In this document: in pieces, positions 1 through 64,000 of the stretch
How positions within the stretch are numbered: the stretch's first letter is position 1
How the letters are laid out: the number at the start of each line of letters is the position of its first letter
Assembly: GCA_964291655.2 (NCBI GenBank)
Contig: OZ219802.1
Span: 2,400,001-2,464,000 of the forward strand
Direction of reading: 5' to 3'
DNA: 64,000 nucleotides
From: Chloroflexota bacterium
GTDB taxonomy: Bacteria; Chloroflexota; UBA11872; VXOZ01
Notes under the pieces: model-generated
Told to the model about the DNA's origin: nothing
Seen by the model: only the letters and a program-made list of their open reading frames with translations
Databases searched by the model: none
Program-made: the position numbers and the translations under genes

Positions 1-2
1 AG

Positions 3-149
3 GGGCCGGACTTGCCCATGAGCATGTGGTACACGGTCCTTTACTGCATTGTGGTGTTCACCGTCTTGGCTGTTTTCTTAGTGCGCCAGCGTTTGCAGAT
101 CGACGAGCTGCGGGAAACCCTTACTCACCTGCGCATGTCCGCGAGATGA
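3..149 (+). CDS. C-terminal fragment of a membrane protein, probably heme exporter protein CcmC (runs off the window start)
   Basis: Frame 3 reads GPDLPMSMWYTVLYCIVVFTVLAVFLVRQRLQIDELRETLTHLRMSAR*: a hydrophobic helix plus charged tail typical of CcmC ends, directly upstream of a CcmD-like ORF. Not in the ORF track. Confidence 0.55.
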   Translation, partial: GPDLPMSMWYTVLYCIVVFTVLAVFLVRQRLQIDELRETLTHLRMSAR

Positions 150-169
150 AAGGAAAAGGAATCATCTGA

Positions 170-349
170 ATGGACACGATACAGAACTTCGAGTATCTCT
201 TTGCTGCCTACGCCATCCTTTGGGTGGTCGTCTTTGGCTACTTCTTCTATATCACCCGCCAGCTTGGCGAATTGCGGCGCGAGGTCAACGCGCTGCGCGA
301 GCAACACACAAGCCGCGAATCCGGCGCGGATGAGGCTTCAGATTCATAG
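170..349 (+). CDS. ccmD: CcmD-family small membrane protein (59 aa)
   Basis: ATG at 170 after AGGAAAAGGA; MDTIQNFEYLFAAYAILWVVVFGYFFYITRQLGELRREVNALRE...; the YLFAAY..W...GY motif followed by a coiled tail is typical of CcmD. Below the ORF-track length cutoff. Confidence 0.7.
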   Translation: MDTIQNFEYLFAAYAILWVVVFGYFFYITRQLGELRREVNALREQHTSRESGADEASDS

Positions 350-501
350 CCGACGTGCCTGCGAAGCGGTGCAGAGACTCCTTATCGCGGCGGGTGTGGA
401 AGTGCCAGAGCAAGACGTTGCTTTGTTGGCACTCCAATGTGTGCATGTTATCCTATAAATAATGAAGTAATGGCAGAAACCAGGAATTCGAGCCAGTTGA
501 A

Positions 502-2061
502 ATGACGGAAGACTTACCGTGTACTTCTGCAGATGCAGGAAGCCAAGCTGCGGGTGCAGGAAGCCGAACAGCAGAAGCAGATAGTCCCGGGAGCCAAGAG
601 CCTAATTCACTAGGAAGCGACCAAGCTCTGGATACACTCACAGAAACCGACGCCCGCGAACGCAGTCTGGCCCTCAATGACAGCGTTCCCGCCAGCGGCT
701 TGTTTGGCGAGGCCGACCGTCCCCTGGTGGAGGGGTCGCGCGCGTCATGGCGGATCTCGCCGGAACCGTTCCTCATTTCCCAAGACAGCCTCGAGGGATT
801 GCAGCAATTAGGAAACCAATTGCTGGCCTTCTATAGCGCGGCGAATGGACTCTACCGCCGCAGCGTGCGCGGTACCATTCCTGCGTTCTTCCATGAATAC
901 CTTGACATCGGCAAGAGCGAGACCGTAATCGACTACGGGCGCATGAATCGTTTCCGCCGCGATCTGCCTGGCGTGATTCGGCCGGACCTTCTACTCACAA
1001 CCGACGGCGTGAAGGCTGCCGAACTCGACTCCATCCCCGGTGGCATCGGCCTCACCGGCAGCATGCAGCAGCATTACAGCGGCCTGGGCTTTGACATGAT
1101 CGGCGGCGCAAACGGCATGGTGGAAGGTTTTGCCGCCATGATCCGCAGCCGCGCGGCTAAGGATGACCCGCAGCTTGCTATCGCCGTCTCCGATGAATCC
1201 AACGACTACCGTCCTGAAATGCAGTGGGTCTCCGATCAGTTGTGTGCACTTGGCATGGCTAGCGCATGCGCCAAGCCGGAAGAGATTGAATTGCACGGCG
1301 ACAGACTCATGGTTCACGACCGGCCGGTCGACACGCTTTACCGCTTCTTTGAACTCTTCGACCTCAAGAACATCCCGAACTACGACATTCTCCTTTACGC
1401 CGTGCGCAAGCAACTCGTGGCCATGACGCCGCCGGCGAAGGCGTATCTTGAGGAAAAGCTGCTCTTCGCGCTGTTCCATCATCCCGTACTGGCTGAATTT
1501 TGGAAGCAGGAGCTGGGGGCAAAGACCGTTGCCGCTTTGAAACGAGTAATTCCTGATACCTGGATACTGGATCCGCGGCCCTTGCCGCCGCAAGCGGTCG
1601 TGCCGGGACTGGAGATCGCCAAACGTCCGGTGACGAACTGGGACCAACTTAAGGGCTTGGGCCAAGCAGACCGTCGGCTCGTAATTAAGCCTTCCGGCTT
1701 TTCAGCCACCGCCTGGGGCAGCCGCGGCGTTACCATCGGCCACGACCAACCGGAATCGGAGTGGGATAATGCCGTGCAGACAGCCCTCGACGCATTCACA
1801 ACAACCCCTCACGTATTGCAGAAGTTCCATCACGGTAAGCGTTATGGCACCCGCCACTACGACTTTGCGCAGGACACAGTCCGCAAAATGCACGGACGGG
1901 TGCGCTTGAGCCCGTATTACTTTGTTGTAAACAATGAGGCGCAACTAGCGGGTATCCTGGTAACCATCGTACCGGCAGACAAGAAGCTCATTCACGGTAT
2001 GGTTGACGCCGTGATGGTGCCTGCCGCCGTAAGCGATAACGGGGTAGACATTGACCTGTAA
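502..2061 (+). CDS. ATP-grasp-like amide ligase (glutathionylspermidine synthase-like / circularly permuted ATP-grasp), function unknown
   Basis: Motifs IRPDLLL, ELDSIPGGIG, LEEKLLFAL, LVIKPSGFS..WGSRGVTIG, HVLQKF. Low-complexity N-terminal ~60 aa, so the true start may be downstream. Confidence 0.65.
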   Translation: MTEDLPCTSADAGSQAAGAGSRTAEADSPGSQEPNSLGSDQALDTLTETDARERSLALNDSVPASGLFGEADRPLVEGSRASWRISPEPFLISQDSLEGLQQLGNQLLAFYSAANGLYRRSVRGTIPAFFHEYLDIGKSETVIDYGRMNRFRRDLPGVIRPDLLLTTDGVKAAELDSIPGGIGLTGSMQQHYSGLGFDMIGGANGMVEGFAAMIRSRAAKDDPQLAIAVSDESNDYRPEMQWVSDQLCALGMASACAKPEEIELHGDRLMVHDRPVDTLYRFFELFDLKNIPNYDILLYAVRKQLVAMTPPAKAYLEEKLLFALFHHPVLAEFWKQELGAKTVAALKRVIPDTWILDPRPLPPQAVVPGLEIAKRPVTNWDQLKGLGQADRRLVIKPSGFSATAWGSRGVTIGHDQPESEWDNAVQTALDAFTTTPHVLQKFHHGKRYGTRHYDFAQDTVRKMHGRVRLSPYYFVVNNEAQLAGILVTIVPADKKLIHGMVDAVMVPAAVSDNGVDIDL

Positions 2062-2129
2062 TGTGTTGCTACCGTTTTCAGAAGCATGTGACAAATACGT
2101 TGGCTTTCCGTCAGTCTCTTCTCCCTGAG

Positions 2130-2624
2130 AAGAGCTCTGCGTAACTTTAACGAGCACGCGAAATTGGGCTGGAACGGTGGCGATTCACCCTCACCCCGGC
2201 CCTCTCCCTGTACAGACCGGGGACATAGGTAACAGTTGTTCGGGGACATGGGTAACACATTTTACTGATTGACACCTACGAGAGCATTGGGTTGGTCCGG
2301 GTTTGATAAGAGACTGGCGACACAGTGCACTCACTTTCCGCCTGTCAGCTTGTGCCAGAGAAACAAACAGTGTGCATAAGGATATTGAGTGGATCTAACT
2401 TTCAAGGCAAGGACATCGCATACTACGAAAACCCCCTCGTTCTATGGTGTTACCTATGAGCCCGAACAACTGTTACCCATGTCCCCGGTCTATACACTCC
2501 CCCAGGAGAGGGTGCAGAGTGCGAAACCGGGTGAACATAGAGCAACTCCGGTCCCCTCTCCTGGGGGAGAGGGTTAGGGTGAGGGGATGTTCTCACTTAC
2601 CGGCTTGAGTTGTGCAAAGGTCTC
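2130..2624. mobile_element. Non-autonomous element with GAGACC-type inverted ends, inserted in a REP hairpin loop; carries two REP copies and a nested IS481 MITE
   Basis: Right end GAGTTGTGCAAAGGTCTC (ends 2624), degenerate left end AAGAGCTCTGCGTAACT; flanked by direct repeat CTGAG (2125-2129 and 2625-2629), between the arms CTCTTCTCCC and GGGAGAGGG. Confidence 0.65.
2209..2496. mobile_element. IS481-family MITE (288 bp, no transposase)
   Basis: Ends TGTACAGACCGGGGACATAGGTAACAGTTGTTCGGG / CCCGAACAACTGTTACCCATGTCCCCGGTCTATACA, nearly identical to the ends of the IS at 6626-7890; duplicated subterminal GGGGACAT(A/G)GGTAACA; 5-bp TSD CTCCC (2204-2208, 2497-2501). Confidence 0.9.
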
Positions 2625-2740
2625 CTGAGGGAGAGGGCTATAGCCTGCCCCGTACTCGATACGGGGGTGAGGGTGAGAAGTTAGAGCAAAACTGGATTGA
2701 CTAGGAACTCGCAGGGGGATTTGGAGAAAAGGGAGCCGCA

Positions 2741-3922
2741 ATGGCATTACCGCAGACTCAAGTGAAACGAGAGAAAGAAGAGTGGCAAGAGCTGCTTGCG
2801 GCGGGTATCAACCGGCCGGAAAAGCTCATCACCGAATTGGGCGAGCGCCTCGGCTTGGATGATGAGACTGCGGCCAGCCTCCACCAGAATTTCCCGGTGC
2901 GCATCAATCCCTACTATCTCGGCCTGATCGAAGAGGTAAACGATCCCATCTGGCGTCAGGCGATCCCCGACGAGATGGAACTCGACCACAGCGATACCAT
3001 GACTACCATGGACCCGCTGGCGGAGGATATGGACTCGCCGGTGCCCTATCTGACGCACCGCTACCCAGACCGCGTGCTCATGGTGGTGCAATTGCAGTGC
3101 GCCATGTACTGCCGCTTCTGCACGCGGCGCCGCGAAGTCGGCAGCCGCAATGCCGTCAAGAAGGAAGACTGGGACCGGCAGATCGAGTACATCGCCACGC
3201 ACCCGGAAGTGCGCGATGTCATCATCTCCGGCGGCGACCCCTTCATGCTGCTCGACCATCAGATTGACTACATTCTCAAGGGCCTGCGGGCGATCCCGCA
3301 CATGGAGATCATCCGCCTTGATTCGCGGATGCCCGTCACCCTGCCCCAGCGCGTGACGGAGAACCTCTGCCAGATCGTCCAGCGGTACCATCCGGTCTAC
3401 CTGAATACGCACTTCAACCACCCCCGCGAGATCACGCCTGAGTCCTCCCGCGCGTGTGAGCTCATGAACGATCACGGCGTTCCCGTGGGCAACCAGAGCG
3501 TGCTGCTGCGCGGTGTGAATGACGATCCTGAAACCATGAAGACCCTGGTCCAAGAACTGCTGAAAATTCGCGTCAAGCCCTACTATCTCTACCAGGCCGA
3601 CCTGGTCACCGGCACCAGCCACTTCCGCACCGCTGTGGAGAAAGGCTTGGAGATCATCAAGGCAATCCAGGGCCACACCAGCGGCATGGCCGTGCCCCAC
3701 TATGTGATCGACGCGCCCCAGGGCGGCGGCAAGATTCCGGTGACGCCCGACTTCATCCAGGAAATCACGGAAAATGAGATTGTGCTCAAGAACTACGAGG
3801 GCAAGGTCTACCGTTATCCGATTGATTCCGAAGTGCCGAACGCGCGGGAAGCAACTAAGCCCCAAGCCCACGGTAACGGCAAGAGCAATGGCAGCTCCTC
3901 CGCCCCTTCAAACGGAGTGTAG
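2741..3922 (+). CDS. kamA: KamA-family radical SAM enzyme, probable lysine 2,3-aminomutase
   Basis: THRYPDRV, CAMYCRFC (CxxxCxxC), SGGDP, NQSVLLRGVND, YQAD, DAPQGGGKIP (PLP lysine). Confidence 0.9.
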   Translation: MALPQTQVKREKEEWQELLAAGINRPEKLITELGERLGLDDETAASLHQNFPVRINPYYLGLIEEVNDPIWRQAIPDEMELDHSDTMTTMDPLAEDMDSPVPYLTHRYPDRVLMVVQLQCAMYCRFCTRRREVGSRNAVKKEDWDRQIEYIATHPEVRDVIISGGDPFMLLDHQIDYILKGLRAIPHMEIIRLDSRMPVTLPQRVTENLCQIVQRYHPVYLNTHFNHPREITPESSRACELMNDHGVPVGNQSVLLRGVNDDPETMKTLVQELLKIRVKPYYLYQADLVTGTSHFRTAVEKGLEIIKAIQGHTSGMAVPHYVIDAPQGGGKIPVTPDFIQEITENEIVLKNYEGKVYRYPIDSEVPNAREATKPQAHGNGKSNGSSSAPSNGV

Positions 3923-3976
3923 CCGCGGTCGCACTGGGAAGCGCGAGCGCTGTACGGGCAACCTTCTGTCATTCCG

Positions 3977-4096
3977 AATGGAGCATAGCGGAGTAAGGAA
4001 TCTAAAACGCTAGACCTATTGAATAGTCTGCGGCATGGACTCTAGATTTCTCGCTGCGCTCGAAATGACAGTCGGGGCTGCGCTCGAAATGACTGG
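3977..4096. repeat. REP-like palindrome family F (TGTCATTCCGA...AGATTTCTCGCTGCGCTCGAAATGACA) with a tandem partial copy
   Basis: GCTGCGCTCGAAATGAC occurs twice here; the same motif recurs at 39382-39410. Confidence 0.7.
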
Positions 4097-4291
4097 TGAG
4101 ACGCAGAATTCGGATGGACTACCCGTGTTGAGGACGGATTCGCGACGTACGAGACGTTAAGGACGGGATTACGGCGCACGAGACTGTGAACACACCCAGG
4201 CACTATTCGTTGCTTGGCGACCAGGCAATGAAGTACGCGCACCCTCATTTCTGTTATCGCTAGCCAGAGCCACGCAAGAGAAACTCCTCTC

Positions 4292-5335
4292 ATGAATGCC
4301 CCGCTCCGTATTGCCGCCGTTGGCTTGGAACACGACGAGATCTATCGTGTGCTCGACCGGCTGCGCGGACATGAATCTGCCGAGCTGGTAGCCATTGCCG
4401 AGCGCAGCGGTCGCCTGCGTATGGCCGCTGAAGGCAGGTATCGTGTGCCGGTCTTTCCGCGACTCACCCCGCTCTTGGCGAAAGTCGCCGTAGATGCCGT
4501 CGTCGTGGCCACGCCCAATGGCGACAAGGCGGCAGTCATCGAAGAAGCATTGCGCGCCGGTACGCATGTCATCGCCCATGCGCCGCTTGCGGTTACGACC
4601 GAGCAATGCCACGCCGTGGCAGAGGCGCAGCGGACTGCCGACGCCGGTTTAGTCTTGCTGCTGCCGTTGCGCTTTGCGCCGGCCTACGGAGACCTGCGGG
4701 CGGCGCTCACGCAGGGGGTACTCGGCGATATTAGCCAAACGGTTATCATCAACTCGCAGCAGGTCACGGCCACACCCCGCACTCAGGCATTCTTTGCGAC
4801 GAAGGCGCACGGGGGCATTCTGACGAACCTCGCCGTTCACGACCTGGACGCGCTGCGTTGGCTCGGCGGAGACATAGCCGTGGAGTATGCCGCAACGCGG
4901 CGCATCGGCATAGCCGGGTACCCCGACTTTGAGGACGCCGGCCTCGTGCGCTGCCGACTGGCGGGTGGCGGCGAAGGCGTGGTGGTGTGCAACTGGCTCG
5001 CGCCGGAGGCAGCCGCGCCTTTCCACGAACATACCGTCATCGGCACGGAAGGCACGGCATGGATTAGCGGCGGAAAGCTCCAGATTTGGGGCGGAGCGCC
5101 TGCGGAGACCCCACGCGACAGCACGGGCGACACGGCCTATGGTGCACTCGGACGCGCCCTGTCGCCGGACGATGCCGGACACGCTGATGACGAGGTTGTC
5201 TCCGCTATGCTCGACGCCGCGCTCATAGCGCTTGGCGATGCCCACTTGAGAGCGGCGGTCACTGCGGATGCGCTGCGCACGACCCGCGCCGCGTTGGAGG
5301 CACAGGCCATCGCGTGGCAGCATAGCTCTCCGTGA
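4292..5335 (+). CDS. Gfo/Idh/MocA family oxidoreductase (divergent)
   Basis: LRIAAVGL Rossmann start, DAVVVATPN, GGILTNLAVHDLD; the usual EKP motif reads HAP. Confidence 0.85.
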   Translation: MNAPLRIAAVGLEHDEIYRVLDRLRGHESAELVAIAERSGRLRMAAEGRYRVPVFPRLTPLLAKVAVDAVVVATPNGDKAAVIEEALRAGTHVIAHAPLAVTTEQCHAVAEAQRTADAGLVLLLPLRFAPAYGDLRAALTQGVLGDISQTVIINSQQVTATPRTQAFFATKAHGGILTNLAVHDLDALRWLGGDIAVEYAATRRIGIAGYPDFEDAGLVRCRLAGGGEGVVVCNWLAPEAAAPFHEHTVIGTEGTAWISGGKLQIWGGAPAETPRDSTGDTAYGALGRALSPDDAGHADDEVVSAMLDAALIALGDAHLRAAVTADALRTTRAALEAQAIAWQHSSP

Positions 5336-5437
5336 AGCGCCTGTCCACTTTCGGATACGACGCAAGCGCGTGTCACCGCGCCAGGGGGGCGCGCCGCAAA
5401 TTGCAGACCTGCCGCCAGTGCGAGAGAGGCGCGTGAC

Positions 5438-6298
5438 GTGAACGAATCCGACCAGACAACGCCGAAGTTACTCACAATCGGCCACGCCTCGCGGGATCTC
5501 GTGCCCGGCGGCTGGCGCTGGGGCGGCACGGTGACCTACGCCGCACTGCTAGCGCGCACCTGGGGAATATCTACGGCTGTGCTCACTGCTCTGGCACCGG
5601 CAGACGTTGGCCCGTATCAGACACTTCTCGGCAGTGACGCTATGCTGCACGCTCTTCCATCGCAGAGCACGACCTCAATGGAAAACGTGTATTCCGCCAC
5701 GGGGCGCAGACAGCAGCTCGCCGCCAAAGCCGCAAAGATTCACCCCCGCCACGTACCCGTGGCTTGGCGCTCCACTCCCACTGTGCTCGTCGCGCCTCTC
5801 GTCGGCGAGGTATCCACACAGTTTGGCAGCTACTTTCCACAAGATTCACTGGTAGCGATGACAATTCAAGGCCGCCTGCGCTCGCACCGCAAAGGCCGCA
5901 TGTACACGCGCCGTTGGCACCGCGCCGAGCAGGAATTCTCGGCCTACGACATCATTTTCTTCTCCGAGGAAGACGTGCGCGGCAATGCCGAACTTGCCGC
6001 ATACTACGCCTCGCTTGTCCCACTTGCAGTCATGACCCAGGGCAACTCCGGCGCAACCGTCTTTGTGCAAGGTCGGGCGCTGCAATACACTGCCTTTCCG
6101 GCCCAGCCGGTGGACGCGACCGGCGCGGGCGATGTGTTTACTGCCGCATTTCTCTTCACCTATGCGGCAACCCGCGATCCGGCCGCCGCTTGCCGTTACG
6201 CCAATGCTGCTGCCGCGTGCAGCATAGAACACGTCGGAACGAGTGGAATTCCCACACGCCGCCAGGTAGAAGCGCGGCTGCGGACCGAAATCCGGTAG
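5438..6298 (+). CDS. PfkB family carbohydrate kinase
   Basis: GGTVTYAA N-terminal motif and PfkB signature DATGAGDVF. Confidence 0.9.
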   Translation: MNESDQTTPKLLTIGHASRDLVPGGWRWGGTVTYAALLARTWGISTAVLTALAPADVGPYQTLLGSDAMLHALPSQSTTSMENVYSATGRRQQLAAKAAKIHPRHVPVAWRSTPTVLVAPLVGEVSTQFGSYFPQDSLVAMTIQGRLRSHRKGRMYTRRWHRAEQEFSAYDIIFFSEEDVRGNAELAAYYASLVPLAVMTQGNSGATVFVQGRALQYTAFPAQPVDATGAGDVFTAAFLFTYAATRDPAAACRYANAAAACSIEHVGTSGIPTRRQVEARLRTEIR

Positions 6299-6625
6299 GC
6301 AGCTTGGCTGCGCCGACGCTTACGTCCCTGCTTCGCAGGGAGTTACCCTCCTGCCGGACCCCGTTCATTGCAATTGCCACGGCTCCCAGATTCACATGTC
6401 TTGGCCGCGAATCTGCCACGACGCGGGAGACAAGCACCCACGCTGCGGCATTACTTGCCCCCTCTCCCTCGTGAAAGCCTCCCGTATTGGCGTGCGTAGT
6501 AGGCTTTGCGCAAATTCGGCTGCAGTCCCGCATATTGCTCCCTCTCCCACACATTGCTCCCTCTCCCCTGGGAGACCTCTGCATAACCCCACTTTCAAGC
6601 AAGGGCACTCCCTCTCCCTGGGGGA

Positions 6626-7890
6626 TGTACAGACCGGGGACATAGGTAACAGATGTTCGGGTAGATAGGTTACACATTTTGTGCTCTGAGGTCTATGGTT
6701 TTTACTCTTTGGATCGAGAAGTACACGTCCCAGACACCGTCCGTTCGGGTGGGTCGCAGGGCGACTTGCTTGTGCGTGAAGGCCCTGCCCACACGGAGCC
6801 GTCTGCCTTGGAAGGAGATGCGGCCGGAGACATCGACGCTGCGTACGCGGTCGTCGGGAGCGTAGGCGAGGGCAGGCAAGGTCTCTGGGAAAGGGCGAGG
6901 ACTAGGCGTGTATCTGGTAATGGGAGTGTCGAGATCGAGGGCATGGTGTGGGCGTTCCAAGTTGTAGAAGTGGCGCCAGGTGTCAAAGGCGCGCTGGCAA
7001 TGGTCCAGGTCGGTAAAGGTGGTCCCTGCCAGCAGTTCGCTCTTGAGGGAGCGGTGGAAGCGTTCCAGCTTGCCGAGTGTCTGGGGATGGTAGGGTCGGC
7101 TGTGCAGGACGTTGATGCCCAGCTGCATGAGCCAGACGGTGAGGGGCGTGAAGGGCTGGGCACTGTCGTTACCCCAGGGAGAGCCGTTGTCCATGAGCAT
7201 GGCCTGGGGCAAGCCGTAGCGGCGAAAGACAGCGGTGAGGCGGTCTTGGACCGTCTCTCCCCGCTCGTTGGCACAGGCCTGTAACCCGAGGTTGAAGCGG
7301 GAGTGATCGTCTAGGAGGGTGAGAGGATGACAGCGGTTCTGCTGCATGACGAAATGTCCCTTGAAGTCCATCTGCCACAGCTCGTTGGGCTGGGGTCGTT
7401 CGAAGCGCACATGGGGCGTGTGCTTGGCGCTCTGGGCTGGATCGATGAGCCCATGGCGTTTGAGAATGGCATTGATGGTGCTCTTGGCCGGCACGTCGGT
7501 ATGCCCCTGGTCCTGCAGCATTCTGCGCAGCACATGGGCGCCCTTCGTAGGATGCGCCAGACGCAGCGCGATGATGCGTTCCTCCAGCGCCGGGCGCGTG
7601 CGGTGCGGACACGTGTGCGGCCGCCGCGACCGGTCGTGCAAACCGTCTTCGCCAGCTTCCGCATACCGCTCCAGCGTCTTGTACGCCGTCTTGCGACTGA
7701 TCTCCAGACGGCGACACAGCTCGCTGATGTTGGCCCCTTCCATCAGTGCCAGTGCAATGAACTCCTTGCGTTCAGACACAACCGTACTCTCCTTCCAAGG
7801 CATGGCGCTCCTCCATCTGTAAGAATCTCCATGCCTTAAGGTGTAACCTATGTGCCCGAACATGTGTAACCCATGTACCCGGTCTATACA
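6626..7890 (-). mobile_element. IS481-family insertion sequence, copy A (1265 bp)
   Basis: TGT...ACA ends (TGTACAGACCGGGGACATAGGTAACA / TGTAACCCATGTACCCGGTCTATACA), 5-bp TSD GGGGA (6621-6625, 7891-7895), single transposase. Confidence 0.95.
6670..7803 (-). CDS. IS481-family DDE transposase
   Basis: MPWKES start after GGAGGAG; N-terminal HTH; rve core WQMDFKG / MDNGSPWG / GKLERFHRSLK. Confidence 0.95.
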   Translation of the reverse strand: MPWKESTVVSERKEFIALALMEGANISELCRRLEISRKTAYKTLERYAEAGEDGLHDRSRRPHTCPHRTRPALEERIIALRLAHPTKGAHVLRRMLQDQGHTDVPAKSTINAILKRHGLIDPAQSAKHTPHVRFERPQPNELWQMDFKGHFVMQQNRCHPLTLLDDHSRFNLGLQACANERGETVQDRLTAVFRRYGLPQAMLMDNGSPWGNDSAQPFTPLTVWLMQLGINVLHSRPYHPQTLGKLERFHRSLKSELLAGTTFTDLDHCQRAFDTWRHFYNLERPHHALDLDTPITRYTPSPRPFPETLPALAYAPDDRVRSVDVSGRISFQGRRLRVGRAFTHKQVALRPTRTDGVWDVYFSIQRVKTIDLRAQNV

Positions 7891-8022
7891 GGGGAGAGGG
7901 TTGGGGTGAGGGGGTCTTTTTGCTACGATGGCCCTTTACGCTGGGCAGTGTCAAGACGTATCAGGGCAGACTCGGTGTGCATATTGAGAGATTTCAGGAG
8001 AGCCACCCTCACCCTAGCCCTC

Positions 8023-9309
8023 TGTATAGACCTGACACATAGTTTACAGGTGTACGAGGACATACTTTACACATGAGTTGGTATTTCTACACGGGGCAGA
8101 GGTCCGCGCAGGTTCAGCTCTGCTATGTGGTGGGTCATGAACCACACACTCCACACGCCGTCACTGGTGGTTGGTCTCAGGCCGATGTGGCAACCCACAA
8201 ACGCCTTGCCGACGCGGAACTCTCGTCCCTGAAAGTTGACCCAACCTTCCGCCATCACCTTGCGCGTCTCGTCGCCGTCGCCATACGTGATCGGGGGGAG
8301 TTCCTCGGGGAAGGAGCGGCGGCTCGGCGCGTAGCGGCTCAGGGGCGTTGCCATGTGGAGGGCCTGGTGCGGTCGTTCCAGGTTGTAGACGTCCCGCCAG
8401 CGGTCCAGGGCCGCTTGGCAGGTCGCGAGGTCGGCGAACCGCCTGCCTTGCAGCGCCTCAGCCTGCAAGGTGCGGTGGAACCGCTCCTCTTTGCCCTGGG
8501 TCTGCGGATGGTAGGGGCGACCATGGCTCACCGACACGCCCAGCCGCAGCAGCCAGACGGTAAGCCTGGTGTACGGGTGCGCGGCATTGCTGCCCCACGG
8601 CGACCCGTTGTCCATCAGCATACGCGCCGGCAGTCCGTAGCGGCGAAAGGCACTCGTCAGACATGCCCGCACCGTGTCTGCCCGCTCGTCCCCACAGGCC
8701 CACAGACCCACGGCGAAGCGGGAGTGGTCGTCCAAGACGGTGAGCGGGTGGCAGCGCCCGGCGTCCACGGCGAAGTGACCCTTGTAGTCCATCTGCCACA
8801 GGTCGTTGGGATACGGGTGTTCAAAGCGCTGCCAGTCCCGGTGCGTTCGCTCCACCGGGTCGATGAGATCGTGCCGATGGAGGATGTTGGTGATGGCGCT
8901 GGGGCTGGGAACCACCGTGTGACCGGCGTTCAGCAGTGCGTGGTGGAGCTTGCGACCGCCCCACGCCGGGTGGCGCTTGCGCAGTTCTACCACGACCGCC
9001 TCCACCGCAGATGGCGTGCGCCGCGGCGAGTGGTGCGGCCGACGCGAGCGGGACGTGAAGGCCTCTTCCCCCTCTTCGGCGTAACGATGCAGCAAGGCAT
9101 AGCCAGTGGGCGGCGAGATCGCAAAGCGTCGACACAACGCGCGTATGTTCGCCCCCGGCGCTCGCGCCAAAGCGACGAATTCGCGCTTAGCATCCACAGC
9201 AGTACTCTCCTTCCAAGGCATGAGGCACCTCCTTCTTTACTCAGAAAGAGTGCCATACTGTGTAAAGTATGTCTGCGCACACCCGTTAAGTATCTCTCTG
9301 GTCTATACA
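8023..9309 (-). mobile_element. IS481-family insertion sequence, copy B (1287 bp; related to but distinct from copy A)
   Basis: Ends TGTATAGACCTGACACATAGTTTAC / GTTAAGTATCTCTCTGGTCTATACA, 5-bp TSD CCCTC (8018-8022, 9310-9314). Confidence 0.95.
8067..9221 (-). CDS. IS481-family DDE transposase
   Basis: MPWKEST start after AGAAGGAGG; WQMDYKG / MDNGSPWG / GKEERFHRTL. Confidence 0.95.
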   Translation of the reverse strand: MPWKESTAVDAKREFVALARAPGANIRALCRRFAISPPTGYALLHRYAEEGEEAFTSRSRRPHHSPRRTPSAVEAVVVELRKRHPAWGGRKLHHALLNAGHTVVPSPSAITNILHRHDLIDPVERTHRDWQRFEHPYPNDLWQMDYKGHFAVDAGRCHPLTVLDDHSRFAVGLWACGDERADTVRACLTSAFRRYGLPARMLMDNGSPWGSNAAHPYTRLTVWLLRLGVSVSHGRPYHPQTQGKEERFHRTLQAEALQGRRFADLATCQAALDRWRDVYNLERPHQALHMATPLSRYAPSRRSFPEELPPITYGDGDETRKVMAEGWVNFQGREFRVGKAFVGCHIGLRPTTSDGVWSVWFMTHHIAELNLRGPLPRVEIPTHV

Positions 9310-9477
9310 CCCTCTCCCGTCGAGGGAGAGGGAACTATTTCGCCACCGCTTGAGTTGCGCTAAGGTCTCCCTGGGGAGAGGGCTGGGGTGAGGGGAGATT
9401 CTTGTCTTGCCACGTTAGCGAGAACGTGTTGACATACAATATTAATCACTTGAGTGGTGCTCATTTGCCCCAAGTGT

Positions 9478-9503
9478 GCGCAGGTTGCAAACCTGCGCTA
9501 CCG
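9478..9503. repeat. REP-like palindrome family D (CGCAGGTT(G/A/T)CAAACCTGCGCTACCGG)
   Basis: Same hairpin recurs at about 30234-30260 and 37801-37827. Confidence 0.75.
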
Positions 9504-9570
9504 GAAATCGCAGTAGAATAGAATGGTGTGCGAAGACTCTTAGTTTTCTTGCCATTGAAGGACTCACCGC

Positions 9571-11328
9571 TTGAACATCGACGTTGCCACACTCACCGCT
9601 CTGCGGCGGGAATTCACCGAGAAGATCGTTGGCGGGCGAATTCAGCGCGTGCTGCATCCGGATAATCTTGCCGTAGCCCTTGAGATATGCGCGTACGGTG
9701 AGACGTGGTGGCTCATCATCAATGCCGCGCCGCAGGCGCCGAGACTCTATCTCACCCACGAGCGGCCGGCGCGCATGGATGACAACGTCACCCCGCTGCT
9801 GCTCCTACTGCGCAAGTACGTGCGTAACGGACGCCTCATCGCCGTGGAACAGCCGCCGTGGGAGCGGGTCTTGCAGTTTACGGTGCACGCGCGGGTGGAT
9901 GAGGACATTGTAGAGACCACATTGATTGCCGAGATCATGGGGCGTACGAGCAACCTGGTGCTGGTGGATGCCGACGGTGTCGTTCTCGATAGCATGAAGC
10001 GCGTGGACGCCTCCATCAATCGCTACCGGCAGGTAAAGCCGAAGCTGCCCTACGTCCCGCCGCCGCCGCTCAGCCGTCCCGATCCGTTTTCCGCAGAAGC
10101 TTCGTTGCTGGAAGCCGCCGCTCAGGCCGAGCCGAAACAGCCTGCCTGGCGTGTGCTGATGGGGCAGACAAGCGGCTGCGGACCGCTCATTGCCCGCGAA
10201 GCGGTATTTCGCGCTGCAGGCGAGGCCGTGGCGCCGGCGGCAGACGTTGTGTGGCAGGATGTCTTGGATGCGGCACAGGGCATCTTCACACAGGTAGACA
10301 GCGGCGAATTTACGCCAAGTCTGGCGCGCAAAGAAGACGGCGCGCTCGCCGCCTATGCTCCCTACGCTCTTACTATGTTCCCGCAATGCGAGACGCTCGA
10401 CTTGATGAGTGGAGCAATTGAGCAGTTCTACCGGGAGCAGGGCAAAGCGCCGCAACGACAGACGCGCGACCTGGGTCAGAAGCCCCTGCAAACTGCCCTT
10501 AAGGAGCGCATGGACCAGCTCCAGCAGAGGCGCCGCGCCCTGGAACGTCAAGAAGCCGAGGCCACTGATGCCGAGGAGTGGCGGCGCAAAGGTGATTTAG
10601 TCTTGGCGTACGGCTACAGCGTCGCGCCGGGCAGCAGCGAGATCGAGGTGGACGACGAAACTATTCGCATCGACCCACAGGAATCAGTAGCCGCGAATGC
10701 CGACACGTACTTCGCTGCCTACAAGCGCAAGAAACGGGCGCAGGAAGAGGTGCCGGGGCTGCTGCGTCGGGTCAAGAATGAATACGCCTACTGCGAGCAG
10801 ATGGAAGCTCTGCTGGAAGCCGCGGAGACGCCAACCGACGTGCGCGCGGTGCGCGATGAGTTGCGCGAGCAGGGCATCATGGGCGGCGGCCAAGAACGAA
10901 AGACCAAGAAACTACAAAGCAAAAAGCGCGGGAAAGGCAAGCGCGGCAGGCAGGTGGACGCGGGTGCGCAGCCGGTCTCGTTCTGGCTCGACGGCGTGCA
11001 GGTGCTCGTGGGTCGCAGCGGCGCGCAGAACGATGCCGCCCTGCGTCTGGCCGACGCCAACGACCTGTGGCTGCACGCGCGCAACGTGCCGGGCGCACAT
11101 ACACTGCTGCGCTCCGGCGGCCGCGACGTGCCGGAAAACATCATCAACCAGGCCGCCCAAATCGCCGCCTACTACAGCAAGCTGCGCGAGTCCACGAGCG
11201 CTGAAGTGGACGTTACCCGCCGCCGCTATGTGCGCCGCATCCCTCGTTCTCCCCCCGGCCTCGTCACGTATCGCAACGAGTACACCATTCGCGTGAAGCC
11301 CGAGCCGATACCCCAGCCGGAACGGTAG
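9571..11328 (+). CDS. rqcH: RqcH/Rqc2 (NFACT, FbpA-family) ribosome quality-control protein
   Basis: NFACT-N motif EIMGRTSNLVLVD, central coiled coil, NFACT-R motif DLWLHARNVPGAH...AAYYS; TTG start. Confidence 0.9.
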   Translation: MNIDVATLTALRREFTEKIVGGRIQRVLHPDNLAVALEICAYGETWWLIINAAPQAPRLYLTHERPARMDDNVTPLLLLLRKYVRNGRLIAVEQPPWERVLQFTVHARVDEDIVETTLIAEIMGRTSNLVLVDADGVVLDSMKRVDASINRYRQVKPKLPYVPPPPLSRPDPFSAEASLLEAAAQAEPKQPAWRVLMGQTSGCGPLIAREAVFRAAGEAVAPAADVVWQDVLDAAQGIFTQVDSGEFTPSLARKEDGALAAYAPYALTMFPQCETLDLMSGAIEQFYREQGKAPQRQTRDLGQKPLQTALKERMDQLQQRRRALERQEAEATDAEEWRRKGDLVLAYGYSVAPGSSEIEVDDETIRIDPQESVAANADTYFAAYKRKKRAQEEVPGLLRRVKNEYAYCEQMEALLEAAETPTDVRAVRDELREQGIMGGGQERKTKKLQSKKRGKGKRGRQVDAGAQPVSFWLDGVQVLVGRSGAQNDAALRLADANDLWLHARNVPGAHTLLRSGGRDVPENIINQAAQIAAYYSKLRESTSAEVDVTRRRYVRRIPRSPPGLVTYRNEYTIRVKPEPIPQPER

Positions 11329-11370
11329 GCAATTCAACCCAGCAATGTCCAGCGCAGCGGACGTATTGAA

Positions 11371-11770
11371 CGTCACTCCCGCGAAAGCGGGAGTCCATCG
11401 GCATCGCGAAGATGGATTCCCGCCTCTTCCGTTCGCCCTGAGCTTGTCGAAGGGCAAAGTGCTTGCGCGAAGAGTGCTTCGACAGGCTCAGCACGAACGG
11501 CACCCACCTATCCCGCTCACAATTCGACCGGGTCTTCGCGCAGCCAGCTGCGCAATGCCCTCAGCACGAACGATGCCATCTAACCCGTTCGCCCTGAGCT
11601 TGTCGAAGGGCAAAGTGGCTGCGCGAAGAGTGCTTCGACAGGCTCAGCACGAACGGTGCAAGTCTATCCCGTTCATGCTTCGACAGGGTCTTCGCGCAGC
11701 CGGTTTCGCACAGCCCTCAGCACGAACGATGCCATCTAACCCGTTCGCCCTGAGCTTGTCGAAGGGCAAA
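11371..11770. repeat. REP mosaic: one family C palindrome (11371-11397) followed by about 2.2 tandem 156-bp units of family B palindromes
   Basis: CCGTTCGCCCTGAGCTTGTCGAAGGGCAAAGTG starts at 11429, 11585 and 11741; inverted copies GTGCTTCGACAGGCTCAGCACGAACGG lie between; located between convergent genes. Confidence 0.9.
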
Positions 11771-11801
11771 GTGCGGAGGTGGAAAGACAAGCCATCGCCC
11801 G

Positions 11802-14081
11802 CTAACTAGTGCGCGGTGTCCAGTTCAAATGCCGGTCCAGAAACGGAAACGTCCCCGTGCCTTCAATCATGTGGCCGCCGTCGAAGTAGTAGATTTCGGC
11901 GCGGTCGGGAATTCTCAGGTCGGCGTAGCGGCGTTGCACTCTGGCGTATTCGTAGGCACACCATTCGTCGGAGGCCACGGCGTCGCGGTGGCCGCGCTCG
12001 ACCATGAAGGGGCGGGGCGCCATTAGGTAGGCCATCTCGGCGTAGTTGAAGGTCTGGCCCAGGTTGAACTCCTGCATCTCCCATTCGTGGTTGAACATGT
12101 AACCCGAAAAGTAGTCGGTACTGGCGCATTTGCGCGCCCACTCGTTGAAGTCGCCGGCGCAAATCGAAAGCGCATACTGGGTCAGCACCGTGGGAATGCG
12201 CATGGCCGCCTTGCCGCCGTAGGACAAGCCGTAGAAGCCAATGCGGTCGGGATCGACGAACGGCAGTGTGGAAAGCCAGCGGAGTTGCTGTTCGTGCTGC
12301 GCGATGGCAAAGGTGAACAGCGTCCAGCCCAACGGATTCGCCTTGCGCTGGAGCGTGCGGAATTCGTGGTAGCCGATGTAGGGATTCTGGGGAGCGTAGG
12401 TTATGTAACCGCGCTCGGCCAGCCGGGCGGCAAAGGCATGGTATGGGCCCTCTTCTTCCTTAATGACGTCTTCGGGACGTCCTTCCAATCCGTGCTGGCA
12501 GACAACCACCGGCCGCTGCTCTCCCGGCGCAATGCCCTTGGGCACCAGCAGGATGCCGTGGGTGAAGATGTCGGGGAGCACATCCAACGTTACTTCATAG
12601 CCATCCCAGGCGTCGCTCTCGCCGTAGGGGCGGCTGCGCGCGTTGAACGGCAGGCTGGGGTCGGGGCAGCGGCCGATAAGGTCTTCCCAGAAACGTTTTC
12701 TATACGTGGCGGCGGACTTTTCCCAGGCTTCCAGTGAGGAGGTATCCGCCTCCGACCAGAAGTCTTCACGGGTGCGCCACGCCACTTCCAAACGCTGCTG
12801 CACGTGGGTCACGATCTGATTGAATTGCCGCTGCATGCGGGCGGATGGGTCGAAATGGGTGCGGGCATCGCGGGGCGATGTCGCAGTTGTCGCGCCGCGT
12901 GGTTCCACACCCATGCCTTGCAGCAACGCCGTGAGCGCGGCATCCGAGCCCGGTCCGGAGTCCGTAGCAGAGGTTGCCGCGAGCACGAGACGGTCCGAGG
13001 CGTCGTGCGCGGCGAAAGCCGACTGCGCGCGGGCAACCTCTGCCTGAACTTCCGCGAGCGGCGCGGGTTCGATCTTGCCAGGAGCGCCAACGCGCCCGCG
13101 CACACGTTCAAGATCGGTAATGGGCGGCAAGCCGCTAATGGTAGGCGCGGCAGTTGCCTCAATAATCAAGGGACGCGGCGCGACCATGCTCGCGAGTTCG
13201 GCGTCACTGAAGCCGCGTAGCAGCCGCCAGACGTTGCGATATAGGGGCTCTTGCCACAATTGCGTGCGGTTGCGAAAGTGCCCGCTCACGCCGACTGCCG
13301 CGATCCGTTCATCCAGCGCCCCGCTATAGAGCGCCAGCAGGCCGCCCTCGCCATAGCCGAACACCGCCACCGGCACGTCTTCCGGCGCTTCCTGGGACGA
13401 GAAGTAGTCTACGAGCGCCAGGAGCTTTTGCACCTCATAGCCGATAACGTGCCGCCCCATCTCGCAGGCCATGCGGTAGATGTATTCGCGGTGGGGCTGG
13501 TCGGTCATGCGAATGGTCGGATTCCCCGACCACGTGTGCGCACGGTCGATGAGCAGCGGCACCACGACCTGACATCCCAATTCCACCATGCGCCGGGCGA
13601 ATTGCTGCTCCGGCGCCAAACCGGGCGCGAGCCCAGCCAGCATCTCCGGGGAACAATCGGCATCGGGCACCGCAATTACGTGGGCGATGGGTGGCTGCTT
13701 GGGCCGCAGGAGCAGGCCTTCGCCTTCCACACCGTCCAGCACCGGCCAGCGAATGGCGTGAATGTCGTATATCCGAGTAGCGGCGACACGGAAGGGGTCT
13801 GTGGTGGAGCAGACGAATTCCAGCGCCGAAACCGGCGTGCGGTCGTCAATGACGCCGATGATGCGTGCGAATTCCGCCCGCTTTTCTGCTGCGCTTTTTT
13901 TCAGTGTTTCGGCTGAAATCGCTTGCGATAGCAGCGCGGTCTCCGCTTCTCCGTCAGCGGCAGCGAGTTCACGGTCCAAGTAACGATGAATACCGGCAAT
14001 CATCTGTGCGGCGATGTCCCCCTCGAGGGAGAGGTCAGTTGTTCCCGGCAAGTGGGTTGACTCGTTATCAAGCTGGCTCAT
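11802..14081 (-). CDS. Tandem alpha/beta-hydrolase (dienelactone hydrolase / acetyl xylan esterase-like)
   Basis: Two hydrolase modules: AVFGYGEGG (degenerate) and IGFYGLSYGG (GxSxG), C-terminal GGH. Confidence 0.8.
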   Translation of the reverse strand: MSQLDNESTHLPGTTDLSLEGDIAAQMIAGIHRYLDRELAAADGEAETALLSQAISAETLKKSAAEKRAEFARIIGVIDDRTPVSALEFVCSTTDPFRVAATRIYDIHAIRWPVLDGVEGEGLLLRPKQPPIAHVIAVPDADCSPEMLAGLAPGLAPEQQFARRMVELGCQVVVPLLIDRAHTWSGNPTIRMTDQPHREYIYRMACEMGRHVIGYEVQKLLALVDYFSSQEAPEDVPVAVFGYGEGGLLALYSGALDERIAAVGVSGHFRNRTQLWQEPLYRNVWRLLRGFSDAELASMVAPRPLIIEATAAPTISGLPPITDLERVRGRVGAPGKIEPAPLAEVQAEVARAQSAFAAHDASDRLVLAATSATDSGPGSDAALTALLQGMGVEPRGATTATSPRDARTHFDPSARMQRQFNQIVTHVQQRLEVAWRTREDFWSEADTSSLEAWEKSAATYRKRFWEDLIGRCPDPSLPFNARSRPYGESDAWDGYEVTLDVLPDIFTHGILLVPKGIAPGEQRPVVVCQHGLEGRPEDVIKEEEGPYHAFAARLAERGYITYAPQNPYIGYHEFRTLQRKANPLGWTLFTFAIAQHEQQLRWLSTLPFVDPDRIGFYGLSYGGKAAMRIPTVLTQYALSICAGDFNEWARKCASTDYFSGYMFNHEWEMQEFNLGQTFNYAEMAYLMAPRPFMVERGHRDAVASDEWCAYEYARVQRRYADLRIPDRAEIYYFDGGHMIEGTGTFPFLDRHLNWTPRTS

Positions 14082-14265
14082 GATAATGGAAGTCCTTTAC
14101 TACCTCTACGCGTTCACCTGCACAGTAGCGCGGTAGTGGGCTTTGGCGCAACCGCGATGAAGTCTGGCAACGTCTTTTTCGGTGAACTCTGCGAGATATT
14201 GATGAGCGGACAGGAAATGGCTGAATAGGTGAAGACTTCCCCCTCACCCCGGCCCTCTCCCCCGG

Positions 14266-14600
14266 GAGACCTTTGCGTAAGTCTAGAGCAAGTGTGGCAG
14301 TCCCCTCTCCCTCTGGAGACCTTTGCATAACCCTTACTGAGGCGAGGATGTCCCCTCTCCCGGCGGGAGAGGGTTAGGGTGAGGGGGAATCTACTGAAAC
14401 CTCTCCAAATACATACCGATTCTGCATTGATATGTCATGACACTGCCCAACGCAAAGGGCAATGGCAGCAAAAAAAGGCCCCCTCACCCCAACCCTCTCC
14501 CCCAGGAGAGGGAGTGCCCCTGCCTGAAGGTGGGGTTATGCAATGGTCTCCAGAGGGAGAGGGGACTTTCCCGCCCCTGCAAGACTTTTTCAAGGGTCTC
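14266..14600. mobile_element. Outer GAGACC-ended MITE inserted in a REP hairpin and containing a second MITE
   Basis: Ends GAGACCTTTGCGTAAGTCT / AGACTTTTTCAAGGGTCTC; flanks CCCGG / CCCAG; preceded by CCCTCACCCCGGCCCTCTCC and followed by GGGAGAGGG. Confidence 0.75.
14316..14550. mobile_element. Inner GAGACC-ended MITE (235 bp) carrying two inverted REP copies; uninterrupted sibling of 6572-9369
   Basis: Ends GAGACCTTTGCATAACCC / GGGTTATGCAATGGTCTC; sits at the centre of hairpin CCCCTCTCCCTCTG..CAGAGGGAGAGGGG; the flanks are inverted rather than direct. Confidence 0.85.
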
Positions 14601-14787
14601 CCCAGGGAGAGGGTGTTTCGGGCGCCGGCTCGATGAACCGAGTCTAAACTCGAAAAGGGCTTTGCACAGCACTTAGCGCAGCACTAAGCGCGAACGGGAC
14701 GTACAATTACCGTTCGCCCACCGAATCAAGCTCGGAGCAGGCTTTGCACTACGCCGGTCGGGAGGCAAGAAGGCTCCCTCTCCCCAG

Positions 14788-14927
14788 GAAGCTGTCTCAC
14801 AAATGCATCGCTCAGTGTAGACTTGCCCTTCGACAAGCTCAGGGCGAACGTAACTGGCAGGAATCCGTTCGTGCTGAGCTTGTCGAAGCACGATGTGGCT
14901 TTTCGTGTCGACTCATGAGACAGCCTC
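14788..14927. mobile_element. MITE with GA(A/G)GCTGTCTCA..TGAGACAGCCTC ends inserted in a REP hairpin loop; cargo is a family B REP pair
   Basis: 12-bp inverted ends (11/12 match), flanks CCAG / CCGG, outer arms CCCTCTCCC and GAGAGGGTTGGGGTGAGGG; a truncated copy of the left part is at about 59653-59702. Confidence 0.75.
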
Positions 14928-15046
14928 CCGGTGAGAGGGTTGGGGTGAGGGGAGATTGCCATTTTCCGGACCACTTCCTTTTGCTTGGCACAGTATAATC
15001 TGATGCAGCGACTAGCAGAATTCAATGAGGGAAGTCCGGAACAGGC

Positions 15047-16267
15047 ATGAGCGGAGATTCTCCACTAGACATTGCCATCGTCGGCGGCGGCATCGTGGGT
15101 CTTTCAACGGCGTTCACGTTGGCCCAGCGTTACCGCGGCCTGGGCATCGCCGTCTTTGAAAAAGAAGCCGACATTGCCCAGCATCAGACCGGTCACAACA
15201 GCGGGGTCATCCACTCCGGCATTTACTACCGGCCGGGCTCGCTGCGCGCGCGCATGGCGGTGCAGGCATCCCAGCGCATGATGGACTTTTGCGCAGAGCA
15301 TGGCATTCCCTACGACCGCTGCGGCAAGGTGATCGTGGCCACCGCCGGGTCACAGGTTCCCGCCTTGGAAGAATTGCTGCGCCGCGGCGAAGCCAACGGC
15401 GTGCCGGGAGTGCGCATGATCGGGCCTGAGGAACTGAAGGCACTTGAGCCCTACGCCACAGGCATCCGCGCGCTTCACGTGCCGAGCGCCGGCATCGTAA
15501 ACTACAGCCTTGTCGCAGGGATGTACCGAAAACTCCTGGAAAGGGCCGGCGGTCAGGTGCGAACGGGCGCGGAGGTGTCCGCCATTGTCACAGAGCCAAA
15601 TGCGCTGCGGCTGGAGACGACCCTGGGTGACGTGCGAAGCAAACACGTGATCACGTGCGGCGGGCTGTATGCGGACCGCGTCAGCATAGCTGCCGGCTTG
15701 AATCCGCAGGTAAGAGTCGCGGCCTTTCGTGGCGAGTACTCCGAACTCGTGCCTGAGAAGCGGTACCTCGTGCGCAATCTCATCTATCCCGTATCCAATC
15801 CCGCTTTCCCGTTTCTCGGCGTCCACTTCACGCGGCGCATCAGTGGGGCAATCGAGGTGGGGCCGAACGCCGTGCTCGCCTTCAAGCGGCAGGGATATCG
15901 GTGGCGTGACGTGAGCGTCGGCGATACGCTGGAGATCTTGGGCTATGTGGGTTTCTGGCGCATGGCGGCGCGGTACTGGCGCACCGGACTGGGTGAAATG
16001 TACCGCTCATTGTATAAACAGGCCATGGTGAAAGAGTTGCAGAAGCTCGTGCCGGACGTCACCGGCAGGGACCTAAAGCGAGCGGGGGCGGGCGTGCGGG
16101 CCCAAGCGCTGGACCGGCAGGGGAACCTGGTGGATGACTTCCACATCGTGCAGGAATCACGCATGATCCACGTGCTCAATGCGCCTTCGCCTGCGGCGAC
16201 TGCCTCGCTGAGTATTGGTTCAGCCGTAGCGGACATGGCGGGTCAGTGGCTTGACCCTAAATCATGA
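15047..16267 (+). CDS. lhgO: L-2-hydroxyglutarate oxidase
   Basis: GGGIVG FAD motif, HQTGHNSGVIHSGIYY, PFLGVHFT, NAPSPAATASL. Confidence 0.92.
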   Translation: MSGDSPLDIAIVGGGIVGLSTAFTLAQRYRGLGIAVFEKEADIAQHQTGHNSGVIHSGIYYRPGSLRARMAVQASQRMMDFCAEHGIPYDRCGKVIVATAGSQVPALEELLRRGEANGVPGVRMIGPEELKALEPYATGIRALHVPSAGIVNYSLVAGMYRKLLERAGGQVRTGAEVSAIVTEPNALRLETTLGDVRSKHVITCGGLYADRVSIAAGLNPQVRVAAFRGEYSELVPEKRYLVRNLIYPVSNPAFPFLGVHFTRRISGAIEVGPNAVLAFKRQGYRWRDVSVGDTLEILGYVGFWRMAARYWRTGLGEMYRSLYKQAMVKELQKLVPDVTGRDLKRAGAGVRAQALDRQGNLVDDFHIVQESRMIHVLNAPSPAATASLSIGSAVADMAGQWLDPKS

Positions 16268-16390
16268 GCAGCCCACACGGAGTGAAGCTTAAGCTTGCAT
16301 TGGCGGCGCATGTAGATGTTATCTAGCGTCCGCGCAGACTGAATTCACGTGGCGAGCGAGCGTCGCTGCGGAGTGAAAGACAAAGAAAAC

Positions 16391-16560
16391 GAACACGCAC
16401 AACGTATAGGTGCGTTGCCGCGCACGCGCCCGAAACGGTATACTAGTTTAGATAACCAATGAGCCGGCACGAGGAATGTGCGTGTCAGGCTTTAGAAGGA
16501 AGTAACGTAGCGGTTAGTTTGACCGCTACAAGGTGCAGGAGTGCAGAAGGGGTCGCGAAC
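16391..16560 (+). promoter_or_regulatory. Candidate structured rpsB (S2) leader
   Basis: ACACGCACA (16393-16401) is the exact reverse complement of TGTGCGTGT (16477-16485); second hairpin GTAGCGGTT-AGTTT-GACCGCTAC upstream of the start. rpsB leaders are known autoregulatory elements. Confidence 0.45.
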
Positions 16561-16562
16561 GA

Positions 16563-17363
16563 ATGGCCGTAGCGAGTCTTAGGGATCTGTTTGACGCCGG
16601 CGTGCACTTTGGGCATCCCACCAATCGGTGGAATCCCAAGATGAAGCCGTACATCTACATGGCGCGAAGCAAGATCCACATCATCGATCTTGAAAAGAGC
16701 GCCAGCGGGCTGCAGGAAGCCTGCGATTTTGCCAGCGAACTGGCGTTGCATAACCGCGAAGTCTTGTTTGTCGGCACAAAGAAGCAGGCACAGGACATAG
16801 TGGAACAAGAGGCCTCCCGTGTCGGGATGCCGTTTGTGAATCAGCGCTGGCTTGGCGGCATGCTGACGAATTATTCCACGATCAGCCGGCGCTTAGCGAG
16901 AATGAAAGAAATGGAAGCCGAGCAGGCGAACAACGCCTGGCAGAGTTTCTCTAAGAAAGAGGTTGGCCGCCTCCAGGACCGCCTGGCAAAGCTCCAGCGT
17001 TTCTTCAACGGTATTCGCGACATGCACCGCTTACCTTCTGCTCTCTACGTGGTAGACACTGTGCGCGAGCACATTGCCGTCGCAGAGGCGCAGAAGCTTG
17101 GCATTCCCGTCATTGCGTTGCTCGACACCAATTGTGACCCCGATCAGGTGGACTTTTCGATTCCGGGCAATGACGATGCCATCAAGTCGATTCGTCTCAT
17201 TACGCATCTCATAGCAGACGCAATCAACCGGGGGCAAGAGCTGCGCGCGGCCCAATCGTCGGAGGCAGAAGCGGAGAAGGCCATGGAGGCAGTAGCTGCC
17301 GATCCTACGGCAGAAGAGGATATTGAATCCGGAGAAGTGGCTGCCGAAGAGGATGCGGGCTAA
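16563..17363 (+). CDS. rpsB: 30S ribosomal protein S2
   Basis: DAGVHFGH..RWNPKM, RWLGGMLTN, PGNDDAI. Confidence 0.98.
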   Translation: MAVASLRDLFDAGVHFGHPTNRWNPKMKPYIYMARSKIHIIDLEKSASGLQEACDFASELALHNREVLFVGTKKQAQDIVEQEASRVGMPFVNQRWLGGMLTNYSTISRRLARMKEMEAEQANNAWQSFSKKEVGRLQDRLAKLQRFFNGIRDMHRLPSALYVVDTVREHIAVAEAQKLGIPVIALLDTNCDPDQVDFSIPGNDDAIKSIRLITHLIADAINRGQELRAAQSSEAEAEKAMEAVAADPTAEEDIESGEVAAEEDAG

Positions 17364-17416
17364 GCTGCCGTCTTGTGGAATGACGCTACTACGCAGAGGG
17401 AGTTAGATTTCAAGAA

Positions 17417-17923
17417 ATGGCAACAGTGACGATCACGGATATCAAGTCGCTGCGCGAGGAAACCGGCGCGGGCATAATGGACTGCAAGCGAGCTCTGGAG
17501 GAAGCGAACGGGGACCATCAAGCGGCGAAGAAGCTTCTGGATGCGCAAGGATTGGCAAAAGCGGAGAAACGCGCCGGCAAAGAGGCTTCGCAGGGCTTAG
17601 TGCACTCGTATATCCACGGCAACGGACGGGTTGGCGTCCTCGTGGAAGTAAATTGCGAAACGGACTTTGTGGCGCGCACGGAAGAGTTTCAGAACCTCGT
17701 ACACGAGATTGCCTTGCACATTGCCGGCATGAGCCCGGAGTTTGTGAGCGAGGAAGAATTGCCCGAGGGATATGATGGCAATTCCGAAGAGACCGTGCTG
17801 CTGGCGCAGCCATTCGTACGCGACCCGTCGCTCACTGTTGCAGATCTCGTCACGCAGACCATTGCAAAGACCGGTGAGAATGTTGTCATTCGGCGCTTCT
17901 GCCGCTACGAACGCGGCATTTAG
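17417..17923 (+). CDS. tsf: Elongation factor Ts (short form)
   Basis: [26 protein letters not shown]; directly after rpsB. Confidence 0.97.
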
Positions 17924-17997
17924 AGAGCACGCGATGGACGCGTGCTCTTTTAGCATGTTGCGCTGGCGATCCGGCGCTGCACGAGCAGAGAGGTCCC

Positions 17998-18744
17998 ATG
18001 GCAATGCTACGCTATAAGCGCGTGCTGCTTAAGATTGGCGGCGAGGCGCTTATGGGGAAGGGCAAGGGCGAGTATGGCATAGATCTTGCTATCGCGCGCA
18101 ATATCGCCAAGCAGATCGCTTCCGCCCGCCGCTTAGGAGTACAGATAGGGGTCGTTATCGGCGGCGGCAATATCTGGCGGGGCGAGTTGGCAGCCGACCA
18201 GGGCATGGATCGTGCCACTGCCGATTATATGGGCATGCTGGCCACAGTCATCAATGCGTTGGCTCTGCAGGATGCGCTCTCGCGGGAAGGCCTGGACGCC
18301 CGTGTGCAGACGGCAATTGAGATGCGAGAAGTTGCCGAACCGTACATTCGCGCGCGTGCCATTGACCATCTGGAGCAGAACAGGGTTGTCGTCTTCAGCG
18401 CCGGTACGGGCAACCCCTTCTTCACGACCGATACGGCCGGCGCCCTGCGTGCCATGGAGATAAACGCAGAAATTCTCATAAAGGCCACGAAGGTTGACGG
18501 CGCCTTTGAGAGCGACCCAATTGAGAATCCGCATGCCAGGAAGTTTGACTACCTAACGTACCTCGACGCCCTCAACATGGGCCTAAAGGTGATGGATAGT
18601 ACCGCAATCTCGCTCTGCATGGAAAACAGCCTTCCCATAGCGGTCTTCAAGCTGGAACACTCCGGTGCCTTGGAGCGGTTGCTGCAGGGGGAACCGGTTG
18701 GGACCCTGATAGGAGATAGGGACGATGCTGGAGCCGATTCTTGA
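17998..18744 (+). CDS. pyrH: UMP kinase
   Basis: [37 protein letters not shown]. Confidence 0.97.
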
Positions 18745-19282
18745 GGAAACGGAAATCGCTATGGGCCTCGCGACAGAGGCGTTGCAGCGTGATGTCGCCC
18801 GCATTCGCACGGGAAGAGCCTCCACGGCTCTTGTGGAAGAGATCGCAGTGGAGTACTACGGTACGGAACTGCCTCTCAATCAAGTAGCCACAATCATCGT
18901 GCCGGAGCCGCGGCTCATCGTCATTCAGCCGTGGGACAAGCAGTCGATTCCTGCCATCGAGCGGGCGATTCTAAAGTCGGAACTCGGTATCACTCCTTCG
19001 AACGACGGCACGGTCATCCGCATTGCCCTACCCCAGCCCACGGCGGAACGCCGCCAGGAGCTTGCCAAGATGGTCCGGCAGCGGGCAGAAGAAGCCCGTG
19101 TTGCCATTCGCAATAGCCGGCGTTCGGCGCAGGACGAGCTGCGCAAGCAGCAGAAGAATAGCAGCGTCTCCGAGGATGACATCCGCCGCGCCCAGGGCGA
19201 CCTGCAAAAGCTCACCGATACAGAGATCGAGCGCGTCGACAAAGTTCTTGCCGATAAAGAGCAGGAGATTCTGACCATCTAG
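18725..19282 (+). CDS. frr: Ribosome recycling factor
   Basis: IRTGRAS, IQPWD, ARVAIRN; conserved gene order. Confidence 0.97.
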
Positions 19283-19284
19283 CG

Positions 19285-20121
19285 ATGGAGCCTACGTCAC
19301 CAAAAGCCCTTAAGCCTGCACCTGAAGAGGCGGAAGCGTTTCCTCCTCTCACGGTTTTACCCGTCCACGTCGGCATCGTGATGGACGGCAACGGTCGTTG
19401 GGCAGCACAGCGGGGTCTCGCGCGCTTGGAAGGGCATCGCGCCGGAGCGCGCTGTGTCCGTGAAGTTGCTGAGGCGGCGGTGGATTTTGGTGTCAGAGTC
19501 CTCACGCTCTATGCCTTCTCAACAGAAAACTGGTCGCGCCCCGAGGACGAAGTCAGCGGTCTCATGACGCTGCTGGAGGAGACGATCGAGCGCGAACAAG
19601 GCGCGATTGTCGAGAACCAGATACAGGTGCGCTCCATCGGGCGGCGGGATGCCGTGCCCTCAACATTGCAGGTGGCAATCGACCAGCTTGAGAATGCAAC
19701 ACGCGACAACAACCGCCTTACGATAAACTTTGCCTTCAATTATGGTGGACGCAGTGAAATCGTAGATGCCGTGCGGGAGATCGTTGCAGCAGGCGTGCCT
19801 GCATCGCACATCTCGGAAGAGACGATTGGTCAGCACCTGTATACGCGCAATCTGCCCGATCCCGATCTCGTGATTCGCACGGCGGGCGAAATGCGGCTTT
19901 CCAACTTCCTGCTTTGGCAAGCTGCCTACGCCGAATACTATGCCGCGCAGGTCTACTGGCCGGACTTTGGGCGCAAAGAGTTCTACGCCGCGCTCGCAAA
20001 CTACAGCCATCGAGAGCGCAAGTTCGGCGGCCTGGCGAATAGCGACGGCCTTGCCGGCAGTGACGACCTCACTGGCAGCGGCGGTCTTGCCAACAGCCGG
20101 AATGGCAAAGCGAAACGGTAG
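19285..20121 (+). CDS. uppS: Undecaprenyl/isoprenyl diphosphate synthase
   Basis: MDGNGRWA, YAFSTENWSRP, RTAGEMRLSNFLLWQ. Confidence 0.97.
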   Translation: MEPTSPKALKPAPEEAEAFPPLTVLPVHVGIVMDGNGRWAAQRGLARLEGHRAGARCVREVAEAAVDFGVRVLTLYAFSTENWSRPEDEVSGLMTLLEETIEREQGAIVENQIQVRSIGRRDAVPSTLQVAIDQLENATRDNNRLTINFAFNYGGRSEIVDAVREIVAAGVPASHISEETIGQHLYTRNLPDPDLVIRTAGEMRLSNFLLWQAAYAEYYAAQVYWPDFGRKEFYAALANYSHRERKFGGLANSDGLAGSDDLTGSGGLANSRNGKAKR

Positions 20122-21010
20122 GCGCGGCCAGTCGGGCCGCGATACAACACGTACGCGCTGGCAGGAGCTTGCGGCGCGTGCGCTCTCTGCGATCGTCTAT
20201 GCGCCGCTTCTGCTCGCGTTAGCCTACTTCGGCAATCCCTGGCTGCTCATCGGCATGCTGGCTCTTGGCGGCCTTGCCCTTTGGGAGTATATCCATCTCG
20301 TACGCACGATGGGGCTTGCCACGCAGCGCGTCACGGCCGGTGCGCTGGCCCTCGGTTTCTTCCTGTGGCCCTACAGCCTAATCTGGGCGGGATACGCCGA
20401 GCTCGTAATTCTACCGCCGCTCTTCTTCACGTTAATTGTGCTCTGCTCGCTATGGGCATTGCTGCTTCCCCGGGCTCAAGGTCATACACAGGTCTTTACG
20501 GGCTGGGCCATGGCGGTCGCCGGAGCGATGTACATTGGCTGGCTGCTCGGCCACACCGTGGCGCTCCGCGACTACATCTACGTACGAGGCGAGCTGTGGC
20601 TCATCTTTGCCCTTGTCGTTACGTGGGCTTATGACACGGGGGCGTATCTTGTAGGCCGAGGCATTGGCAAACGCCGCATCTTCCAGCACTTGAGCGCCGG
20701 TAAGACGCTGGAGGGTACGCTTGGCGGAGCGTTCGTCGCCGTGATGGTCGCGGCGCTCTATGCCCAATTCACCCCATTCCCACTTAGCCCCATTTTGGCG
20801 GGCCTCATTGGTCTCGGCGCCGCGGTGGTGGCGCAACTCGGTGACCTGGTGGAATCTCTGCTCAAGCGCGGGGCGGAAGTGAAAGAATCCGGCACACTCA
20901 TCCCCGGCCACGGCGGCGTCCTGGACCGCATCGACAGCCTGCTCTTTACCGGTCCCTACATGTTCTACGCGGCCCTGATATGGGCCAGCCTGCAACTCGG
21001 GGCGCAGTAG
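20102..21010 (+). CDS. cdsA: Phosphatidate cytidylyltransferase
   Basis: Multi-pass membrane protein with DTGAY, S.GKTLEG, GDLVESLLKR, PGHGGVLDRIDS; start placed at the ATG at 20102. Confidence 0.95.
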   Translation: MAKRNGRRGQSGRDTTRTRWQELAARALSAIVYAPLLLALAYFGNPWLLIGMLALGGLALWEYIHLVRTMGLATQRVTAGALALGFFLWPYSLIWAGYAELVILPPLFFTLIVLCSLWALLLPRAQGHTQVFTGWAMAVAGAMYIGWLLGHTVALRDYIYVRGELWLIFALVVTWAYDTGAYLVGRGIGKRRIFQHLSAGKTLEGTLGGAFVAVMVAALYAQFTPFPLSPILAGLIGLGAAVVAQLGDLVESLLKRGAEVKESGTLIPGHGGVLDRIDSLLFTGPYMFYAALIWASLQLGAQ

Positions 21011-21095
21011 ACGCATAGGCCTGCAGGCCGTACGTCCACTGGGCTACTTGATTCCTCCGACAGGCTCAGCGCGAACGTAAGTGACACGCCCCAGC

Positions 21096-21926
21096 CTACT
21101 CCCCAACCGCCATTTCCACTACAGGTCGTCCGTCTTCTTCCACCCACACGCCGCAGGGGCCGCCCCGCTCGCTATTGCCGAGGTCTACAACGCTGCCGTC
21201 CATGCGCAACACCGGATGGTAGTATTTTGATACCTTTTCGGCGCTGCCCATGATGTAGTGGCCGATAAGGGAACGGCGAAAACGGTCGGCAGTCGTATTC
21301 GGAAAGCTGCCGTGGATGAGCTGGCCGTTGAAGAAAAGCACGTCGCCGGCATCCATCAAGACAGGAACGGTCTGCACCTGATCCGGCAACGGCACCGTGA
21401 CGTCCGTAAAGCTCTGGGCGGTGTCCGCCTCTTCCGTGCACAGTTCCGGCAGCGTGTGACTACCGGGCACCACCTGCAAGCAGCCGTTTGCCTCATCGCA
21501 ATCATCGAGGGCGAGCCAAGCGGCCATGCACGTGCCGGGTTCCACCTGCAAGTAGAACTGGTCCTGATGCACCGCCTGTCCCCGCGCGCCCGGCGGCTTG
21601 AAGTAGATCATGGTCTGCACCGCAAATGGATCCCCACCCAGGAGCGTCGCCAGACCCTCCCTGAAACGCGGGTCCAACATCCACTGCAGGCTCAGGTCGT
21701 CCCAGCGGTGCATGTGGATCATGCGGGGAAACTGCTTTAAGGGGTCCGCCGCAGCGTCTCCGTTCGGCGCTGCCACGCCGGCAGAGTCGCCTCTATAGGT
21801 GCCGTTCTGCCGCAAGTACATGTAGTGATCGGTGAGCGCCGCTACCTCGTCCGGTGGAAATAGCCCTCGCGCTATTGTATAGCCGTTCTGCTCAAAGTCA
21901 TCTCTGAATGCTTTCTCGAACATCAT
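21096..21926 (-). CDS. Phytanoyl-CoA dioxygenase (PhyH) family 2OG-Fe(II) oxygenase
   Basis: HQD...H triad (HQDQFY, LIHGS) and AWLALDD..EANGCL. Confidence 0.9.
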   Translation of the reverse strand: MMFEKAFRDDFEQNGYTIARGLFPPDEVAALTDHYMYLRQNGTYRGDSAGVAAPNGDAAADPLKQFPRMIHMHRWDDLSLQWMLDPRFREGLATLLGGDPFAVQTMIYFKPPGARGQAVHQDQFYLQVEPGTCMAAWLALDDCDEANGCLQVVPGSHTLPELCTEEADTAQSFTDVTVPLPDQVQTVPVLMDAGDVLFFNGQLIHGSFPNTTADRFRRSLIGHYIMGSAEKVSKYYHPVLRMDGSVVDLGNSERGGPCGVWVEEDGRPVVEMAVGE

Positions 21927-22213
21927 GACGTCCTTCTAATCGTTGCTCAGGCTTCTTACCGCTGAAGATTCCCTGCTGCCGGCAGCCTCAACCGTGGAGG
22001 AACCGACAAGCAGACCGCGCTTTGCCAGGAGTTTACCTGTCAAGAGCGTGCAAACACCTTGACCACAGTGTACAGCGATTGCGCTGAGACTTTCAAAGCC
22101 GTCGTGAACGATCGGCGAGAGAATTGCCCCGCTGCATGCAACCCAAAGACGACGTACAATGGTACGCAAGGACTCAGTGTGGCGTGATGAAACCGCATGG
22201 GAGCACGTAGCCG

Positions 22214-23413
22214 ATGGTAAGACAACCGACAGAATTCCGCCTGGTTTGGGGAGACCTGCACATTCATTCCTATTTCTCGTCGTGCTATTGGGGTGAAGAG
22301 ACGCTTCCCGACGGCTTTGACGGCTCGCCCGCCGATTGTTACCGCTACGCCCGTGACGTGGCGGGCATGGACTTCGGCGCGGTGACCGATCATACGTGGT
22401 CGGGCAACGGCCGAATGCTGGTGGAAGACGAGTGGTCGGAAATTCTGGCTGCCAACCACCAGTACCACGAGCCGGGCCGCTTCGTAACTGTTCCCGGGTA
22501 TGAATGGAACGCGCCCGGGGATCGGCAATGGGGCCACCGCAATACGTTCTTCGACCATGACGAGCCCCCCATCCTGCGCAGCGGTGCGGAAGTAACGCAG
22601 CTCGCTCAGCTTTGGCAGCAGCTTGACGATTTGCCGTACGACTCCATCAGCATCCCACACCATCTCGCGCGTGACGCTACACCCTATGACTGGTCGCAGC
22701 ACCATGCGCACTGGGAACCGGTGGTGGAGATCACCTCGCTCTGGGGCAACTACGAGTATCAGGGCAATCCCCATGAGTGCGATCCTAACTGGTCGCCGAG
22801 CGCTACCGGCAGCTTTCTCCAGGATGGATTGGCCAAAGCAAGCCGCGTAGGCGTCATCGGCGGTGGCGATAACCACACCGGCCATGCTGGAGGACACTAT
22901 TTCAATTCGCAGCAACCAAACGCGGCGAACTCCAAGCGCCTGGCGCGCCTCAGCCAACTGCGCATGAACGCTCTGGGCACCGGTATCGGCGGACTCTATG
23001 TAAAGGAATTCTCGCGAGAAGGCATCTTCGAGGCACTGCGCGCCCGGCGCTGCATCGCGGCCTCCGGCCGCAAAATCGGGCTATGGACAGAGACGAACGG
23101 CTTGCCGATGGGCGCGGAAGGGCCCGCCCTCGACGAAAGCCCCCGCACCGTCGCCTTCAGCGTCTCCGGCAGCGAGCGCATCCGGTCTGTCACCTTAGTC
23201 CGCAACGGCGTGGACGTGAAACGCTTCCACGCCGACGACTACTACCACGAAGGCACTTTGGAAGATTCCGATCCGCTCGAAAAGGTGCAGAAGGTATCCC
23301 CCAGTGTCCGCAATGGCGACGGCGAGGATTGGACCTACTACTACGTGCGCGCGGTGCAAGAGGACGGCCGCACAGCCTGGTCGAGCCCGGTCTGGTTTCC
23401 GGTTAGTGGCTGA
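22214..23413 (+). CDS. PHP-like metallohydrolase (DUF3604 / CehA-McbA-like)
   Basis: WGDLHIHS, VTDH, GYEW, GHRN, GGGDNH, C-terminal YYYVRAVQ.DG..AWSSP. Confidence 0.8.
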   Translation: MVRQPTEFRLVWGDLHIHSYFSSCYWGEETLPDGFDGSPADCYRYARDVAGMDFGAVTDHTWSGNGRMLVEDEWSEILAANHQYHEPGRFVTVPGYEWNAPGDRQWGHRNTFFDHDEPPILRSGAEVTQLAQLWQQLDDLPYDSISIPHHLARDATPYDWSQHHAHWEPVVEITSLWGNYEYQGNPHECDPNWSPSATGSFLQDGLAKASRVGVIGGGDNHTGHAGGHYFNSQQPNAANSKRLARLSQLRMNALGTGIGGLYVKEFSREGIFEALRARRCIAASGRKIGLWTETNGLPMGAEGPALDESPRTVAFSVSGSERIRSVTLVRNGVDVKRFHADDYYHEGTLEDSDPLEKVQKVSPSVRNGDGEDWTYYYVRAVQEDGRTAWSSPVWFPVSG

Positions 23414-23717
23414 ATGATGCATTGAGCCTGTGTCCTGAGCCGTGCCTCGACCCTTCGACAAGCTCCGGACAGGTACGCTCAGCAAGCACGGAACAGGAAC
23501 GGGGCCCGCATGCAGCCTCTAAGGGATTGCGTTCCTCTGAACCTGGACGGATTAGCAAACAAGCGTTCCTCTTGCCTGGGCCGGTCAGGTTGTTGCAGAG
23601 AGTCTCGCAGCGTAAAATGCAGGTAACCCGTGAAGGCCGCAGTTAGCCATGAAGTGTAACGGCTGCCTTGCCCGACTACTGTTCGTCCCAGCCTCTTGTT
23701 AAGTAGGGGAACGCTCT

Positions 23718-24464
23718 ATGGCCGATCCCAAAACTGAATCCCAATCCGACGAACCGGAGTCCACAGTTCCATCAGTGTTCTCGCCGGTGCGCAGCTTGGT
23801 CATGCCGGCGCTGGAACTTCCCGACCACTTCGCATACAACACCAGACTGCAGATGGATGGCTTGGAGTTTCTGGCCCACCTGCCGGAAGGCAAGTTTCCC
23901 GTCGCCTTTCTCGATCCTCAGTACCGCGGCCTGTTGGACAAGATGTCGTACGGCAATGAGGGTCGCAGCAGAAACCGAGGACGTTCCGCGCTCACGCAAA
24001 TGGATGCAGATAAAATCGCCGCCTTCGTTCGTGGCATCGACCGCGCCCTCATGCCCAGCGGGCACTTGTTCCTGTGGATGGATAAGTTCCACCTCTGCAC
24101 GGGATTTTCCCACTGGCTTGCGGAGACGAAACTTGCAGTGGTGGATCTCGTTACGTGGGATAAAGGCCGCATCGGCATGGGCTACCGCACGCGTCGCAAG
24201 AGCGAACACGTGGTTGTCCTGCAAAAGACGCCGCGCCGGGCCAAGGGCGTCTGGAAGATACACAACATCCCGGACGTGTGGGATGAGACGGTACCGCGTG
24301 ATGCAGAGACCCACCGCAAGCCGGTTGAGTTGCAGGGGGCGCTCCTGGCAGCGGTGACTAATCCGGGTGACGTGGTGATTGATCCGGCAGCGGGCAGCTT
24401 TTCCGTGCTGGAGGCCTGCCGCGAGCGCAATCGTGTCTTCCTCGGTTGCGATATTGAAGGCTGA
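23718..24464 (+). CDS. Orphan N6/N4 DNA methyltransferase (beta-type motif order)
   Basis: Catalytic DPQY near the N-terminus, H.KP.EL, SAM motif VIDPAAGS, GCDI at the C-terminus; no adjacent endonuclease gene. Confidence 0.85.
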   Translation: MADPKTESQSDEPESTVPSVFSPVRSLVMPALELPDHFAYNTRLQMDGLEFLAHLPEGKFPVAFLDPQYRGLLDKMSYGNEGRSRNRGRSALTQMDADKIAAFVRGIDRALMPSGHLFLWMDKFHLCTGFSHWLAETKLAVVDLVTWDKGRIGMGYRTRRKSEHVVVLQKTPRRAKGVWKIHNIPDVWDETVPRDAETHRKPVELQGALLAAVTNPGDVVIDPAAGSFSVLEACRERNRVFLGCDIEG

Positions 24465-24542
24465 AGGATATCAAGCGCGAAGCACGGGCTAGAGCGTTGT
24501 GGTCCGGACTTTGACACGTGCAAAACATAGAGGCGAGAGATA

Positions 24543-25574
24543 ATGAATTCAGAACTGATCCGCGTAGGCATCATTGGTGCGGGCGCGAACACGCGGGGTA
24601 AACACATTCCCGGCCTGCAGGCAATCAAGGGCGTGGAGATCGTCAGCGTGTGCAACCGCAGCCCTGAATCGAGCGTGCGGGCCGCCGAGCAGTTTGGCAT
24701 TCCCACGACGTACGACAACTGGAGCGAATTGGTTGACGCTCCGGACACCAACGCTATCGTCATTGGTACGTGGCCGTATCTCCACTGCCAGGCGACCCTG
24801 GCGGCGCTGGCCGCAGGCAAGCACGTGCTCTGCGAAGCGCGGATGGCCATGAATGCCGACGAAGCCTGGGAGATGTCCGCCGCGGCGCAGGCCAATCCGC
24901 ACCTCGTCGTGCAGATCGTGCCGTCGCCCATGACACTGCGGGTGGACGCGACGCTGAAACGCCTGCTCGCTGAAGGCTACCTCGGCGATCTGCTCGCCAT
25001 CGAGGTGCGCGTGGGCGGCGAGTTTCTGGATGCCGACGCACCATTGCATTGGCGGCAGGACTTTGACCTGAGCGGCTTCAACATCATGAGCATGGGTATC
25101 TGGTACGAGGCCGTCTTGCGCTGGGTTGGCGAAGCCACCCGCGTGCAGGCCATGGGCAAGACCTTTGCGACGATGCGTGCGGACGAAACGGGCAATCTGC
25201 GCGCGGTGCGAGTACCGGAGCACGTTGACGTGGTTGCCGATATGGCCTGCGGCGCGCAACTGCACATGCAGGTCTCCAGCGTAACCGGCTTGGCTGGCGC
25301 ACCGGAAGCCTTTCTCTTTGGGAGCGAGGGCACGCTGCGGTTCGCAGACAATAAGCTCTTCGGCGGCAAGCGCGGCGATACTGGCTTGGATGAAATCCCC
25401 ATTCCGGAGGACGAGGCTGGCGGTTGGCGCGTGGAGGAAGAATTCGTCAATGCCATTCGGGGTGAGGAAGCAATTACTCACACCACTCCTCAGGCCGGTG
25501 TGAAGTACATGGAGTTTACCGAAGCCGTCACCCGCAGCATGCAGACCGGACAGGCGATAGGCCTGCCGCTGTAG
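24543..25574 (+). CDS. Gfo/Idh/MocA family oxidoreductase
   Basis: IRVGIIGAG, GKHVLCEARMA. Confidence 0.9.
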   Translation: MNSELIRVGIIGAGANTRGKHIPGLQAIKGVEIVSVCNRSPESSVRAAEQFGIPTTYDNWSELVDAPDTNAIVIGTWPYLHCQATLAALAAGKHVLCEARMAMNADEAWEMSAAAQANPHLVVQIVPSPMTLRVDATLKRLLAEGYLGDLLAIEVRVGGEFLDADAPLHWRQDFDLSGFNIMSMGIWYEAVLRWVGEATRVQAMGKTFATMRADETGNLRAVRVPEHVDVVADMACGAQLHMQVSSVTGLAGAPEAFLFGSEGTLRFADNKLFGGKRGDTGLDEIPIPEDEAGGWRVEEEFVNAIRGEEAITHTTPQAGVKYMEFTEAVTRSMQTGQAIGLPL

Positions 25575-25637
25575 AGTTTTGGTATGCTCGTTTCTGTAGC
25601 GCACTGACGTCTGACGTCCGCTCGTCAATGATCACTC

Positions 25638-25868
25638 CGTTCGCCCTGAGCTTGTCGAAGGGTGAACGGAAAGGACACTCTAGTCTCTTCCCGGTGACGT
25701 AGCTTTACCTCCGCCGTTCATATTTTGACAGGGGCTTCGCGCAGCCATCAGCACGAACGGCTGATTTCGGTTCGCAACCTGTAGCGCGGGGGCTTGTCCC
25801 CCGCATCTTGAGAAGCTGAGGACCTAAAGCAAAGAGAGGATGGATTCCCGCTGTCGCGGGAATGACGG
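25638..25868. repeat. REP cluster (families B, E, C)
   Basis: CCGTTCGCCCTGAGCTTGTCGAAGGG; GTAGCGCGGGGGCTTGTCCCCCGC; TGGATTCCCGCTGTCGCGGGAATGACGG. Confidence 0.8.
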
Positions 25869-25988
25869 ACTCTGGAACTCCCTCCACGCTGGATAGCGGG
25901 GGTAAGTTCGGCCGCCTTTTGCATTTGCACCGGCCATGTTTTTCAGGCTGGCATGCCACACGCCAACCGGTCGAAAAAACTTGTGAAC

Positions 25989-26660
25989 CTACAGAATCCC
26001 GTGGCGCTCGAAGACCGTGCGCATCTTCTCCCCCGCGGCGAGTTCGGCGCGTACGGTGTTTTCGCCCTGCACTTTCTCCTCAGCCGGTTGTAGCACGGCT
26101 TCAATGTGCTGCTGGGGAATCACCACCACGCCATCGTAATCGGCCAGGATGTAGTCGCCAGGGTTCACCAGCACGCCGCCGCATGTGATCGGCACGTTGT
26201 GGGCGATGGCCTCAGCGCGGCCAGCGGCGTCGGCGGCACTAAACGCCGCGGCAAACACGGGATACGGCATGCCGATGATCTTGTCGGTATCCCGTACCGG
26301 CCCGTCGATCACCGCGCCGGTGGCCCCACGGGCCTGGGCGCAGGTGGAGAAGAGCTCGCCCCACAGTGCACACGACGGCGCGTCACCAAGCGTACCCAAG
26401 TACACTTCGCCCGGCAGCAAACTGTCCATGGCTTTGATTTCCATGTAGTGATACTCCTCCTGCGAGGGGATGCGCTCAGCCGGGCGAAAGTGAATGGGAT
26501 GAGCGCGGCCCACGATTCGTGCCTCGGCATAGAGCGGCCGCACGCGCGGCGCCATCACCTGGTGCCGCAGGCCGAGGGCATCAAGGGCATCCGAGACCAC
26601 GGCGACGTAGACGTGCTGCAGGCGATCCAGGTAAGGGTCCTGGGGAGAAGCGGCGGACAT
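25989..26660 (-). CDS. RraA family protein (HMG/CHA aldolase-like)
   Basis: VSDALD, ALWGEL, GAVIDGPVRD, PGDYILADYDGVVVIP. Confidence 0.9.
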   Translation of the reverse strand: MSAASPQDPYLDRLQHVYVAVVSDALDALGLRHQVMAPRVRPLYAEARIVGRAHPIHFRPAERIPSQEEYHYMEIKAMDSLLPGEVYLGTLGDAPSCALWGELFSTCAQARGATGAVIDGPVRDTDKIIGMPYPVFAAAFSAADAAGRAEAIAHNVPITCGGVLVNPGDYILADYDGVVVIPQQHIEAVLQPAEEKVQGENTVRAELAAGEKMRTVFERHGIL

Positions 26661-26826
26661 AGCGCAATGCTCCTTTTAAATCAGAGTAGGTGCGAATTCT
26701 TACGCCTATCATAGCTTGCCCGGAATCCGGTCGTGCCAATCCCGCTTGTCTTGGGAAGCCAGGCAAGCTCAGCAAGAGCTTTGACTAATTCTCGAGGCAC
26801 GAATAGAGCAGTGGAACGAGACTCCC

Positions 26827-27816
26827 CTAGAGTGAAAGAGTCTCTCTTCTCCGCGCGGCTTCTCGAGCCATGAGCACCGCGCGGGTAGAGTCGATGGCAT
26901 CCTGGGCAGTTGCTATGATGGGCGCTTGACCGCGAATGCGCCGCACGAGGTCTTGGCCGCTGGAATCGGGACGGTTGCGGCCGAACTGCACGTGCACGCG
27001 CGGCTCCTCGTGCCGCCAGTAGAGCAGGTCGCTGAAGTGGAGGCTGCGCACTTCGGCAGCGCCCTCCGTGCCGGTGAGGAAGAAGCGGCAGTCCCAGGGC
27101 GTGTTGCGGGGCGTGAGCCAGTCGGCCTCGATAGTAGCGACGATGCCGGAATCCAGGGCAAACATGGCGTGCGCTACGTCGTTGAATCCCGGATACTCTT
27201 TCCAGCGGCGCTGTGCGTGATGGGCCGTCACAGATTCCACTGCCGCACCCGTGTACCAGCGCGCGAGGTCGATGTCGTGAATCATGAGGTCAACAATTGG
27301 CCCGCCTTCCTTGCTCTCGTCCAGCATCCACGGCTCGCGCTCTGCCAGAGCAAACTCGTGGGGACGCGTGGCGACGCAGCCGGCGATCTCGCCGAGGTAA
27401 CCGGCATCCACCAACTCCTTGAGCCGTACGAACGGTGGGGCAAAACGCTCGGTCACCATCATCTGCAGCTCGGACGTGCTTTTCTGCAGCGCCTGCTCCA
27501 CGCGGGTGAGGTCATCCAGTTCAATGACCATGGGCTTGTCGACGAGCACGTGGACGTTGCGCTCCAGACACGCCAATATGGCTCCGGCCTTTTCATGGTG
27601 CGCGTTGCAGATGGTGGCGAGGTCCGGCCGCAGCGCGTCGAGCATCTCGTCATGGTTGGAATAGATGGGCACGTCGTATTTCCGGGCAACTTCGGCACGC
27701 CGCTCCGGGTCGCTCTCGGCAATGCCGACAAGCTCCGTGTCTCCGGCGGCAAGGATTTCCTGAATTGACCCGGGTCCGTGTATGTGAATGCCAATGGCGG
27801 CAAAGCGCAGGCTCAT
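26827..27816 (-). CDS. Gfo/Idh/MocA family oxidoreductase
   Basis: HVLVDKPM, GGPIVDLMIHDID. Confidence 0.9.
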   Translation of the reverse strand: MSLRFAAIGIHIHGPGSIQEILAAGDTELVGIAESDPERRAEVARKYDVPIYSNHDEMLDALRPDLATICNAHHEKAGAILACLERNVHVLVDKPMVIELDDLTRVEQALQKSTSELQMMVTERFAPPFVRLKELVDAGYLGEIAGCVATRPHEFALAEREPWMLDESKEGGPIVDLMIHDIDLARWYTGAAVESVTAHHAQRRWKEYPGFNDVAHAMFALDSGIVATIEADWLTPRNTPWDCRFFLTGTEGAAEVRSLHFSDLLYWRHEEPRVHVQFGRNRPDSSGQDLVRRIRGQAPIIATAQDAIDSTRAVLMAREAARRRETLSL

Positions 27817-27861
27817 TTCTTATCTCCAAGTCTGTTGCGTTCGCTGATAGACGCATCTAAG

Positions 27862-27958
27862 AGCGGGGGACAAGCCCCGCGCTACCGGGGGACAAGCCCC
27901 CACGCTACACGGAAATGCTCCGCTCTATTCGTCGTTCCCGCGAAAGCGGGAATCCATC
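27862..27958. repeat. REP cluster (tandem family E plus family C)
   Basis: GGGGGACAAGCCCC.CGCTAC twice in tandem, then CGTCGTTCCCGCGAAAGCGGGAATCCA. Confidence 0.8.
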
Positions 27959-28038
27959 TTCCCTTTAGCAGCACTGAAAGCACCCTTCGCGCCGGTGCAA
28001 TTCTGGCACATTAGCAACGGGGGTCGAAGCGGTTGTAA

Positions 28039-29127
28039 CTACAATGCCGGCGGCGTGCGTGGTCGCACCGCTCGTCTCTCCGCAATCGACTCATACGCCG
28101 CCTCCACGAGGCAGAGCGTACGCAGATTGTCAGCACCGCTGTTCATGGGCTCGCGGTCTTCCTGGATTGCCGCAAAGAGCTCAGCCATCGGTCCCACCAA
28201 GGCATCCGGAATCCACTTGCCCTGGAGCTCCGGTGTTATCCAATCCTCCCCGTACGATTGGCTCCGATACGTGAGCGTATCCTCGCGGCCGTAGGGGAAA
28301 TTATAGAAGACGCCTAGATCGCCCTTGGCCACACCCTCCGTGCCCTCAAAACGGTATGTAGCGTGTGTGTCGTCGTCCCAGATGCCGGCGTGGTTGAGCA
28401 GCAGACCATGTGCGCCACCGGGCCAGGCCAGTGTGATGATGGCCGAGGTCTCGCCTTTGATGCGCTCATCGCCGGCGTGAAAGCCGTCGGCAAAGAGCCA
28501 CTCCGGCTCGCCCAGAATGAAGCGCACGATGTCGAGGAAGTGAATGGCGTCCTCGACGATGAGTACGCGCGGACGGCCCCACAGCCACGGCCACAGCTCC
28601 CAACGCAGCGGACCCACACGGTCGATTTGCACATACGTGAGGTCGCCCAGGTCGCCGCGCTGCTGCAAAGCGTAGACCGACCGGAACGCCTGGTCCCAGC
28701 GCCCGTTCTGGTTCACCGCCAAGCGCACGCCAGCGTTGGCAGCGTCCCGGACCATCGATTCCGCTTTGGCAATGTCATAGGTCAGCGGCTTCTGACAGAG
28801 CACGTGCTTACCGGCGGCGATGGCTGCGTCCACAAGCGGCGGGTGCGTGATCGTGGGCGTCGCGATGTCCACCACCGCTACCTCAGGCGATTCCAAGAGT
28901 GCTTCCAGCGAGGCAAACGCCGCGATCTCAAAGTCCGCGGCCAGTGATGCCGCCTTGGCCGAATCCTCATCATAGACCCCCAAGACGTGGAAGCCTGCGC
29001 TGCGGTAGGCCGGCAGGTGTCCCGCCTGCGCGATGCTGCCCGCGCCCACTACACCGATTCCGTAGTCGTGCTTGGCAGGGAGGTGCGGCAGGTAGTCAAG
29101 GGGCTCCGGCGAAGTTGGCATCGTCAT
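28039..29127 (-). CDS. Gfo/Idh/MocA family oxidoreductase
   Basis: IGVVGAGSIA, GKHVLCQKPL, IHFLD. Confidence 0.9.
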   Translation of the reverse strand: MTMPTSPEPLDYLPHLPAKHDYGIGVVGAGSIAQAGHLPAYRSAGFHVLGVYDEDSAKAASLAADFEIAAFASLEALLESPEVAVVDIATPTITHPPLVDAAIAAGKHVLCQKPLTYDIAKAESMVRDAANAGVRLAVNQNGRWDQAFRSVYALQQRGDLGDLTYVQIDRVGPLRWELWPWLWGRPRVLIVEDAIHFLDIVRFILGEPEWLFADGFHAGDERIKGETSAIITLAWPGGAHGLLLNHAGIWDDDTHATYRFEGTEGVAKGDLGVFYNFPYGREDTLTYRSQSYGEDWITPELQGKWIPDALVGPMAELFAAIQEDREPMNSGADNLRTLCLVEAAYESIAERRAVRPRTPPAL

Positions 29128-29142
29128 GTCCTTTAGTAAGCA

Positions 29143-29988
29143 TCATGGCATGGGCGTTACGCTGTGGACGTATCCACCGTCCACGCAGAGTATCTGTCCG
29201 GTTATGTAGTCTGCCTCGGGTGAAGCAAGATAAACGACGGCATTGGCGATATCTTCTGCCCTACCCATCCGGGCGCGGGGGGCGCGGCGAATCCACGCGT
29301 CCCTACCTTGCGGCGACGCCTGCCAGCCCGGCGTTGAGACCGCGCCTGCGGCAATGCAATTGACCGTAATCCCCTGCGGGCCGAATTCGACCGCCAGCGC
29401 CTGCGTCAATGTGTTGAGCGCGCCTTTCGCCACGGTATAGGCGGTCGTTCGGCGCTGGAACACGAGGCTATGGGATGAGCTTATATTGATGATGCGGCCT
29501 CCTGCTGGCTGCATCCGGTCTTCCGACTGCTGAATCTCGCTTCGCGGCTGCTGCATTTCGCTATGCGCCTGCTGCGCGAGCATCATCTGCAACGCTGCCT
29601 GTGTGCAGTGTACGACGCCATCCAGATTCACTGCAAAGACTCGTTGCCAGGCGTTGATTGGATAGTCGGCGAAGGACCCCTCGTGACTGATGCCGATGGC
29701 GGCGTTGTTGACCAGAATGTCGAGTCTTCCGAACTGCGCCTCTAACTCACGGAACATGTGCGCAACTGCTGACCGGTCGCTCACGTCGGCGTGGAGCGGG
29801 ATTGCTTTCCGCCCAGCCGCCGCGACTGCCGCGCAAGTGGCATCTGCTCCTGACGGGTCCGTGTGGTAGTTGACCCCAACGTCTGCTCCGGCGGTTGCCA
29901 GCGCGATTGCGATTGCCTGACCGATGCCCTTGGAACCGCCGGTTACTAAGGCAACGGTACCGTCCAGCGCCATGATGCCCCCGCTCAT
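29143..29988 (-). CDS. SDR family oxidoreductase (FabG-like)
   Basis: TGGSKGIG, LVNNAA, YTVAK (YxxxK), YITGQ.L.VDGG. Confidence 0.92.
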   Translation of the reverse strand: MSGGIMALDGTVALVTGGSKGIGQAIAIALATAGADVGVNYHTDPSGADATCAAVAAAGRKAIPLHADVSDRSAVAHMFRELEAQFGRLDILVNNAAIGISHEGSFADYPINAWQRVFAVNLDGVVHCTQAALQMMLAQQAHSEMQQPRSEIQQSEDRMQPAGGRIINISSSHSLVFQRRTTAYTVAKGALNTLTQALAVEFGPQGITVNCIAAGAVSTPGWQASPQGRDAWIRRAPRARMGRAEDIANAVVYLASPEADYITGQILCVDGGYVHSVTPMP

Positions 29989-30031
29989 TCTCTACGCGTA
30001 GCCAAATGTGTGTGACGAGTCCTCAGCCAAC

Positions 30032-30260
30032 CGCCGTTCATGGTTCGATCCTTCGGCGAGGCTCAGGACAGACAGGCTCACCAGGAACGGAAGAAAGAAA
30101 AATCACTCGAAGGAGTCAGTATCCGTTCATCCTTCGACAGGCTCAGGACGAACGGACACTGAACTTTTTCCAAATTTCTTCTTCGCCTCTTTACATATCC
30201 ATTCTTTGGATATTCGGCATCTTCTATGGTCAGACGCAGGTTACAAACCTGCGCTACCGG
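30032..30260. repeat. REP cluster (family B variants plus family D)
   Basis: CCGTTCATCCTTCGACAGGCTCAGGACGAACGG and a degenerate copy; CGCAGGTTACAAACCTGCGCTAC. Confidence 0.75.
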
Positions 30261-30367
30261 AAGAAGCCTCTCTGCACCTGAGCGTGCAACACGTGTAGCC
30301 CAGCGCCACGCTACCCCTAGATGCTTCTCCGCGCTGCCCTGCTTGCCAATGACACTCTCTGCGTACT

Positions 30368-31603
30368 CTATAGCCAGTGGGTTACCGGCCAGAGCGTGGC
30401 AGACCGCGTGAACGTAGCGTCGAGCAAGGCATCCGTCTCCGCTATGGGATCGTGGCCGTAGCGCCGCAGGAACTCCGCTTCTACTTGCATTTCAACCGAT
30501 GTTGGGGCGGTTAGGGGCAAATCGACCCACGTGTTGCCGCGGTCCGCGCTCTCCCGCACCGCCAGGCAGAGTTCGTAGTCGCGCACTCCGCCTTCGACGC
30601 CGTACTGAGGCTGTGTGCCTTCTGTGATGGCGCGGTGGAAGCTGGTGAGGATGTCTGCTTTTGACGCGTCATCTTGCGTGCCGATGCCGTAGCGCGCGTA
30701 GGGATTGCGCCAAACCACCGGTGGGTCAGTGGCTACGGAGAGGGACTCGAGCACTTTCGCGCCGGAGTGTTCCGTATGATGCTCCTGAATGGGAAGAGAT
30801 AGCGACGGACCCTCCGTGTATTGCACGAATTCTTCGCGGCTCAGGTAGCCCTTGGTACCCTCGATTTCCCAGCCGATGGGGAAGGTGCGGTGTGACGACG
30901 GAAAGACGCGCGGCGGCTTCTCGAAGAGACACGCGACGCCGTTGGCGAACTCGACAACGCCCGAATCCCATTTTAGGGAGCGCTCCGGCTCGCCGCCGTA
31001 GGCCGTGTACGGTTCGGTCGGCACTTCGCCGCAATAACCGAGCACGCGGGCGGCCGGGGCGTCGATCAAAGCGCGAATGCCGCTGAAGCCGTGGTACTGC
31101 CCCGTCTGGTACCAGAGCCGGGCGTGGGTGACCTCACCCAGCAGTCCGGTGTCGATGATCCGGCGCTTTAGCTGCTCTCTGGGCCAGAGCCACACCTGTT
31201 CCGCCACTTCCCAGAGCACGCCGTTTTCCCGGCAGGTTGCGGCGATGGCGGCGGCGTGGCGGCGCGTCAGCGCCACCGGAATCTCAGTGATGATGTGGCA
31301 GCCGTGGCGGGCAGCGGTGAGCGCCATGACGATGTGGGAGTCTTTGGGCGTCAGGCTGAGCACCACGTCCGGCTGCTCGCGCGCAAAGAGCGCGCGCACG
31401 TCGGCATACTGTCCCGGCACGCCGTAACGGTCGCCCACCTCCGCCAGAACATCAGGGCTACGGTCGCAGATGGCGGCCAATTCGTAATGGTCCGTGAGCC
31501 GCGCAATCGTTGCTAAGAAGTGCCGCGCCCGCGAGCCGGGGTCCGCGCCGACGCCCAATACGGCAATGCGGAGTTTGGTCGAGATCTCCTGTGTTACTGG
31601 CAT
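30368..31603 (-). CDS. Gfo/Idh/MocA family oxidoreductase
   Basis: LRIAVLGVG, PDVVLSLTP...H, HIITEIPVA. Confidence 0.85.
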   Translation of the reverse strand: MPVTQEISTKLRIAVLGVGADPGSRARHFLATIARLTDHYELAAICDRSPDVLAEVGDRYGVPGQYADVRALFAREQPDVVLSLTPKDSHIVMALTAARHGCHIITEIPVALTRRHAAAIAATCRENGVLWEVAEQVWLWPREQLKRRIIDTGLLGEVTHARLWYQTGQYHGFSGIRALIDAPAARVLGYCGEVPTEPYTAYGGEPERSLKWDSGVVEFANGVACLFEKPPRVFPSSHRTFPIGWEIEGTKGYLSREEFVQYTEGPSLSLPIQEHHTEHSGAKVLESLSVATDPPVVWRNPYARYGIGTQDDASKADILTSFHRAITEGTQPQYGVEGGVRDYELCLAVRESADRGNTWVDLPLTAPTSVEMQVEAEFLRRYGHDPIAETDALLDATFTRSATLWPVTHWL

Positions 31604-31605
31604 CC

Positions 31606-32532
31606 TTATGCACCGCCCGTCTCAGCCAAGAAGGCCGCATAATGCTCCAGCGGCTGTGAGAGGTCTTCATCAAGATTCGTGACCACCAGCCGCGCCCGTG
31701 CCGTGCGCGCGACGCCCGGCTCCAGCGTGCCGCCAAAGAGCGAAAGGTAGAGCGGGTTGTGCTTGTGAAAACGGTCCCGGGCGTCGGGGCTATCGTAGCC
31801 ACTGGAGACCGCAAAGCAGTCTTCAGGGCGCGACATGAGCACGGCCGCTACCTGCTGCCCGCGGTCGGCCTGGAAGCACACCGGCAGCTTGTAGCGCCGT
31901 ACCGGCGAGAAGCGGGCAATGTCCCGCCAGCGGCCGTCCACGCTGATGCCGACGGCGTCTTCATCGCGGGGATAGACCAGCACCCCGCCGCGAAAGATCG
32001 GGTTGACGACCACGGAGGCAAGCTCCGGCTCGTCGCCAAAACGGCCAAGCTCGTCTTCCAATTCGAACCTGTCGCGGGCCAAGTAGATATGCGGCACGTG
32101 AACGGGATCAAAGTAGCACGCAAGCAAGGCTTCGAAATCGTTTGCCGCCGCGTTGGGCGTGACGGTGACGGTCATGTCAATCGTAGCCGGTTCTGCGATC
32201 TCATAGCGGATAGCCATTTCCGGATGCGCTGGGTCTTGCAGTGCCCACCGCAAGGTCACACTGCTTTCGTCCGCCTCGATATGGCGCTCGCCTTGGCGCG
32301 GATTGCCGAGATCGCTATCCATGCCGGTGGCGGCTGACGGGTCGCGGTGCATGAAGCGGTACAGGTTGAGGATGGCGTAGAGCGGATGCACGAACTCGAT
32401 GCCGGTGGACTTGTGCACAAGGTGGGTGAGACCGTGATGCGGAAACTCATTGCCGGGACGCAACGTGCCTTGTATCTCGGCGGTCTCGAAAGCGTAGACC
32501 TTCTCTTCCGGGCGGTAGTCCAGAGTTGCCAT
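31606..32532 (-). CDS. Hypothetical protein, possibly a galactose mutarotase-like beta-sandwich
   Basis: 308-aa ORF with genome-typical codon usage, ending 2 bp before the next gene; H.PLYLSLFG motif. The fold is a guess. Confidence 0.6.
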   Translation of the reverse strand: MATLDYRPEEKVYAFETAEIQGTLRPGNEFPHHGLTHLVHKSTGIEFVHPLYAILNLYRFMHRDPSAATGMDSDLGNPRQGERHIEADESSVTLRWALQDPAHPEMAIRYEIAEPATIDMTVTVTPNAAANDFEALLACYFDPVHVPHIYLARDRFELEDELGRFGDEPELASVVVNPIFRGGVLVYPRDEDAVGISVDGRWRDIARFSPVRRYKLPVCFQADRGQQVAAVLMSRPEDCFAVSSGYDSPDARDRFHKHNPLYLSLFGGTLEPGVARTARARLVVTNLDEDLSQPLEHYAAFLAETGGA

Positions 32533-32848
32533 TTATGTGATTGTCCTTTCCCGGTCTAGTCTGCCAGTGAGATCGCTCGCCTCGCAGCACGATGCGCTTC
32601 TACAGTAGCACACGATGGCGCCATGCCTTTGCACAGCCCGGTAACGCGATTGAGCGAGGGCAGAGAATACTGCGGTGCACAGCATCAGTGGGAGCTCGTG
32701 TTGATTCACGTTGAGAACTTTACCAGCCGCAGCTTGCACACCGCTTTTTGCGCCGGGGCTACGAGACAAATGCCCCGTAGCCCCGGTAACTCGCCCCCCA
32801 GTACGGTATTCCGCAATGAAACTAGAGATTGCGGGTCGTGCTCGCGAG

Positions 32849-34276
32849 CTAAGACGTGGCCGCGTCGAACAGCGCGTTCGTCTCGTCCGCCATGTTCTTG
32901 AGGCCTTCCTCCACGCCGACGGCGCCGGCGAAGATCTCTGGCGCCCACACGCCCATGGGGCCAAGCATCTCGCCCCAGGAGACGACGTCGTGGGTTGGCA
33001 GATTCGTGGTCCACTCGAACATCTCAAACGCGGCGATGCGGTTCGCGGGCCCGTCGGTGACCTCCGGATCGTAGTAGAGCTGCGCCGAGTCATCCCGCGC
33101 CGGCCGCAACACGTCCGCCCGCGCCAATATATCCTGAGAGTCCTTCGTCAACATGTTGGCGAAGACACCCCACGCCTGGTCGGGGGACTTGGAGTTGGTA
33201 TTCATACACCAGCCGACAATGTTGGTGGTGCCGCCCGGGTTGCCGGTGTTGGGCGAAGCAGCCACGTAGCCGTAGTCCCAGGTGAAGCCGGAGCCGGGCC
33301 AGGCCTCGTTCAGGAACTTGACGTTGTTGGAAGCCGCCGTCCAAAGGACGACTTGACCGCTGCCAAAGAGGGCAAAACGACCGCCGCGGCCCGCCATGCC
33401 TTGGCTCAGGTCAGCAATCTGGTCGCGGGACGGCGAAACGCGATGCTTGAGCGCCAAGTCTACGCAGAAGTGCCACGCCTCCGCCGATTCCGGGCTGTCG
33501 ATGACGCAGCGCAAATCGTCGCTCAAGAAGTCGCCGCCGTTGGCGCGCACGTAGTTCAGCCAGCCTTGTTCGAGGGCATCGGCCGCGAACATGCCGTAGC
33601 GCGTGACGTTGTCGCCCTCGCTCTCCGTGAGCTTGATGGCGTACTCCTGGAGCAAGTCCCAATTCCAGTCCGTGCCGAGCTCAGACGGTACCGCGAAGCC
33701 GCCCTCATTTATGGCGTCTTCATTGAAGAGCGTGATGATGCTCGTCATCATGCCCGGCACGCCGAACATCTTCTCGCCTTTGTAGGTGTAGAAGTCGATG
33801 CCGGTTTTCCAGGCGTTGGCGGCAAAATCCTGGGCAATGGGGTCGGCCCTGAATTGCGCGGTAATGTCGGCAGGAATCTCCTTATTGGACCACGCGAAGT
33901 AGTTCACGCTGTTCATCAGGTAGATGTCCGGGCCCGTGCCGCCAACGAAGGCCGCCTGCAAATTATCCCAGTAACCGGAAACCGCTTCCGCGGTCACGCT
34001 GACGTTGGGATTGGTTTCCGAGTAATTCGCGCCCATCTGTTCCACGGAAGCTACAGGGTCCGGCCACCAGACCCAGACTTTGATCTCGGCGGCTTCAGCC
34101 TGGGGCTGTTCGGCAGGCTTTTCCGCTTCCTGCTCAGCCGGCGCTTCCTCGGACGGCATGGCCGTGCCGGCCTGTCCGCACGCGGCGAGCAAGGCGGCAG
34201 TTAGTGCCGCACCGCCGCCCGCGAGGATCTGCCGGCGTGACGGTTGTAGTCGCACGGAACGATCATTGGTATCCAC
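32849..34276 (-). CDS. ABC-type sugar solute-binding lipoprotein with Tat signal
   Basis: GTG start after AGAGGAGAAAG; SRRQIL twin-arginine motif, LAAC lipobox, GTGPDIY, family-1 SBP pattern. Confidence 0.9.
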   Translation of the reverse strand: MDTNDRSVRLQPSRRQILAGGGAALTAALLAACGQAGTAMPSEEAPAEQEAEKPAEQPQAEAAEIKVWVWWPDPVASVEQMGANYSETNPNVSVTAEAVSGYWDNLQAAFVGGTGPDIYLMNSVNYFAWSNKEIPADITAQFRADPIAQDFAANAWKTGIDFYTYKGEKMFGVPGMMTSIITLFNEDAINEGGFAVPSELGTDWNWDLLQEYAIKLTESEGDNVTRYGMFAADALEQGWLNYVRANGGDFLSDDLRCVIDSPESAEAWHFCVDLALKHRVSPSRDQIADLSQGMAGRGGRFALFGSGQVVLWTAASNNVKFLNEAWPGSGFTWDYGYVAASPNTGNPGGTTNIVGWCMNTNSKSPDQAWGVFANMLTKDSQDILARADVLRPARDDSAQLYYDPEVTDGPANRIAAFEMFEWTTNLPTHDVVSWGEMLGPMGVWAPEIFAGAVGVEEGLKNMADETNALFDAATS

Positions 34277-34669
34277 GATACAGCTTTCTCCTCTTCTTGA
34301 AAGAGTCATCTCTGTACGGGGTATTTGCGCGATGGAGACACCACGGTAACGCGCCGGATGCCTGCTCCGTGTACGTGATCTCCTTTCCCAAAGCTGTTGC
34401 CAAATCAAGATGCTGTGGTAATGGTATAGCGCCTAAGAAGGGTTGTCAAGAACTTTTATTTCAAATTGAGAGAAGGGCTCCAATCCGGCCGGCCAATAAG
34501 TCCCTTTCCCAATGGGTCGACGTAGGGGAGACTCAGTCAACTGCTAGCGAAGGTTTTGTCAACTTTTTGCTAGTTTCGGGTAAAGCAATACTAAGGCGGA
34601 GAAGAGCCAAACTTCCGCTGCCTCCAAGTAAACAAGGAGCGAAGGTGCGTGCCAATCCCAAGCGTGTGG

Positions 34670-35725
34670 CTACGTGCGCGGCCAGCGGGCGGCGAGCGGC
34701 GGCATGGCGGGAAACGGCGCGTGGGGCGCTGTTTGGTACCAGTAAGCCACCGAGGCGATGTCGTCGGTGAGCGGCTCGAACTTGCGGTTCAGCCACCAGC
34801 CGAGGGCTTGCACGGTTACTTTTAAGTCCTGCTTGAAGCGGATGGGATCCATGATGTGCCAGCGGTACATGCCGTGAAGCGGTACCTCAACCGGATCCTG
34901 GCGGTAGAGCGGATAGCCGAGGAAAGGCGTTGAGAATGTCCGGTCGCCGAAATTCCACGCCCCGCCAAAGTAGTCCTCCGTGCCCGTGCCGCAGATGGTC
35001 GGATGGTCGGAGTCGCCGTCCATATAGAACTTCACCTCGCCCTCGCCCCACCAGCCGTTGGAAAACTGCGACCACGCGATGAACGTGCCGACGTACTGCC
35101 CCTGTCCGGAGACGCCGTCGAGGAGCACATGTTCGGGGTATTCGCGGGTGGTCATGGACCGCCGCCATTGGGCGTGGAAGTAGGCTGCGTTCTCCGGCAC
35201 CGGGGCCAGTGCGTACGTGATCTGATAATAGAATCCCGGGATTACTTCCCAGTAGTTGTTTTCTATCGTGATGCGCGCGCTGCGGCGGAAGGGCATCGGC
35301 CAATAGGAGTTGAACCCGCCCGTGGGGTTCACGGCAATGGGCAGGGAGTTCACATCGTAACGCAGGGCGTGGCCGTTGCAGAAGAAGTCGCCCAGCGGCA
35401 CCTCGACCGAGGGAGTCTCTTCGCCGTCCCAGTAGCAGCGCAGAACCGTGCTGCGATACGCCTGGGGGCGAACGGTGAGCCAGATGTGCTGGATGGTGCC
35501 CGGCCCTTCAATTTCGGCGAGGGTCGTGGTGGATTGCGGCGGCAGCTCGATCTTGGGACGCACTTTCCAACCGGGCCCCAGCAAAGAAGCCGCGCTATTA
35601 TCGTCAGGCACCGCCTTCGCGCCGCCGCCCCGCTCGCCGTTAGGGTTTTCCGCCGAAATCGAGCGCGTCTCGGCATCCGAGAGCAGCGCGATGCTATGCA
35701 AACCCATCTGCAGTCCGTCGAACAT
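34670..35725 (-). CDS. DUF2961 / glycoside hydrolase family 172-like protein
   Basis: SISAENP.GE.G.G, GPG.IQHIW, WWGEGEVKFY.DGD, GTGTEDYF; ATG after AAGGAG. Confidence 0.9.
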   Translation of the reverse strand: MFDGLQMGLHSIALLSDAETRSISAENPNGERGGGAKAVPDDNSAASLLGPGWKVRPKIELPPQSTTTLAEIEGPGTIQHIWLTVRPQAYRSTVLRCYWDGEETPSVEVPLGDFFCNGHALRYDVNSLPIAVNPTGGFNSYWPMPFRRSARITIENNYWEVIPGFYYQITYALAPVPENAAYFHAQWRRSMTTREYPEHVLLDGVSGQGQYVGTFIAWSQFSNGWWGEGEVKFYMDGDSDHPTICGTGTEDYFGGAWNFGDRTFSTPFLGYPLYRQDPVEVPLHGMYRWHIMDPIRFKQDLKVTVQALGWWLNRKFEPLTDDIASVAYWYQTAPHAPFPAMPPLAARWPRT

Positions 35726-35807
35726 GATGTTGATCTCCTTTTGTGCACTGGCTAACGACGGAGACTGTGTGCCAGCCAACCCTTTAACTCTCAGAGTCGC
35801 GCTAATC

Positions 35808-36180
35808 CGTCATTCCCGCGCAGGCGGGAATCCATCTTCTCTTCGCCAGCGGACTGTCACTCCCGCGGATGCGACTATTGACAGTCTACTTAACACGTCC
35901 CCTTCATCCGTCATTGCCATGAAAATAGTACGACAGACTCCGTCATTCCCGCGCAAGCGCGCCCCCGCGCGGGGGCGCGGAATCAATCTTCGCCGCGCAC
36001 ACCCTGGATTCCGGCCCCGTATCGTGGTACGGGGCAGGCTTTTCGCCGGAATGACGGTCAAGGAGTCGCACGTTTGTCTTCATTTCCTTGTGTGGCCTCG
36101 CAAGGCCATGGTGATTCCCATGCAGTTGGGGAGCCAGCATCTCAATTCAGATGGACTCCCGCTTTCGCGTGAGTGACGAT
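35808..36180. repeat. REP cluster, family C (GTCATTCCCGCG..GCGGGAATCC) with loop-insertion variants
   Basis: Copies at about 35808, 35941, 36005-36057 and 36152; two carry an extra hairpin in the loop (CCCCCGCGCGGGGG; CCCCGTATCGTGGTACGGGG). Confidence 0.8.
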
Positions 36181-36282
36181 TTTAGGGCCGCAACCGCCAG
36201 CCAGGAGACTACCCATCTGCTCGCGATAGACCGTCTCGCTCAGGCACCGACGCGCAAGCCACAGGGGAAAATAGTATCGCGC

Positions 36283-37623
36283 CTATGCCAATGAACTTAG
36301 CAACTCCAGTGCCGTCTCTTGCATGGCCTGCGCCGTGCCGGGGCCGCCGATGGCCGAGCGGGAGGGCCACGTCTCGTAGGCGCCCAGCGCTAGCTGCTCG
36401 TCGGTGGCCACGTACCCAAGATAGTCGTTTGCCAGACCTATAACGAACTGCGGCGCGAAGGGAGTGCCTTCTTTGATCGCGAGACCGACTTCGACGAATA
36501 TCTCGCCCGGCAAGGCGGCAAAGCCGGCGGGGCCGACACGAAATGCCTGTAACGTCGAGGTCAAGACTTGCGGCATCGTGTGCAACACTTTGACTTCGCG
36601 GGCGTAGGCCGCCGCCCAGCGCGGGTAGATCGGCTGGCCGGTGACCGCAGAGAACGGCCCCTCTGTATACTCAAAGTTGCCGCTCAGCACCTTTTCCGCA
36701 ATTGCTACGTCCTGGTCAGTGGTCTGTTTGCGGGGAAAGTCGAACGCGCTGACCGCTGCGCCCAGCGCCACGTGGTCGTGCATTTGCATCAACTGAAACT
36801 CAGTCAACACGTGGCCTGCCAGCACCTTTGCCATCCGCGCAGCCTGCGCGTGCCCTCGGTGCGGCCAGGGCGTGAAGACGTTCGTATTATTGATGTTGCC
36901 GGAAGCGCCGTTGAAGAGCAGACCCACCGTCTGCGGCCCGAGCAGGTGTTGGATCGCGCGGAAGAAGTGTCCATAGTAGTCGGCGGAAATCTCTGTGCCG
37001 CTATCCGTGCCTACGTAGTGCAAAGCGTAGTTACCCAACACGGCCAGCGGTTCACCTTCGCTGCTCTCGACGTAGCAGAGCGTGAATGCGGGATCCGTAG
37101 TGCCGGCGGGTCGCAAGACGTCCGGGTTGCCCACGCCGGGGTTGAATTGCACCTGTCCGTTGCGCATGTGAAAGCGGCGGTTGAAGACAAGGCGGGGCTC
37201 TTGCACGTTGGCAAAGCCGATGCGGGCCGGTTGCAGGCGCTGCACGGCAAGCTCAACGGAGTCGGCGATCTTCCGTGTTGCCCATTCGGTGTACTCAGTC
37301 TGCTCGTCCATGAATCCAATGCTCACGGTGGCAGGGGCGGAGTGCGTGTGGGTCGAGGCAATGAGCACGTGCTCGGGCGGTATGTGCGAGCGCGCCGCAA
37401 TGCGCTCCTTTGCGGCATCCATCATGGCACGCGAAATCATCGTGAGGTCGCAGAGCACGAAGGCGAGTTGCCGCACGCCGTCATCCAGCACCAATGCCTT
37501 GGCGAGCAGGTCGTCATGGACGGTATCGGCGTGGGTCACGTCGCGAAACGCACCGCGCATGGCGATGCCCAGCCAGGGCGTAATGTTTGCCGTCGCCGCG
37601 CCCGCGCGCAGTCTATCAGCCAT
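36283..37623 (-). CDS. Neutral/alkaline ceramidase-like metallo-amidohydrolase
   Basis: HDDLLAKALVL, STHTHSAP, NYALH, SADY.G, GASGNIN, LPGEIF, ANDYLGY. Confidence 0.85.
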   Translation of the reverse strand: MADRLRAGAATANITPWLGIAMRGAFRDVTHADTVHDDLLAKALVLDDGVRQLAFVLCDLTMISRAMMDAAKERIAARSHIPPEHVLIASTHTHSAPATVSIGFMDEQTEYTEWATRKIADSVELAVQRLQPARIGFANVQEPRLVFNRRFHMRNGQVQFNPGVGNPDVLRPAGTTDPAFTLCYVESSEGEPLAVLGNYALHYVGTDSGTEISADYYGHFFRAIQHLLGPQTVGLLFNGASGNINNTNVFTPWPHRGHAQAARMAKVLAGHVLTEFQLMQMHDHVALGAAVSAFDFPRKQTTDQDVAIAEKVLSGNFEYTEGPFSAVTGQPIYPRWAAAYAREVKVLHTMPQVLTSTLQAFRVGPAGFAALPGEIFVEVGLAIKEGTPFAPQFVIGLANDYLGYVATDEQLALGAYETWPSRSAIGGPGTAQAMQETALELLSSLA

Positions 37624-37932
37624 GTCGCTGTTCCTCCACCATTGCTCTTAGTATTTTGATGGCCTCGCATCGATGCGGCACACTTAGGAAGTGGCGCGGG
37701 GGCTTGTCACTTGCAAAATCTCGTTTGCAGGAAGCTCGACCCGGCCACACCGCCTTACAGAACAAAACAGCCAGATAGTCTGCCCTCTCAAGCCGGTCGG
37801 ACGCAGGTTTCAAACCTGCGCTACCGGAACGACGGGGCACCCTGAGCGCCGCTCTCTACAATGCAATGGGCAATGCACGAGCGCTTGAAAATCTCCCCAT
37901 ACGTACGCCAACTGGCTAGGGGTAGGATACCA

Positions 37933-38130
37933 TGATCGCCTTCAGGGCCGGCTTAACATGAGCCGGACCTTCCTACCGATGCTCTAAGGATAGCGGGAGC
38001 TCCAAGGGTTTGGTAATCTGGAAGAAGAGGGACACCGCAAAGCGGAGACCCTTATATGACACGAGAACCAAGTCATTGAGAAAGTCAATAGACGTCTTCG
38101 TCCTTGGGTGCAGCCTGATCGACGCGATTG
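37933..38130 (+). ncRNA. Candidate ~195-nt structured ncRNA (possibly 6S-like) upstream of trxB
   Basis: Terminal pairings GATCGC/GCGATT and TCAGG/CCTGA, inner CCAAGGG/TCCTTGG, five local hairpins; G-U pairs favour the + strand; TAGGAT just upstream. Family not confirmed. Confidence 0.5.
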
Positions 38131-38160
38131 CCTCCAAGGCTGACTGAACGCCGGAAAGGA

Positions 38161-39147
38161 ATGGCTAGGCAGATGGCAACTTCCTACCACGATGTCGTCG
38201 TAATAGGCGCGGGACCCGCGGGGCTGTGCGCCGGGCTGTACACGGCGCGGGCGCGGCTGGATACGGTAATCCTCGAAAAAATGGCCCCCGGCGGACAGCT
38301 CATCAACACTTCATTGATCGAGGACTACCCAGGATTTGAGTCTATAGACGCGGCCGATCTCATCGAGAAGATGGTCTCGCACACCCAGGCGTTCGGCGCG
38401 CAGATCCTCACTGCTGAGGTCGCGGAGGTCTACTCGGACGACTGGCAGAAGGTCGTGCGTACGACGGACGGTGACGAGTACCGCGCCGGCGCCGTGATCA
38501 TCTCATCCGGCGGTTCGCCGACGCCGTTGAATATCCCAGGCGAGTTCGAATACGCGGGCCGGGGCGTCTCGTACTGCGCGGTCTGCGACGGCGCTTTCTT
38601 CCGCGATCGCGTGATTACGGTGGTTGGCGGGGGCGACTCGGCGGTGGAGGAGGGCCTCTTTCTCACCCGATTCGCTAGCAAACTCTATCTCGTGCATCGG
38701 CGGGAAAAACTGCGTGCCCAGCAGATCATTCAAGAGCGCTTCATGGCTGCGCCAAATACCGAGATAATCTGGGATACGGTGGCGGACGAGATCGTTGGCG
38801 ATGACGGCGCGGTCACCGGCATGCGCTTGCGCAACGTGAAGACAGGCGAGGAATGGGTGCACGAGACTGGCGGGGTCTTCATTTTCATCGGGTTCGATCC
38901 CAACACCGACTTCATCAAGGATGCGGTGGAGCGGGACGAGAATGGCTATCTCATTGCCGGCTTGCATATGGAGACCGACGTGCCGGGGCTCTTCATCGCC
39001 GGTGACGTGCGCACACAATTGACGAAGCAAATTACCACCGCAGTGGGCGATGCGACCACGGCTGCCGTGGCGGCAACGCACTATCTGGAGGACTTGTACG
39101 CCACCGTGCCGCGCCCTGAGACGGCGGCAACGGAAGTCTCTGCCTAA
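38161..39147 (+). CDS. trxB: Thioredoxin-disulfide reductase
   Basis: GAGPAGL, GVSYCAVCDG, VGGGDSAVEE, GLFIAGDV. Confidence 0.95.
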   Translation: MARQMATSYHDVVVIGAGPAGLCAGLYTARARLDTVILEKMAPGGQLINTSLIEDYPGFESIDAADLIEKMVSHTQAFGAQILTAEVAEVYSDDWQKVVRTTDGDEYRAGAVIISSGGSPTPLNIPGEFEYAGRGVSYCAVCDGAFFRDRVITVVGGGDSAVEEGLFLTRFASKLYLVHRREKLRAQQIIQERFMAAPNTEIIWDTVADEIVGDDGAVTGMRLRNVKTGEEWVHETGGVFIFIGFDPNTDFIKDAVERDENGYLIAGLHMETDVPGLFIAGDVRTQLTKQITTAVGDATTAAVAATHYLEDLYATVPRPETAATEVSA

Positions 39148-39605
39148 TGCCGTTGCACGGGGCGCTCAGTTGCAGGGGAGACCGCATTTAGACCTCAGCA
39201 TCCGCCTCTTCATGGTGGGTGCCTTGCCGCAGCAAAGTGACCGAGGTGCGGAGGCCGTCTATAATAGAGCAAATCGCCGCACCGGTACGGAGCGCAAACG
39301 AAGGGGAGTGGGAGAACGCAGGATTGGATCGGCCGGTTTGTGTGGCGCGACTGGTGGGGAGACTACCTAGGACAACAGTCTTAGATTTCTCGCTGCGCTC
39401 GAAATGACAGTTCGCTTGGGATTGGGGTTAGTGTAAGGATTGGCCGCAAGGGAGCGGATAGGATGTGGCTCGATGCGTCGGTGAGCAGCGATTAAACTGC
39501 GTTGAATTTATAGCGCCGGTGACGACTCTTGGTGCTGTTTCTCTGACAAGAACGCGAATCTAGCAGTTACGATACGATAGAACGAATTGACAAAAGGAGT
39601 AATGT

Positions 39606-40226
39606 ATGCTCATTCCGTACGTCATTGAGACGACGAACCGCGGCGAACGCGGCATGGACATTTTTTCCCGGCTGCTGCGGGATAGGATCATTTTCTTAGG
39701 AACCCCGGTTGACGATAACGTGGCGAACATCATCATCGCCCAGATGCTCTTGCTTTCAAGTGAAGATGGTGACGCCGACATTGGTCTTTACATAAATTCT
39801 CCCGGCGGCAGCGTGCATTCAGGACTGGCGATCTACGACGCCATGCAATACATCAAGAATGACGTGGCGACCTACTGCATGGGCCTGTCGGCCAGCATTG
39901 CCGCCTTACTACTTGCCGGTGGCGCGTCGGGTAAGCGGTTTTCTCTGCCGAATTCGCGCATGCTGATCCATCAACCATGGACGCAAGCCTCACGGCCTTT
40001 GCAGGCGTCCGACCTCGAGATCGAGGCGCGTGAAATTTTGCGCACCCGTAACCAGGTGAATTCGATTATTGCGCAACACACGGGGCAGGAACTCGCGAAG
40101 ATCGAGCGTGATAGCGAGCGAGACTTCTGGATGGACCCCGTAGAGGCCAAGGACTATGGACTGATCGATGACGTCTTGCCGTCCGCCATCAAGACGCCTC
40201 AGACCGACGGAGTAGCCAGCAATTAG
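39606..40226 (+). CDS. clpP: ATP-dependent Clp protease proteolytic subunit
   Basis: [26 protein letters not shown] (catalytic Ser), IHQP. Confidence 0.97.
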
Positions 40227-40265
40227 GATGACCAATCCAGCGCCGCAACACGAAGGAGATTAGCG

Positions 40266-41585
40266 TTGCCAAGTAGTCGTGACTCTCGGGGCCAATATCG
40301 CTGCTCGTTTTGCAATAAAGCGCAAGAGGAAGTACGCCGGCTGATTTCCGGCCAAAACGGTGTTTATATTTGCGATGAGTGTGTAGACCTCTGTCGTGAA
40401 CTGATTCATGAGGAGCAGGCCTCTTCAAGCCAGCGGAAAGGCAGCGCCAGTCCTGCACGATTACTCAGTCCCAAAGAGATTCATGAGTTCCTCAATCAAT
40501 ATGTAGTGGGCCAAGAGCACGCAAAGAAGGTGCTGGCGGTAGCGGTCTACAATCACTACAAGCGCGTGGCGAGCGGCGAATCGAACAGTGACGTTGAGCT
40601 GGGCAAGAGCAATGTGCTCCTCATTGGGCCTACCGGCTGCGGCAAGACGTTGCTGGCGCGCACTCTGGCGCGCATCCTCGGGGTGCCTTTCTGCATAGCC
40701 GACGCGACGTCGCTGACCGAAGCCGGGTACGTTGGCGAGGACGTGGAGAACATCCTGCTACGCTTGATCCAGGCAGCGGATTACGATACTGCCGCGGCGG
40801 AGCGTGGCATAGTCTTCATCGACGAGATTGATAAGATCGCCCGCAAGGCCGACAATCCTTCCATTACGCGGGATGTTTCCGGCGAGGGTGTGCAGCAAGC
40901 ACTGCTCAAGATCATCGAGGGTACGGTGGCGAATGTGCCCCCGCAGGGCGGCCGCAAGCACCCGCACCAAGAGTTTATCCAGATTGATACCACCGACATC
41001 CTCTTTGTCTGCGGCGGCGCTTTCGAAGGTCTGGACGAGGTCATCGCGAAACGTGTCGGCAGTAACCAGCGTATCGGCTTCGGCGCTATGGACGCTGCTG
41101 AGCGCGCAGAAGAGCAGAGGAACCTCCTCCGGCAGATCTCGCCGGACGATCTCCTGAAGTACGGCCTAATCCCCGAATTCGTAGGCCGTCTCCCAGTGAC
41201 GGTGGCCTTAGATGCGCTCACGCATGATGAGTTGATCCAAGTCCTCACCGAGCCGCGCGATGCTCCCGTCCGTCAGTATCAGCACTTGTTCGCAATTGAC
41301 GACATCGAGCTCACATTCCAGGACGATGCCCTGGAGGAAGCGGCGCAGATGGCGCAGAATCTCAAGACCGGCGCGCGTGCGCTGCAGACGATCATGGAAG
41401 AGGCGCTGCTGGAGGTAATGTACGATCTGCCGTCCCGCAATGACGTGAGCGAGGTCATCGTGACTGCTGATGTCATTGCCAAGCGCGCGCAACCGATGCT
41501 GGTGGCATCTGAGAGTAAGCGCTCGGCGCCGTCCGGAGAGCATGAAGCCACGCTTCTGGATGAAGATACGTCAGCGACAGCCTAG
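40266..41585 (+). CDS. clpX: ATP-dependent Clp protease ATPase ClpX
   Basis: CSFC..CDEC zinc finger, [19 protein letters not shown] loop. Confidence 0.98.
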
Positions 41586-41623
41586 GCGGTGCGTCACACT
41601 CCACTGCCGCTGCGCTTGCCGGG

Positions 41624-42493
41624 CTAACCTGAATCCTCGCTGAAGAAGAGCGATCGGCCGTTCAGCGGCTGCGTTGGTCTGGCATTGTCGGCGTAGAGCG
41701 CGGCAAACTGCGCAAGCTGCTCTGCCGAGGCTTCCACCGGCTCTCTCAAGACGAACCAGCTCACGTCTTCAGTGCATGGGGGCGTCGTCAGCGAACCAAC
41801 GTAGCTAAAGTAGGCGAGGTCCGCTGGCAGCAAGTCCGTGGCATCTACCGTGTTCCCTTCCACAAGCCGCTTCTCGCCCTTCTGAGTCGGCATGTTGTCC
41901 CAGACCTTCTGCAGAGCTTCGTTGCGCTGCCCTTCCGTAAGAAAGATGCCAACTACTGCGAGACTCCCGTCGGCGCCTTGATGCACAAGGTGCAGTTCCA
42001 TGTCGGCGGGCATTCCGTCAACCGTGTGCTCGCTCGCGCGGTGAAAGTGAAACTGCAACAAGGCATACTGCTTGCCATCAGCAGCCAGCGTGCTGCCTGG
42101 CACGTAGCTCACCTGAATCGTATGTCCGTTGTTGACAACGTCTAGCGGCGTTGGCGTGTAACGGAACGCAAGATCGTGCGGCTTCGTCTCCGTGTCACCA
42201 CTCAAGTCTATGGGTGACTGCGACACTCCATCTTTGCATGCTGCGAATTCAGGAGAGAGATCCCCCCAGCGCGCTGGGCCCGTCTCGCCGGTATAGCCCC
42301 AGGACGCGGGATGGGTTGGCTCCTTCTCGTTGGAATACGGCGGCTCCTCAGCGGATGCCGCGATGCCGGCGGCGTCGTTTTCCTTTCCCAGCGCGCGCCA
42401 CAAGAAGGATATAGCGGCGATCCCCGCCAACACCAAAGTGACTATTCCAACAGCTATCGGTCTTCTAAACAACATTCTATCGACCAGTCTCAC
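41624..42493 (-). CDS. Alpha-class carbonic anhydrase with N-terminal membrane anchor
   Basis: QSPID, NNGHT, FHFH..SEH, ELHLVH, GSLTTPPC, NARPTQPLNGR. Confidence 0.93.
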   Translation of the reverse strand: MRLVDRMLFRRPIAVGIVTLVLAGIAAISFLWRALGKENDAAGIAASAEEPPYSNEKEPTHPASWGYTGETGPARWGDLSPEFAACKDGVSQSPIDLSGDTETKPHDLAFRYTPTPLDVVNNGHTIQVSYVPGSTLAADGKQYALLQFHFHRASEHTVDGMPADMELHLVHQGADGSLAVVGIFLTEGQRNEALQKVWDNMPTQKGEKRLVEGNTVDATDLLPADLAYFSYVGSLTTPPCTEDVSWFVLREPVEASAEQLAQFAALYADNARPTQPLNGRSLFFSEDSG

Positions 42494-42615
42494 GCTCGCA
42501 TCACCTCGCTGTACGTTTGGATGAATTCACCACACCTGATGGACAATAACGTGCGCCGACCCTAGCATGCAAGTTTCAGTGTCTCTAGGGAAGCAATGCA
42601 CGTCAATCTCTTCAC

Positions 42616-44076
42616 TCAGAGTGCAGCCGGTCTGCGCGTTGTCGGAGCGGCCTGCGTCTCGCTGCTGTCACTTTGGCGCATACCGGGAACGGCCAACGAG
42701 ATTGCCAGGATGAAGATCACAATGACCGCGCCCGCAACGCTTACGACTTGTGGCGCGCTCCAGCGGTCTACCAGCATGCCCATCGGCAGAGCAGCCATGG
42801 GCATCAGTGAGAACGTCATCATGTAAATGCTCATCACGCGTCCGTAGTAAGCCTGGTCGGTTTGCAGCATCACCAACGTATTGTTGAGAGACATGTAGGC
42901 ATTTGCCGTAAGCCCGACGATTCCCACCATCAAGAGGCTCAACGGCAGCCAATCGCTGTAGGCAAAGAGCACCAGCGAAATGCCAAACAGCCCGCCGAAT
43001 ACCACTTGCAGCACTTTCGCGTGCTGGCCAGCCGCAAGATACGCCACGAGCAATGAGCCCAGCACGCCGCCCACGCCGGTCGCTGAATTCAAGAAGCCGA
43101 GCCAGCGCGCGTCCACGCCGAGCACGTCCTCCTGAAATACGGGGAGGAGCATCTGGTAGGGTCGCCCCAGCAGCAACGGGATGAAGGCGAGGCTCATGAG
43201 CAACAGCAGTGTACGCTCAGTGAAGACGTACCTGAAGCCGTCAAACATCTGCGCTGAAAACCTGCCGGCAGCGGCCTTTTTGTCGCTCTCCAGCGTTTTG
43301 GGCAACCGCATGATAAAGAGGGTAGACACCCCATAGCATACCGCCGTAATATCGAACGCCCCGGCCGTGCCCAACCCGGGCGTGACAATGACGATTCCCG
43401 CTACTGCAGGCCCCAGTATCGTCATCATGTTGCGACCGGAATTATTGAGCGCGATGGCGTTGCCAAGCCGCTCGCGTCCCACCAGCGCGGGGATCAGCGA
43501 GGAACGCGTGGGCATGCCGAGTGAAAACGCGATACCTTGCAGAAAACCAAACACGATCAGATGCCAGATGGCAATCCAACCTGTGTGGATAAGGAGCGCT
43601 AGCAGAACGGAAACCGCAAGCATGAAGACTTGCGAGCCAATCAAGAGACGGCGCTTGTCAACGCGGTCGGCCAGCACACCGGCAATGGGTGAAAAGAACA
43701 GCATCGGCAGCCCCATGGCAAAACTGACCAGACCGAGGATACCGGCAGAGCCGCTGAGGTCGTATGCCAGGTACCCGCGAGAAATGATGGCAACTTGCAG
43801 GCCGGCGAACGAGACGAGCATGCCCAGCCACATGTCACGGTAAGCAGGAACCGATAGCGCCTCGAACGTGCGTGATATGAATGGCAGTCTCGGCGACGTT
43901 TTGCCGCCGGTTTCATTTCCCTCCGCTGCTTCGGAACTCTCCGGCTTCGGCGTCGAGGATTGGACGTTCAGCGTGTGATTCCTTCTCAATTTTCGCGGCT
44001 GGTGTATGGCCGTTGCGCTTGCGCATGCGTCAGTAAACTCGTCACTTCCGTACGCGAGCATGCGGCTGCGTGGCAA
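42616..44076 (-). CDS. MFS transporter (true start probably near 43970)
   Basis: About 12 hydrophobic segments; MFS motif A, GVLADRVDKRR. Confidence 0.9.
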   Translation of the reverse strand: MPRSRMLAYGSDEFTDACASATAIHQPRKLRRNHTLNVQSSTPKPESSEAAEGNETGGKTSPRLPFISRTFEALSVPAYRDMWLGMLVSFAGLQVAIISRGYLAYDLSGSAGILGLVSFAMGLPMLFFSPIAGVLADRVDKRRLLIGSQVFMLAVSVLLALLIHTGWIAIWHLIVFGFLQGIAFSLGMPTRSSLIPALVGRERLGNAIALNNSGRNMMTILGPAVAGIVIVTPGLGTAGAFDITAVCYGVSTLFIMRLPKTLESDKKAAAGRFSAQMFDGFRYVFTERTLLLLMSLAFIPLLLGRPYQMLLPVFQEDVLGVDARWLGFLNSATGVGGVLGSLLVAYLAAGQHAKVLQVVFGGLFGISLVLFAYSDWLPLSLLMVGIVGLTANAYMSLNNTLVMLQTDQAYYGRVMSIYMMTFSLMPMAALPMGMLVDRWSAPQVVSVAGAVIVIFILAISLAVPGMRQSDSSETQAAPTTRRPAAL

Positions 44077-44262
44077 CTAGCTTTTTGACGTGCACGTTAA
44101 CGTGCATTCTAAGCGGCAGAAGGTCATTCTGCAAACGGGAGGACCTGCTCACCTGCAGGGGCACAGTGCGCTTGGCGCGTATTGGCGAATGCGACCGGCG
44201 TTGGACGGCAATTGGCGGCATCAATGTGCAACTCAAAGGCTGCAAAGTGATTAGCCGTATCC

Positions 44263-45435
44263 TCACCCTTCAGCTCTGCCGGTGTATGTGCGCCCGCTAT
44301 CGCCTTCTCCGAGCGTTGCTTCGACTCCCAACTCTCGGGAGAGTTCCAGGAAGCGAACGAGATCTTCGTGATTGAGCACGCCCAGCAGCTCGTCACCGCG
44401 CATGACAAGCAATTGGCGTGCGGTGTGCTCGTCGAACAGATCGAAGGCCTGAAGGATGGACTCGTCCGGGCCCACGGTAATCAGCGAAGACGAGGCTATA
44501 GCTTGACCCACGGTTGTCTCCGGCCAGGCGCTTTGCGGCACGTTGCGCGCATCGCCAATGGTGATGACTCCGATCGCGTGACCGTCCTGCACAACCGGCA
44601 CAGAGCGAACACCATCGCGTAGGAGCATGGTGAGCACGACGCGGTCCATGGTCTCATCGGGGCGTACGATAGCTGGATTGGCGCGCATCAGGCTGGTTAC
44701 GGGTATGTCGCGGAGCGCCTCGTCCCGTGAGAATTGGCGGCGATTTGCCGCTGCTGCGCCATTCAGGAACCAGCCGATGAAAATCAACCAGACTCCGGTT
44801 AAGTAGACGCCCCGAATGAAGAAGATTAGGCCGAAGGCGATCAGGCCGATTGCAAAGACCTGTCCGACGATGGTGGCAATGGTGGTCCCTCTGCGCATGC
44901 TGCCAGTGATTCCCCAAACGATGGCGCGGAATACTCTGCCGCCGTCCAGCGGAAAGCCGGGGAGCAGATTGAAAAGGGCAAGTCCGCCGTTTATGAAGGC
45001 CAATTGTGTCAAAAGGACTCGTGCGGGCACGTCCAGCGGCAAGGTAATGCTTAGAACCAGGAAGATGAGGGCAAGGAGTAGGCTGCTCGCGGGCCCCACC
45101 ACGGCGATGAAGAATTCGTCACTAGGCCGTCGCGGCTCGGACTTGAGCACGGCGGCGCCGCCAAAGATGAAGAGTGTGATGCTCTCTACCTTCATGCCGC
45201 GCGCCAGCGCCATGAAGGAATGAGCAAACTCGTGAAAGAGCACCGAACCGAAGATGAGCAGCGCGGCCAAGCTCCCCACAATCCAATACGTCAATTCGGT
45301 CCAGCCAAAATAACCGAATGGAAACATAGTACGCGGCACTGACCAGGCGATGAGCAAGAACGCCAAGAACCACGTGTAGTGGACCCGTACCGTGATGCCT
45401 GCAATGGAAAAGAGCTTCATTGCCCTTGGGTTCAT
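44263..45435 (-). CDS. Site-2 protease (M50) with tandem CBS domains
   Basis: HEFAH, NLLPGFPLDGG, C-terminal CBS pair. Confidence 0.93.
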   Translation of the reverse strand: MNPRAMKLFSIAGITVRVHYTWFLAFLLIAWSVPRTMFPFGYFGWTELTYWIVGSLAALLIFGSVLFHEFAHSFMALARGMKVESITLFIFGGAAVLKSEPRRPSDEFFIAVVGPASSLLLALIFLVLSITLPLDVPARVLLTQLAFINGGLALFNLLPGFPLDGGRVFRAIVWGITGSMRRGTTIATIVGQVFAIGLIAFGLIFFIRGVYLTGVWLIFIGWFLNGAAAANRRQFSRDEALRDIPVTSLMRANPAIVRPDETMDRVVLTMLLRDGVRSVPVVQDGHAIGVITIGDARNVPQSAWPETTVGQAIASSSLITVGPDESILQAFDLFDEHTARQLLVMRGDELLGVLNHEDLVRFLELSRELGVEATLGEGDSGRTYTGRAEG

Positions 45436-45632
45436 AGAAATCCTGCCATGCCTGCGCCACACACTTTGATTTCACTGTACCGCAAGTAGGGGCAAGGCGT
45501 GGTTCACTCGCAAGAATGCCGCTACACATCGGCTGCGGGAAGAGCCTGCGAGTCGAGCATGCCTGCAGTGGAAGCTCTCAGGCGGATGCACCCGACTGGA
45601 GTATGCGACGAGAATCGGAAATGGCGGCGCGC

Positions 45633-46097
45633 CTACAGTTTCTGCAGCAGGTTCGCCATTTCCAGGGCGGCCATGGCAGCGTCGAAGCCTTTGTTGCCGA
45701 GCTTGGCGCCGGATCGTTCCATGGCTTGTTCGAGGGTTTCGGCCGCAATCAGGCCGTTGATGACGGGGATATCGGCGGCCAGCGCGACGTGGGCAATGCC
45801 GCTCGCCGCACCGTCGGCCACGTGCTCGAAGTGCACGGTAGCGCCGCGAATCACAACGCCCAAGCAGATGATAGCGCCGTAGCTCTGACTTGCAGCGAGG
45901 CGCTGGGCGGCAACCGGGATTTCCAAAGAGCCGGGCACGCGTACGATGTCTATCGCGCCATCCTGTACGCCATGACGCTTGAGACCGTCCACAGCACCCT
46001 GGATCAGGCGGTCTACGAAGAGTTCGTTGAATCGCGCCGCTACGATGGCAAAGCGGTGGTCGCCGGCTTCGAGCGTACCTTCAATCATACGTGCCAC
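45633..46097 (-). CDS. ribH: 6,7-dimethyl-8-ribityllumazine synthase
   Basis: VPGSLEIP, LGVVIRGAT.HFE, NKG.DAA. Confidence 0.96.
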   Translation of the reverse strand: MARMIEGTLEAGDHRFAIVAARFNELFVDRLIQGAVDGLKRHGVQDGAIDIVRVPGSLEIPVAAQRLAASQSYGAIICLGVVIRGATVHFEHVADGAASGIAHVALAADIPVINGLIAAETLEQAMERSGAKLGNKGFDAAMAALEMANLLQKL

Positions 46098-46104
46098 CGT
46101 TCTC

Positions 46105-47322
46105 TTACTCCGTGTCCTGGGTGATAAACGACAGATCGTGACCCAGTCTATCACGTTTCGTCTGCAGATAGCGCAGGTTTTCGCTGTTCGGTTGCACGCT
46201 GAGGGGTACCCGCTCGACCATTTCCAGGCCGTAGATGCTAAGCGCCGCCTCCTTGATAGGACTGTTGGTGAGCAAGCGCACCTTGTGCGCTCCCAGGTCC
46301 TTGAGCACCTGGCAGCCGAAGCCGTAGTTGCGCTGGTCAGCCCCCAGCCCGAGGCGATGATTGGCTTCTACGGTATCCAATCCTTCGTCCTGCAATTCAT
46401 ACGCGCGCATCTTGTTCATGAGTCCGATGCCGCGGCCTTCTTGATTTAGATAGAGGACAATGCCCGTGCCTTCCTCCTGCACCATCTGCATAGCCAAGCG
46501 CAGTTGCATGCCGCAATCACAGCGTAACGACCCGAGCGCATCGCCGGTGGCACATTGAGAGTGCACACGCACCAGCACCGGTTCATCCGGCGTGATCGTG
46601 CCGGTGACTAGCGCGATGCCTTCTTGCCAGTCGGCAGTGCTCTCGTAGGCAAGTGCCGTAAACTCTCCATAGTCCGTCGGGATGCGGGTGCAGGCGACGC
46701 GGCGCGCAATCGTCTCCGTGCGGTAGCGGTATTCGATGAGGTCGGCAATGCTAATGATGGTGATGCCATGCCTGGCGGCGAATTCCTTGAGTTGCGGCAA
46801 GCGCATCATCGTGCCGTCTTCGTCCATGATTTCGCAGACCACCGCCCCCGGGTAGAGGCCGGCAAGCTTGGTAAGGTCTATGCTGGCTTCGGTATGACCG
46901 GCGCGCACCAGCACCCCGCCATCACAGGCGCGCAGGGGAAACGTGTGACCCGGCATGATAAGGTCGCTCGGTTTGGTGTTGGGATTCACCAGCGCCTTGA
47001 TGGTGGTAGCTCGATCTGAAGCGGAAATTCCACTGGCCACACCGTGCCGCGACTCCACGGAAACGGTGAACGCGGTGCCGTACATGGTGTCGTTGTTCGA
47101 AACCATCAGCGGGATGCGCAGTTCGTCCAAGCGTTGGGCGGTGAGCGGCGCGCAAATGAGGCCACGCCCGTACTTCGCCATGAAATTGACCTTCTCGGCC
47201 GTGATCTTCTCGGCCGCAATGCAAAGATCGCCTTCATTCTCGCGGTCCTTGTCATCGATGACAATGACGAAGTTGCCTTGGCGAAATTCCTCAATGGCCT
47301 CTTCAATCGTAGCTAGTGGCAT
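46105..47322 (-). CDS. ribBA: Bifunctional DHBP synthase / GTP cyclohydrolase II
   Basis: DRENEGD, GHTEA, RVHSQCATGD, CDCG, QEGRGIGL. Confidence 0.97.
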   Translation of the reverse strand: MPLATIEEAIEEFRQGNFVIVIDDKDRENEGDLCIAAEKITAEKVNFMAKYGRGLICAPLTAQRLDELRIPLMVSNNDTMYGTAFTVSVESRHGVASGISASDRATTIKALVNPNTKPSDLIMPGHTFPLRACDGGVLVRAGHTEASIDLTKLAGLYPGAVVCEIMDEDGTMMRLPQLKEFAARHGITIISIADLIEYRYRTETIARRVACTRIPTDYGEFTALAYESTADWQEGIALVTGTITPDEPVLVRVHSQCATGDALGSLRCDCGMQLRLAMQMVQEEGTGIVLYLNQEGRGIGLMNKMRAYELQDEGLDTVEANHRLGLGADQRNYGFGCQVLKDLGAHKVRLLTNSPIKEAALSIYGLEMVERVPLSVQPNSENLRYLQTKRDRLGHDLSFITQDTE

Positions 47323-47515
47323 GCGAATGCTCTTTCCGTTCCCTTTACGACTGCCTGCAACAATGCAGCGCAATCGAGTCGCACTTTGCGCTGGAAGACC
47401 TGTGAGTTCTGTGCCGTATGTGGGAAACCGACTGTAGATGAGTCACGTTGATTCGTCTTTCGCTTCGTTTCCGATAGGGCGCGCCAATGAGAATTCGAGT
47501 TGTAGGCGATGGCGC

Positions 47516-47837
47516 CTAGGGTAGTAACTTTAAGGCCGCCACGATCAGCCCACCCACCGCTACCTGTAGCAATGCAAGCTGAAGTATTAGGTTGTTCATA
47601 CGGAGTTCAAGCGTTGCTGTTAGCCGCAATTCCAATGCTTGCAGGTCGCCTTTGGTTGACCGTTCCAAGGCTTGCAAGTCCGCTTTGGTTGCCATGTCCG
47701 CGATATCGGACTTTGTTGCCAAAGCGCCGTAGCCCTCGCCGCCCACGTCTATCAAGGCTTTGGCTTGGCGCTCCGTGAAGCCCGCGGCAACAAGGACTTC
47801 AAACGCCTTGTGCGTGTCGAATACTGCCAGCGGTCAT
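47516..47837 (-). pseudogene. DUF1640/CCDC90-like coiled-coil membrane protein with a frameshift near the start
   Basis: Open frame reads AVFDTHKAFEVLVAAGFTERQAKAL...LATKSDI..ATKADL..TKGDL...C-terminal TM. The ATG at 47837 (after AGGAAG) is one base out of frame; removing one G gives MTAAVFDTH. Confidence 0.7.
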
Positions 47838-47862
47838 GCTTCCTAGCTTCTTGCGTCGATTG

Positions 47863-48462
47863 CTACCGGCCCTGGTCGTGTACTAGCAACCGTTCGACGT
47901 ACTTTGCAAACAGGTCTACTTCCAAGTTTACCCGGGCGCCGAGCGTCTGGCGCGTCAGGTTCGTATGTTCCTGAGTATATTGTACCAGGGAGACTGCAAA
48001 GTCCTGCGCGTTTACCTCGGAAACGGTGAGACTGACACCATCTACGGCAACCGAGCCTTTCACGATCAGATAGCGGAGCACTTCCGGCGGCGCGGTAAAC
48101 CGCATTACCACAGAGTCGCCCACTGGTGTTCGCGCAAGGATTGTGCCGGTAGCGTCTACGTGCCCTTGAACTATGTGTCCGCCCAGGCTATCGCCGACGC
48201 GCAATGCCGGTTCCAAGTTTACGCGGTCACCTGGAGAGAGGTCGCCTAATCCTGTACGAGAGAGGGTTTCCGGCGTAAGTTTGCACGCAAACGCTGGTGG
48301 TTCAAGTGTAGCCACGGTGAGGCACGTGCCGTTCACGGCAACGCTCTCGCCGGGGCTGAGGGTACTGGCGATCTCCGGGGCCGCAATCTCCAACTCCGCC
48401 CCATCAGCCGAAGCAGCGAGGTGGGTTACGGTGCCAAGCGCTGTGATTATGCCGGTAAACAT
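47863..48462 (-). CDS. ribE: Riboflavin synthase (alpha chain)
   Basis: MFTGII start, GGHIVQGHVD, KGSVAVDGVSLT, VNLEVD. Confidence 0.96.
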   Translation of the reverse strand: MFTGIITALGTVTHLAASADGAELEIAAPEIASTLSPGESVAVNGTCLTVATLEPPAFACKLTPETLSRTGLGDLSPGDRVNLEPALRVGDSLGGHIVQGHVDATGTILARTPVGDSVVMRFTAPPEVLRYLIVKGSVAVDGVSLTVSEVNAQDFAVSLVQYTQEHTNLTRQTLGARVNLEVDLFAKYVERLLVHDQGR

Positions 48463-48525
48463 GGTAAACCTCTCCGCCTCTTGTTGATTATAGCGGTAAG
48501 GGTGCGAAGGGTTTGCTGCGCAGTT

Positions 48526-49629
48526 CTAGCAGTCCACATCGCTAAGATCGGCGGTCAGAAGCACGTCTGGGCCAATTTGCGCTACAGACGAAAAGCTAAA
48601 GCGTCGTATGGCAGCGGCCTCATTTCCATCGGGACCGGCAAGCAGCGACGGCGCATTGTCATTGCCAACCAGGATCGGCGCGACAAAGAGCAGGAACTTT
48701 TGCACACAGCCGGCATCCAGAAAGGCCGCAGCCAGAGTGGGACCGCCTTCCAAGAGTACGGATCGGACACCTTCCGCCCCCAGCCGCCGCATGAAGCTTG
48801 GCACGTCAACCCTCTCGTCCACAGACGGCAGCGGCCACACGTCGGCGTTGCGCGTGCGATACTGCTTCAGCCGGTCGGCTGCGGCTGCATTCGTTGTAAC
48901 GACTGTCGTCGCGCCGGGGAGATCCGGGCCGAGAACTCTGGCACTTACCGGCGTTCTACCGCTGCTATCGAGGATGTAACGACGGGGGTGACGCACGTCC
49001 GCTCGCGCCAGGCGCGTGGTCAACTGCGGGTCATCGGCAATGACCGTGTTCACGCCGACGACAATAGCGTCGCTGCGGTCGCGCAGTTCATGCACCATGG
49101 TGCGCGCGGCTTCACTTGTCAAATAGGTCGTTTCATTGTCGCCCGTCGCCACTTTGCCGTCAGCGCTCATGGCCATTTTCAAGGTGACGAACGGCAGGCC
49201 GGTTCTCATGCTGTAGAGGTACGCTGCGTGGCACTGCCGAGCCTGCTCCGCGTTGACCCCAACACGTACTTGAATCCCTGCGGTTCGCAGACGTGCCACT
49301 CCTTGGCCGTTGACCCGGGGATGAGGATCGAGGACGCCAATGCTGACGCGTCGAATGCCGGCGGCAATGATTGCCGCCGTACACGGCGGCGTGCGCCCCT
49401 GAAATGCGCAGGGCTCAAGTGTCACGTAGAGGTCGGCTCCTCTGGCGGCATCGCCGGCGTGGTTGAGCGCCGCGACTTCCGCGTGAGCCTGGCCGGGCGG
49501 CTGCGTGGCCCCTTCACCCACTACACTACCGTCCCGCACGATAACGGCGCCGACCGCAGGATTAGGCGACGTGCGCCCTTGCGCCTGTTCTGCCAATTCG
49601 AGGGCGCGAGTCATGTGGTCATTGGACAT
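48526..49629 (-). CDS. ribD: Bifunctional pyrimidine deaminase/reductase RibD (alternative start 49686)
   Basis: PNPAVGA, HAE, TLEPC..GRTPPC, LLEGG. Confidence 0.96.
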   Translation of the reverse strand: MSNDHMTRALELAEQAQGRTSPNPAVGAVIVRDGSVVGEGATQPPGQAHAEVAALNHAGDAARGADLYVTLEPCAFQGRTPPCTAAIIAAGIRRVSIGVLDPHPRVNGQGVARLRTAGIQVRVGVNAEQARQCHAAYLYSMRTGLPFVTLKMAMSADGKVATGDNETTYLTSEAARTMVHELRDRSDAIVVGVNTVIADDPQLTTRLARADVRHPRRYILDSSGRTPVSARVLGPDLPGATTVVTTNAAAADRLKQYRTRNADVWPLPSVDERVDVPSFMRRLGAEGVRSVLLEGGPTLAAAFLDAGCVQKFLLFVAPILVGNDNAPSLLAGPDGNEAAAIRRFSFSSVAQIGPDVLLTADLSDVDC

Positions 49630-49704
49630 ACTAATGGCCTGCGGCGTGTCGGGAGGAGGCACACGAGTCTTAGCCGTAGCGAACATGGGGCGGTTCGGCC
49701 GGTC

Positions 49705-50865
49705 TCATACCACGGCCATGGCGCGCAACTGGCTCACGATACCTGGCAGTAGCTCCAGCACGTGTTCGATCTCGTCCGGCGTGTTCCTGTGACCCACGCT
49801 CAAACGCAGCGCGCCCCGCGCACGGTGCAGCGGGATGCCCATCGCTTGCAGCACGTGAGAAGGTTCCAACGAGGTGGCGGAGCAGGCTGATCCGGCAGAG
49901 GCGCAGACATTGTGCATGTCGAGGTTGAGGAGAATGCTTTCGCCTTCAATGTTTGCGAACGTGAGACTGGCAATGTGCGGCAGCCGCTGGGTAGGATGGC
50001 CGGTGCGCTCTGCGATCTCAATCCCCTCGCAAACGCTGCCAAGCAGGCGGTCCCGCAACGCCCGGCAATGCGCATTGCGTTCATCGCGGTGTGCCTGGGA
50101 CAGCGAAAGCGCCTTCGCCATGCCTACGGCGTAGGGCACGTTTTCCGTGCCGGAGCGTCGGTTGCGCTCTTGTCCGCCGCCCTGGACCAAGGGGATGAGC
50201 GGCGTGCCGCGCCGCGTGAAGAGTGCGCCGATACCTTTCGGCCCATAGAATTTATGGGCAGCAATTGACATAAGGTCAATGTCCAGCTCTTCAACGTCCA
50301 GATCCATGCAACCGACGGCCTGCACGGCGTCAGTGTGCACGACAATGTCCTCGTTTAGTTCCCGTGCCGACACTATCGCCTCTTGCAGGGGTTGGACGGT
50401 GCCGACCTCATTGTTGGCGATCATCATGCTGAGCAGGACGGTATCCGGACGTACGGCGGCACGCAGCGCGTCCAGGTCTACGATGCCGTGCCGGTCAACC
50501 GGAAGATAGGTTACCTCGAAGCCTTCCCTCTCCAACCTGTGGCATGTGTGCAGCACCGCGTGGTGTTCGATCTGCGTAGTGATAACGTGCCTGCCCTCGT
50601 CACGCCGGGCGTACGCCACACCCTTCAGGGCAAGATTTGCGCCCTCGCTGCCGCTGCCGGTGAAGACGATTTCATTGGGACTGCACAAGAAGACATCGGC
50701 AATGTCCTCCCGCGCTTCCTCCACCGCCCGCTTGGCCTGGCGCGCAATACTGTAGATGCCGGAAGGGTTGCCCCACTGCTCAGTGAGATAGGGCAGCATG
50801 GCGTCGAGAACAGCCGGGTCAACCGGCGTCGTTGCGGCGTGGTCGAGGTAGATTAGGTCGCTCAT
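49705..50865 (-). CDS. iscS: Cysteine desulfurase (IscS/NifS class I)
   Basis: YLDHAATTP, AAHKFYGPKG, RSGTENV, SAGSACS. Confidence 0.93.
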   Translation of the reverse strand: MSDLIYLDHAATTPVDPAVLDAMLPYLTEQWGNPSGIYSIARQAKRAVEEAREDIADVFLCSPNEIVFTGSGSEGANLALKGVAYARRDEGRHVITTQIEHHAVLHTCHRLEREGFEVTYLPVDRHGIVDLDALRAAVRPDTVLLSMMIANNEVGTVQPLQEAIVSARELNEDIVVHTDAVQAVGCMDLDVEELDIDLMSIAAHKFYGPKGIGALFTRRGTPLIPLVQGGGQERNRRSGTENVPYAVGMAKALSLSQAHRDERNAHCRALRDRLLGSVCEGIEIAERTGHPTQRLPHIASLTFANIEGESILLNLDMHNVCASAGSACSATSLEPSHVLQAMGIPLHRARGALRLSVGHRNTPDEIEHVLELLPGIVSQLRAMAVV

Positions 50866-51093
50866 GAATTACGCTCCTCCTACGCGAGGAGTATACACTC
50901 TCTGTCCCAAGCAAACGACGGAGCAAGTACCCGCACAGGCACCGGTGTGACTGGGTTCAAGGCGTGAACGGGTGCGTTTTCAACTCTACGTGACTCAAGT
51001 ATAGTAGCCGCGCTTTTCGGTTGCCAAGAAGTAAATTGGATTCGTAAGAGCGCAAGGCGCTAAACAAGACCCACCACTCCGTTCTGTTTCTGC

Positions 51094-51141
51094 CGACGGA
51101 GCCGTCGTACGACGGAGCCTGCGTACGACGGAGCCTTCGTA
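51094..51141. repeat. Three tandem 16-bp repeats CGACGGAGCC-NN-CGTA
   Basis: Units start at 51094, 51110 and 51126. Confidence 0.85.
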
Positions 51142-51163
51142 GCGAAGCACAATTCTTCAGGCG

Positions 51164-51967
51164 CTAGATGCCGGCGATGTCCCGTCGTCGGAAGATGAGC
51201 ACTGCCAACGCAAGGAAGACGAGGCTGGCGCCCAGCAGCACCGCGGGGTCTTGGAAAGAAATGTCCTCCCGCAAGACGGCCAGCGGTTCGAAGTAGTTGA
51301 AAGGACCCAAGATGCGGTAATCGTAGAGGTTCTCGACAATGTCTGTCATGGCATCGAAGAAATAGGCGCCTACTGTGAAGACGGCACCAAGCACGCCTGC
51401 AAGACGGCGCGAGGGCAACGAAGCGGACAGGAAAAGCGAAAAGCAATAGAAGAGCGCGCCCATGCCGAACGCGTTGAGCATGACAAGAGCAAGCCGGTCG
51501 AGCTCCAAGGTGGCTTCGTCCACGAAGCCGATGCTTACCCAGAGCACCACGCCTATAATCACGAGCACTAGGACGAGGCTCAAGAGAGTTGCGGCTGTCT
51601 TGTGCAGAACAACTTGGCTGCGCGAAATAGGCAGGGAGAGCAGGGTATCCATGGTGCCGCGCTCTTCTTCGCCGCGCAGCGCACCGGTGCCCTCGATGAT
51701 GGCGAAAATGGCCAGGATCAACGGCAGGATGATCAAGTACTGCGATACCAGATAGCCGTCAAATTCTGTTAGCGAAAGCACGCCGCCCGTAAAGGCCTTG
51801 TAGGCGTCGGGCAGGTTCTTCATAGCTTCCTCAAGCTCAGCGCCGCTCGCTGCGAAACTGGGATAAATGGCGATTACCAGCAGTGCGAGCGCGCCCAGAC
51901 CTAGCCCGTAGGCCAGTACGGGAATGCGCTGGTCACGCAGAGTCTTGAGCAGAAGATTCCGCAGCAT
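51164..51967 (-). CDS. ABC-2 type transporter permease
   Basis: Six TM segments, GEEERGTMDTLLSLPISRSQV, C-terminal FRRRDI. Confidence 0.9.
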   Translation of the reverse strand: MLRNLLLKTLRDQRIPVLAYGLGLGALALLVIAIYPSFAASGAELEEAMKNLPDAYKAFTGGVLSLTEFDGYLVSQYLIILPLILAIFAIIEGTGALRGEEERGTMDTLLSLPISRSQVVLHKTAATLLSLVLVLVIIGVVLWVSIGFVDEATLELDRLALVMLNAFGMGALFYCFSLFLSASLPSRRLAGVLGAVFTVGAYFFDAMTDIVENLYDYRILGPFNYFEPLAVLREDISFQDPAVLLGASLVFLALAVLIFRRRDIAGI

Positions 51968-52868
51968 GGGCTTCCTCTCGGGTTTCGTAATACTGGAGAA
52001 AGATGTCTTCGAGGCGTCGTTCCTGGTACTCGATGTCTACCACAGTGTAGCGCGCCGCTTCTATGAGCGCGCCGGCCAAGTTGCCCTGGATCAGCGCAAT
52101 CACGGTGGTGTCTTCCTGGGACTCTTTTTGCACGCCCTCTAGTCCGCTAAGGAAGTCGGCCTGTGGAGGTTCGGCGAATTCCAAGCGTAAACGCCGCACT
52201 TGCTTCTCTTGGATGGCTTCCAAGGTGTCGCTCAGAATGAGCGTGCCGTCGCGGATCACGCCCACACGGTCGCAGATGCGCTCTACCTCGTCCAGATTGT
52301 GACTGGAAAAGAATACTGTGCCCCCTTGCTCGCGGTATTCATCCAGAATGCCGTACAATTCCTGCTGCATGAGCGGATCGAGTCCGCTGGTGGCTTCATC
52401 GAAGAGAATCAAGTCCGGCCGGTGCATGAGCGCCTGCAACACGCCGAGTTTCTGCTTGTTGCCCCGCGACAATGTGCCGATGCGCCGATTAAGTTCGGCA
52501 TCCAACCGCTCGGCCAATTCGTGCACGTACGACATGTCCGTTACGCCACGCACAGTACCGAAGAACCGCAGGAGTTGCCTACCGGTAAGATTCTCATACA
52601 TGCGCAGTTCACCGGGCAGGAATCCGACGCGGGCACGGATGGCTTTCGACTGGCCCTGCACATCCATGCCGAGGATCGTGGCTGCGCCGCGGGTGGGACG
52701 GATAAGATCGAGCAGCAGGCGGACGGTGGTCGTTTTGCCTGCCCCGTTGGGTCCCACGAAGCCGTAGATTTCTCCGCGTCGCACGTCAAGATCAAGGTCT
52801 ATAACGCCACGACTCTTGCCGTAGAATTTCGTTAGCTGGCGCGTTTCAATTGCCAGTTCTTGTGCCAC
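51933..52868 (-). CDS. ABC transporter ATP-binding protein
   Basis: GPNGAGKTT, LSRGNKQK, DEATSGLDP, SSH. Confidence 0.95.
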   Translation of the reverse strand: MAQELAIETRQLTKFYGKSRGVIDLDLDVRRGEIYGFVGPNGAGKTTTVRLLLDLIRPTRGAATILGMDVQGQSKAIRARVGFLPGELRMYENLTGRQLLRFFGTVRGVTDMSYVHELAERLDAELNRRIGTLSRGNKQKLGVLQALMHRPDLILFDEATSGLDPLMQQELYGILDEYREQGGTVFFSSHNLDEVERICDRVGVIRDGTLILSDTLEAIQEKQVRRLRLEFAEPPQADFLSGLEGVQKESQEDTTVIALIQGNLAGALIEAARYTVVDIEYQERRLEDIFLQYYETREEAHAAESSAQDSA

Positions 52869-53447
52869 TGGAAGTGTCCTCTCTGCGCGAGCCCGTGATG
52901 AAGGTAACGAATGTCAGCATTGGATGCAGCGAACGCCGTATGCGGAGGCGCGTGCTCTCAACCGCTTGTGGTTCATCATGCGCTGTCAACCCGTTCGCAA
53001 TGTGCGGTTAGATTCCCAAGCGTGGAGGAATTCCATCATTAGACGCCGCACGAACAGCATGCGGAGTTTCCGTTTTATCGCTTTGCCGATGGGTGTGTCC
53101 GTGAACACATTCACGGCGTCGTTAAACTGTCTCTTAGCTAATTATAGCCCATACGTATTATGCATCGCAGATGGGGAGGCGGGAGAGCGAAGGCAGCTTG
53201 TGGCGCTTGTGCGCGGCCCGACGGGCCCGCTTGACGTATCTTAAAGCCGGATTTGCTTGTATGTGGAGCACGGTGTCGTCTATAGTGGCGCACCAGCAAC
53301 GCCGCCTGCTCTGTCGTGTCTCTTAGGTACTTCTCAGACTATGCAGGTAGAATGAGATGCGGTTCCAAAGAGAGAGACCGCAAAGAGCCCACGGGCAGCG
53401 CACTATTAAAGATCACTTCATGACTTGCCACAGCGGAGGGTTGCGAT

Positions 53448-54296
53448 ATGGACAAGATGGATAGACGAGCATGGGTCGGGATATCAGCCTTAGGGGTAGG
53501 CGTGCTCGTCCTGCTCCTCGTGATTTTCTCGTCGGTCCGGGACACAGGCCAACAACTCCTGAATCTCTTTCGGGTGCAAGAGGTGCAAACGGTCCAGATC
53601 ACGCAGGAATTCTTGGATTCCTTGCCGGAGCCGGACGCAGAGCTTATTCAATGGGTCGAAGAGCCTTCAGGCGATGGAGAGGCGCGTGAAGTCACGTTAG
53701 CCGAAGCAGAGGATGCCTTGGGCTTTCGTTTGGCTCAGGTCGCCGATTTGCCGGACAATCTGCAAACCGACCCCAAAGTCACGATTACTGACGCGGAAGA
53801 AGCCTCGTTTACTATCGATTTGCCTACCGCGCGCAACTACATCTGGGCGCTAGGCGGTGACGGCGCAATTCTGCCCGACACTATGGAGGGTGCGGTCTTT
53901 GGCGTCACAATGCCCCAGGTGGGCATGCTGTTCTATGCTGCGAAAGAGAATCCCGAGCAGGGCGTGCGCCTGATCCAGACCACCAGCCCGACACTCGCGG
54001 TCCCCGGTGAGATCGACATGGATGCCATACGCGCTGGGCTCTTGGAGCTGGAAATTCTGCCTCAGGACCTGGCCGCGCAATTGCGGGCGGTAAGCGACTG
54101 GGAGAGCACGCTGCTGCTGCCGTTGGTCGAGGGTATGTCAGAGGAAGTGAATTTCGGCTCTGCGACTGCGGTGCGTTTCTTTGGTGTGGATGATGATGAC
54201 CGGATGCTGGTGTGGGTGGCCCAGGATCGGATACACGTCCTCAGCACGAACATCCCCGAGCTTGATTTGACCGCTCTGGCTGAGAACGTCAGATAG
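53448..54296 (+). CDS. Membrane-anchored acidic hypothetical protein (resembles the extracellular part of anti-sigma/DUF4367-type proteins)
   Basis: GGAGG RBS, N-terminal TM, LNLFRVQEVQTV and LLLP motifs. The family link is tentative. Confidence 0.6.
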   Translation: MDKMDRRAWVGISALGVGVLVLLLVIFSSVRDTGQQLLNLFRVQEVQTVQITQEFLDSLPEPDAELIQWVEEPSGDGEAREVTLAEAEDALGFRLAQVADLPDNLQTDPKVTITDAEEASFTIDLPTARNYIWALGGDGAILPDTMEGAVFGVTMPQVGMLFYAAKENPEQGVRLIQTTSPTLAVPGEIDMDAIRAGLLELEILPQDLAAQLRAVSDWESTLLLPLVEGMSEEVNFGSATAVRFFGVDDDDRMLVWVAQDRIHVLSTNIPELDLTALAENVR

Positions 54297-54625
54297 CGAA
54301 ACTCAGCTACAGACGACCGTGTGGACTGATGCTGTCCTCATTTTGGCGTCTTGGCTGCGTGTTGCGGCTAGGTTGGCCTAGAGAGCTATCACCAGCAGTC
54401 CAGCTTGCCCTCGATTGGAATCCATTGAACGTCTCGGCCGCCGGTGAGTACGTGCGTGCACCTTGGCATTGAATACGCTGACCTTAGGCAAGGTGGGCGT
54501 CGCATTGCACACCGCAACTGAGGCCCGTGTGATGTTGGGGTAATCTCCAGGTGCACGGCAGGGAGGCGTTGGGGTACGCTAGACTCAAAGTGCAGTTTTG
54601 GGTGATTCCCGCAAGGAGGCCTTTT

Positions 54626-55303
54626 GTGGAATACGAGATCCTACACCGACCGTCGTATGCGCTGCTCAACATGCAATTGAATGCCGGCGAGAACGTGAGC
54701 GCCGAGGCCGGCGCTATGGTCAGCATGTCGAGCGGCATCGAGATCGAGACCAGTATGCGCGGCGGACTGTTAGGCGGACTGCGACGCAAATTCCTGGGTG
54801 GCGAGTCTTTCTTCATAAACACGTTCAACGCGGCGCAGAGCGGAGAAGTGAATTTTGCCCCCAGTCTTCCCGGCGACATCTATGCGGTTGAACTCAACAA
54901 CGAAGTGATATTTGCCCAGTCCGGCTCATTCATCGCCTCGACGGCCGGGGTGGAAGTGGACTCGTCGTGGGGCGGCGCCAAGACGTTCTTTTCCGGTGAA
55001 GGCCTCTTTCTTCTCAAGATTAGCGGCAGCGGCGTCGTGTTCCTCTCCAGCTACGGCGCAATCCACGAAATTGCCCTGGAGGCAGGGCAGTCCTACACCG
55101 TGGACACGGGGCACATGGTCTCATTCGCCGAGGGTGTCGGCTACAGCGTACGCCGCGTGGGCGGCATGAAGTCCACGCTCTTCAGCGGCGAGGGCCTGGT
55201 GGTGGAGCTGACCGGCCCCGGCACGGTAACGATCCAGTCCCGCAGCACCGACGCCTTCCTCGCCTGGCTCATACCGCACTTGCCGAGTGGAGACTCCGGG
55301 TAA
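54626..55303 (+). CDS. TIGR00266 / AIM24 family protein
   Basis: GTG after AAGGAGG; AEAGAMVSM, GGESFF.N, GEGLF, VDTGH.V.F, SGEGLV. Confidence 0.92.
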   Translation: MEYEILHRPSYALLNMQLNAGENVSAEAGAMVSMSSGIEIETSMRGGLLGGLRRKFLGGESFFINTFNAAQSGEVNFAPSLPGDIYAVELNNEVIFAQSGSFIASTAGVEVDSSWGGAKTFFSGEGLFLLKISGSGVVFLSSYGAIHEIALEAGQSYTVDTGHMVSFAEGVGYSVRRVGGMKSTLFSGEGLVVELTGPGTVTIQSRSTDAFLAWLIPHLPSGDSG

Positions 55304-55378
55304 GTATAACGTCTAGAGCCGGAGATCGATTTAATACCCTCGCATACTCGGGGCATTTGCACCGAGTAGTCCCTTCGT

Positions 55379-55615
55379 TCAAGCGCTTGTCACCGGACGT
55401 GCCTGCGAAGGCAGTACCGTAGCGATGGCTACGGTCTGGTCGTCAAGAGCCTCGAACTCCACGACGTATGCCGGGGTGTCCTGGTGAATGTGCACTATGG
55501 TGCCAACATCGCCTGGTTGCAGTTGCTCGTGACGGTCACCACAAACGGCGACGGTGAGAACGATCTGCTCGTGTTCTTTGAACGTTGGCTCACTTCCAAC
55601 GAGACTCGTGCCCAT
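55379..55615 (-). CDS. DUF4926-domain small protein
   Basis: KEHEQIVLT...LQPGDVGTIVH....AYVVEF..LD.QTVAIATV; start uncertain. Confidence 0.75.
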   Translation of the reverse strand: MGTSLVGSEPTFKEHEQIVLTVAVCGDRHEQLQPGDVGTIVHIHQDTPAYVVEFEALDDQTVAIATVLPSQARPVTSA

Positions 55616-55711
55616 AACATAATAGGTGACTGTACTTGAAGCGTTCTCTGCGTCTCGATTGCTGCGTAGGTTTAGGTGATTTCTAGGTAACACAGCAATT
55701 GCAAAGCAGAG

Positions 55712-56413
55712 TCAGGAAGATTCGCCATTCCCTGAGTTCCACGCCCGGCTGCCTTTGACGTGCAGGTAGCTGGCGCCGGCTTCGATCCAGGCTTCGCGGT
55801 AGGCGTAGAGAGTTTTCTCATTCGCGCCCGCGACTGAGCGCACTTCTTCAGCAGTCTTATGGAGCCACGGCACGTTGTCGGCGACTTCTTCCGGACGCTC
55901 CAATAAGAATTGGCGCATCTCCGCCAGCTTGGCGAGGCCGCCGGGCACGTCCGGCCCGGTGATCTCCTGCATCTGCTGCGCTACGGCTATGAGGGCGTCC
56001 GCGGCTTCCTTGTACACGTCCCAGCGGCGGTGCATGCGCTCCATCATGTGCTGGATGTCGTCAAGAAGCTCAGTAACGTGCGCGACGTCGGACTGCACGC
56101 GTGCGGGCTCTTCCTCCTCGATGCGCTTCAATTCATCGATGCTGCCGCACACGTCGGTGTAGTGGGTCTGGCGCGCGGCGTCTCCCTCCGACATGTCCGG
56201 CACGAATTGGTTTCCGCCGGCCCAGCGCACGCGGGGCAACTCCATCATGCCGCCGTCTTCGAAATAGACTAATGGCGGTTGGTTGTGGCCGGCCTCTTCG
56301 ATGTGCGCGCGGCCCAGGGCGACCTTTTCGAGAATCTTCTCACGGTGCGGCGATGGCGGCAGCCAACGCTCGTCGATGTCAGTTGCAGCGACTCTCTCTT
56401 GTACCTGACTCAT
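55712..56413 (-). CDS. Hypothetical protein (233 aa, helical C-terminal half)
   Basis: AGGAG RBS and strong GC3 bias; no family recognised. Confidence 0.75.
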   Translation of the reverse strand: MSQVQERVAATDIDERWLPPSPHREKILEKVALGRAHIEEAGHNQPPLVYFEDGGMMELPRVRWAGGNQFVPDMSEGDAARQTHYTDVCGSIDELKRIEEEEPARVQSDVAHVTELLDDIQHMMERMHRRWDVYKEAADALIAVAQQMQEITGPDVPGGLAKLAEMRQFLLERPEEVADNVPWLHKTAEEVRSVAGANEKTLYAYREAWIEAGASYLHVKGSRAWNSGNGESS

Positions 56414-56524
56414 CTCCTGAACTCCTTAACTTGGTCCACGAAACGCATGTGGCACGAATGACATTTCCTGCTCAGTCGGCTTGCTCAAGCTTCTCAACTC
56501 CTTCCCTGCTAGTATACTACCGCT

Positions 56525-57139
56525 ATGGAAATCGTCATCCCGGAACTGCAATTCACGCCTGAACGCCGCGTCTCGGTGATGCAGCCCCATGCCGTCACCC
56601 TGCGGGGAGCGGCAGTAACGCTGCGGCCCATGGGTGAAGGCGATTGGGACAGTCTACTTAAGTGGAATAGCGATCCCGCGGTGATGGAACTCGCCGATCA
56701 CAACCCCTTTGAGGAGAGCTCCTTAGAGGAATTACAAACTATCTACCGCTGGATTTCGACCCATGCCTACTGTTTCATCATGGAGGCAGATGGGAATCCC
56801 ATCGGCGAGTGCTGGCTACAACAGATGAATCTGCAGCGGATCGTTGCGCAGTTTCCCAATAAGGACCTGCGCCGCATCGACCTTATGATCGGCGAGAAGG
56901 AGCTGTGGGGACGCGGCTATGGGACGGATGCAATAGGGCTGCTTGTTGACTTTGGTTTTCAGGACGAGCGCGCCGACGCCATATTCGCTCCCGTCATGGC
57001 GGATAACCACCGCAGCCAGCGCGCCTTCCAGAAGAACGGCTTCACGTGCCTCAAGCGTTTTCAAGAACCGGACGGTAGCATCAACACCGATCTGGTCTTG
57101 TGGCGGACTGAGTATGCGACTGCCATTCCGCACGAGTGA
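56525..57139 (+). CDS. GNAT family N-acetyltransferase (RimJ/RimL-like)
   Basis: LRPM..D, WGRGYGTDAI, N.RSQRAFQKNGF. Confidence 0.88.
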   Translation: MEIVIPELQFTPERRVSVMQPHAVTLRGAAVTLRPMGEGDWDSLLKWNSDPAVMELADHNPFEESSLEELQTIYRWISTHAYCFIMEADGNPIGECWLQQMNLQRIVAQFPNKDLRRIDLMIGEKELWGRGYGTDAIGLLVDFGFQDERADAIFAPVMADNHRSQRAFQKNGFTCLKRFQEPDGSINTDLVLWRTEYATAIPHE

Positions 57140-57213
57140 TGTCTGTAGAGTTACTCGTGTAGCACATGAGCCACGTGTTTAGAGATTGGCTCTCGAACCC
57201 GCGGACTCTTCTG

Positions 57214-58257
57214 CTACGCCGCAGTAACCGTAATGCCGGTTCCCTCGCCAACCTTGCCGATGATCCAGAGCGGCTCGTTGGCGGCGCGGAATTCTTCTAC
57301 CAGTTGGGGTTGCTGATGAGGCGGTACCGCTGCCAGGAGGCCGCCGCTGGTCTGGGGATCGAAGAGGAGCTCGGCGAGCGCGGATGGAATGTCCCCGTCC
57401 AGGGTAAGTAGCCCTTCGTCTTCCAGGTGCGCGCGGTTGCGGTCCAGACCGCCGGGCACCACGTCCTCCCGGGCGTATTCCAGCGCACCGCTCAGCATCG
57501 GAATCGCCTGTGCGGCAAATTCAAAGCGTACCTTGCCGTGGCGCGCCATCTCCATAGCGTGGCCGAGCAGGCCGTAGCCGGTCACGTCGGTGCAAGCGTG
57601 GACAGTGAATTGTTGGAGTAGGCGCGCGGCCCCGCCATTCAGGCGGCACATGCTGGCGACAGCTTCTTCAAGATGTCCGGGCGCGACGCCGCCGCGCTTG
57701 AGAGCCGTGGTAATCACGCCGGTGCCAATCGGCTTCGTAAGGACCAACAGGTCGCCCGGCTGGGCACCGGCCTTGGTGAAGATGCGTTCGGGATGTACCT
57801 GCCCCGTGACAGCCAAGCCGTACTTTGGTTCTTCGTCAGTCACCGTGTGTCCGCCCGCGATCACCGCGCCGGCCTCGATCACCTTGTCCGCGCCGCCCTG
57901 GAAGATGCGGCTCAGGATGTCCAGATCGAGGTCGTCGGGAAAGCCTGCGAGGTTCAGGGCAAAGAGCGGCTCGCCCCCCATGGCATACACATCGCTCAGG
58001 GCGTTGGCGGCCGCAATCTGTCCGAAAGCGTAGGGATCGTCGACGACCGGCGGGAAGAAGTCCGCCGTACTGATGATGGCCTGTTCGTCGCTCATACGAT
58101 AAACGGCGGCATCGTCAGGCGCGGTGAGACCTACCAGCAGATTGCTATCGGATTGTGAAGGAAAGGCGCGCAGTACCTGCGCGAGCTCGGCGGGGCCGAG
58201 TTTGCCCGCTCACCCGGCGCAGGAAGCCAGGCTGGTTAGTCTGACCGGTGATGACAT
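57214..58257 (-). CDS. selD: Selenide, water dikinase; selenoprotein with in-frame UGA at codon 16
   Basis: ATG at 58257 after GAGGAG reads MSSPVRLTSLASCAG-UGA-AGKLGPAEL...DDAAVY, in frame with DFFPPVVDDP, ANALSDVYAMGG, DVTGYGLLGH, DPQTSGGLL. Confidence 0.95.
58181..58209 (-). promoter_or_regulatory. Candidate bacterial SECIS hairpin
   Basis: Immediately 3' of the UGA: GCGGG-CAAA-CUCGGC-CCC-GCCGAG-CUCGC forms an upper 6-bp stem and a lower 5-bp stem. Confidence 0.6.
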
Positions 58258-58349
58258 AGGGTTGCTCCTCAGCGGTTTTGAACGCGGACTGAATGCGTGT
58301 GGGCAACGGTGCCGTCGACGACTTTCTTGCCTTTACCAAGACCACCCGC

Positions 58350-58526
58350 ACCGTTCGGCCTGAGCTTGTCGACGACCGGGTTGGAACAGAGAGACTTGGC
58401 GCATGACTTACGTATCTCATTTCGCCGTTCATGCTTCGACAAGCTCAGCACGAACGGCTAGTGGGCTCAGCACGAACGGCTGGCGGGCTCAGCTCAAACG
58501 GCTGGCGTGCTCAGCAGGAACGGCAA
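58350..58526. repeat. Family B REP pair followed by four tandem 22-bp half-REP units
   Basis: GCTCAGCACGAACGGCT(A/G)G-type units at 58443, 58465, 58487 and 58509. Confidence 0.85.
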
Positions 58527-58733
58527 GCGCGCCCACCGCATACCGAACCGGCAAACACCCCAAGACTCCTCTTTCTTGAAAGTATAGCAACTCCCCATGA
58601 AGGGAAGAGTTCTGGCTGACTTTGGGGACACCTGTCAACCAGCAATTGCAATTTGCAGGCAGCGAATTTACTGCCGCTGGTGATGTATATTCCTGACGAT
58701 CCCCGTTTCTTGCGGCCACTTCAAAGGCTGTAG

Positions 58734-59582
58734 TTAGGCAAAGTCGCGCCACGAATACTGCGCTCGGAAACCGAGGTCGTGTTTCGCTTTGGCGTTGGTG
58801 ATGCCTGATTCCGTGCAGGTAAGATGGGCCGCTATCTGCTCGGTGCCGGGGAAGACGAGTGGCGAAGCTTCAGCGAGGGGAATTGGACAGAACGCGTCAT
58901 CGGCCACGATGTAATAGGCGCCGTGCACGGCGCTTTCCGTCTCCAACGCCAGGCGAAACCCCACCGCCAGGTCGCGTACGTCCGCGTAGCCCCAAAAGCC
59001 ACCATAGAAGGCGTTGAGATTCGCCTCCATCGCTGCCAGTCGCTCCGGCCACGTCTCCGGCATGACCACGTGGGACGGACGGATTGAAACGGCGGGAATG
59101 CCGGTGCGCCGATGCGCCATGTCCACGATATCTTCCCCGACTACTTTGGAGAGACCGTACGGGTCTTGCGGCAGATTCGGGTGGTTTTCATCCACCGGCA
59201 GGTAGTGCGGGACAAAGTCGCGGTAGCGGAAGCTCATGCCGAGCACGTTGATGCTGCTCGTGGCGACGATCTTCTTGAGGCCCAGCGTGGCGGCAGCCTC
59301 GCACACATTATAGGTTCCCATCACATTTGTACGGAACACGTACGAGTTGGCGAGGGTCCCAGGCGAAGGGATGGCCGAAAGGTGCACTACGGCCCCGGCA
59401 GGGGCCAGAAGCTCGAATATCGTACCCTCGTCTTCGTGGTCGCCGACGCGATAGTGGACGCCGGCTTCGGGCTCCGTTGGCGCAACACGATCGAACGAGA
59501 CGATCTCGTGCCCGTGCTGCACAAGCTCCCTTACAACGTACTGTCCGATGTTACCGCTGCCGCCTGTCACAACTACCTTCAT
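58734..59582 (-). CDS. NAD-dependent epimerase/dehydratase (extended SDR)
   Basis: TGGSGNIG, YGLSK (YxxxK). Confidence 0.92.
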   Translation of the reverse strand: MKVVVTGGSGNIGQYVVRELVQHGHEIVSFDRVAPTEPEAGVHYRVGDHEDEGTIFELLAPAGAVVHLSAIPSPGTLANSYVFRTNVMGTYNVCEAAATLGLKKIVATSSINVLGMSFRYRDFVPHYLPVDENHPNLPQDPYGLSKVVGEDIVDMAHRRTGIPAVSIRPSHVVMPETWPERLAAMEANLNAFYGGFWGYADVRDLAVGFRLALETESAVHGAYYIVADDAFCPIPLAEASPLVFPGTEQIAAHLTCTESGITNAKAKHDLGFRAQYSWRDFA

Positions 59583-59721
59583 GGGTTGTCCTCCTGGTGG
59601 GAAATTTTGCGTAACTTCGGCCGCAGGCGCTTGAATTACTCCCTCTCCCTGGGAGGCCGTCTCACAAATGCATCGCTCGGTGTAGACTTGCCCTTCGACA
59701 GGTTCTAACCCACTCCCGCCG

Positions 59722-59860
59722 GAGACTTTTGTGTAACTCCGTCATTCCGGCGAAAGCCGGAATCCAGAGCGCCTTTACAACTAAAGATAGCATGATTTCA
59801 AGTCATTTCACCCCTTTCCCAACCTTCCCCTTCAAAGGTGAAGGGCTATGCAAAGGTCTC
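59722..59860. mobile_element. GAGAC-ended MITE (139 bp) inserted in a REP hairpin loop; cargo is a family C REP plus a decayed family A REP
   Basis: Ends GAGACTTTTGTGTAAC / GCTATGCAAAGGTCTC; direct repeat CGCCG (59717-59721, 59861-59865); outer arms CCCACTCCC and GGGAGAGGG. Confidence 0.8.
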
Positions 59861-59997
59861 CGCCGGGAGAGGGGATCTTTCCGCCCCGGCAAGGTTCATT
59901 AGGATTCTCCTGGTGGGCAGGGAGAATGCTCGCATTGGATTGAGTCTTGGTCGTACTCCACGATGTGCAGGTTGCTGTGCTTCGTCGCCAATCGCCA

Positions 59998-60196
59998 AAC
60001 CTCACCTACTATTGTAAGCGTTTGAACGCCAGGCCGAACGCTTGCCGGCAAACACTGAAATCAGCACTGATCCTCTCGTGGCTATCCAATCACTGAGTAG
60101 AGTGCTAGCGACGAATTCCTGTGACTATAGGCAAGAATATACTCAGTCTGGAGGAATCCGCATGGAGCCACATGCTACCCTATGGTAGGTGAGGTT
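59998..60196. other. About 200-bp element bounded by a 14-bp inverted repeat with internal hairpins (ncRNA or MITE)
   Basis: AACCTCACCTACTA (59998-60011) pairs with TGGTAGGTGAGGTT (60183-60196); internal stems AGCACT/AGTGCT, ATTCCT/AGGAAT, GCATG/CATGC, GCGTT/AACGC. Confidence 0.5.
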
Positions 60197-60383
60197 AGCA
60201 ATCACATAATCTTATTGCCGCAGGCTGTTGACTGTCACGTGCACGTTAGTATAGGTTGAGATACGAAATGTGAGTGTCTTGGGAGCGTGGCACTTGGTAT
60301 AGCAGCGAAGGCAACATCAAGTGAGGCAGCTTCCCGACCCAAGCAAAAGTGGCGCCTCAATCAAGAAAGAAAGAGGAGAGGGT

Positions 60384-61241
60384 ATGAGTGCGATTGCCAT
60401 CGTAACTGATAGCACGAGCGACCTCGATCCCACGATTGCCGCCGAGCAGCACATAACCTTAGTGCCGGCGCACGTGCGTTTCGGAGATATCGATTACAAG
60501 GACGGTGTGGACATCACGGGCGAGCAATTCTATACAATGCTCACCGAGGCTCAGGACCTGCCCCAGACATCGCAACCCTCAGTAGGTGAATTCGCCGAGG
60601 TCTACGAGCGATTGGCGCAGGACCACGACCATATCGTGTCGCTTCACGTATCCGGCAAGCTGAGCGGCACCATGCAGTCGGCGCTGACAGCCGCGCAGCA
60701 GTTTGAGGGCGAGACTTCCTGCAATATTCATGTGATTGATACGCAATCGGCCTCGATAGGCTTGGCGTACATAGCGTGCGAAGCGGCGCGGCTCGTTGGT
60801 GAAGACGCGGAAGTCGATCACGTCGTAAGTCGCGTCAAGAGTGTCGCCGACCTTATGCACGTCGCCTTTACCCCGGATACATTGGAGTATCTGCGGCGCG
60901 GCGGTCGCCTCGGGGCGGCCTCTCACTTGGTTGGATCGCTACTTCGCATCAAGCCGGTACTCATTCTTGAGGATGGCGCAATTGAAGCGCTTGATAAGGT
61001 GCGCACGCGGTCGCGTGTCGTCGAGCGCATGGTGCGCTTTGTGGAATCAGTTGCCGGCCCAGAAGGAACGCTCACGCATCTTGGCGTGATGCACGCCAAT
61101 GACCCGGATTTCGCGGCCGAGTTGCAAGAGGCGATCTTGGGCCGCGTTTCTGCGGAGAGAGTCATGAACGGGTCAATTGGACCGGCCATCGGCACGCACG
61201 CGGGACCGGGGGCTGTCGGCATATCATTTCATAAGGAGTAA
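60384..61241 (+). CDS. DegV family fatty-acid-binding protein (FakB-like)
   Basis: IVTDSTSDL, TSQPS, SGKLSGT, L.YL.RGGR, IGTHAGPG. Confidence 0.95.
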   Translation: MSAIAIVTDSTSDLDPTIAAEQHITLVPAHVRFGDIDYKDGVDITGEQFYTMLTEAQDLPQTSQPSVGEFAEVYERLAQDHDHIVSLHVSGKLSGTMQSALTAAQQFEGETSCNIHVIDTQSASIGLAYIACEAARLVGEDAEVDHVVSRVKSVADLMHVAFTPDTLEYLRRGGRLGAASHLVGSLLRIKPVLILEDGAIEALDKVRTRSRVVERMVRFVESVAGPEGTLTHLGVMHANDPDFAAELQEAILGRVSAERVMNGSIGPAIGTHAGPGAVGISFHKE

Positions 61242-61250
61242 GTCGCATCT

Positions 61251-62609
61251 ATGCGCGAACGCATCGAAGACGCGCTAAAGCAACATACCGCGGACTACGT
61301 GGAGGTCCGCATCGAGGAAACGCAGTCCACGAATATTACCTACCGGGGCAAGGACTTGGAGGAGGTGGGTACAACCACGCAGCTTGGCGGCTCTGTGCGC
61401 GCCGCAGTTAACGGCGGCTGGGGCTTTGTTTCCTTCAATCGGATCGATGGTCTGCAAGAAAAAGTGTCTCAAGCTGTCAGTCAAGCGCGTCTTGTAGGCA
61501 ACGAAAAAACGGAATTGGCCGACGTGCCGCCGGTACAGGACGTGGTGCGGGTCTCCATGCAGCGTGATCCACGTGAGGTCGCGCTGGCGGAGAAGAAGCA
61601 CCTTATGGACTCGTATGTGGAAGAAATCTGGCGGACGCCCAAGATTCAGACTTCCACGGTGCGCTATGGCGACGGCTACCGTAAGCAGTATTTCGGTAAC
61701 TCAAGTGGAACATACATTGAACAAGAGCGGGGACGCGTAACTGCTCATTTCGGCGTCGTCGCGCGTGATAACGGCAATGTGCAGCAAGCACGGTCAGGCT
61801 TTGCCAGCAGCGAGGACTATGGCGTCGTGGAAGGACATCACGACGAGGTGCGTGAAACGGCCGAAAAAGCCGTGGGGATGCTCGCTGCCACACCGCCAAA
61901 GGGCGGGGAGTTCATGGTGATTCTCGACTCCACCCTGGCGGGTGTTTTTGCGCACGAGGCGTTTGGGCACTTATCGGAAGCCGATCACGTGTATGAGAAC
62001 GACAAGCTCAAAGAGATCATGGTCCTGGGCCGCACATTCGGCGGCAAGTACCTCAACATCATAGACAGCGGACGGGTGCAGGGCCTCACCGGCTCGTTCG
62101 CGTACGATGACGAAGGGGTGCCTACGGGCAAGCAATACCTGATCCGCGAAGGCGATTTGGTGGGGCGGCTGCACTCACGGGAGACCGCGGGCAAGATGAA
62201 CGAAGCCCCTACGGGCAATGCCCGCGCCCAGAGCTACCGTGTGCCGCCGCTGGTCCGCATGCGCAATACGGCTATCGAGCCGGGTGAGACTCCTCTGGAG
62301 GATATGCTGGCGGAGGTGAAGGACGGCGTCTACTGCAAGAACTGGTACGGCGGCCAGACAAGCATGGAGATGTTCACGTTCTCGTGCATGGAGGCCTATG
62401 CCATCCGGGATGGTAAGTTGGCCGAGCCGCTGCGTGGCGTAAATCTTTCCGGCAATGTCTTCACGACGTTGGAGAACATCGTCGCCGTGGGCAACGATTT
62501 TGCGTGGGACCCCGCGGGCGGAACGTGCGGCAAGGGCGGCCAGTCGGCACCGGTGGGCGACGGCAGCCCCCACGTACTCATTAGCAAGTGCTTGGTGGGA
62601 GGTCAGTAG
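61251..62609 (+). CDS. tldD: TldD metalloprotease subunit
   Basis: HEAFGHLSEAD, DDEG, PLVRMRNT, CGKGGQ. Confidence 0.93.
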   Translation: MRERIEDALKQHTADYVEVRIEETQSTNITYRGKDLEEVGTTTQLGGSVRAAVNGGWGFVSFNRIDGLQEKVSQAVSQARLVGNEKTELADVPPVQDVVRVSMQRDPREVALAEKKHLMDSYVEEIWRTPKIQTSTVRYGDGYRKQYFGNSSGTYIEQERGRVTAHFGVVARDNGNVQQARSGFASSEDYGVVEGHHDEVRETAEKAVGMLAATPPKGGEFMVILDSTLAGVFAHEAFGHLSEADHVYENDKLKEIMVLGRTFGGKYLNIIDSGRVQGLTGSFAYDDEGVPTGKQYLIREGDLVGRLHSRETAGKMNEAPTGNARAQSYRVPPLVRMRNTAIEPGETPLEDMLAEVKDGVYCKNWYGGQTSMEMFTFSCMEAYAIRDGKLAEPLRGVNLSGNVFTTLENIVAVGNDFAWDPAGGTCGKGGQSAPVGDGSPHVLISKCLVGGQ

Positions 62610-62613
62610 TCGT

Positions 62614-63936
62614 ATGCTCGATGCATTGCTCGATAAAGCCAAGAAAACGGCTGAAGTAGCCGAGGTGCTCTTCTACGAATCTACGGAACTCCCTATCTCC
62701 TTTGAAGCCAACCGCATGAAGTCCATAAACGCTCGGGAGTCAAGCGGCATGGCGTTGCGCATCATCAAGGATGGGCGCATCGGCTTGGGCTACTCAACCA
62801 AGTTAGGTGGGCCCGGCGATCTGGACGCTCTCGTGGCGAGCGCGGTCGAGTCCGCGCAGTTTGGGGCCGAAGCTCAGTTCACCTTGCCAAGCACCTATAC
62901 GACGAACGGTGTCACCATCTTCGATCCCGGGGTGGAAGCTCTTGCGCTGGATAGTCTTGTGGCGCTCGGCTCAGAGGCGCTTGACTTGCTGCGCAACCAC
63001 GACGATGAGTTTCTGTGCGACGTAGGCGCGTCGAAACGCATCACACACGTCCGGTTGCTCAACTCTCTCGGCGGCGGCACGGATTACCGCAAGTCCGTAG
63101 TGTCCCTGGGGGCCAGCATCAATTTGACGCGGGGTGAGGACATCCTGGACGTCTGGCACTACTCCCTATCGTGTCAGGCTGACGTGGACCCACAGGCGGT
63201 GGCGCAACGCATAATCCAGCGGGTCGAGGCCGCACGGGAGCATGCGGCAGTTTCCACGAAGCACATGCCCGTGCTCTTTACTCCGCAAGGTCTCGGCTCT
63301 ACGCTCATGGTGCCGCTCCGGCAGGCGTTTAGTGGGAAGACGGTGTTGCAGGGCGCTTCTCCCTTGAGCGACAAGCTGGGCGAGCAAGTATTCGACGAGA
63401 AGTTGAACGTCTACGACGACGGTACGATTGACAATGCCGTCGGCTCCTCCCCCACCGACGATGAAGGCATAGCTTTGCAGCGCACCCCGCTCATCGAGAA
63501 CGGCCACGTCTGCACCTTCATCTATGACCTGCAGACTGCGGGGCTGGCCGGCGCCGAGCCGACAGGCAACGGCGAGCGTTCCCCGGACTCGTTACCGACA
63601 CCGGGATATCACAATGTCGTTGTGACACCCGGTGACGGCGGGAGCCTGCAGGACCTTATTGGCGGCATAGACGAAGGCATACTGGTCGAATTCACCATGG
63701 GCGCGTCGATGGGAAATCTCTTTTCGGGTGATTTCTCCGGCAACGTGCACTTGGGTTACAAGATTGAAAACGGCAAGCTCGCAGGCCGCGTGAAAGATAC
63801 GATGGTGGCAGGCAATAGCTATGAGGCGCTGAAGAACATCGCGGCCATTGGCAGCGAGCCGGAATGGGTTGGCGGCAGCTTCTACGCGCCTCCGATACTA
63901 GTGGCGGACTTGAGCGTAAGCACCCGTGCGGATTAG
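62614..63936 (+). CDS. pmbA: PmbA/TldE partner subunit
   Basis: TldD/PmbA fold without HExxH; DDEG, TGN, SGDFS; starts 4 bp after the tldD stop. Confidence 0.88.
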   Translation: MLDALLDKAKKTAEVAEVLFYESTELPISFEANRMKSINARESSGMALRIIKDGRIGLGYSTKLGGPGDLDALVASAVESAQFGAEAQFTLPSTYTTNGVTIFDPGVEALALDSLVALGSEALDLLRNHDDEFLCDVGASKRITHVRLLNSLGGGTDYRKSVVSLGASINLTRGEDILDVWHYSLSCQADVDPQAVAQRIIQRVEAAREHAAVSTKHMPVLFTPQGLGSTLMVPLRQAFSGKTVLQGASPLSDKLGEQVFDEKLNVYDDGTIDNAVGSSPTDDEGIALQRTPLIENGHVCTFIYDLQTAGLAGAEPTGNGERSPDSLPTPGYHNVVVTPGDGGSLQDLIGGIDEGILVEFTMGASMGNLFSGDFSGNVHLGYKIENGKLAGRVKDTMVAGNSYEALKNIAAIGSEPEWVGGSFYAPPILVADLSVSTRAD

Positions 63937-64000
63937 CCGGATCTAAGCAGCGAAGCCGTGACTAAGCCGATTCCCGAGTGTAAGTTGACTTTAAGGTGCG

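Follow-up and report, generated by a model that had tools for sequence, protein, structure and literature searches.

The GAGACC-ended repeats of this Chloroflexota genome are very probably small non-coding transposons, that is, MITEs of an IS5-family insertion sequence (IS). On the best overall explanation, they were moved in trans by the transposase of a partner IS, they insert at the spacer of a REP hairpin, and the REP copies which they carry give rise to nests. In the present host they would now be stranded, since its transposase gene has been lost save for a relic of 825 bp. The analysis started from a window of 64 kb (the whole stretch of DNA that was analysed, 64,000 nucleotides) and was extended to the whole assembly of the host genome (G000) and to related genomes.

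Elements in the window

The motif GAGACCTTTGC occurs 8 times in the window with at most one mismatch; 1.2 occurrences are expected, and none of 100 shuffles gave 8. A first-pass annotation of the window described five elements with common GAGACC-type ends, at 2130-2624, 6572-9369, 14266-14600, 14316-14550 and 59722-59860. All five are present, and each lies in a hairpin loop, flanked by arms that resemble CCCTCTCC on one side and GGAGAGGG on the other, as had been claimed. The perfect direct flanks of the form CNNNG reported for three of them are likewise confirmed (Table 1). A decayed element at 59601-59909, surrounding the last of the five, had been overlooked.

Table 1. Mobile elements and target hairpins in the window (positions from the first letter of the window)
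Feature	Position	Strand	Remarks
GAGACC-type element	2130..2624	+	target duplication CTGAG; left end degenerate (AAGAGCTCTGCGTAAC); intact REP at 2554-2573
IS481-type mini-element, 288 bp, inside 2130-2624	2209..2496	+	ends TGTACAGACCGGG..CCCGGTCTATACA; in REP arm; duplication reads CTCCC
235-bp-type GAGACC element, twice interrupted	6572..9369	+	target duplication CCTGG; 243 bp without its two ISs
IS481-family IS, type a, in 6572-9369	6626..7890	-	transposase ORF 6670-7863 (-), 397 aa; 24 genome copies
IS481-family IS, type b, in 6572-9369	8023..9309	-	ORF 8067-9221 (-), 384 aa; 4 genome copies; duplication reads CCCTC, within REP arm
Host REP left arm CCCTCTCC and spacer CCCGG, split by outer element	14253..14265	none	CCCCTCACCCC extension of the host REP upstream, starting at 14240
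Outer small element	14266..14600	+	left end GAGACCTTTGCGTAAG; right end degenerate (..TTCAAGGGTCTC)
Inner 235-bp-family element	14316..14550	+	two internal REP hairpins, 14353-14373 and 14493-14512
Host REP spacer copy CCCAG and right arm GGAGAGGG	14601..14613	none
IS1182-type mini-element in neighbouring REP loop	14788..14927	+	ends GAAGCTGTCTCA..TGAGACAGCCTC
Decayed outer GAGACC-type element	59601..59909	+	left end GAAATTTTGCGTAAC; target duplication CTGGTGG
139-bp-family element in REP of 59601-59909	59722..59860	+	target duplication CGCCG

The nesting of one element within the REP of another, also noted in the first pass, is real. At 14240-14613 the outer element is made up of two halves, each about 50 bp long, with a REP in the centre, and the 235-bp element lies within that REP. 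The outer flanks differ by one mismatch (CCCGG left, CCCAG right); in the sister genome G008 both sides read CCCGG. The left 50 bp of the outer element are present at two other loci, and all three copies have something nested in their REP. The inner element is flanked by CTCTG on the left and CAGAG on the right, which are reverse complements and form no direct repeat; its two internal hairpins have folding energies of -9.6 and -9.0 kcal/mol as DNA. G008 shares this nest but is 50 bp shorter in the interval that separates the right ends of the two elements. Rfam gave no match at gathering score for 13800-15200, and the sub-threshold matches to microRNA precursors in this region simply mirror the shape of a long hairpin.

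In the 139-bp-family element at 59722-59860 the hairpin is TTCCGGCGAAAGCCGGAA, and the CCCTCTCC REP is absent; in G008 the CGCCG flanks enclose an element of another family. All four intact REPs of the window are located inside elements.

Element families in the host genome

The 16-mer end is found 152 times in the host genome with at most one mismatch, compared with once for the reversed control. Ends of this type are present in 30 of 41 related genomes, including the host and all 16 other genomes of the same genus. A looser 11-mer, again with at most one mismatch, gives 354 ends, about 63 of which may be chance matches (the reversed control gives 63).

Heuristic pairing of ends (nearest-end stack, net length limit 700 bp) yields 76 elements, which occupy 0.61% of the genome. 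They fall into size classes of approximately 98, 139, 235, 258 and 528-552 bp and share a terminal inverted repeat, GAGACCTTTGCRTAAC, of about 16 bp; the median pairwise identity of copies is 82-89%. The elements are small and have no transposase gene of their own; all ORFs within them belong to nested IS481 and IS1182 copies. It had been suggested that the interiors are unrelated apart from one sibling pair. This is incorrect, as the elements group into recurrent families. Nor does every element hold REP copies, as was also stated: the 139-bp family lacks REP-A, yet has at least 14 copies in the genome.

The autonomous partner and its relic

The partner is an IS of about 1.2 kb that shares these ends and encodes a transposase of 322 aa. 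Intact copies are present in eight genomes of the same genus, so that the autonomous copy which the first-pass annotation proposed to look for exists in relatives. The IS5-family likeness of the ends, proposed in the first pass, is borne out at family level by this partner: the 322-aa ORF at locus L020 scores 279.2 bits with the NCBIfam IS5 model NF033581 (cut-off 140). The IS1182 model gives the partner transposase 184, below its cut-off of 270. Pfam domains are DDE_Tnp_1 (PF01609, 109 bits) and DUF772 (PF05598, 81 bits), and invariant D and E columns are present in the transposase alignment A1. The ends flank the transposase gene at a spacing of 1182-1248 bp in 11 of 11 loci of relatives (eight of the same genus; one, L016, includes only one base of left flank), and 10 of 11 loci scanned contain an open ORF of this family (322-355 aa). 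G021 has seven copies of a 1190-bp element with GAGACC-type ends and a 326-aa ORF with the DDE_Tnp_1 and DUF772 domains. A curated-model score above cut-off, combined with a single ORF in an element of about 1.0-1.5 kb with short inverted repeats, places the partner in the IS5 family. The best 120 of 2854 homologues of the transposase are unnamed or labelled "IS5 family transposase". An apparent in-frame TAG in the same-genus genes was considered and dismissed; it is just the natural stop codon, and the ORFs are intact at 322 aa.

The terminal inverted repeats of the MITEs are identical to those of the autonomous element at the 11 loci above, and the end pair was found at 71 of 78 further autonomous-copy loci in other genomes. 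MITE interiors share nothing with the IS interiors; the link between the two is therefore made by the ends and by common target behaviour.

No intact cognate transposase was found by protein matching in the assembled DNA of the host, which comprises two contigs, each ending in IS1182 copies. Searches with tblastn recover only transposase residues 1-19 and 288-322, both within the 825-bp end-bounded relic. The partner IS has two blastn matches in the host genome, neither of them internal to the IS, and there are no repeated transposase ORFs of at least 200 aa beyond the IS481 and IS1182 types. The window also lacks a cognate transposase, as had been noted; the IS481 transposase genes in 6572-9369 are not cognate. 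End-bounded units of 1.5 and 1.9 kb were considered as autonomous copies and rejected, because their repeated cores end before the GAGACC ends and have ends of their own. These units are IS481- and IS1182-family elements in internal REPs of 235-bp MITEs.

Target site

Elements insert between the REP hairpin arms CCCTCTCC and GGAGAGGG and duplicate the entire spacer, which measures 4-8 bp and mostly 5. An exact duplication of at least 4 bp flanks 33 of the 76 paired elements (three of 4 bp, 22 of 5, three of 6, four of 7 and one of 8); 31 of the 33 have C first and G last. In 18 of the 33, the eight bases on each side are complementary at seven or eight positions, compared with 3 of 5000 random sites. 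Of all 354 ends, 147 adjoin a CCCTCTCC arm at a spacer of 3-8. Unoccupied REPs mostly have a spacer of 4 nt (113 of 223) and occupied REPs one of 5 (102 of 147 ends); this difference argues for a preferred stagger rather than a free one.

Forty-two of the 76 paired elements show no exact duplication of at least 3 bp. Most of these lie between REP arms with unequal spacers, and we infer recombination between copies together with decay. At some insertion sites a single arm can be recognised, and at others no arm at all; insertions outside REPs have the duplications AATTG, CAATG and TTACCG.

Autonomous copies in other genomes also lie in hairpins, but from other sequence families. Their 33 exact duplications comprise nine of 5 bp, 15 of 6, six of 7 and three of 8, and flanks complementary at six or more of seven positions are found in 22 of these loci. 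Where an exact duplication is absent, perfect 6-nt arms are present at 22 of 38 loci, compared with 35 of 2000 controls. The arms used across lineages are CCCTCTCC, ATTCCCG, CTTCCCC, CTGCCCC and GTCCCCG; all have a C-rich run next to the spacer. In the host genome, 147 ends lie at REP-A arms and one at its 138 dRS3-like hairpins. In G038, ATTCCCG-type arms account for 16 of 30 ends examined (35 found) and REP-A for two, despite the presence of 48 REP-A hairpins. Since the hairpin family used varies by lineage, arm sequence appears to matter besides symmetry. The spacer rule is inexact: in some relatives (L092, L093) the duplication leaves out the closing C-G pair. Named subgroups of the IS5 family have fixed duplication lengths, for example 4 bp in the IS5 group; the 4-8 bp observed here is not a fixed length of this kind.

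Mobility

Precise empty sites were found when orthologous loci were compared. G008 has single-copy CCCAG and AATTG at the sites of host elements C2:957372-957606 and C2:957723-957958, and G003 has a single CCGGTGG at the site of the window element 59601-59909. Together with the target duplications, these sites support the mobility of GAGACC elements. The first-pass annotation allowed that the ends might be just part of a longer static repeat if neither an autonomous element nor precise empty sites existed; relatives have both. For the nest at 14240-14613, no precise empty site was found in G008, G003 or G012: G003 is without the whole 712-bp intergenic block, and G012 has a REP plus a remnant. 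The 2130-2624 locus is replaced wholesale in G008.

Three copies of a MITE plus IS1182 composite (1880-1884 bp, with differing duplications) were evaluated as a single moving unit. This was rejected because the C1:761193 site in G008 is occupied by the MITE alone, with no IS1182, and because the MITE arms differ among copies while the IS is 98-99% identical. The composites are independent insertions into homologous REPs.

REP cargo and nesting

The ends and REP cargo had been proposed to form a self-seeding unit in which each insertion delivers new landing pads, a process that could also have spread the REPs. REP cargo is indeed present in many elements, insertion is into the loop, and nesting occurs; the spread of REPs is only partly attributable to these elements. 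Paired MITEs contain 68 of the 223 intact REPs of the host genome. The other 155 are outside paired elements, and 69 of these have element-like flanks. Five of the 76 paired elements are nested in another; GAGACC elements also house 9 of 25 IS1182, 8 of 24 IS481 type a and 2 of 4 IS481 type b copies. Across the 17 genomes of the genus, the number of REPs rises with the number of ends (Spearman 0.89, kinship uncorrected), a value which overstates the link because related genomes are not independent. REPs are plentiful where ends are absent (G036, 372 REPs and no ends) or rare (G029, G040 and G020, 128-211 REPs and 6-9 ends); therefore, GAGACC elements can explain no more than part of the spread of REPs.

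A RAYT/Y1 gene flanked by these REPs had also been suggested as worth seeking. No RAYT gene tied to the CCCTCTCC REP was found in the host genome. Its single Y1_Tnp match (30.2 bits, in a 226-aa ORF) is flanked by GCGGGCG(A/G)GACGCCCGC repeats and not by CCCTCTCC hairpins, an arrangement that does not qualify as a REP/RAYT pair.

Two other IS families target the same REP hairpin as the GAGACC elements. The IS1182-type element has 25 copies in the host genome, 24 of which are 99.1-100% identical and one 97.9%; being numerous and nearly identical, these copies are probably active. It makes a 4-bp duplication in the REP loop, and its transposase scores 364.6 bits with the curated IS1182 model NF033551 (cut-off 270). 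The IS481 transposase scores 290.2 bits with NF033577 (cut-off 224) and has the Pfam domains rve and LZ_Tnp_IS481.

Mechanism and alternative explanations

In the proposed mechanism, the MITEs, which share just the terminal inverted repeat of about 16 bp with the 1.2-kb IS5-family IS, would be moved in trans by its 322-aa DDE transposase. The transposase would join the element ends to both strands at the inner edges of the hairpin's inverted repeat. Joining there would duplicate the whole spacer (4-8 bp, mostly C-NNN-G) and leave the element in the loop. Several MITE families would bring one or two intact REPs, so that an insertion splits one site and delivers new ones; these could in turn serve as targets for further MITEs or for elements of the IS1182 and IS481 families, producing nests. 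A more far-reaching version can be put forward only tentatively: cut sites would be set by the edges of the inverted repeat and not at a fixed spacing, making the duplication as long as the loop (4-8 bp), the hairpin family preferred by the transposase would be retuned among lineages, and MITEs carrying that hairpin would supply self-reinforcing landing pads which account for a large share of the REPs of the genus and also feed two unrelated IS families.

The REP cargo may instead be incidental, and this has a little under an even chance of being true. MITEs would then be built from, or invaded by, REP-bearing DNA, there would be no feedback, and the REP would multiply by other means. The genomes with abundant REP-A and few or no ends fit such an origin, as do the success of the 139-bp family without REP-A, the 155 of 223 intact REPs outside paired elements and the low count of nested elements (5 of 76). 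It is at odds with the concentration of 68 REPs in 0.61% of the genome, with the element-like flanks of 69 of the remaining 155, with the location of all four intact window REPs inside elements and with the three out of three copies of the left half of 14266-14600 that have an insert nested in the REP; the REP-end correlation also counts against it, although kinship inflates that link. How the hairpin is read is a separate matter. The transposase might respond to the shape of an extruded hairpin or cruciform, with the stagger set by the loop, rather than to two duplex half-sites with flexible spacing. A duplication of 4-8 bp that follows the spacer and arm sequences that differ among lineages would suit this, and for IS1272 of the IS1182 family, targeting of hairpins with little conserved sequence has been reported (PMC4923244; PMC5678879). 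Recognition by shape is nevertheless doubtful: only one hairpin family is used per genome although another is plentiful, every arm has a C-rich run at its spacer side, some insertions have one arm or none, and a 5-bp spacer is strongly preferred. These four observations favour a sequence component.

It is very unlikely that the resident IS1182-family enzyme mobilises the MITEs, which would then not be stranded. That enzyme is encoded by 25 nearly identical, probably active copies which use the same hairpin loop, it shares DUF772 and DDE domains with the partner transposase, and both end types begin with GAG. However, the ends diverge past base 3 (GAGGCTGTCTCAA in IS1182, GAGACCTTTGC in the MITEs), the IS1182 type has mini-elements of its own, and its duplications are of 4 bp whereas those of the MITEs are mostly 5-8. 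Moreover, an IS with the exact MITE ends is known in relatives, and the MITE copies are old (median identity 82-89%) whereas the IS1182 copies are young. Least credible of all is a static composite repeat, a BIME-like REP cluster of which the ends would be an immobile part. REP arms adjoin the ends almost always and 42 of 76 copies have no direct flanking repeats, as such a cluster would have it; the precise empty sites (two of them at non-REP or half-REP sites), the duplications at non-REP insertions and the transposase on autonomous copies all contradict it. MITEs of the IS5-family partner remain the preferred explanation.

Implications

Both the role of REP hairpins as insertion hot spots and hairpin targeting by the related IS1182 family are already known. 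What is new is the large number of natural insertions, with 33 exact duplications in the host genome and 33 at autonomous copies elsewhere; the agreement of duplicated length with hairpin spacer; and the use of different hairpin families by one IS lineage in different hosts. As the partner enzyme and defined targets have been identified, the question of how an IS5-family DDE transposase reads an inverted repeat becomes testable. For annotation, a large part of the repeats that clutter intergenic regions in these uncultured Chloroflexota can be assigned to three families of transposons and the mini-elements derived from them, nested in one hairpin; passenger copies inflate the counts of this REP. 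A genome may be full of MITEs with the enzyme gone.

Comparison with known systems

The closest annotated relatives are IS5-family elements of Rhizobium and Mesorhizobium plasmids (40-44% protein identity). They have related ends (GGGACTGTTGCAAAAT, GGGCCTGTTGCGTAAT), occur as single copies and are annotated merely as "IS5 family transposase". The R. etli copy lies in a CTTCTCCC..GGGAGAAG hairpin with the duplication CAGCG; the copy in Mesorhizobium is flanked by a duplication of 6 bp (ATCATT). No Sinorhizobium meliloti record is among the six plasmid records matched by the Rhizobium relative at E <= 1e-60. A search of one open-access library of papers found no IS5-family element with spacer-length duplication and no MITE carrying its own REP target.

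We take the Pfam domain Transposase_11 to be the present-day DDE_Tnp_1. It is the domain given for ISRm22 of S. meliloti, one of the REP-targeting ISs surveyed by Tobes and Pareja in 2006 (PMC1525189). All copies of ISRm22 lie in a REP at the palindrome axis with 6-bp direct repeats, and hybrid flanks in some copies are ascribed to recombination between copies (PMC1525189). Compared by description, ISRm22 and the GAGACC elements share insertion at the REP axis with short direct repeats. The GAGACC elements differ in a duplication that varies with the spacer (4-8 bp), in non-autonomous, REP-carrying MITEs and in their Chloroflexota host.

IS1397 and ISKpn1 (IS3 family) are the textbook examples of ISs that target the REP loop in enterobacteria; their duplication is 3-4 bp. 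They resemble the GAGACC elements in specific REP-loop insertion, whereas their transposase is unrelated (IS3 with rve, compared with IS5 with DDE_Tnp_1 here), and neither is known to us to have families of MITEs that carry REPs. Experiments with IS1397 and ISKpn1 suggest that the transposase itself gives specificity (PMC1525189).

In Neisseria, the IS5-family elements IS1106 and ISNm1106 show a preference for REP-containing intergenic spaces, where 4 of 7 and 7 of 14 copies lie; the association is classed as looser, "type 2" (PMC1525189). The Neisseria dRS3 repeat is given as ATTCCC-N8-GGGAAT (PMC3898611). In this form it resembles the ATTCCCG hairpins used by relatives of the partner IS.

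The IS1182 and IS5 families are related. In staphylococci, IS1272/TnSha1 of the IS1182 family targets hairpin-forming inverted repeats with little conservation of primary sequence (PMC4923244; PMC5678879). IS1272 reportedly leaves no target duplication and deletes part of the hairpin; in contrast, the GAGACC element leaves a clean duplication of the spacer.

GAGACC-ended elements

The small elements with GAGACC ends (shared terminal inverted repeats of about 16 bp) are MITE families. At one mismatch or fewer, the 11-mer GAGACCTTTGC from these ends has eight occurrences in the window, where 1.2 would be expected; none of 100 shuffles gave eight or more. The whole genome (G000; 3.47 Mb in two contigs, C1 and C2) contains 121 exact matches. 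With one mismatch there are 354, compared to 63 for the reversed control; the 16-mer end with one mismatch gives 152, compared to 1. Pairing of ends yields size classes of about 98, 139, 235, 258 and 528-552 bp, all too small for a transposase gene. Within a class, copies are similar over their full length, with median pairwise identities of 0.89 (139-bp class, n=14), 0.83 (235-bp class, n=14) and 0.82 (528-552-bp class, n=10).

Two larger kinds of unit bounded by such ends (1.5 and 1.9 kb) were rejected as autonomous copies: their repeated cores end short of the GAGACC ends and have their own termini. These cores are IS1182-family and IS481-family elements within the internal hairpins of 235-bp MITEs.

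The five elements listed in the first-pass annotation are all real, and the sequence at 14240-14613 matches its description of one element nested in another. Three required correction. The longest is a MITE of the 235-bp type interrupted by two IS481-family elements; the one nearest the window start contains an IS481-type mini-element; the last carries hairpin cargo of another kind and sits within an overlooked outer element.

Coordinates of mobile-element features in the window and in genome G000 (contigs C1 and C2)
Feature	Coordinates	Details
GAGACC element	window 2130-2624	
IS481-type mini-derivative	window 2209-2496	288 bp; from one of the two IS481-family elements
GAGACC element	window 6572-9369	
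IS481-family elements	window 6626-7890, 8023-9309	24 and 4 genome copies
Nest as a whole	window 14240-14613	on the left, hairpin arm CCCTCTCC and spacer, then GAGACCTTTGCGTAAG; 50 bases on, second arm, then GAGACCTTTGCATAAC
Nest, outer and inner elements	window 14266-14600, 14316-14550	
Nest, mirror ends	window 14550 and 14600	GGAGAGGG arm after each
IS1182-type mini-derivative	window 14788-14927	140 bp
GAGACC element	window 59722-59860	
Decayed outer element	window 59601-59909	
IS1182-family element	C1:761232-762899	
Sites empty in G008	C2:957372-957606, C2:957723-957958	single CCCAG and single AATTG in G008, respectively
Transposase relic	C2:1655572-1656396	825 bp, end-bounded
RAYT-like Y1 gene	C2:2523379-2524059	226 aa; locus L005 1399-2079, minus strand

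The IS5-family partner

From sequence comparison, a candidate autonomous partner of the MITEs is identified, and the system appears to be stranded in the assembled sequence of G000. By pattern search, GAGACC ends are present in 29 of 40 related genomes, among them every one of the 16 same-genus genomes (30 of 41 with G000). In relative G021, seven end pairs are spaced 1190 bp and enclose a 326-aa ORF with DUF772 and DDE_Tnp_1 domains. Close homologues of this protein (E 2e-98 or better) are found in eight same-genus genomes (G002, G003, G004, G006, G010, G011, G013, G015); the same search, which included G000, found no match there. A transposase gene lies between GAGACC ends spaced 1182-1248 bp in 11 of 11 loci whose flanks were examined, and an open transposase-family ORF of 322-355 aa is found in 10 of 11 scanned loci. 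A representative same-genus ORF (locus L020) scores 279 bits against the NCBIfam IS5 model (cut-off 140).

When G000 is searched by tblastn with a same-genus enzyme, only residues 1-19 and 288-322 are found, both in one relic, and an all-against-all comparison of ORFs of at least 200 aa revealed no further repeated transposase; the assembly of G000 therefore holds no cognate enzyme for its MITEs. A copy could still lie on a small unassembled piece, since both contigs terminate inside IS1182-family copies.

Among annotated genes, those nearest to the enzyme are on Rhizobium and Mesorhizobium plasmids (40-44% identity); among the best 120 of 2854 homologues, none bears an insertion-sequence name. 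Two loci from a genome labelled Candidatus Binatia (L076, L079) hold the same insertion sequence, with 68% protein identity, the same ends and 6-7-bp duplications in CCTTCCCC hairpins; this points to cross-phylum transfer.

Target rule

The consensus just outside the GAGACC ends in G000 is CCCTCTCC, three variable bases and G. Exact duplications of at least 4 bp flank 33 of 76 paired elements (4 bp in three, 5 in 22, 6 in three, 7 in four, 8 in one), and 31 of the 33 have C first and G last. Whatever its length, the duplication is the entire space between the REP hairpin arms CCCTCTCC and GGAGAGGG (e.g. CCAG, CGGTG, CTCGAG, CTTGACG, CTCAGACG). Eight-base flanks are complementary at 7-8 positions in 18 of the 33 elements, compared to 3 of 5000 random sites. 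The CCCTCTCC arm adjoins 147 of the 354 ends, with a spacer of 5 nt at 102, 7 at 21, 4 at nine, 6 at eight, 8 at four and 3 at three. Since the 223 unoccupied hairpins mostly have a 4-nt spacer (113; 5 nt in 39, 7 in 56) while occupied sites mostly have 5, a 5-bp stagger is favoured and other lengths are tolerated.

Autonomous copies obey the same rule. The set comprises 78 loci from named Chloroflexota and Dehalococcoidia metagenome-assembled genomes, with two loci from the Binatia genome; 71 have the end pair. Duplications are exact at 33 loci (5 bp in nine, 6 in 15, 7 in six, 8 in three), 22 of which have at least six of seven complementary flanking bases. Perfect 6-nt inverted arms are present in 22 of 38 loci without exact duplication, compared to 35 of 2000 controls. 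Flanking spacers are reciprocally exchanged between copies L045 and L050 (one record, 43 kb apart) and between L057 and L061. Such exchange is a sign of recombination between copies and would explain many absent duplications; it also implies inversions or other rearrangements.

The varying stagger and the many arm sequences used (CCCTCTCC, ATTCCCG, ATTCCTG, CTTCCCC, CTGCCCC and GTCCCCG, according to lineage) suggest that the enzyme reads symmetry or an extruded hairpin. Within one genome, however, hairpin choice is narrow. Of the 354 ends in G000, just one adjoins a hairpin of the ATTCCGGC or ATTCCCGC type, of which this genome has 138; relative G038 has 48 CCCTCTCC hairpins, yet of 30 ends examined (35 found), 16 are at ATTCCCG-type arms and two at CCCTCTCC. 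Every arm sequence has a C-rich run at its spacer-proximal end, and some insertions (AATTG, CAATG, TTACCG) have one arm or none. We therefore conclude that recognition includes arm sequence, which has shifted between lineages.

A second abundant hairpin family in G000, TTCCGGC-loop-GCCGGAA (84 copies) and TTCCCGC-loop-GCGGGAA (54), resembles the Neisseria dRS3 pattern. About 25 copies are cargo of 139-bp MITEs and the others are solo. It has almost no GAGACC insertions in G000, yet is the main GAGACC target in other lineages.

Other elements and the source of the hairpin

One hairpin is common to three unrelated transposon families. The IS1182-family element (1668 bp, ends GAGGCTGTCTCAA..TTGAGACACCCTC, ORF of 561-565 aa) has 25 copies in G000, 24 of them at 99.1-100% identity; its insertions occupy the REP loop used by the GAGACC elements and in most cases duplicate 4 bp (e.g. 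TGGG, TTGG). IS481-family elements (about 1265-1290 bp, ends TGTACAGACCGGG..CCCGGTCTATACA) insert into the arms of this REP, and their duplications can be read as 5-6 bp long (GGGGA(G)/CTCCC(C), CCCTC).

It had been proposed that GAGACC elements are self-seeding, each insertion delivering new REP landing sites. MITEs do add hairpin copies and create nests, but this could account for only part of hairpin abundance. Paired elements make up 0.61% of the G000 genome and contain 68 of its 223 intact hairpins; among the 155 outside, 69 have flanks matching MITE sequence and 40 lie on the inner side of an unpaired end, no more than 150 bp from it. All four intact hairpins in the window are MITE cargo. 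Five of the 76 paired elements lie within another element, and elements also contain 9 of 25 IS1182, 8 of 24 IS481a and 2 of 4 IS481b copies. Two further loci carry the left half of the outer element that starts at 14266, each with an insertion nested in its hairpin. Within the genus (17 genomes), hairpin counts are correlated with end counts (Spearman 0.89), a link overstated because these genomes are related and not independent.

Hairpins abound where ends are absent (G036, 372 hairpins) or rare (G029, G040 and G020, 128-211 hairpins with 6-9 ends), and the 139-bp family is without this REP as cargo, contrary to the claim that every element carries it; the hairpin thus has a life of its own, apart from MITEs. 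A search for a RAYT gene flanked by this hairpin was also suggested; none linked to it was found in G000. The sole RAYT-like Y1 transposase gene is flanked by three tandem GCGGGCG(A/G)GACGCCCGC hairpins on one side and a related hairpin on the other; these form a separate small REP family with five hairpins in G000.

Comparison with relatives

Precise presence and absence, proposed earlier as a check on mobility, is observed. G008, the closest relative, has two empty sites (see table). At the decayed outer element G003 is empty, with a single CCGGTGG compared to CTGGTGG on both sides in G000. G008 shares the nest at 14240-14613 except for 50 bp separating the two right ends, so the nest predates the split; its perfect CCCGG duplication is kept in G008 and has since mutated in G000. 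In the inner 235-bp MITE, some 30 bases immediately within the left end (14316-14350) are wholly unlike G008 and the remainder is about 90% identical, which suggests patchwise exchange between MITE copies.

The REP loop with CGCCG flanks at 59722-59860 is occupied in G000 by a 139-bp MITE and in G008 (L123) by a MITE of about 250 bp from a different family; either one loop has been used repeatedly or copies have undergone exchange. At 2060-2720, G008 (L128) has an unrelated 130-bp sequence replacing the whole intergenic region with its GAGACC element; the flanking genes are 97-98% identical.

Relation to known systems

Among the open-access papers searched, none describes an IS5-family element with a duplication that varies with the spacer, or MITEs bearing their own REP target. 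The target rule can be tested at the bench. A 2006 catalogue describes REP hairpins as targets of IS3, IS110, IS4, IS256 and IS5 family elements; ISRm22, listed there, has 6-bp repeats at the axis of the palindrome and hybrid flanks attributed to recombination (PMC1525189). Hairpin targeting without duplication is reported for IS1272, of the IS1182 family (PMC4923244, PMC5678879). The R. etli plasmid relative of the enzyme likewise lies within a hairpin, with duplication CAGCG. The GAGACC system is a real, well-defined mobile system and a variant of REP-targeting insertion sequences.
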